Shown: positions 1 through 64,000, counted from the first letter of the stretch. The stretch is 64,000 nucleotides of DNA from Anolis carolinensis (GCF_035594765.1 NC_085843.1:174259971-174323970), one strand, 5' to 3'. Numbers and translations: made by a program. Notes: generated by a model from the letters alone, not told the origin.

Positions 1-154
1 TTAGCCACTCCGAGCCCTGGGGGAGTGTTTTTAAGATGTTTTTAAAGATGTTTTTAAGATGTTTTTAAATTGTTAGATTTTAGCTTGTTCTTGTAAGCCG
101 CCCTGAGCCCTAGGGAAGTGGCAGCATATAAGTTTGAATAATAAATAAATAAAT
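1..154 (+). mobile_element. 3' tail of an L2-type LINE
   Basis: tgtaagccgccctgagccc..gggaagtggcagcatataa followed by (TAAA)n; same tail type recurs at ~5880, ~19385 and on the minus strand at ~10180, ~13760, ~29160, ~61480. Confidence 0.6.
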
Positions 155-159
155 ACTAA

Positions 160-860
160 AGGGGCATGAACTGAGTGTGGATTTAAGCTGAGGTAGTGGC
201 CCTCCATGATCTACCCCTCGGTTAAGTTGGGCGAAACACCTGGGTCCCCAGGTGTTAAAGTAAACTTTAATATTTTCAGGACAAGCCCTCAGGAAAACAC
301 ACAAAGAATTCTGGCCCAAGTCCAGAACTCTCCCCATTTCAAGGCCATTTCCGTTCGCCTTTACTTCAGTTATGTAAACTTACACCACAAAGGGGTGCCT
401 TAGGTGTACACCAAATGTAAACCTATGACTGCTTTCCACAGGCAGTCCTATTTAAAGGCCCACCACTCCCCATTTGCCTATTTAAAGGCCCACCACTCCC
501 CATATACCCTCCTCAGTATAGGGTAGGCAAAACCCCCATCCCCTAGAACATAACGGGAAGAATTCCTACCCGGCCCCCATAGGCGACCAATATATTATAC
601 TGTTAATGGTGAAAGAGCAGGCCAACTATAAGTTTGAACTGAGCTCAATGGGGTGAGCTGCTCCCCAAGGTAGCCACACCCCCAAAAGTAGTTCATCCAT
701 AACAATATTCCAAATGGCTGGCCTCCCTTCAACATGGGTGGCAAAAGGCCCCGCACCAGTAGTATGGGGCTTGGAAAGCAAATTATAATGTTCACCATAA
801 CTTTATCATATTGAACCACCACCGGAAGAAACATGCCACATGAAATTGAAGGGGGGGGGG
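160..860 (-). mobile_element. Copy 1 of a ~700-bp interspersed repeat (solo terminal repeat, DIRS/Ngaro- or LTR-like)
   Basis: Reverse complement aligns by eye with 21760-22500 and 56610-57287 (gtttacat..tacacctaaggcac..tttgtggtgta; ttaacagtataat); class assignment is inference. Confidence 0.6.
447..503. repeat. 30-bp-period tandem duplication
   Basis: cctatttaaaggcccaccactccccat at 447-473 and 477-503. Confidence 0.9.
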
Positions 861-1886
861 ATATTTAATCTGGATCTAGCCTGGTGCTCTTTATAAATTT
901 CAAAATAAAGATTTTGGAAACTTCCCTCCACATTGCCCATCCCAATTATTTTTGGTCAGAAAAAGGAAAATGTGCTGGTTGTAGCAAGATATTTAAACAG
1001 AGTAAAGGAGAGCCAAAAAGATGAGACAGGAATTAAAATGTCCTTGTACCTCTCACTGTATACACTTCAATGGATCAGTGACCACAAATTTATGATCACT
1101 CAAGTAGAAAAGTGAAAAATGTGACAGAGCAGTCAGGGTTACTGGGATCATAACAGACTAGAACAGCATCCTGTTACTATGCCTTCTCACACATAGCCTT
1201 AAACAAAAAAGAACAGTGAGAACTGAAAGCTTATTTTACATGTACTGCTAACTAGGTTAATGTTGCATTTACCAGATTTAAAGATTACTTATAAGCAGAA
1301 GGAATTAAATGTATTGAAGATCAATAAGCACACAGCAATTTTACAAGTACATAGTGAGATGGCATACCTGGTAGTTACATGTCAAATTCACAGCAGGGTC
1401 TGTTCTTGCAGTGACCCACCAAGCTGAACAGAACTCATCCGCCATATTTCACAATACAGCAAGGGTTTTAGATAATGTCCTGATTTTGCTCCTTGGTTGG
1501 ACCTATGGAAGCATGGATTTGCCAGTGTGGTTTTCTCCCACTTTTATTCTAGCTAGCTAGCTAGCTAGCTATCATTTTGGGAAGAGACTTGTAAACTTTG
1601 GTAAATTTCTATCAAAATGCAACCTAAATGAAATTCTCACACTCCTAACCAGGACGGCCAAAAGCAAAACTTCAAAGAATATGGCAGGCTACAATATATA
1701 TTCCAAGCAATGGAATATTGTGGTGAGAGAATTAGGTGAAGGCTAGAGAAACCCAGATTTAAAATGCTGCTGTGCCATGAGGAAAGTGTGGTGGTGTCTG
1801 ATTCTCCAGCCTAGTTAGTATACACTCTGGATGTGTGAAGAGATATCATCCAGAGTAATCTTCCCATTTAGCCTATTCAGTAAGAC

Positions 1887-2021
1887 CAGTGGTTCTCAAC
1901 CTGTGGGTCCCCAAATGTTTTGGCCTTCAATTCCCAGAAATCCAAACAGCTGGTAAACTGGCTGGGATTTCTGGGAGTTGTAGGCCAAAACACCTGGGGA
2001 CTCACTGGTTGAGAACCACTG
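1887..2021. mobile_element. hAT-type MITE (palindromic, 135 bp)
   Basis: TIR cagtggttctcaacc/ggttgagaaccactg; 8-bp TSD agtaagac/agttagac. Confidence 0.9.
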
Positions 2022-3143
2022 AGTTAGACTTTGTGTTACTGCTGGCTCAAAAGAAGGGTTAATATCTTCTAGGGTTCAATCAAAATGTGAAAGAATCTAT
2101 CCAAGGAACTGGACCTGTTCAGTTGAATACTTTGGGCATCTCTTTTAGATTTTAAGATGTAATCTCACTAGCTCCCAACAGACTATGGCTTATTTGAAAT
2201 ATACAACAAAACAAAACAAAATAAAAACAAAAATGTTAACCAAAGTAGTTTTGAGTGCAGCATGAAAACAGCTGGGAAGTGTCAGTATGTGTTCTGATCT
2301 CTTTATTCAAATGCACACCAGCAACTTATAGTGGCAGCCAAGTCTTCTGGCTCATTGCTTTATGGGGGGAAAATCAGTGCTGGAACAGCAGGTCAATGCA
2401 CTGATGTTGCTGAAATGTCTAGTCTGCTGTGTATTCTGCTTTGGGAAATGTAGCTAACATTTGCATCATTCCATATTCTATGAAAGAAAATAATAATATA
2501 TTTAAAAACCAAAACATCAGGGCAGTGTTTCTAACATGCTGTCCTCTGTGCATTTCTCCACTTTTGTCCTTCCTTCCTTCCTTCCTTCCTCTCTCTTTTT
2601 GGCAGCAGTGGCATCAGCTGTCCAATTTCGAACATATGAAAATTCATGTCCAAATGACATCAGGGCAATAAAGAAGACTCAAGCCCCCAGGAATCTGCTT
2701 TAACCCATCTGATGCTTTCAAAATGGCAAAGCTATGTTACTAGAATGAAGGTCTGGATAAAAGGTCACACCAATATTTGTAAAATGTTGAGACCAGCCAT
2801 GGATGCCCTGAAGTCCAAATGGGAAGGGAAACCATTTCTAACAGTACAGATTATCCTTGCAGGAAAAAGTTCTGAAGGGGAGTCTAGTAGCCATTCGGCA
2901 CGAGACTGGGAGTTTTATTCCATTTACATTCCTACAACACAAAAGAGGCAAAATGGGCTTGGAGGACTCGGAACCCCATTAATAGAAGTACAATTAGGAT
3001 GTACCCCACAGGAAAGGTACTACCAAGTTCAGTAAGTCAACTAATGAAGAATGCTAATGAAGCCATAGGAAGGAAATAATTCCTTCAGAAAATGGGGTTG
3101 ACAGCCAAACATGAAACAAAATCCAACTTATGTTTGTATAAAA

Positions 3144-3480
3144 TCATAGAATCAGAGTTAGTAGAGTCCCCAAGAACCATTTAGTTCCCATATATACTAT
3201 CATATAATGCAGTTTGAACTGGATTATATGGTCAGCATAGAATCCTATAATGCAGATTGAACTGCATTAAATGAGTCTACACTGCCATATAATTCAGTTA
3301 AAACTGCATTATAATGGCAGTGTAGATGGGGTCTCAGTCTAGCCTCATGTTAGAGCATTCCTGATAGATGGCCATACAACTTCAAAACCAAGTGGATCCT
3401 TAGGTTATCTTTTCATTGTCAAACAAATCATATCGCCAGGTAATTCTTTCCAATATTTAGTCAGAATGTTCTTTAAAATC
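3144..3480 (-). mobile_element. Old CR1 3' fragment interrupted by a Harbinger-like MITE (~3184-3333)
   Basis: catagaatc tail and gatagatggccat match the reverse complement of the CR1 3' end at 51000-51211; insert ends ggcagtgtagatggggtc. Confidence 0.65.
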
Positions 3481-4383
3481 CAAATGCATTGTTTCAAGCC
3501 CATATCCCCAGAGCAGTAGAAAAGAACATTCCACATGGCAGTCCCTCAAATATTGGGTCACCTCTTATCCTTCTGTTTTCCAGAGTAAATATATCTGGAC
3601 TAATTCTCACAACAGTTGTTCATAGCATTTCATCTCCAGACCCTTCATTAACATGTCATCCTCCTCTGAATGCAGGAAATTGACTATGGAGGCAGTAGAA
3701 AAGCTGGAATACAATGGAGTTAATCATACTTATTAACAAAAATGAGTATGTAGAAGCATTTTTGAAGAAAATTCCATAAAACCGGGGCAGGTATTGACAA
3801 GGCTTAGGCCTCAACCTCACCGCAATCTATCTTGTAGGGTAGAACAGCTCAGATCAGGAATTATACTGCTGACTTGGACATAGATCATATAGGAATTTAA
3901 TCATTAAAACTAATGCATTTTAATGTGCCTGGAAATTAACTTGCCATTTAAGTCTGAAAAATGGGATCTATTTTATATCCATTTTACAGAGTGTACTCTC
4001 TGGTAGGGGAAACTTCTGAACACACTTAAAAAATGATGTGTGTGATTATAGTTGCCAAAAGGTGAAGTGACAGATACAATCTTGATCATTTGGATATTTT
4101 GAGCCACTTTAATTTGCATAAAGGAAAATATCTTGAACATTAATTAATAATCTTGTTATTTATATAAGACTAAGAAAACCTGACATAAGCCTTTGTCTTC
4201 AGCTATTATCTAAACAAACACAAACAGAATTTTCATAAATTAATACTAAAGCATAGAAACAAAGTCCTGTGCCTATCTTTCAAGTGGTCTTTGTACAGAA
4301 GTTACAAAATTTAATTTCTATAAAATTGATAACAAGCCAAAAACAATTTGTTGATAATTGATGATGACGCAATGAACAATAAT

Positions 4384-4650
4384 TAGGCATGTGTGATAGA
4401 TTTAAAAAAGTTTCAAAAAACATTACAAAATTAGGGGGCACTGGTGTTTCATTTTTAAAGTGTTTCTAAAATATCATTAGTAAAAAAAATTAGTTACCAT
4501 AACAAGAGTAACGAAATTTCATTACTTTTTTGTTATAGTAATTGTGCAAGAGGGGGGATTCAGGGGCTCCTTTCTCCTTCATTTATACAGCTATTGGGGT
4601 GAAACTTGATACAATGATAAGACACATTTACCATTGTTAGCCCATCAAAG
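4384..4650 (-). mobile_element. Diverged terminal fragment related to the hAT element at 40920-51803
   Basis: taggcatg..caaaattagggggca and aaacttgatacaatgataagacacatttaccattgttagccc resemble the reverse complement of 51500-51803. Confidence 0.55.
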
Positions 4651-4779
4651 TACAACTCCCATGATTCCATAACATTGAACCATGGCAGTTAAAGTAGTGT
4701 CAAACTGCATTACGTCTACAGTGCAAACACACCCCTAATCATTGTATGTCATTTTGAGTAAATGATGTCAAGTTTAATG

Positions 4780-5225
4780 GTGATGCTGATCTTTGGTACA
4801 TCCCAAAATGGAAAAAGAAAGGTGGATTTATGAAATGGCAGAAATTGACTGTTTATTTTCATTAAAGAGAAGCATTGGGATTTTTTAAAGGCGGGAAACC
4901 CTTTTTTCATTTATAAGGAAGAAAGAAGGGATGATAACATTTGCAGGGTTTGTAGATTAGTCCTATTATGTGGATTTTAAGCAGAAGTTTAACTTTTAGC
5001 TAAGTTGCAACAAGAAGTTTATTATAGTTTTATAGTTATTTCTTTCATGTGAGGGATAGAAAGTAATTTTTAATCTGATTAGAATTGTGAAGCTGATTGG
5101 GGAAGAGGCAGATTAGTGAGAGTTATGTGCATGTCTTTGTAGGTGTTTTTATTTTACTTTCTTTTTGTTGTAGTGTTAATTAGTAGCTGAGTGCATATCT
5201 TGTATGTGCTATTAAAACATAATAA
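4780..5225 (+). mobile_element. Probable decayed L1-type 3' end
   Basis: gaaatggcagaaattgact..gggaaacccttt followed by a T/G-rich UTR-like stretch; weak recognition. Confidence 0.3.
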
Positions 5226-5699
5226 TGATATTAACCCAAAATAATGTTGTAATCTGCAGATATTACGACTATATGCGCAGACATTTGATTGATTTTTTTC
5301 TTCATATTATTTTGCTATAGAATGAATCAATTGCTGGCCATCCTTTAACCACTTTCAGCACAACCTGATAGCCTCTATCTTGTAGGAAGCCCATTAGAGA
5401 TGAACCCTGTAGGAGACAGGAGAGAAGCAGAGTGCTGCAGTACATTGCAAGCACATAGACCCCTTCATTTGTGCAAGCGAACTGTTGTACCCCTGGTGCC
5501 ATTTTGGCCATAAGGCAATTACAATTTTTGTTTGGAATCCAGATTTCAAATCTGAAAAAAGGATGATTGATGACTGACTGGAATAAAAGCTGGCCAGTAC
5601 CCAATTATTCTAACCCAATGCAGCCATGGAACCATGCCTTCTTACTCATGAAACATGAGGACAGTTGTTAAAACGGGGACATAAATGCTACAATTCTGT

Positions 5700-5930
5700 C
5701 AGCTTGGCAAAGACAGAAGGCCATATTTATATAATGCCTTGCCGCCCTATATGAGAGCCATGCGTGAGTTAGGGCCTTTTACCCTAGCACTTAAGACCTG
5801 GCTCTTTACTAGAGCTTTTAATCTATGTTAATTTTATCAATATTTGTATGTATGTATTTTTATCCTTTACAATTTTATCTTGTAAATCGCCTAGAGCATC
5901 TTGGATGGAGGGCGATTAATAAGTAATTAA

Positions 5931-5965
<35 letters not shown>
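5700..5965 (+). mobile_element. L2-type LINE 3' end with (GAT)n tail
   Basis: cttaagacctggctcttt..tgtaaatcgcctagagc..gggcgatt followed by (GAT)~11 at 5933-5965. Confidence 0.65.
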
Positions 5966-8900
5966 ATCAAAATTAATATAAATCCTAGAGCGGTGATGGC
6001 AAACCTTTGCCCAAACCAGGGGGAGGGGGGTTGGACATTTGTGGATCTAAGCGGGGGGTCACAAGCAAGATGGCAGCAGGGTGGTGAGCAGGAAGGTGAC
6101 AAGTGGAGGTGGTGAGCAAGTGGGCAGGAAAGTGTATGAGTGGGTGGTGGGTGAGCATGTGTGGGCAAGTGAGTGGGTGAGTGGGCAAAAAAGAGAGCAC
6201 CGTATCCCCTTCTGGCACATGTGCATACACCACCACTGTATGTATGTAGCATTACATGGTGCCACACTACTTTCATTCCTTTTATCTTTCCCTCCTCTCA
6301 AATCTTTTATCTTTTCCTTTCTCTTCCTTCCCTCGTTTTTTTTCTTCCCACATTCTCCCTTCCTTCTTCCCGTCCCTTCATTCATATATCACATTTCTTT
6401 CCCAGCAATATCACAGAAGGGCATTTCACCTAGTAACAGCCAATCCAGTGGCATCACAGAGGATCACTTCACCTAGTAACAAATATGTCCAGGGCAGGTG
6501 GTCTATACAACCTGCCATTCATTCATTCATCCTTCCATCCATTCAAAGTGACTGCTGTTGAACACTGCCATTTCCTCATGTATTAGATAAGGTTGATATG
6601 ACGTGAGCCTAATATTCTCAGCAAGCTTTCTAAAGTCACTTCTCAGGGACCATGAAAATGAGAAGGATAAATTGGGAGAAGCTGAGGGTTCAGTGTTGGA
6701 ATAGGAAGACTGCATGGAATAGCAAGCAGCTGTGGCTTCAATCTGGCCGCAGTCAAATGGATGGGTATTTTGCTACATGTCAATAGTGTTCCTTATGAGT
6801 AGGTGGTATTTTTCAAAGAACTGTATGTTCCAATATTGGCAGTGTTCTTATGACTTCTAGATAACACAGTGTTTCAAGCAGCTCCATCATAAACAGGAAG
6901 TCAAATTAACAGGAACTCGTTAGCCTTGAGTTATGCCGCTCTTTATTGCAATATATTTTTAATTAGCATTTACAAGACAAGCTTATGAGATGTAGTGAAG
7001 CATGGGGCACCAAAGATAGGTGCTTATGGCATTCACTTCTGTCTGTTTGATAATTACAGTGATATATTGCACACTAAGCAGGTTATTAGAGACATTCAGA
7101 AGGGATATTATCTTCACTCTCCAGGAGGGAGTTTATTTTTGTATGTTGCTCAGAAGAAACATGCAAATATGTGATTACATATTTTACTGGCTTGGGGCAC
7201 AATCCACCACATCCTGCATATTTTAAACTGTCTCTTATTGAACAAAATCATTGATCCTTATTAGGTTCCTTGAAAAACTGCTATCAGTCTGAGGTCCTTT
7301 CCAGCCATGCTGTCTGAAATGCTTTGAAAGCATAGATGCTAAGGATTGAATTGAAGACACACCAAAAGCATTTCCCATACCACATACCAGACTCTTGGCA
7401 TAATCATGTGCAAGTCTCATTAACTCAGAATGGTCTGTGTAGGGTTAGGGAAACAGACACTCACTTTTTGTGAGCATTATCTGTTTCTTGCAGATGATTT
7501 TTTGTGTGCAAAAACCCCCAAAACAAAACAAAGAAACCCACATATCAACAAATCTTGCAATGGATAATTCCTGAAAAGTGTTCAGAAACTATAATTTTCA
7601 AAATCTTTCTCACAGTGGAATGAAAATTGGCACAAGTATTTGTTGTTTCCTTTCAGAACAAACTAGCTGAGCATTCTGTCAGATAGAAAAGCTCAGCTTA
7701 ATGTCCTCTGTTTTGCATGAGGACATTATAGCCAGAGAGGGAAAAATGGAGATGTCCAGATATTGTCTAGTACAGCAGGTATAACTTGAAGCAGCATCTT
7801 TCATAACACCTAGCTTCAGGAGAGGAGTAGAATTTTTGGACATTTTTTTTGAGGATACCAGTGAGGGTTCTGTGTGTTTTCCTTCATGTATTTTTTTTTA
7901 TCCCAAACTATGATAGTATAATTCTGTGGAGAAAAATTGGTTTTTTTAAAATACAAAATCTGTTTTCTACACAGAAAATGTTCAATCAGCCATTTTCTGC
8001 ATAGATAATAGGTTCTCTGTAAAACGTTTTCGTACACAGATTCATTTGTGACACAAGGAATGTGGATTCTGGAGGGAATATTACAGATTATATTCAACAT
8101 TGGGGAAACTGAATAAACAATTGTAGATAATTATGAATAAACATGTTGGAACAGGCAGGTGTAAAATGCACACACATTTCAAAGAAAACAAAACAAAATC
8201 AGAACAAAACTAGAATCAAACCAAGGTTGGGATGGGAAACCAGGTGGAATATTTAATATTGCAATAGATTCAGGGATGCCAGATATCAGAGTCTAACTCT
8301 GAGTCTCCAGCTTTCCTGGGTCTTCTCTAGACAAAAGACAAGGCTATAATTCTAGAACTATTCTCAGGATGAAGGGGTGGGCTGTTTGTAGATTAACTGT
8401 AAAGTTTAATTGATTTGTTGTTACCACTTGTAAAGACTCTGGGGGTGAAGAAGATCAATATATTTCTTTATTTAGTTTCTTTCCCAGTCAGTACTGTGCC
8501 AGGGCTCAGTCTCTACTTCTCTTTAGCTTGACATTCAAGCTATAAGCAAATAGGCTAGATTAAATGTTCCTGATCCCATTTCTCTAAATAGGTGAGAATG
8601 CATCATCCTCCTTCATTTCATCCCTTTAAGCTAAGATTTCTGTCTTGATGTCCAAAGAGGATTTATGTATGTGTCTGTGAGCAACCATGGCTGATAATTA
8701 ATACAAAAGGTTTTACAATATCATCAGGGGTCATCCTTGGGTCTCAGGTTCTGGCCCTGAAATGTCACGACCTTGGATAATTCTCCAAAACCTAAACAGA
8801 AGGGAACAGGGAGTTTTTCACATTCCTACTCCAGCTTTGGTCTTATGAAATAATTCAAAGATTTCCTCCTCTTCATGTCAGTTAGATAAAAAGGCCTACA

Positions 8901-9692
8901 AGAAAGACGCTTTTCTGCCTTCAAGCAGGCAGGAAAGTGGGAAAATTTCATACCTTGCTTTCCCCCACCCATCCCTTTCAATTAAATGCCTGGGATGAGT
9001 GCTTAAGGGACACTTTGCTCTTCAGTTAAAGTAAATGACAAGCCCAACAGAGTCAGTGAGGCTGCTGGATTTTCAATTGCCATCTCCCAGAAAAGAATTA
9101 ATTGACACAATTGTCTCTTGAAGATGAATCATTCATAGAATGATTAAATTATCAAAGCCCTCAAATAAGAAGATAATATCTAGGTTTCCATGGTAAATCA
9201 TTAGATCTGGGAAATAGGAGCAATGTAAGTTATCTGTGGTCTGCCATTCTAAGCAGGATGAGAAAGAGTCTATATCTGGGAATAATTGTTGCATAGAAAT
9301 TATAGACAATTTCGAAGAACACATTTGAAGGACAAATGAAGCTACAAGGCATGTCTGTAGGCACTAGTCAGAGTTTTACTGCCTGAGGACAGCTTTCAAA
9401 GTGGAGAATGTCAGTTGAATAGAACAAAATTACATTACAAGGACTTGTGTATGCTTTCTTCAATTATTGCTATTACTACTACATCTTTTCCTTCTGCCAG
9501 TACTATTATTTTTGTTCTTGTCATAACTGTTATTTTCTGCTCCTGCTACTGAGGAATAGCCTCACAGCTCCTAACAGAAAGCAGAAGAACAATGAAGAGA
9601 CTGCTTCCAGTTTTAAAATTATATTTAAACAGCCTTATGCTTATGCTTTGCTATTTATAGAAGCCTGTATATTTTCCCCAGACATATAGTAT

Positions 9693-9865
9693 TATATAAT
9701 GGTTTGGTAGTTGAACTATAGCTCTGGAAACCAGGGTTCAAATCCCCACTCAGAAATGGAAACTGATTAGGTGACCTTGGATGAGTCACAATCTCTCAGC
9801 CTCAGAGAATGGCAAGGGAAAAATCACTTCTGAACAGATCTTACCAAGAAAACACAATGAGATGC
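9693..9865 (+). mobile_element. tRNA-derived SINE (MIR/Anolis SINE2-like)
   Basis: B-box ggttcaaatccc, core gtgaccttgg..agtcac..tctctcagcctcag. Confidence 0.65.
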
Positions 9866-9914
9866 GCTAGCTCTTATTTATTGTTGAACAAAAACATGAA
9901 CATTTATTATATAC

Positions 9915-10171
9915 TGTATAGTAGTTGTCATCACAAACCAGCAGAACCAAACTGAATCCTATCAAGAATTTATTGTTACTACCATTATTTCCATGTACAA
10001 GAATCTATGGTACCACTCCTGCATGCTCTGGTGTTCTGTTCGGCAGGCATGCTTCCAAACAAAAACTTTGCTAGGTCTTACTTTCAGGGGAGGCCTTATA
10101 TTTAGAAATTCAGCAAAACCTCTACTAGGTCTTATTTTCAGGGGATGTCTTATTTTCGGAGAAACAGGGTA
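9915..10171. mobile_element. Tc1/mariner-type non-autonomous fragment
   Basis: Repeated ctaggtctta(c/t)tttcagggg units, ends gaaacagggta. Confidence 0.5.
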
Positions 10172-10174
10172 ATA

Positions 10175-10860
10175 AGTCTATTTATATACGGCTTTTCTCC
10201 CTAAACGGGACCCAAAGTGACTTACAACATTATAAAAGACAATACAAAGCAAGAAACATATGTAAAATGACAACCTATAAAAACAAATTTACAATAAGAA
10301 ATAAACATATTTAAAAACATTTGTCTAATACAGTTACTACAGACAACTCAACAGGATAGAAGGTGATCTTAGCATGACTCAATAGAAGTTAGCCTTCCTG
10401 TCATTACAGCTAAATTTCTTCATCAAAAGCTTGTGTGAACAGGAAGGTCTCTAGCTGCTTTTAAAAAGAGGTCAGGAAAGGGGCTGTTTTAACCACCTTC
10501 GGGAGGGGGGTTCCAAAGAGTTGGAGCAGCCAATGAGAAGGCCCTCTCTCTCATCACCACCAACCACATTTGCAGCAATGAGAGGAGGGCCTTGCTAGAA
10601 GATCTTAACATTTGGGCTGGTTGGTATGAGGAGATGCAGTCAGATGGGTAAGTAGGACCTGAACCATTTAGAGCTTAAAAGATCAAAACCAGCACCTTGA
10701 ATCGGGTCCAGAAAGGAATTGGCAGCCAGTGCAGGTGCTTTAGTAGGGGGGTAGTATGCTCCCTGGATCCAGCACCTGTTAATAACCTGGCTGCAGATCT
10801 CTGAACTAATTGAAGTTTCCAGACACTCTTCAAAATAGCTTGAAGCAATACAATAACAAA
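10175..10860 (-). mobile_element. L2 LINE 3' fragment (ORF2 C-terminus + UTR)
   Basis: ORF 10675-10917 encodes KLQLVQRSAARLLTG..EHTTPLLKHLHWLPI, the L2/CR1-clade RT C-terminal motif. Confidence 0.85.
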
Positions 10861-12282
10861 TCCTTGTCTCCAAACTGGAAGAAACTTTTTGTGAAAGTGG
10901 CTGTAGTCCTCCAACATGTCCTGGTAATGTGACTCCCCAATGTTCCATAGTTGTCCACTTTTGCTTTTAATAATTACAGCATTTTATCTAAATAGGCATA
11001 AAAAGAATACTCTGGACAAAATTTGCACATTGATGTTTTCAGCAGATATCTACATTCAGGAAGCCACATTTTCTGCTTGGAAAACAACATTCTAACCAAG
11101 AAAATGCTGTTTTCTATGAAGTAAATAATATAAACAAGGATTTATCCTGGATAAATTGCAACATGTTTAATTTGTATGGAAAAATCATTTTCTGTGAAGA
11201 AAACAGCCTTTTCTGCACTACAAGTAATACTTGTATATTGAAATGTAATTTTCTATGCAGAAAATACTGTTTCCCGAACAGAACGTTCTGTTTTTATGGA
11301 AAACAATCACATGTGAATTTTGTGCAGACTCTGTCCTGAATATCCTTTAAATATGTGTAAAACTTTCTAGCAGTGGGAAGAAAGTTACTGAAATTACTCA
11401 TTGCTATCTTCACAAAGAAATTTAGTGAATATTGTTTTCCAAATACCTGAGAAGAAGTCCCTACTATAAAACTTCAAATATGTATGAATAGTGAATATCA
11501 CTTGCCTTTGCCCTTTCTTTCTATCCATACATCTAGTTTAGCTAGATCTTGGTGGTCCTCTTCAGTATTACTGTACATCAAGCTAAGTTCAATTGAAAAG
11601 CTACATTTCAAAGATAAATGTTAATATATTGAAAAACAAAACTTTAGGAAGCTGCGTCTTTTTGTATATTTCTCATATCAACCCCTCATGCCTATAGCTC
11701 AGGGTTAACAGGGTGACAGAGGTAACCTTCATTCATTTGTATGTTAATATTTTTTGAAGCAATTGAAGCCTATGGCCATTAACACATCATATGCCAGGTA
11801 CCAGGTTCCCATTTACTAGGTAGTTTTCTTTATGGAAGCACTGATGAACAGGGAAAGTGGCAGGTCTGGCTACATGGTAAGTAGCCACTTGTTGCTGTGC
11901 TGCTATTGTTCAACTGTACTGGAAGGCAACCAGCAACACCAACTAGTTTCAATGAGGCAGGACCTTAATGGAAACAAGGAGTACATATTCTTCTCCATTA
12001 AAAAAGTTTCCAAATATTTAAACACTGCTGATGGAAAGAGAGCAAATAATGTTTATCATGCAGGGAGTTTCAAAGTCTTGGAACAATTATGAAGTGGTCC
12101 CTTTTCATTGCCCCACTAAATGAGCCTGGAAAGACAGTGGGACAGAGAGAAGGGCCTCTCTAAATGAGCTCAGCACTTAAAGGAAGAAAGTTATTATCCT
12201 TCAAGTTATTTGAACAATAATAACTTTCTTCCTTGGAGTTAAGCCATCCATTGAGAGAGTGTCTTTGTGCAAAATGGAATAA

Positions 12283-12570
12283 CACTATATACCACGATTT
12301 TTGATCCTGGGTTATAAATGCCATTTCCTTATTGGTTCCATCATAAAAACATGGAAAAAGTGCAAAAACGTTTTTGTGGGGCATCCTGTAGCACATTTTC
12401 CTATAGTTTTTCAATGAATATCTCGCAGAGTCCCAACCAAATCAACATGGCAGCCACAAAAATGAAATTTCTGAAATATAACTACTTTCAAAGTATGTAC
12501 CTCACAATTAAACAGGAAATAACACTGTCAAACCAGGAACAGAAAATCTTTCAAATTTTGTTACATAGTG
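12283..12570. mobile_element. Chapaev3-like non-autonomous DNA transposon
   Basis: Termini cactat../..atagtg, 3-bp TSD taa/taa; second copy at 62015-62310. Confidence 0.75.
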
Positions 12571-12912
12571 TAATGTCCCAGACAATGGGACTCTAGCACA
12601 AATAAGTTCTGCTTGACATATTAGATACATATGCACAACCCTTTCCCCATTATGTTCAAAGATATAAGCTGCTATATGTGATAAAGATATGGCTATAACC
12701 CTGTATTACAAATGTGAGGAATGGGATTCAGTACTTGAAAGGAAATACGTTAATTATGTCAGCGGGCATTTCAGCAAGATGTTTTTTAAAATAAAAATAA
12801 TCAGCAACCTAAGCAAAATGGTTGCACTTTTTTTCTGAATGGTTCAAGGAAGAGAAAGAAAAAGGCAAACTGAGGGACAATGTAACACATCTAAGAAAAA
12901 AGCTGTGATTCA

Positions 12913-13564
12913 GGGTCCTTCCAGACAGACCTTTAAATCACAACCTGTCTCATGAATTAATGTGAAGTAAACAGGTTTTACCAGTTTGCTCCGCATTAAT
13001 TAAAGACCTCAATTAATCTGGGCCTTCCTGAAAGGTCTGGGTTTGTTGAGGTGCTGGGTCTGTGGGGGCGGACTACTGGGACTGCTTCTACAGCCCCGGG
13101 GGTCATTCCCCACAGCCATCCTACTTTTTCAGACTTCAAAAAGCCTGGAAGAGTGAGATGGCCCCACCCTCTCTTCTCCAGCCCCTCATTTGGGCCTCAA
13201 AACCTACAGGAGAGGCTTGATAGCAGTGTGGTCCTTTCCTTACAGTCCTCCTGGAGCAAGAAAATGGCACATCAGGAGGGTGGAGGGATTTCCCTCTTCT
13301 CCCTTTCTGATGCATCATTTTCTTGCACCAGGAGAAGTGTAGGCAGGGGCCTATGCTGATGACAGGCCTCTCCCATAAGTTTTGCAGTCCAAATGGGGGA
13401 TGAGGGTGGTGGTGGATGGCATCCCGGATCAACCTTTGGTTGATCCAGAATGCCATGTAGCCACCTCCCAAAGGAAAGCCCATGATTTGGGGACACCAAA
13501 CCGAGTGGACGCAGGTTATTTTAACCTATTTCCGTTTGGTTTTTCCTTATGTCTGGAAGTGCTC
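12913..13564. mobile_element. PIF/Harbinger-like non-autonomous element
   Basis: TIR gggtccttccagaca/tgtctggaagtgctc; 3-bp TSD tca/tca. Confidence 0.7.
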
Positions 13565-13734
13565 TCAAACTACCAAGATACTCTTCCATTCATGCTTCCT
13601 TTTGCACAAGCTGAAGGTAAGCTCCAACCAAAGAGAACAAGGAAATTGAAGTGAACATAAATGTGTTTACCATGCAAACCTCAGACAAACTGCTGAGTAG
13701 ACAGATAGGCATACAGGGATGGATGGATGGATAG

Positions 13735-13990
13735 ATTAATAATAACAACAACAACAACAACATTATTTACATTCCTCCCCTCTCCCCAAAGGGACTCAGA
13801 GAGGACTACAACAATATGACAGTAAAAACAAAAATAATCATATCCATATAAACAATATAAATTAAATAAACAACAAATATTAAGCAAAATAGGTAACAGT
13901 AAAAGTAAAAACACCCATATTAAATATGACATAAAAGGCATTCATCAATAAATGAACAGAAAAACAATACTTATACAATACATACATATA
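13735..13990 (-). mobile_element. L2-type 3' tail
   Basis: (AAC)n, then tttacattcctcccctctccccaaagggactcagagaggactacaa. Confidence 0.55.
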
Positions 13991-27384: not shown

Positions 27385-27518
27385 CAGTGGTTCTCAACCT
27401 GGGGTCCCCAGATGGTTTTGGCCTTCAACTCCCAGAAATCCTAATAGCTGGTAAACTGGTTGGGATTTCTGGGAATTGTAGGCCAAAAACATCTGGGGAC
27501 TGCAGGTTGATACCAATG
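27385..27518. mobile_element. hAT-type MITE, same family as 1887-2021
   Basis: cagtggttctcaacct start, palindromic body, degenerate TSD gtataaat/gtgtagat. Confidence 0.85.
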
Positions 27519-27674
27519 GTGTAGATAGTCTAACTTTTACCTCTAAGGAGGGAGATGCTATCTCTAGCATCTATCTGGCCAGTCAGAGATGAATCCAAGC
27601 ATCATTCACTGATGCTGGCAAAGATTTCCCTATCCAATGGGAAATGAGATTTCACTGGCTTTCATATGAGGCTA

Positions 27675-27986
27675 GGTAAAGGTAAAGGTTTTCCCCTGAT
27701 GTTAAGTCCAGTCATGTCTGACTCTGGGAGTTGGTGCTCATTTCCATTTCTAAGCCGAAGAGCCGGCATTGTCCATAGACACCTCCAAGGTCATGTGGCC
27801 GGCATGACTGCATGGAGCGCCGTTACCTTCCCGCCGGAGCGGTACCTATTGATCTACTCACATTGGCATGTTTTCGAACTGCTAGGTTGGCAGGAGCTGG
27901 AGCCGCTCACGCCGCTCCCGGGGATTGAACCTGAGACCTTTTGGTCTCCAGCTCAGTGCTTTAACGCACTTCACCACCGGGGCTCC
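27675..27986 (-). mobile_element. Sauria SINE
   Basis: (ACCTTT)n tail, conserved core gtcatgtggccggcatgactgcatggagcgcc, tRNA-like head; TSD atgaggcta on both sides. Confidence 0.92.
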
Positions 27987-29124
27987 TTTCATGAGGCTAC
28001 TAAGTAACTAATTACTGCCGATTGCTATGCTGTCTGCCTGTCCTGCCAACAGATTTTTGCCTTAAATCTCATGTCACATGCCTTTTTGGTTTCTTTTCTG
28101 TACTCTGTTCACTTGCTTATTATTTTCTCAAACATATTCCTCACCCCATATCTCCTTTGTATTGACTTAGGTAGCTACCCACCTAGAACTAGATGATCAT
28201 GCTTTATTTCTTACATTGACATTTTGTTGTTGTTTCCTTTGCAAAGACATGCTCCTATGCTTAAAATTCAGGCTTCAGAGACTTACATTTTTCGAAACAT
28301 ATTCCAAAATAACATTCAGCCTGCAACAAAATATTGTTCTCACTTGGCTTGTTGCCTGCAACTCAACTGCATATTTATTCGATAATGGTGGACCAGGGAG
28401 CATTACATTTTTCAGAGAAATTTCAGTTTTAACGAACCTCATCCTGCTGATCCCATCTACTTCCTGGCTAGCATTCACTCAACCAGGCCCACTCCTATTT
28501 AGAACTTAGAATTATTTTTGCTAAAAGTTTTTTTGTTTGTTGTTGTTGGTGGTGCTGTGGCTGCCATTGTTACATATGTGACATTGACTTTCCTTAATGT
28601 GTGCTGATAGAACCAAATTTACTAACATGAACTGAAGAATGGTAACTATAATTAAGAATGGCAGAAACCTCATGGCAGAAATATTATAAAAGCACATAAC
28701 ATAAGATTCTGGGTTTTGAATATTAACTCCGACAATTACACATCATTTCCTTTACACATTTCAGTTAAAACTGTCACATCAACTGCAATTTAAGGGTGCT
28801 TTTCTTCCCTAACTATGTAATTTGATACATTGGGCTATAATTGTGCTAGAAATGCTGAATGTTTCTGACACTTACTATAATTCCTGATGCTAAATTCAAT
28901 TTTAAAATACTAATTTCTTTTGTTTTGCATTTACCTAACACACGTACATAGGAAAAACCCTATATGATCCCACTTCTCTGACCCCAGCCTTCTATCTTAT
29001 CTAACATGAAAGAGCTGCTATATTCCCTTTAGAGAGATGGGGAAATATGACAGCTTTGCTATCTCTGCATTAACATTTTCAGACCATCATATCCTGAATA
29101 TGAAGAAATCTAAAATTCAGCATA

Positions 29125-29822
29125 ATAATGATAACAACAACAACCACAACAACAATTGTATACCCCACCACCATCTCCAGAAGGACTTGGGACAGCTTTA
29201 CATTCAAGTGTCATAACACATAAAGATAGAGGTAAAATTACATCACATATTAATGACAACATTGGTTAAGATAAAAACAACACATTACAAAAAAGTCCAA
29301 TTTAAAAATCAATTAAACACAATACAAATTGCCATAAAAACAAATAACACAGCATCCCAACCACAGCCCAAATCAACCATTAAAGTGCTAGTGACAATAT
29401 TAGATTGTTTTGGTCATTAGATTAGCAGATGTCTTAATCATTTCCAAAGGCCTGCCTGAAGAGCCATGTTTTCAGCTCCTTGTGAAAACATTATAATGTG
29501 GGGGCAAGCCTAATATCTGTGGGGAGAATATTCCAAAGCCAGGGGAAGGGGGACAGCACTAAGAAGGCCCTCTCTCTCATTCCCACTAGCCGCACATGTG
29601 ATAGAGGCAGGACTGAGAGGAGGGCCTCTCCACCAAATCTTAGAGCCCACACTGGTTCATAAGGGGAGATGCTATCACTAAGATAGGTTGGAACTGAACT
29701 GTGTAGGGCTTTGAAGGTAATTACCTGCACTTTGACTTGGGACTGAAAACTTTTTGGTAGCCAGTGGAGAAGCTTCAGTAGGGCCATGGTGTGCTCCCTA
29801 TAGCTGGCTCCAATTAGCAATC
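29125..29822 (-). mobile_element. L2 LINE 3' fragment
   Basis: ORF 29491-29820: REHTMALLKLLHWLP..ERAF..PWLWNILPTDIR. Confidence 0.85.
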
Positions 29823-31093
29823 TGCATGTATCGTAATGATAAGCATAGGAATGATCATGCTGAAATTGACTTACATGTTAAAAACTGAGGGGCATTACAA
29901 GGAGATAAGAAATGACATTTCTGGCACAAATAAAGTGACTGTACAAAATTTCAGAGGCAAATTTTAAGGTTTCACGTCAAAACCTGCACCTGTTCATCTT
30001 ATTTGAGGTTCATCCGAATTTTTAATCATTTCAACATTAATGTGAAGAATGAGGATGATTTCATATTAAAACATCACTGGAAAATAAATTCTTGCTCCTT
30101 CCTGCTGAGGTATTTTATTTTGTATTAATTAATTAGGTACAAACTATGTAGAATAGAGAAGGAATTGCACATACCCATGTAACTTCGCTTACAGTGTGCA
30201 ATTGCACAAACTGGAAAGATGCTTTACTACCACACTATGGTCCTCTCCACTCTAACCCTTCCACCTTCTCCATATTGCCATTTCACTGACAATAGCTGGC
30301 GTAATGACAGGCGTGCGTACTCTCCCTTCTTCCCCCATCAGATGTGGACAAGGAAGAGTCTTTCACTGCTTCCTCACCACTTTTGGATGAATGGGGGCAG
30401 AACCAAGCCAGCATCATCTGATGGTGCTCGGCAGGCCCCATCCCTGAAGAGGAGCCAGGGGCCAAAAAACCCCAGTGTGATGAAGTGGTAAGAAACAGTT
30501 CTTAGCCATCTTCCCTTTATTCTGCTTTGTCCCTGATATCTTCTAAAACCATAAGGGCACCATTGATTATATGGATCACAGAACTTCATAGGATGGATCT
30601 GGTAAGGATACTAGCTTTGAAGGGACTCTACATGCAAACAAAAAAGGTAGTCATGCATTCCATAATGTTAACATTTCAGATAATAGTCCCATCCCATGGG
30701 CTTCTGTTAAATGATTTAATAAATTGTAACTTATTTAAGTAATCCTAAAGGCATCTGCTCAGAATGTCTACTGTGCCAGTTACTTGGCTACACTTCACAT
30801 TATCCACATAACTTTCCCACGCTAGAATATCTTCAGCATTATTTAGGATAGCCCATGAAACACTAACAGAGGTGAAACACAAAATTATGCATCACTTGTT
30901 ACATTTAGAAATGGGTGTTCAGTTTGATTTCAGTGATGGGCAGCAGTCTGTTAGGGGATGAAGCAGGCCATTTGTATATAAAGCACAGTCCTTGGACAGG
31001 AAAATGATGAGCAAGTCTGGAGGGGGAAAATCACAGGCTGCCACTAGCTTGTCATCAGCTAGTGTATGAAATAGTTGCCACCCTCTATGTATG

Positions 31094-31369
31094 CAGGCCT
31101 GTAGCGAAGGGGGCGTGTGTTTAGGGGTTCAACCCCCCCCCCCCAAATTTTTCAGGTTAAAAAAAAACCCTGGCTTACTCATGAATTTTAACTGGTTAAC
31201 CAAATCCCCATGCTAATTCTATGAAACGTAAAACATTAAGAGTCCCTCCAGGCACTATCTCAAGCAGATATTGACAGGTCTGAACCCGGGGGGTGGGTGG
31301 GTCAGGGGTTGAACCCCCCCCCCAAATTTTCAAAACCCCTCCCGAATTTTTTTTCTGGCTACGGCCCTG
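31094..31369. mobile_element. hAT-type MITE
   Basis: TIR caggcctgtagc/gctacggccctg; perfect 8-bp TSD tatgtatg (31086-31093, 31370-31377). Confidence 0.9.
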
Positions 31370-33820
31370 TATGTATGATAATGGTAGAACCAGACTCGGT
31401 ACTCATAAAAGTCATAACACATATTAGCCAATCATTCCTGACCAACTCAAGGAATAATGTGATGAGACACAAGAAACAGAATAAAATAAGTGCCATTTCA
31501 TTAGTTGTTATCTAATTCTTTTTTAGTGATAAGCAAAACCAATAGGGTGGAGAAACTTGGTGCAGGTGCAGCTGGAGAGGTTGGTCTCACTGAGACCAAC
31601 CTCCTCCACAACCCCACAGCCTCCCATGAGTGAAAACACCATAGCATCATAGTGAAAACTCAGAGTAGCTCCAAGGTCAGCTAGCAAACTGAAAGAGTCT
31701 TAAGCTTCCAAGCCATGTGGCCCTGGTGAAGAAAAAGACAGACAATCCCATCAGATGGACAATTTCTCATCAGTCCAGTGATGGATTGGCACACTGCCCA
31801 TCTCACGACATTGCTGGACTTCTAGCGGAAGTCCCACCCACAATTGGAGTGGGAGTCTCTTTGTGTTATTGCTAGGTCCAATGGAGCCAGCACAGATACT
31901 TCCCATGTGTGATAGGGGAAGCATGGCCATAAGGGAGTTGTGTGTGGGGCAATGGATTAGTCCCACTGCCCATCTTTCCCACTTCGCCTGATTCATGTGA
32001 TAAGGTTGAGAGACCAGCTCCAATCTCCAGTGAGATTTTTCCCCATCCCCAAGATCAAATAATGCAAAAGAACAGTTCCAAATTCTATACCCAATTTACC
32101 AGAAGGTATATCACTGGCTCATATTTCCTCTCAACACATGCCAGGAAGACCTATTTAAAACACTACCCTAATCCAGTTGTCCAGTCCTAGCAGTGTAGGG
32201 AAAGGGGGGGAAATCCTTAAAGAGCAAAAGCATTTCTACCCTGTCCTGAAGGGACTAGAATTCCGACACTGCTTAAGGAGGCAGAGCTGCCTAATAAAAG
32301 CAAACCAAGCCCTTTCCCCTTCTCTCCCACTCATTTATTGCTGGCCTCAATCCTTCAAAAGCCAGGAAAGCAACCTCCAACCTCATTGTTCTGTTGGGAG
32401 AAATTGAATAATATGATTGATTCAAATATGATTTATTTATTGTTTTCTATCACAAAGCTAGCAACTAAAGACAATGTTCTGAGCTTTCTTTTATAAACTG
32501 TTTCATTAAAACAATCACTATATAGATGTGGGACACTAGAGCACCACCCTTACTCCCACAGTCTGGTTTAAAGTGGGATATATAACCTCATGCTTGGTGA
32601 AATACTGCACTGATTTACACCCTCGTTATCTCTTCCCATTCCAAAAAATATGCTGTCTACATGTAAACACACAAACACCCGTAGTCTATTTCAGCGGTAA
32701 AGGAGGTCACTCCTCACTGGGAGTTGTCATAGTAACCAACCCTGGAAATGACTGAAGGAGAAAGGTGTTACTTGATCTCTTTCCTTAATATATAAGAATC
32801 AGTCACACACTTCCACCACCGCCACTGCATTTCCAGCAAATGGGACCTTTGAAGACTTTGTTCATTTTATTTACCATGCTTACAAGTAATTCATCCACAA
32901 AGCTGAGGAATGATAGTAGGCTTAGTGGAAGATTGCATGAAATAAAAAACCTTGAGAATCTCAATGACAATTTTTTATATTTATAGAAGTTTTTCCCTTC
33001 AGAAAATAACACTGTGGCAGGAAAAATCTGATAATAGCATAACATTCAGCATTCATAGAATGGTGAGCATGTGACCTTCTAATTGTGGTTGGACCACAAC
33101 ACCAATCATGCTTAACACTACTGGCTATGCTGACTAGGGCTGAACGGAGCTGCAGTTCTTATCTAAAGGACCACACATTTGCTACCTTTGCTTTGCAGTA
33201 TTTGCAGTACAGATAGAAAAATATTATTGTTTCTATTAAAATGGTTTTGTGATAGTGAAAAATTCAACCAAAAAGAATAACAGACCAGCATGAATCTTCT
33301 TTAATTTTCTCCTGGTGATCTTGGTGAAACTATACCCTTTTAGTCTCAGAGGAAAGCAAAGGATCCCTCCTCCCCTTTCCGAATGAATCTTGCAAGATAT
33401 CCCCTTAAGTTGGAAAAGACATGAAGGCATGCAACAAGAAATCCAAATGTTCCAAAATTGTGCAGTTATTTTGCATAGTATGTCCTTGCATCTACAGCCA
33501 AACTTAACAAGGATTTACATGTCTAAGATGTTTGTTTTTGATAAGAATACACAGATTATTTTTCCTGTATAGAGGCATGTCTTCATTGAAAAACTTAGAT
33601 TAAACAATGATTTATATTGGCATTGGTGAACACATAAGGCATTTTTTCAACCAACAAGAGTTTGAATGCTAATATTTAAAAGGGAGGGTAGAAAACACTT
33701 GCAAGAATCCAGAACACTTGCCTTCAAATACTGAAAATTCTTCAAGGAAGCTCAGCTTTGGAATTTTGATATAATTGAGAAAATTCAGTCTAAAGTTTCC
33801 AATAAAATACAAATGACTAA

Positions 33821-33970
33821 GGGCTCCTCCACACAGTCATATAACCCCGAATATCAAGGCAGACAATCTCACAATATCTGCTTTGAACTGGGTTATCTGA
33901 GTCCACAGTACCATATATTCCAGTTTGAAATAGATAATGTGGGATTTTATTCAGCTGTGTGGAAGGAGCC
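33821..33970. mobile_element. PIF/Harbinger-like MITE
   Basis: TIR ggctcctccacacag/ctgtgtggaaggagcc; TAA on both sides. Confidence 0.85.
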
Positions 33971-33973
33971 TAA

Positions 33974-34124
33974 GCCTCCTTCTACACTGCCCTAATAGCC
34001 CAGGATCTGATCCCAGGTCATCTGCTTTGAACTAGATTATATGAGTCTCCACTGCCATATAATCTGGAATAGGCAGATAATCCGTTATTTGATCCTGGGA
34101 TATAAGGACAGTGTAGAAGGGGCC
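33974..34124. mobile_element. PIF/Harbinger-like MITE (different subfamily)
   Basis: TIR ccttctacactg/cagtgtagaagg; TAA on both sides. Confidence 0.85.
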
Positions 34125-34396
34125 TAAAAGTATTTATAATGTTTTGTCTCCATTTACTGAATACATCAGTTTTTGGTACTGTCTTCCAAAATTGCATGCA
34201 AACCTTTAAAGTGATATGCTGTCCTTTTAACTGAGGAACAATAAATAGTTTGTGTGATTGTCTTCTTTTAATTTTCTTTTGGAATCTAAAATGTGTTTTC
34301 CACGGTTTGGTTGTAGTAGTTTTTAATGTGATGCAATATATATTGTGTATCTTATCTAAATAAAAACATATATTTATTTTCCCCAAGAATCAACTA

Positions 34397-34720
34397 CAGT
34401 AGAGTCTCACTTATCCAAGCTAAACGGGCCGGCAGAAGCTTGGATAAGCAAATATCTTGGATAATAAGGAGAGATTTAGGAAAAGCCTATTAAACATGAA
34501 ATTAGGTTATGATTTTACAAATTAAGCACCAAAACATCATGCTATACAACAAATTTGACAGAAAAAAGTAATTCAATATGCAGTAATCTTATGTTGTAAC
34601 TACTGTATTTATGAATTTAGCACCAAAATATCACGATATATTGAAAACATTGACTACAAAAATGGTTTGGATTATTCAGAGGCTTGGATAAGCGAGGCTT
34701 GGATAAGTGAGACTCTACTG
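34397..34720. mobile_element. Tc1/mariner (Tigger-like) MITE
   Basis: Perfect TIR cagtagagtctcacttatccaagc/gcttggataagtgagactctactg; TA TSD. Confidence 0.93.
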
Positions 34721-35148
34721 TAGTTATAAAGCTTGCCACACTTATTCTACAGTTCACATTTAGAGGATCTAGACTGCAGCCTTTACTTTTTGTCAATGTT
34801 TATATTTCTCTAGAATCAATATTTCTTTAATCTCTTTTCCTAAGTAATCACATACCAGATAAAGTCATCAAACTTGGTTCCAGAAAAAGACTGGACAATT
34901 AAATGTTTGTTGTATTAAAATGAATATTCAGAACACAAAGGCTAGTTTTATCTGCTTCCTCATACACTAGATTTGTGCATGCAGAGAATTAGCTTGCTTA
35001 GTCTGATTGTAGTCTATGCAATACAGTTTAGAAATAGTTTTACCGACTCTTCTCTTACGTATACAAGCTAATTTTCATATCCTTTGTTCAGGAATAAAAT
35101 GCACAATGCAGACATTTTTGTTAGTCTCAGCCACTACCAGAAGACTAA

Positions 35149-35749
35149 GGGCACATCTACATGGGGCACAAAATCCAAGCATTGCTGCTTTGGACTAGTC
35201 CCAGATTCTGTCATGGAGTTTTCACCTCTCTGCTTTTGAACTACATGGTGGGAGTGTAGTCCTGACCATTCAGTCCAACTGAACCTGATTTGGTCCCACT
35301 GGATGGTTACCGTTACTCTGTGTAATTTTTTGTTACCAAGGTGATCATGGAGCTCCACAGAGCCCCTGGCCATTGCTTGGTACATTTGCCAATGTTAACA
35401 AGGGCACCCACATGACTTGGAGAGAGGTGGCAGGAAGGGAGGGAGGGAATGATCCCCCTCCTCTCTCCAAGTCACACAGGGAAAGTGGGATGGGATCACA
35501 GACCTTGTGAATAGTGGGGGCAAATCTGAATCAGAATTGATCCAGCTGTTCACACACACACCAAAATGTAGAGCTGCTCTGGATCTTCAAAAAAGTTCCA
35601 AAGCATTTCAAAACTTTTCCTAATGTAGGGGAGAATTCGATTAACTGGTTTTGCCCCACTTTAGGGTCTGGAAATCATTAGATGTTGTCTGGATCCCAGA
35701 AGTGATATTTTTTGCAAACTTGTGGCCCATGGCCCATGTAGACAGGCCT
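35149..35749. mobile_element. PIF/Harbinger-like non-autonomous element
   Basis: gggcacatctacatggg/cccatgtagacaggcct; TAA TSD. Confidence 0.65.
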
Positions 35750-35814
35750 TAAAAGATACTGACTACTTCCCAGGAACATCGTAATGGCATAGCAAAGATC
35801 GGCTTGACTTAATG

Positions 35815-35946
35815 GGGTAGTTCTCCATTAAGTCCCCAGATGTTTTGGCCTTCAACTCCCAGAAATCCTAACAGTTGGTAAACTGGGTGGGAATTCTGGG
35901 AGTTGTAGGCCAAAACACCCAGGGACCCACAAGTTGAGAACCCCTG
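35815..35946. mobile_element. hAT-type MITE, same family as 1887-2021
   Basis: Palindromic body; TSD acttaatg/acctaatg. Confidence 0.8.
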
Positions 35947-35991
35947 ACCTAATGTATCAGTTGGAGCAGCTGTAAAAGCAGTTCATTCATA

Positions 35992-36416
35992 AGTAAAGGT
36001 TTCCCCTGACGTTAAGTCCAGTTGTGACCGCTCTGGGGGTTGTTGCTCATCTCCATTTCTAAGCCGAAGAGCCGGCATGGTCCGTAGACACCTCCAAGGT
36101 CATGTGGCTTGCATGACTGCATGGAGCGCCGTTACCTTCCCGCTGGAGCGGTACCTATGATCTACTCACATTTTCATGTTTTTGAACTGCTAGGTTGGCA
36201 GGAGCTGGGGCTAACATAGAATCATAGTAGAGTTGGAAAAGACCTCATGGGCCATCCAGTCCAACCCCCTGCCAAGAAGCAGGAAATTGTGGGCGCTCAT
36301 TCCGTTCCCGGGATAACAGTGGGCGCTCATTCCGCTCCCGGGATTTGAACCAGGGACCTTTTGGTCCACAAGTTCAGCAGCTCAGCGCTTTAACACACTG
36401 TGCCACCAGGGGCCCC
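35992..36416 (-). mobile_element. Sauria SINE carrying a CR1 3' tip (36215-36288)
   Basis: SINE core and head; TSD agttcattcata; insert catagaatcatagtagagttggaaaagacctcatgggccatccagtccaacccc. Confidence 0.9.
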
Positions 36417-36428
36417 AGTTCATTCATA

Positions 36429-36745
36429 AGGTAAAAGGTAAAGGTTTTCTCCTGACGTTAAGTCCAGTCATGTCTGACTCTGGGGGTTGGTGCTGATCTC
36501 CATTTCTAAGCCGAAGACCCGGTGTTGTCCGTAGACACCTCCAAGGTCATGTGGCTGGCATGACTGCATGGAGTGCCGTTACCTTCCCGCCGGAGCGATA
36601 CCTATTGATCTACTCACATTGGCATGTTTTCAAACTGCTAGGTTGGCAGGAGCTGGAGCTAACAGCGGCCACTCCCACCGCTCCCGGGGTTTGAACCTGG
36701 GACCTTTCGGTCTCCAGCTCAGTGCTTTAACACTACCAGGGCTCC
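36429..36745 (-). mobile_element. Sauria SINE (tandem to previous)
   Basis: Tail, core and head present; flanked by gttcattcata. Confidence 0.92.
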
Positions 36746-38309
36746 TCCTTGTTCATTCATACCCTGCTATAAAAAGGGCATTGCCATTTTCCAACTAAAT
36801 GTCCAAGAACTGCACTCTGATATCATTCATCAAAATTATGTGAGTCCTGTACAAATATTTATTCATGCAAGCTGTCACAACCCATCTTGGTAAGCATTTG
36901 ATAAAGAGGAAGGGGTTTTACAGATATATCCTGATCTGTTCTTATTAATGGTTTTTAGGCATTCATGTTCGTTAATCATTTTTATTGAAAAGTCATCCTT
37001 CCCTCCCTCCCCCCTTTCTCTTTTCTTCCCCCCTCCCCCAGCTTAACCCCTATCACCCAGTTCTTATTGAAGGTTTTACAAAACCTTCAATAAAAATTAT
37101 ATTTAAAAGGCCATGCTTATTGTGTTTGCTATCTCACTTGAGTTCCCTTTCTGGGATACAGTTTAATTAAAAACAATAAACCTAAATAAGTAAATACAAT
37201 AAATGGTTCAATGTACATAGTGATCTGCGACAAAAATTGTCTATTAATCTGCATAATCTATCATTAAAAGGAAGGATACATTTAATATTATGTTACCTGT
37301 TGTAATAAAAAATTATTTTCCATGTGTATGTGCAATGTGCAAACTGATCCATTCACATATATATATATATATATTCATTCAAAGTAAACTTTCCTCTACA
37401 ACTTTACAGGAGCTGTCCCTCTATTTTAAAAGTATTCCAAAGCTTAGAAAGTATTTTGGCTGTCTGCCAGATTCTGGGTGTCTAGTCTCAAGAGTAAGAC
37501 TTCCAATAACCTATAGAGAAATTCAACAGATGAACCTGTTCCCGCCATGAGATATCAGGGAAGGTAAAAGGGAAAAGATAAAGGTTTCACCTTCTAAAAT
37601 ATGCATACTTCTGTTAATGACTCGGCTTTCAGAGGATTAGCTGATTTGTTACCAGTTCAACTTCTGGATTGATAATTGAGTTATTAAATAACAAAAGCAA
37701 AGAGCCTACTTAAAATAACTGCTATTCAATAATGTATGGGGTTGGATTATTAGATAAAATAACTTTGTAAAAATTCATTATTAGCAAGAGTTATAATATT
37801 GCTGTATTGAACAGAGGACTGTTTTCTGCTCTTATTCGATTTGCCTAAAGCAAGTACACATTTTAATAGTTTAATCAGCTTTATATTTCATAGGAGCAAT
37901 AAATAGTGCATGCACACCCCTTTTTCCATTGAACTACAGAAGAGATATCTTTCCACATCCAGTGAGTGCTTAATTTTGAATTCAGCTCTCAAGGTGATAT
38001 AAGATGGTTAAACCCCTGTGTCATTTAGTTGCCATTAACTGATACTTTACTGACTCCATAGCAAGTTTGGTTTTTAATTGCATGCATACTAGGAGTAGCT
38101 TAATGTTATCTCTGTCTTTGGTGGATGCAGTAAAGTCATTTATTTGTAAAGGTGAAAACATGCTGACAGTGTGATTTCAATCTACTTCAAACCAAGACGC
38201 AACATAAATCCTGTTTAATAGGAAGCTGAGAGACTCCAGTGGATATAGTTTGAAAGGGAACAGACCTGTTTCTGGAAAGATGTGGAAAATGACTCAACAC
38301 CTTATTATT

Positions 38310-38717
38310 TTGCTGCTGCTGCTCAGTCGTTTATTCGTTTATTCGTCTCCAACTCTTCGTGACCTCATGCACCAGTCCACGCCAGAGCTCCCTGTCGGCC
38401 GTCACCGCCCTCCAGTTCCTTCAAGGTCAAGCCAGCCAGGCCCTTGGTCGGCCTCTCTTCCTTTTTCCTTCCATTTTCCCCAGCATCAGGATCTTTTCCA
38501 AGCTTTCCTGTCTCCTCATGATGTGGCCAAAATACTTCAGCTTTGCCTCTAATATCCTTCCCGCCAGTGAGCAGTCGGGCATTATTTCCAGGAGGATGGA
38601 CTGGTTGGATCTTCTTGTGGTTCAAGGCGCACTCAGGATTTTCCTCCAACACCAAAGTTCAAAAGCGTCTATCTTCCTTCACTCAGCCTTCCTTATGGTC
38701 CAGCTCTCGCAACCATA
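38310..38717 (-). mobile_element. RTE/BovB LINE 3' fragment
   Basis: Minus strand translates YGCESWTIRKAE*RKIDAFELWCWRKIL..KLKYFGHIMRR..LEKILMLGKMEGKRKRGRP; short (GCA)n tail. Confidence 0.9.
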
Positions 38718-41269
38718 GTTCTGTTATTTTAGTTCTGTTGAAAGAGACCCCTTTCCATTATGAGGTCTCAAACATTTCTTGAAAAGTTTGAGACCTTGCT
38801 AACAAGATTGTTGTGCTAAGTAGAATTGTTGAAATAATTATTCCTCCAAAGTGAGTTTTCATAAAAGAGTTCTATTTTATACTACCAGCATGCAGTGCTT
38901 TAGCTGTGCAATTTAACAAAAGCTTAACTTATATGAATTAAAAGTGATGAATTATGATTTTGCTGATTCTAAATATAACTATACATAGGAGGCCTATCAG
39001 CATGACACACAATAAGATAAGGCAAGCATATGCTGATACCCTTGCTTCACCCATTTCATGCCATTTGCTATATATGGGTTTTTAATTCTAGTGTTACCAC
39101 CAAATTTGACCTAAAGAGACATTTCATAGTAAAACAATTCTCCACCATCACCTTCACTGGACTGACCATGCTGTCTGAATGCCTTATCACTGTCTCCCAA
39201 TCAGTTTCTTTACTCTCAGCTCAAGAATGCAAATCGGAATGTCCGTGGACAACAAAACAAATTTAAAGATGCACTTAAAGCAAACCTAAAAAATATGGCA
39301 TAAACACCAAGAACTGGGAATCCCTGGCCCTTAAGCAATCTAACAGAAAGTCAGCTGTTACCAACAGTGCTGTGGATTTTGAAGGGGCTCAAATAGAGGG
39401 CAAAAGGGAGAAACATGTTAAGAGGAAGATGCATCAAGCAAAAATTTCTATTGGAACCACCGTCCATCTGGAAATCTATGTCCACATTGTGACAGACCAT
39501 GCGGATCCAGAATAGGTTTCTAGAGTCACTTACAGACCCACTGCCAAGACTCAGCTTCTGGAAGACGATCATACTCAGCCACAAATCATAGCCTATGATA
39601 CCACCAAATCTGACCTAAAGCGGCATTTCATAGCAGAACAATAGTAGTGCAAGATGGTTTCAAGAAGAATTCTAAGGAAAGAAAAAAGTAGTACTTAAGT
39701 GTTTATTAGCTCACTCTACTAATCCAATAAAGTGGCTTTATATCCAAGAAAAATTATATGATTTGTTTAATGTTACTTTATTTACTCATGCATAAGTCTA
39801 GAAATGTTAGCCAAAAAATTGCTATATCAAAAGGGAACTATCCCCTTCTCTGAGTAGAGTGGCAAAAGTGAAGAGTTTAATCCATCCCAAGATAATCTGA
39901 AAAAACCACTGACTTCCTCTACTCTCTCTGACATGGCACTTAACTGAACAAAAACCAGTAACTTTGACCATAAAACCTATTATTAACATATAAATGAGAT
40001 CATCTTATACAATGGAATACATGACAGTCTCAAAGCTGCTGCAATGCTTAGATTTATTTGTTTTTCTCCCCTCTTTCCTCTTTTTTTATGCTGCAAGAAA
40101 AACACAACTGTTTCTTTGAAACTACTGGAATACCTTTGGAGGAGTCACAACACTTCTAAAATGACTCCAGCCAAATGGAGGATTATTTTCTATTTTAGTG
40201 CATTGACTCAAACCTCAAATAAATTTTATCCTTTCCCAACAGAAAAAGTTTTTTTCTTTCACCCAAATGTTTCTACCTAATTCCTTATTTCTACTTTCAT
40301 CAATTTCTCAGTTCTGATATAAAAGGGAAAAGGAAGCTCTTTATTCTAAAAGTATGACAAAATCTTTATTTAAATTTATCCAGTTCTATTTAAAAAGCAA
40401 TTTTGGTTTTATTAGATTTGTTTAATTAAGAATGTATGAGAAGGTTCTAAATGTTCCAAATAACACACCAAGTTCATATATATGAATGAGAGATTAAACT
40501 GTTGGCTAATATTGCACACTCTCATTCCATAAGCTCAATTAAATGTACTACATTTAAATATAAATAAAAATGAAAATCACTGGCCAACAAGTAGCAATGA
40601 AAATGTGTATACTCTGTTGTACTTCAGCCAGCCCTTTTTATTCTCCAGAGAATCTGTGGCTAATAGTCAACTCCCTTTCTGTCTCTTTGCAGATAACAAC
40701 TGCTTTCCGATTCACTACAGGCACAAAAGGGTGTGTTGTGAGACTTGCCCTGCAATTAAATTATGATATTCTTCCCAGGGTCCGCTTTACAATGATTTGG
40801 TCTCTGCCTGAGAAGCAACTATCTTGATGGCATGCCACACATGAGAGCATTGCTTGAAGTAGAAAGTGTGGCTCTTGCAATCTATAATTCACAATAGCAG
40901 GAAACCGAAAGATATTCAGTAGGCTTGCTCAAATAATTCGTTTTCCCCGTTAACCGTTATTAATTCGTTATTTTCGTTTGTTTTGAAGCAATATACGGCA
41001 TTGGTTGTCCACACGTCTGGATATCGCGGTTTCGAATCGCGAGAGGCCGTTTTTCGTTATGTCGTCGTTTTTTTCGTTAGGAAAAAAAAGCTTTTGCAAA
41101 TCACCCAAACTCCCACCATTCAGGTCCTTTCCTTTTGCCCCTCAGCAAAAGGGGCGTCACGGGCTCAGCCAATGGGAGGGGGCGAGGGGGAAGGAGGCCG
41201 AGGAGGAGGAGGAAGACGGAGGGGGAAAATGGCCGCCGCCGCCTCGCCTCAGCTCAGGCCTGATACTCA

Positions 41270-41540
41270 GAGGTTTTGACGTCTGTGCGAAGCTAGGCAA
41301 GTGGGGTTTATATATCTGTGGAAGGTCCAGGGTGGGAGAAAGAACTCTTGTCTGTGGGAGGCAAGTGTGAATGTTGCAATTGGTCACCTTGATTAGCATT
41401 GAATAGCCTTGCAGCTTCAAAGCCTGGCTGCTTCCTACCTGGGGGAATCCTTTGTTGGGAGGTATTAGCTGGCCCTGATTGTTTCCTGTCTGGAATTCCC
41501 ATTTTCTGGGTGTTGTTCTTTTACTGTCCTGATTTTAGCT
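41270..41540. mobile_element. Penelope-like terminal repeat fragment inside the hAT
   Basis: ggtttatatatctgtggaaggtccagggtgggagaaagaactcttgtc..gggggaatcctttgttgggagg; homologous to 25418-25676. Confidence 0.75.
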
Positions 41541-41699
41541 TTTCTGTAGCTAAAAATGCATATAAAATTGATTCTATAGGGAGGATAAATGATTGGATTT
41601 CAACTCCTACAGCTTAGCTTTCTCTGCCAATAATGGTACCATATCAAACTAAACCTCCCAAGATTCTGTAGCAGTGAGCCATCTTGGATATTGTAAGGG

Positions 41700-41701
<2 letters not shown>

Positions 41702-41761
<60 letters not shown>
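41702..41761. repeat. (TTA)20 microsatellite
   Basis: Direct reading. Confidence 0.97.
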
Positions 41762-41867
41762 GACCTTGCTCCCAGGAAGGTGCCTTCGCTGTGGCTCCCA
41801 ACTTATCTATCTACCTTTCCACATATTCTCCACATTGTGTGTATGTGTATGTATATTATATATACAT

Positions 41868-42159
41868 GAGCCCCGATGGCGAAGTGTGTTAAAGCACTGA
41901 GCTGCTGAACTTGCAGACCGAAAGGTCCCAGGTTCAAATCCCGGGAGCAGAGTGAGTGCCCGCTGTTAGCTCCAGCTTCTGCCAACCTAGCAGCTTGAAA
42001 ACATGCCAATGTGAGTAGATCAATAGGTACCGCTCTGGCGGGAAGGTAATGGCACTCCATGTAGTCATGCCGGCCACATGACCTTGGAGGTGTCTATGGA
42101 CAACACTGGCTCTTGGGCTTAGAAATGGAGATGAGCACCAACCCCCAGAGTCAGACATG
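41868..42159 (+). mobile_element. Sauria SINE, 5' part (interrupted by CR1)
   Basis: tRNA-like head with B-box ggttcaaatccc, core to cagagtcagacatg; continues at 51212. Confidence 0.92.
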
Positions 42160-42400
42160 GTTCTCGCAGAAGCAGAGGCAGCAGGAGGACATTTTTGCTC
42201 CCTGGCTTCAGGTAGGATTTGGCTAAGATTTGGCTAAGATTTTAAAGGCACCTTTACTAACTATCCTTTGCAGTACATACAGGAAACAAAGCAACATAAA
42301 CAAATACACAAAGAGGTGGTTTGTTGCAGTTTGCACATAAAGTGCGTGCATATTACTTAACTGTACAAAGATCCCACTTGGCCACCACGCTCACCAAGAG

Positions 42401-43435
42401 ATGCAACAAAAGCAAACCATTCCCATCACATGCACCAGCTGTGGCATGTTCCGCTTTTTCACACAAAAACTAGACAACTACATCTGCTCCAAATGCAAAC
42501 AGATGACTCTGATGGAGCAGAGGATCCAACAGCTCGAGCACCGTATTAAGACCCTTAAGGACATTCAGGCACTCGAGCTCTTCTTGGACACTGCACAACA
42601 CGCTGCTGTAGATCAGCAGCCTGCATCACACCAACACCACCAAGACCATGATCAGGAACCTTATGGGGAGATCAACTCAAAGGTAGACAACCCTCAGGCT
42701 TGGAAGGAGGTCACCCATAGAAGGAGACGCAGGACCAGGCAGCCTCCGCAGAACTCCTCTGCTCAGCTGCATTTACACAACAGATTTGAAATTCTTACAT
42801 CATTAACATACAATCAGGAAACACATCTTGTGGAGGACCACAGTTTCTTAGATACTACTCAGTGGACCACCCTGGATCAATGCGCAGGGGATAGCCCTGA
42901 CGGGGACAGTGCATCACCACAGTCACACTTATGTAATCATGCAAATGCTCCATCCCCAATCATAGACCAGGAGCAACAGGAACATCCTTGGGAGAGTAAT
43001 GGGCTCTCGGATGTATCTCAATGGATTGTCATTGATGAATGCACTGGGGATGTTGAGGAGGAGGACAACACTTTACACCTACATGATTCACTTCAACAGG
43101 AACACTCTTCAGGGGACATACACACTGTCTTGCACAAAAGGGACCCTGTCAATCCTCAAAGGAAACAGGTCTTGGTAGTAGGTGACTCCCTCCTTAGAGG
43201 AACGGAAGCCATCATTTCCAGACCGGATGGGATGGCTCGAGAAACATGCTGCCTCCCGGGGGCAAAAATACACCATATCACTCAGAGGCTCAGCAGGCTC
43301 CTAAAGCCCCATCACCCTCCCCACCTTATGTTGATACATGTAGGTAACAATGACACCGCTAGGCATACTTTTCAAAAGATCACAAATGATTTTCGAGCTC
43401 TGGGAACAAAGCCAAAACTGTATAATGTACATGTG
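42401..43435 (+). pseudogene. CR1 ORF1 N-terminal part (zinc finger/leucine zipper + SGNH esterase blocks I-III)
   Basis: CTSC..CSKC, heptad LMEQRIQQLEHRIKTL, VVGDSLLRG, CLPGAKI, IHVGNND; the track ORF runs 9 extra codons into the LTR. Confidence 0.92.
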
Positions 43436-43737
43436 TGTCAGCTCACCACAGCCGCTCCTGAATGAACACACGAGACTCTCTGTGATATCACCAGAAACTT
43501 TACTGCAGGAAACATAAACATCAGAAAAGCCAAGAATGGGAGACTCCGGCCAACCATCCTTTATATACCCTCCCCCTCATTTGAAAAGTCTCTTCCCGCT
43601 CAGTAAAACCCCGCGCAAATTCCCCGCCAAGTCCAGCAGCCGTTTCTTCTCTGAGTCCTGAGACGCAGGTGTCTTATCAATGTCAGTGACCCTGAAACTC
43701 AGAGCCACATACAGGCTCTAGTAGCAGGGTTCTGACA
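43436..43737 (-). repeat. Gypsy 3' LTR
   Basis: Identical to 47642-47943 except 43652 T vs 47858 C. Confidence 0.97.
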
Positions 43738-43743
43738 TGGCGT

Positions 43744-43756
43744 CCTCCTCCCCTTC
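43744..43756 (-). other. Polypurine tract
   Basis: Minus strand GAAGGGGAGGAGG, 6 nt upstream of the 3' LTR. Confidence 0.85.
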
Positions 43757-43759
43757 GTC

Positions 43760-46700
43760 CTGGAAGGAAAAGATTAAACACAACTATTGTTCTCCGCTGT
43801 CCAGAGTTCCTTTATACTTTTTTAACAGGCTGCAATGGAATACCGGGTGTACCTTTCCTAGGTCCTTGGGTAGCCTCAGCTCATAGGTCACTTCGTTTAT
43901 TCTTTTCGCTACCCTGAACGGCCCTATATAGCGTGGAGCCAATTTCTTAGATGGGAACCCCAATTTCAGGTTTTTTGTGCTCAGCCAAACCAGATCTCCT
44001 TCGCCCAATTTGTCCCCCTCTCGGCGCCTACGATCTGCAAAGAGCTTGTACTTCTTTTGTGTTTCCCGCAATGCCTCCACCACGGTCTGCCACCCTTGCT
44101 TAATTTTGGCCGGCCATTCCTTGTCGGTCTGGCCCTCTCCTTCCTTCCACTCGGGTAGCCTGGGGAAAGGTGCCACCTCCTGTCCGTATACTATTTCGAA
44201 TGGGGCACGACCTGTGGCCGAATGTACGGCCCCGTTAAAAGCCATCTCAGCAAACGGAAGAAGGTCCGCCCAATCGTCCTGTCTATAATTGGTGTACATC
44301 CTCAAGAATTGGCACAGTGTCTGTTGGGTACGTTCGACCCCCCCGTTGGTTGCGGGGTGAAAAGCCGAGCTCAGATTCCTTTCCGCTCCTAACAGCTGTA
44401 AGAATTTTCCCCAAAATTTTGCAGTGAATTGGACTCCCCGGTCGCTAATTATTTTGTCGGGACACCCATGTAGGCGATATACATGCTTCACATACAAATC
44501 AGCGAGCTTTTCAGCCGAGGGGAGTTTTGGCAGGGCCACAAAGTGTGCCTGTTTTGAGAATAGGTCCAATATTGTCCAAATGTATCTGTGGCCTCTGCTG
44601 GGGGGTAGTTCGCCTACAAAATCCATTGCCACGCATTCCCATGGCCTCATGGGCTCCACCACCTTCTGCAATAGCCCCTGGGGCTTCCCAGGTGGTGTTT
44701 TTCCCTCTGCACATAATTCACACTGCGTGACGTACCCCCTGGCGTCTTTCCTCATTCCGGGCCACCAGCATTGTTTGGCCAACAGTTTAATAGTCCTGGT
44801 GGGGCCTAGATGACCTGCACCCTTGTTATCGTGGCACTTCCTTAACATTTCTTGTCTTAAACATTCAGGAATATACAATTTCTTATTTAGAAACACCAAA
44901 TCCCCACACTTTTCTCCCTGTTCTTTGTTCGTTTGTAACCATTTGTCCATTCCATATGCTCGCTTCAACTCTTCCTCCCATATTTCTCCTCCCCCCGTGG
45001 AAATGGCAGTACGTTTGTTTTCTTTGGCCGCTTGTGCTCGAGTCAGTACTGCCAGGCCCCATTGCTTATCTAGGAAAAGGCTCCCCTCAGATTCCTGAAT
45101 TCCTCCCCCGTGCTGAGGCATCCGAGAGAGAGCGTCAGCGAGTATGTTGTGTTTCCCCTGGAAGAACTTGAGTCTGAAATCAAAACGGCTGAAATATTGG
45201 GCCCATCTAATCTGCTTCGCTGATAGTTTACGAAGGGATCTTAGATACTGTAAATTTCTATGATCAGTCCACACCTCAAACGGTGTTCCACTTCCTTCCA
45301 GAAAGTGTCTCCAGCACTCTAGTGCTTTCAGAATCGCTAAGGCTTCTCTCTCCCAAATCGGCCAGTTTTTTTCTGTATCGCTAAACTTTTTCGACAGATA
45401 GCCACATGGCTTCAGGTTCCCCCCCTCGTCTTTCTGCAGCAGAACTGCCCCATATGCCCGGTCTGACGCATCGCAATGTAGTACAAAGGCCTTCGACATA
45501 TCAGGGTGCTGTAGGACAGGCTCCTCAGTAAAACGCTTTTTAAGGGCTTCGAAAGCTTCCTGGCATTCTATTGTCCAGGTCAGTTTGGCCCCTGGGGCCT
45601 TCACTTTGGCTGTTTCTCCCCTGCCTTTAGTCTTTAACAAATCCGTCAACGGCAAAGTGAGGCGCGCAAAGTCCTTGATAAATGTTCTATAGAAGTTTGC
45701 GAACCCCAGGAAGGATTGCAGCTGCTTCCGTGTTCTGGGGGCTTCCCACCCCCTCATGTCTTCCACCTTCGCAGGGTCCATCGCCACTCCCTGGGAGGAA
45801 ATCCTATACCCCAGAAAGTCTATCTGGTCTTTATTGAACTCGCACTTGGCAAGCTTCGCATACAGCTTCGCTTCCCTCAACTTTTGTAGGACTTCCCTGA
45901 CTAGTTCTACGTGTTGCTCCTTAGTCCGAGACATTATCAATATGTCATCTAAAAAAATAAAGACTCCCTTGTACAATAATGGATGCAACACTTTGTTGAT
46001 TAATTGCATGAACACGGCCCCTCCCCCGCATAAACCGAATGGGAGCACACAATAATTGAATAATCCGAAGGCGCAGGAGAAGGCCGTCTTCCACCTGTCC
46101 TCTGGTTTGATCTGCAATTTATGGTAAGCCTCAATTAAATCCAATTTAGTGAATATCTGTCCCTCCGATAACTGGGCGATCAAGTCCTTCACTAAGGGTA
46201 GGGGGTATTTATTTACAGTACTGATTGCATTCAGGCCCCTGTAGTCAATGCAGAGCCTCAGCGTTTGGTCCTTTTTTCGCCTAAACAACACAGGTGCCCC
46301 TAAAGGGGAGTTCGAAGGTTCTATGAAACCCCTCGCTAGGTTTTTATCAATGTACTTTCTCAGTTCCTCCTTTTCCCTAGCCGACATCGGGTATATCTTT
46401 GCCTTGGGAAGCTCTGCTCCTGGGACTAGCTCTATTTTCACTTCAACTCTCCGCTTCGGTGGGAAATTGTCTGCTTCCTTCTCGTCAAACACGTCCACAA
46501 AATCCCGATACTCTGGGGGTAATTTATCTGCCAGTTCTGCTATTCTGATAGAGTCTTCCTCCCCCCTTTTCCCCAGCTCCCTCTCAACTTCCTGGCTCCC
46601 TTCTTCCAAATTCATCCCGAAAATCATGCTCTTATCCTCCCAGTTGATTTGCGGGTTGGCCTGCCCCAGCCACGGCATGCCTAGTATAACATTATAGCTG

Positions 46701-46987
46701 GCTATTTGTGATATCACAAATGACACCTTTCCTTCCCAACTCCCTATCTTACACTTTACATCTTCGGCACTGTACCTAGCTAACGATCCTGATGCTGTGG
46801 ATCCGTCCAACTGCGAAAATGCTATTGGGGATTCTAGGTTCGTTCTTTCGCATCCCAATCCCTCGGCTAATTCAGGGGAAATGATGTTCCTGGAACATCC
46901 ACAATCCACAAACGCTTTGCAAGTTGCTTGTTTGCTGCCATTTTCAAGCTGAATGGGGACCACTATCATAGCTTTGTTCTGACTTAC
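43760..46987 (-). other. Predicted intron spanning the whole pol region
   Basis: Donor TTG|GTAAGT at 46987; acceptor TTTAATCTTTTCCTTCCAG|G at 43760. Confidence 0.7.
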
Positions 46988-47593
46988 CAACCCCCCCGAA
47001 TGGTGCCTCATCGGTGTTTCTTCCTCGGCGCGTTTTCCTGCCACAGCTCTTGGTTTGGGCTGGCCTCCGCTTTCCCCTTTTCTCTGCCAGCACTCGGCAG
47101 CTCTGTGGCCCAACCGGCCGCACACAAAGCAGCCACTCCTGCTGGCGCTCACGTTCCCTGTCGGCTCCGCTCTCCTCCCGGCTGGGGCTGATCCCTCCTT
47201 CCGGCTCCCCTCTTTCATCTGCGGCCGTTGCTGTAGCGCTCCTCGGTGCCTCCTCGCCTGGGCCAGCGATGTCTCGACGCGCCCCGCCAGCTGAATCCAT
47301 CCGCGCAGTGTGTCAGGCTCATCACGATGCACCGCCCAGGAGAGGATCTCCATCGCCGACATCCTCTCCTCCAGAAACACCATCCTTTGTGGGCCTGGGG
47401 AAGGTGAACCTTCCTCTCCTCCGGTGCTATCTCCCCGCACCACTCCACGCCTCTGGGTTACCCCATTTGGCTGGGCATAAGCGGTGGATGACGCCAGGGC
47501 CGCCAGCTGGTGGAACTCAGCGTCCGGCTCGGGAGTGGCCCTTCCCGACCTTCCTCCTCCTGCGACCAAGAGCTCTTCATCCTCCACTTGCAT
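43784..47593 (-). CDS. Gypsy Gag-Pol polyprotein, 1269 aa from the first ATG downstream of the 5' LTR (Gag apparently internally deleted)
   Basis: CCHC knuckle CFVCGRLGHRAAEC; protease FVDCGC..ILGMPWL; RT LCIDYRGLN, LPFGL, FLDDILI; RNase H CDAS..EREALA..TDH..ADALSR; integrase HHCC, MDFV/SDRG/GGVER, GPF module; no stops. Confidence 0.93.
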   Translation of the reverse strand: MQVEDEELLVAGGGRSGRATPEPDAEFHQLAALASSTAYAQPNGVTQRRGVVRGDSTGGEEGSPSPGPQRMVFLEERMSAMEILSWAVHRDEPDTLRGWIQLAGRVETSLAQARRHRGALQQRPQMKEGSRKEGSAPAGRRAEPTGNVSASRSGCFVCGRLGHRAAECWQRKGESGGQPKPRAVAGKRAEEETPMRHHSGGLVSQNKAMIVVPIQLENGSKQATCKAFVDCGCSRNIISPELAEGLGCERTNLESPIAFSQLDGSTASGSLARYSAEDVKCKIGSWEGKVSFVISQIASYNVILGMPWLGQANPQINWEDKSMIFGMNLEEGSQEVERELGKRGEEDSIRIAELADKLPPEYRDFVDVFDEKEADNFPPKRRVEVKIELVPGAELPKAKIYPMSAREKEELRKYIDKNLARGFIEPSNSPLGAPVLFRRKKDQTLRLCIDYRGLNAISTVNKYPLPLVKDLIAQLSEGQIFTKLDLIEAYHKLQIKPEDRWKTAFSCAFGLFNYCVLPFGLCGGGAVFMQLINKVLHPLLYKGVFIFLDDILIMSRTKEQHVELVREVLQKLREAKLYAKLAKCEFNKDQIDFLGYRISSQGVAMDPAKVEDMRGWEAPRTRKQLQSFLGFANFYRTFIKDFARLTLPLTDLLKTKGRGETAKVKAPGAKLTWTIECQEAFEALKKRFTEEPVLQHPDMSKAFVLHCDASDRAYGAVLLQKDEGGNLKPCGYLSKKFSDTEKNWPIWEREALAILKALECWRHFLEGSGTPFEVWTDHRNLQYLRSLRKLSAKQIRWAQYFSRFDFRLKFFQGKHNILADALSRMPQHGGGIQESEGSLFLDKQWGLAVLTRAQAAKENKRTAISTGGGEIWEEELKRAYGMDKWLQTNKEQGEKCGDLVFLNKKLYIPECLRQEMLRKCHDNKGAGHLGPTRTIKLLAKQCWWPGMRKDARGYVTQCELCAEGKTPPGKPQGLLQKVVEPMRPWECVAMDFVGELPPSRGHRYIWTILDLFSKQAHFVALPKLPSAEKLADLYVKHVYRLHGCPDKIISDRGVQFTAKFWGKFLQLLGAERNLSSAFHPATNGGVERTQQTLCQFLRMYTNYRQDDWADLLPFAEMAFNGAVHSATGRAPFEIVYGQEVAPFPRLPEWKEGEGQTDKEWPAKIKQGWQTVVEALRETQKKYKLFADRRRREGDKLGEGDLVWLSTKNLKLGFPSKKLAPRYIGPFRVAKRINEVTYELRLPKDLGKVHPVFHCSLLKKYKGTLDSGEQ

Positions 47594-47629
47594 GTTACAC
47601 CTCACCGCTACAGCGGGATGGTGTCTATT

Positions 47630-47639
47630 TTCTTGGCTT
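47630..47639 (-). other. Self-priming-type primer binding site
   Basis: Minus strand AAGCCAAGAA 2 nt after the 5' LTR; no TGG; complementary to TTCTTGGCTT at 47742-47733. Confidence 0.8.
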
Positions 47640-47641
47640 AG

Positions 47642-47943
47642 TGTCAGCTCACCACAGCCGCTCCTGAATGAACACACGAGACTCTCTGTGATATCACCAG
47701 AAACTTTACTGCAGGAAACATAAACATCAGAAAAGCCAAGAATGGGAGACTCCGGCCAACCATCCTTTATATACCCTCCCCCTCATTTGAAAAGTCTCTT
47801 CCCGCTCAGTAAAACCCCGCGCAAATTCCCCGCCAAGTCCAGCAGCCGTTTCTTCTCCGAGTCCTGAGACGCAGGTGTCTTATCAATGTCAGTGACCCTG
47901 AAACTCAGAGCCACATACAGGCTCTAGTAGCAGGGTTCTGACA
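47642..47943 (-). repeat. Gypsy 5' LTR
   Basis: 302 bp, TG..CA; upstream of gag on the minus strand. Confidence 0.97.
47740..47773 (-). promoter_or_regulatory. LTR core promoter: TATA box and initiator
   Basis: TATATAAA at 47773-47766; Inr-like CCATTCT with A at 47743, 30 nt downstream; AGTAAA polyA variant ~35 nt further. Confidence 0.75.
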
Positions 47944-47949
47944 CATGTG

Positions 47950-48186
47950 ATCTTTTCATCCCTCCTCCCTGTTGTAGGACACGGCTCTACAAGGGCCGGA
48001 AAAATAGTACAGGTCAATAACTGGCTCAGAAAATGGTGTCAAGAGGAGCATTTTGGCTTCCTTGACCATGGTCTACTCTTCCAAGAGGATGGACTACTGG
48101 CAAGCGATGGGGTGCATCTCACACAAGTAGGAAAACATCTTTTTGCACACAGACTCACAAACCTCATCAGGCGCACTTTAAACTAG
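47950..48186 (+). pseudogene. CR1 ORF1 C-terminal part (SGNH esterase block V)
   Basis: IFSSLLPV..NNWLRKWC..FGFLDH..SDGVHL; in frame with 42401-43435 once the Gypsy and one TSD copy are removed (423 aa). Confidence 0.92.
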
Positions 48187-48215
48187 ATCCACTGGGGGAG
48201 AGGAAAAACAGCCTG

Positions 48216-51112
48216 GTGAACAATATATTACCCACGACCACAGGGAACCGCCGAAAGGCTAAACGGAGGGCTGCACAAACACAGCAAGGACCAAGTACAG
48301 AGAGCACAATAATCCCAAATAAACAGTTCGAGAGGAGGTCACAGGGGCTTACATGTCTTTACACTAATGCTCAGAGCATGGGAAATAAGCAAGACGAACT
48401 CCAACTCCTAGCACAGCACCACACATACGATGTCATAGGCATCACTGAAACCTGGTGGGATGACTCCCATCACTGGAATTTAACCATTGAGGGCTATAAC
48501 CTCTTTCACAGAAATAGAACAAAGGGGAGAGGAGGGGGAGTAGCTTTATATGTCAAAAACAGTTACGTTGCAGAAGAAATGCAAGACTGTAATCCGGGAA
48601 ACCATCTTGAAAGCATCTGGATAAGAATCAAGGGAACCGGGACTCAAAAAGATCTTGTCGTGGGTGTCTACTACAGACCTCCGAGTCAGGATGAAGGACT
48701 TGATGAAGCCTTCTGTCAACAGCTGACCAAACAGGCACAAAGAAGAGATATAGTAGTCATGGGCGATTTCAATTATCCCGATATCTGCTGGAAAACAAAC
48801 TCAGCCAAGAGTACAAAGTCCAACAAATTCCTCACTTGCCTTGCAGATAATTTTATGGTCCAGAAGGTAGAAGAGGCAACAAGGGGATCAGCAACTCTTG
48901 ATCTAATCTTAACAAATGTGGAAGACCTGATCAATACAGTTGAAGTGGTTGGATCCTTAGGGGCAAGTGACCATGTGCTCCTGCAGTTTGCAATACAAAG
49001 GAATGCTGAAACTAAGACAAGTCAAACATGCTTTCTGGACTTTAAGAGAGCTGACTTCCAAAAAATGAAGGAATTACTGAGCGGCATTCCATGGACGCCG
49101 ATATTAAAAAACAAGGGAGTTAAGGATGGATGGGAGTTTTTCAAAAGTGAAATACTCACGGCGCAAATGCAAACAGTGCCAACAAAGAAGAAAAATAAGA
49201 CAAGTGCAAAGAAGCCAGAATGGATGTCCAAAGAACTTCTAACTGAGCTAAAGCTCAAAAGTGACATGCACAAGAAGTGGAAAAGGGGAGAAATCACCAA
49301 AGAAGAATTCAAACGTATAGCCAACACCTGTAGGGAAAAGGTTCGCAAGGCTAAAGCGCAAAATGAGCTCAGGCTTGCCAGGGACATAAAAAACAACAAA
49401 AAAGGCTTTTTTGCTTACGTTGGTAGAAAAAGGAAGAAAAAGGAGGCGATAGGGCCATTGCAAGGAGAAGATGGGGTGATGGCGACAGGGGACAGGGAAA
49501 AGGCAGAACTGCTCAATACCTTCTTTGCCTCGGTCTTCTCAGAAAAAGAAAGCCATCTTCAACCTCAGCAACACGGAATGGACGAAGGATTGGGGGAAAT
49601 CCAACCCCAAATAGGGAGACACGTTGTCCAGGAACACCTGGCCTCTCTAAACGAATTCAAGTCCCCAGGGCCAGATCAGCTACACCCAAGAGTACTGAAG
49701 GAACTAGCGGAAGTTATTTCAGAACCACTGGCAATTATCTTCGAGAGTTCTTGGAGAACGGGAGAAGTCCCAGCAGATTGGAGGAGGGCGAATGTGGTCC
49801 CTATCTTCAAGAAGGGAAAAAAGAACGACCCAAACAATTACCGTCCGGTCAGCCTCACATCAATACCAGGCAAAATTCTGGAAAAGATCATTAAGGAAGT
49901 GGTCTGCGAACACTTAGAAACAAATGCGGTCATTGCTAATAGTCAACACGGATTTACCAAAAACAAGTCATGCCAGACTAATCTGATCTCTTTTTTCGAT
50001 AGAGTTACGAGTTGGGTCGATACAGGGAATGCTGTGGATGTAGCGTACCTGGATTTCAGTAAGGCCTTCGACAAAGTCCCCCACGACCTTCTGGCAAACA
50101 AACTAGTAAAATGTGGGCTAGACAAAACTACGGTTAGGTGGATCTGTAATTGGCTAAGCGAACAAACCCAAAGGGTGCTCACCAATGCGTCGTCTTCATC
50201 ATGGAAAGAAGTGACAAGTGGAGTGCCGCAGGGCTCCGTCCTGGGCCCGGTTCTGTTCAACATCTTTATTAACGACTTAGACGAAGGGTTAGAAGGCACG
50301 ATCATCAAGTTTGCAGACGACACAAAACTGGGAGGGATAGCTAACACTCCAGAAGACAGGAGCAGAATTCAAAACGATCTTGACAGACTAGAGAGATGGG
50401 CCGAAACTAACAAAATGAAGTTCAACAGGGACAAATGCAAGATACTTCACTTCGGCAGAAAAAATGGAAATCAAAGATACAGAATGGGGGACGCCTGGCT
50501 TGACAGCAGTGTGTGCAAAAAAGACCTTGGAGTCCTCGTGGACAACAAGTTAAACATGAGCCAACAATGTGATGCGGCTGCTAAAAAAGCCAATGGGATT
50601 CTGGCCTGCATCAATAGGGGAATAGCGTCTAGATCCAGGAAGTTATGCTCCCCCTCTATTCTGCCTTAGTCAGACCACACCTGGAATACTGTGTCCAATT
50701 TTGGGCACCACAGTTGAAGGGAGATGTTGACAAACTGGAAAGCGTCCAGAGGAGGGCGACTAAAATGATTAAGGGTCTGGAGAACAAGCCCTATGAGGAG
50801 CGGCTTAAAGAGCTGGGCATGTTTAGCCTGCAGAAGAGAAGGCTGAGAGGAGACATGATAGCCATGTACAAATACGTGAAGGGAAGTCATAGGGAAGAGG
50901 GAGCAAGCTTGTTTTCTGCTGCCCTGCAGACTAGGACACGGAACAATGGCTTCAAACTACAGGAAAGGAGATTCCACTTGAACATCAGGAAGAACTTCCT
51001 CACTGTGAGAGCTGTTCGACAGTGGAACTCTCTCCCCGGGGCCGTGGTGGAGGCTCCTTCCTTGGAGGCTTTTAAGCACAGGCTGGATGGCCATCTGTCG
51101 GGGGTGCTTTGA
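48216..51112 (+). pseudogene. CR1 ORF2 (APE endonuclease + reverse transcriptase) with one frameshift near 50640
   Basis: YTNAQS, ITETWW, GDFN, LDLIL, SDH; NYRPVSLTS, YLDFSKAFD, GVPQGSVLGP, KFADD; frame changes at agatccagga|agttatgctc (ORFs 48216-50669 and 50645-51112); start codon uncertain. Confidence 0.95.
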
Positions 51113-63994: not shown

Positions 63995-64000
63995 TAAGTG

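What the first reader, a model, noticed from the sequence alone, without database searches (positions are those of the whole stretch)
43718..46990. Gypsy element whose entire pol region looks like a spliceosomal intron: splice-controlled Gag expression yielding a still-mobilisable RNA
Seen: on the element (minus) strand a consensus donor TTG|GTAAGT lies at 46987, exactly between the Gag CCHC region and the protease, at a codon boundary. The 24 nt after the pol stop (43784) contain a branch-point-like TTTAAT, a polypyrimidine tract and CAG|G (acceptor at 43760). Joining them removes 3228 nt (PR, RT, RH, IN) and gives an in-frame Gag ending ..HHSGGL|DEGEEDAMSEPCY*, read through the PPT with the stop at 43720-43718 inside the 3' LTR. 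Established: single-ORF elements need excess Gag; Drosophila copia and Arabidopsis EVD (Ty1/copia) use spliced subgenomic RNA, whereas Ty3/Gypsy elements typically use frameshifting or, in Tf1, Pol degradation. Inference: this vertebrate sushi-like Gypsy sets its Gag:Pol ratio by splicing. Because the acceptor is just upstream of the PPT, the spliced RNA keeps R-U5, PBS, PPT and U3-R and could be reverse-transcribed into gag-only daughter elements. I cannot confirm whether this is already published.
Basis: partly seen in the sequence, partly recalled or inferred. Interest (0 to 1): 0.9.

Follow-up and report, generated by a model that had tools for sequence, protein, structure and literature searches.

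The report
Lizard Gypsy element splices out pol
A young Gypsy-type jumping gene of the green anole carries strong, conserved splice signals that cut out all its enzyme genes as one 3.2-kb intron, leaving an mRNA for the coat protein (Gag) alone; this trick was described so far for copia-type elements of flies and plants, not for vertebrate Gypsy elements.

Summary
On the minus strand, TTG|GTAAGT (intron starts 46987) and a pyrimidine tract plus CAG|G (intron ends 43760) bound a 3228-nt, in-frame intron. It holds PR, RT, RNase H and IN.

Support for use:
- At least 11 NCBI RefSeq proteins of Anolis carolinensis end with the predicted junction, ..HHSGGL|DEGEEDAMSEPCY.
- All three such loci I fetched carry the 3228-nt GT..AG intron in DNA.
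- The same layout recurs in two more A. carolinensis families, in A. sagrei, and in Crotalus and Vipera elements.
- The donor is the best-scoring GT in all seven Anolis copies, and it is kept although synonymous sites between families are saturated.
- A frameshift-type gecko relative lacks both signals.

Limits:
- No RNA reads could be laid, so splicing in vivo rests on annotation and conservation.
- No gag-only DNA copy was seen.
- This copy has an in-frame 807-nt gag deletion that removes the capsid domain, so its own spliced product would not be a working Gag.

I found no paper describing this for a vertebrate Gypsy element. The scan noted the same feature on other copies in this genome (s1-517347, followed up; s1-552479; s1-546631).

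Verdict: new variant of a known kind (copia/EVD-type splicing in Ty3/Gypsy). Confidence 0.7; interest 0.65.

The parts
47944..47949 (-). Target-site duplication, 5' side (CACATG; or 5-bp ACATG if the extra C at 43435 belongs to the LTR)
   Evidence: the same hexamer flanks both LTRs. Copies L001 and L002 have 5-6 bp duplications.
47642..47943 (-). 5' LTR, 302 nt, TGTCAG...CTGACA, with a TATA-like GGTATATAAAGG and AGTAAA
   Evidence: it differs from the 3' LTR at 1 position, so the insertion is young.
46988..47593 (-). Exon 1 coding part: truncated Gag (202 codons from ATG 47593), ending ..HHSGGL. CCHC knuckle at 47131-47090. In-frame 807-nt deletion junction at 47351-47347.
   Evidence: translation. 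(deletion relative to L001/L002; loose ends in all four runs). (the lost part is Retrotrans_gag/Ty3_capsid). (CCHC).
46982..46990 (-). 5' splice site TTG|GTAAGT (intron starts at 46987), at a codon boundary (Leu | Val-Ser)
   Evidence: Ranked 1st of 254 GT. The same site is used in NCBI models at L001, L002 and L012.
43760..46987 (-). 3228-nt intron = whole pol. PR 46939-46616, RT 46279-45800, RNase H 45577-45182, IN 44872-44354, SH3 43999-43811, pol stop 43786-43784.
   Evidence: domains. (the ORF is open across the donor and stops 24 nt before the acceptor).
43760..43783 (-). 3' splice region: branch-point-like TTTAAT (43778-43773), pyrimidine tract (16 of 20 Y), CAG| (last intron base 43760)
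   Evidence: Ranked 2nd of 437 AG. Pyrimidine content.
43718..43759 (-). Exon 2 coding part: 13 codons (DEGEEDAMSEPCY) plus TAG. It is read through the polypurine tract (43756-43743) into U3.
   Evidence: The tail is identical to the C-terminus of RefSeq proteins P0003 and P0006-P0013.
43436..43737 (-). 3' LTR, 302 nt
43430..43435 (-). Target-site duplication, 3' side (CACATG)

Best explanation
The element is a young Ty3/Gypsy (PEG10/sushi-like) LTR retrotransposon of Anolis carolinensis with one continuous gag-pol frame.

Proposed mechanism: its full-length transcript has two fates.
- Unspliced, it is genomic RNA and the mRNA for the Gag-Pol polyprotein.
- Spliced from the strong donor just after the zinc knuckle to the acceptor 24 nt after the pol stop, it loses PR-RT-RH-IN. 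It becomes a short mRNA whose frame runs on through the polypurine tract and stops in U3. The product is Gag with a short acidic tail.

This gives the excess of Gag over Pol that single-frame elements need, as in Drosophila copia, Arabidopsis EVD and barley BARE.

Shown: the signals, their strength, their conservation, and annotated spliced gene models at many copies.

Inferred: that the splice happens in vivo at a useful rate, and that its role is Gag dosage.

This particular copy keeps the splice signals but has lost the capsid part of gag. It is a deletion derivative, not a source of working Gag.
For: (1) The exact junction peptide exists in RefSeq. P0001 and P0003 end ..HHSGGL|DEGEEDAMS(E/G)PCY, and 11 family-A LOC models do so in all.

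(2) Their gene ranges hold one 3228-nt GT..AG intron at the same donor and acceptor: L001 6694-9921, L002 4204-7431, L012 2581-5808. The gag-pol ORF is open across the donor in L001 and L002 (not examined for L012), so skipping pol is not forced by a broken frame.

(3) The same layout appears in other elements:
- family B (L003/L004, 3215 nt, TTG or CTG|GTGAGT);
- family C (L005, 3222 nt);
- A. sagrei (L007, 3191 nt);
- Crotalus adamanteus (L009, ATG|GTGAGT, acceptor 23 nt after the pol stop);
- Vipera latastei (L010, TTG|GTAAGT).
The snake records carry submitter-type protein accessions (KAK/KAM), not RefSeq XP numbers.

(4) The donor ranks 1st of about 180-250 GT in all 7 Anolis copies. The acceptor ranks 1st to 4th of about 430-480 AG.

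(5) Between the four Anolis families, synonymous sites are near saturation. Third-position identity is 0.29-0.43, and only 18 of 187 invariant-residue columns keep the codon. Yet TTG / GTR / AGT is kept. Ser is AGT and position -1 is G in all lineages, including the snakes.

(6) The distance from acceptor to LTR is 22, 22, 25 and 52 nt, always 1 mod 3. All four families therefore read ..ATG TCA.. across the PPT/LTR border as an acidic tail.

(7) Control: the gecko relative L011 uses an in-phase G_GGA_AAC -1 frameshift site. Its pol ORF runs through the PPT into the LTR. It has neither a donor at the gag/PR border nor a pyrimidine tract plus AG before the PPT.
Against: No spliced RNA was seen directly. 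The look-up of sequencing runs gave no run on record as RNA. The four runs laid were short Logan contigs with even cover that look like DNA, and they list no joint 43759/46988.

The evidence behind the NCBI and submitter models (RNA-seq or ab initio) cannot be read with these tools. A gene finder would pick strong sites even if cells rarely use them.

Val-Ser at the start of PR is also conserved as protein, including in a frameshift-type contig (L006), so part of the donor's conservation could be a protease-site constraint.

A T-rich stretch before a PPT is known from retroviruses (own knowledge), so the pyrimidine tract may serve reverse transcription as well.

The Gag:Pol role is by analogy only.
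Confidence: 0.7

Rival explanations
1. Prediction artefact. The two sites are good-looking motifs that gene finders join, but cells do not splice there at a meaningful rate. Their conservation would come from other constraints: a Leu|Val-Ser protease cleavage site, and a T-rich box that helps PPT priming.
For: Val-Ser encoded by GTGAGT also stands at the homologous place in a frameshift-type contig that already has its own gag stop (L006). The collection's clusters of these proteins hold only NCBI/UniRef members and no assembled-transcript member.
Against: The codon-level pattern goes beyond protein constraint. Ser is always AGT out of six possible codons, position -1 is always G, and +3 is always a purine, while neighbouring synonymous sites are saturated. 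The donor and acceptor occur together or not at all. The exon-2 phase is kept in four families. Models start at different Met codons, and one is a host-TE chimera (P0017); both fit transcript-based models (inference).
Confidence: 0.13
2. The splice is real, but its main role is not Gag dosage. The tailed Gag could be a distinct isoform: a regulator of assembly, a dominant-negative or restriction-like product, or an aid to RNA export as with Cer1's spliced product CERV. Alternatively the splice could be a host-imposed dead end that lowers genomic RNA.
For: The acidic tail and its reading phase are conserved in four Anolis families, which hints at a function of the tail itself. Cer1, a single-frame Gypsy element of C. 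elegans, uses a spliced mRNA for a non-Gag protein (PMC3315495).
Against: In the snakes the tail is only 5-6 residues and not acidic, so the shared feature is 'Gag ends soon after the junction', as in copia and EVD (PMC5580714). A host-imposed dead end would not be kept by young, successful families with intact frames.
Confidence: 0.15
3. The spliced RNA, which keeps R-U5, leader, PPT and U3-R, is packaged and reverse-transcribed. That would seed LTR-gag-LTR daughter elements.
For: By anatomy, all cis parts lie outside the intron. In the DNA-like run X1 the summed contig depth over gag and the LTR is 2-3 times that over pol. The tool warns that such depths cannot rank parts of a gene.
Against: No contig with the joint 43759/46988 is listed in any of four runs, although joints with depth as low as 30-40 are listed. 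Three of three family-A loci looked up keep the intron in DNA. There is no other copy in the window.
Confidence: 0.12

Closest known systems
Drosophila copia 2-kb spliced gag mRNA; Arabidopsis EVD shGAG; barley BARE (Ty1/Copia)
   Same: All have a single gag-pol frame. A canonical intron removes pol (copia: about 3 kb) or the protease region, so that translation ends just after Gag. The splice sites are conserved among relatives (PMC5580714; PMC3735527; PMC12786077).
   Different: Those elements belong to another superfamily (Ty1/Copia, with IN before RT) and live in fly and plant hosts. EVD couples splicing to premature polyadenylation, so its short RNA lacks the 3' LTR. Here the acceptor sits at the edge of the PPT, and the tail is read through the PPT into U3, so the short RNA would keep both ends. 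PMC5580714 found no conserved splicing in Arabidopsis Ty3/Gypsy elements.
Cer1 of C. elegans (Ty3/Gypsy, single gag-pol frame) with a spliced 2.4-kb mRNA
   Same: It is a Gypsy-type element whose full-length RNA must skip consensus splice sites. Its spliced product shares N-terminal Gag sequence (PMC3315495).
   Different: The Cer1 splice has several introns and makes a new protein (CERV) needed for export of the genomic RNA. It does not make a complete Gag.
PEG10 / frameshift-type sushi-like elements (-1 frameshift at G_GGA_AAC)
   Same: They have a related Gag; NCBI names some of these lizard proteins 'retrotransposon-derived protein PEG10'. The gecko relative L011 has the PEG10-type heptamer in phase.
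   Different: The window element has no gag stop and no overlapping frames, so frameshifting is not available to it. PMC11011659 notes that an anole element used as a proxy for the PEG10 ancestor (Gypsy-15_Ano) lacks a frameshift, but does not say how it makes Gag.
Ogre elements of legumes (Ty3/Gypsy with an intron)
   Same: A Gypsy element with a functional spliceosomal intron (cited in PMC12786077).
   Different: In Ogre the intron interrupts pol and must be removed to restore the pol frame (own knowledge). Here removal deletes pol.
Schizosaccharomyces pombe Tf1 (single-frame Gypsy; excess Gag by Pol degradation)
   Same: Same problem (one frame, need for excess Gag). Its integrase shares the C-terminal SH3_Tf2-1 domain family.
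   Different: Tf1 solves it after translation (own knowledge; not tested here).

Membership tests
Ty3/Gypsy (Metaviridae) LTR retrotransposon | Two LTRs with TG..CA ends and a target-site duplication | tested here: met
   302-nt LTRs, TGTCAG..CTGACA, 1 mismatch. CACATG flanks both ends.
Ty3/Gypsy (Metaviridae) LTR retrotransposon | Domain order PR-RT-RNase H-IN | tested here: met
   Pfam hits in that order, E-values 1e-5 to 1e-35.
Ty3/Gypsy (Metaviridae) LTR retrotransposon | Gag with a capsid domain and a CCHC knuckle | tested here: inconclusive
   The CCHC knuckle is present. The capsid domain is absent from this copy because of an in-frame 807-nt deletion, but it is present in sister copies (P0003: Retrotrans_gag, Ty3_capsid).
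Ty3/Gypsy (Metaviridae) LTR retrotransposon | Polypurine tract next to the 3' LTR, and a primer-binding site after the 5' LTR | tested here: inconclusive
   A purine run lies at 43756-43743, 5 nt before the LTR. The primer site was not analysed; another note of the scan proposes self-priming.
Splice-made Gag-only mRNA strategy (copia / EVD / BARE type) | Single gag-pol frame without a frameshift or stop between gag and pol | tested here: met
   One ORF, 47677-43784. It is open across the donor in 5 of 7 Anolis copies.
Splice-made Gag-only mRNA strategy (copia / EVD / BARE type) | A canonical GT..AG intron whose removal ends the frame shortly after Gag | tested here: met
   3228 nt, with a stop 13 codons after the junction.
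Splice-made Gag-only mRNA strategy (copia / EVD / BARE type) | Splice sites conserved in position among diverged relatives | tested here: met
   Four Anolis families and two snake elements. Absent in the frameshift-type gecko element.
Splice-made Gag-only mRNA strategy (copia / EVD / BARE type) | Spliced RNA observed in cells | not testable with these tools
   Only annotated gene models were available. No RNA run was offered, and the contigs laid show no joint.
Splice-made Gag-only mRNA strategy (copia / EVD / BARE type) | The spliced mRNA supplies most of the Gag protein | not testable with these tools
   This needs protein or ribosome-profiling data.
Programmed -1 frameshift gag/pol (PEG10, Ty3-like) | Overlapping gag and pol frames with an in-phase slippery heptamer | tested here: not met
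   The window element has a single frame. The feature is met in relatives L008/L011 (G_GGA_AAC) and L006 (U_UUA_AAC).

The most novel reading that the evidence does not exclude
The donor lies after gag and the acceptor lies before the PPT, so the spliced RNA keeps every cis signal for packaging and reverse transcription. It could therefore occasionally be copied back into the genome as LTR-gag-LTR units. That would be a ready-made route by which vertebrate genomes acquire stand-alone, promoter-equipped gag genes, the raw material of PEG10/RTL/PNMA-type domestications. It would also make splicing, rather than deletion, the origin of gag-only copies.
Probability: 0.12. Interest if true: 0.85.

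Novelty: new variant of a known kind. Interest (0 to 1): 0.65.

Why it matters
How single-frame Ty3/Gypsy elements obtain excess Gag is settled only for a few cases (Tf1: Pol degradation). For the many single-frame Gypsy elements of vertebrates it is not addressed in the papers I could search.

A conserved pol-spanning intron in squamate elements would show that the copia/EVD solution arose, or was kept, in a second superfamily and in vertebrates. It would explain anole elements that lack the PEG10-type frameshift. It would also explain dozens of 'uncharacterized protein' and 'PEG10' gene models in lizard and snake annotations, which are really spliced transposon Gag.

It raises testable questions: how unspliced RNA with a near-consensus donor escapes splicing and nuclear retention, and whether spliced RNA can seed gag-only copies.

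Tried and rejected
- **RNA reads.** The look-up of sequencing runs listed no run on record as RNA. I laid three 'RNA?' guesses plus the best DNA holder. All were 90-170-nt Logan contigs with cover across the whole element, so they look like DNA. They say nothing on splicing, and no joint 43759/46988 was listed. This is no evidence against splicing.
- **Joined model.** I searched exon 1 by reference and then used natural RefSeq proteins returned by the tools.
- **Gag-only DNA copies.** None in the window. None among three family-A loci. None in the listed joints (17 more joints were not shown).
- **Assembled-transcript proteins with the tail.** The clusters hold only NCBI/UniRef members. The one Logan protein with a similar-looking tail (P0035) turned out to be an ordinary gag ORF of a frameshift-type element.
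- **Vipera model (L010).** It is a messy multi-exon chain over several elements. Only its last intron was used.
- **Literature.** Eight searches (one search failed on a term) found splice-made Gag only for Ty1/Copia. For Gypsy elements they found Cer1 and Ogre. Subscription journals are not covered, so absence is not proof.
- **Chance explanation.** Rejected for the reasons given under the best explanation.
- **Consensus.** Copies were only compared.


Full report
**1. What is in the window**

On the minus strand lies a complete LTR retrotransposon.
- The LTRs are 302 nt long (47943-47642 and 43737-43436) with ends TGTCAG..CTGACA. They differ at one position.
- The hexamer CACATG flanks both ends.
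- One frame runs from 47677 to the TAG at 43786-43784; the first ATG is at 47593.
- Pfam finds PR, RT, RNase H, the integrase zinc and core domains, and the Tf2-type SH3 domain, in Gypsy order.
- The host is Anolis carolinensis, because the closest proteins and loci are from assembly GCA_035594765.1.
- The element sits inside a LINE: the plus-strand ORF 48216-50669 has APE and RT domains.

**2. The observation**

- The donor is TTG|GTAAGT, with the intron starting at 46987. It lies at a codon boundary, 33 codons after the end of the CCHC knuckle (47131-47090), and upstream of the protease.
- The 24 nt after the pol stop contain TTTAAT, a tract that is 16/20 pyrimidine, and CAG|G. The intron ends at 43760.
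- The intron is 3228 nt and in frame.
- Exon 2 reads DEGEEDAMSEPCY through the purine run 43756-43743 and stops at 43720-43718 in U3.

**3. A correction for this copy**

In all four runs laid, contigs break at 47347/47351 and continue with other sequence. Sister copies L001 and L002 carry 807 nt more there. The deletion is in frame, has a GGAGA microhomology, and removes the Retrotrans_gag/Ty3_capsid part (P0003 residues about 13-281). The window copy is therefore a deletion derivative. Its spliced product would be a 215-residue protein without a capsid domain. The splice signals themselves are intact and identical to those of sister copies.

**4. Independent support for the intron**

I searched exon 1 by reference and then the natural hit P0001.
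- These searches returned RefSeq proteins of A. carolinensis that end exactly with the predicted junction..HHSGGL|DEGEEDAMS(E/G)PCY.
- Cluster listings show 11 such LOC models in this family.
- For P0001, P0003 and P0009 the gene range exceeds the coding length by 3228 nt. Exon mapping puts one GT..AG intron at the same donor and acceptor: L001 6694-9921, L002 4204-7431, L012 2581-5808.
- In L001 and L002 the gag-pol frame is open across the donor (1592-1596 codons), so the models do not skip pol because it is broken.
- Whether RNA-seq introns underlie these models cannot be read here. I consider it likely (inference), because the models end in a 13-codon exon inside an LTR, start at various Met codons, and include a host-transposon chimera (P0017).

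**5. Conservation**

The same layout is annotated in several other elements.

| Element | Locus | Intron | Donor |
|---|---|---|---|
| A. carolinensis family B | L003/L004 | 3215 nt | TTG or CTG\|GTGAGT |
| A. carolinensis family C | L005 | 3222 nt | TTG\|GTGAGT |
| A. sagrei | L007 | 3191 nt | TTG\|GTGAGT |
| Crotalus adamanteus | L009 | 2244 nt | ATG\|GTGAGT |
| Vipera latastei | L010 | not mapped | TTG\|GTAAGT |

- In the Anolis elements and in Crotalus the acceptor lies 23-24 nt after the pol stop. In Vipera a longer pyrimidine tract precedes AAG|.
- The two snake proteins carry submitter-type accessions (KAK/KAM) rather than RefSeq XP numbers.
- In all seven Anolis copies the donor ranks first. 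The acceptor ranks first to fourth.
- The four Anolis families are 55-71% identical in protein over gag-PR. At residues identical in a pair, third positions agree only 29-43% of the time. Only 18 of 187 columns invariant in all four keep the same codon, and for Leu it is 1 of 21.
- Against that background the donor codons are TTG / GTA or GTG / AGT in all four families.
- In every lineage, snakes included, Ser is AGT and the base before the junction is G.
- The stretch from acceptor to LTR is 22, 22, 25 and 52 nt, always 1 mod 3. All four families therefore read ..ATG TCA.. across the PPT/LTR border and get a Glu/Asp-rich tail. This is weak evidence, since it rests on two indel events, but it fits a segment that is translated only after splicing.

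**6. A control**

Related Gag proteins of the gecko Paroedura picta come from a two-frame element (L008/L011). Its LTRs are at 7438-7931 and 13003-13496.
- It has the PEG10-type heptamer G_GGA_AAC in phase, 15 nt before the gag stop.
- Its pol frame runs through the PPT into the LTR.
- It has no strong donor at the gag/pol border and no pyrimidine tract plus AG before the PPT.

So the two signals go together with the single-frame design and are not general features of this clade.

One caveat: a Logan contig (L006) of a frameshift-type element (in-phase U_UUA_AAC) also has GTG|GTGAGT at the homologous Val-Ser, about 30 residues before the protease active site. Part of the conservation may therefore be a protein constraint, or that element may use both means.

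**7. What could not be shown**

- No run on record as RNA was offered.
- The contigs laid look like DNA and list no joint between 43759 and 46988.
- So splicing in vivo, its rate, and its effect on the Gag:Pol ratio remain inferred.
There is no junction contig, 3 of 3 loci keep the intron, and there is no second copy in the window.
- The higher summed depth over gag and the LTR in run X1 is unexplained. The tool says such depths cannot be interpreted.

**8. Mechanism proposed**

One primary transcript starts in the 5' LTR (inferred from the TATA-like box).
- Unspliced, it serves as genomic RNA and as the Gag-Pol mRNA.
- Spliced, it carries the Gag frame, 13 extra codons and a stop in the last exon, so nonsense-mediated decay is not expected (inference from established rules).

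The share of transcripts spliced would set the Gag:Pol ratio. This works like copia, EVD and BARE (PMC5580714, PMC3735527). Unlike EVD, the short RNA would keep the 3' LTR.

**9. Comparison and novelty**

- Splice-made Gag is documented for Ty1/Copia elements.
- PMC5580714 found no conserved splicing in Arabidopsis Gypsy elements.
- Among Gypsy elements, Cer1 splices to make a different protein, and Ogre splices to restore pol.
- PMC11011659 notes an anole Gypsy without a frameshift but gives no mechanism.
- I found no paper on this feature in vertebrate Gypsy elements. The searchable library lacks most subscription journals.
- I class it as a new variant of a known kind.
- The scan has noted the same feature on other copies of this genome (s1-517347, with a follow-up that reached the same reading; s1-552479; s1-546631). 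I re-derived its claims myself, including the snake case.

- The joined junction was not sent to any search.
- Broken copies (L005, L007 pol; the window gag) are only described.

Noticed in passing
window 47347-47351 (minus strand): This copy has an in-frame 807-nt deletion in gag with a GGAGA microhomology. It removes the capsid domain that sister copies keep. The LTRs are 301/302 identical, so either a deleted RNA was mobilised in trans or the deletion is very recent.
   Followed up: yes
window 48216-50669 (+) and 42401-43465 (+): The Gypsy element is nested in a LINE. The downstream plus-strand ORF has APE and RT domains. The upstream 354-codon ORF has no Pfam hit and runs 30 nt into the Gypsy LTR; it may be the LINE's ORF1.
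   Followed up: partly
L011 7438-13496 (Paroedura picta): A young frameshift-type relative: 494-nt LTRs 99.8% identical, GGTAC duplication, PEG10-type G_GGA_AAC in phase, and a pol frame that reads through the PPT into the LTR. It is a useful contrast to the splice-type elements.
   Followed up: yes
L006 1503-1580 (Logan contig of SRR28863755): This element has an in-phase U_UUA_AAC before its gag stop. It also has GTG|GTGAGT at the Val-Ser that is the donor in the anole and snake elements. It may combine frameshifting and splicing, or Val-Ser may be a protease-site constraint.
   Followed up: partly
protein P0017 (XP_062816526, 'aspartoacylase isoform X1'): A 578-residue RefSeq model named after a host gene ends with the family-B spliced Gag tail. 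It is probably a host-transposon chimeric or mis-merged model.
   Followed up: no
window 46950-47640 and 43400-43825 versus 43826-46949, run X1: Summed contig depth over gag and the LTR is 2-3 times that over pol, and it steps near the donor and acceptor bins, yet no junction contig is listed. This could reflect deletion derivatives, cross-mapping of related families, or gag-only copies. The tool says such depths are not interpretable.
   Followed up: no
protein P0014 (UniProt A0A803THA0, 967 aa): An older model of the same family runs from the LTR through gag into integrase. It then ends with ..LLLEPGCGSEFQGH, which is the start of the LTR read in another frame. That suggests a deleted copy or another junction.
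   Followed up: no
window 47594-47641: The sequence after the 5' LTR (CTAAGCCAAGAAAATAGACACC..) does not look like a usual tRNA primer site. Another first-stage note (s1-539946) proposes Tf1-like self-priming. I did not test this.
   Followed up: no
window 43435; L001 and L002 LTR ends: Target-site duplications read as 6 bp (window, L002) or 5 bp (L001). The window's 3' LTR may carry one extra C copied from the base after U5.
   Followed up: partly
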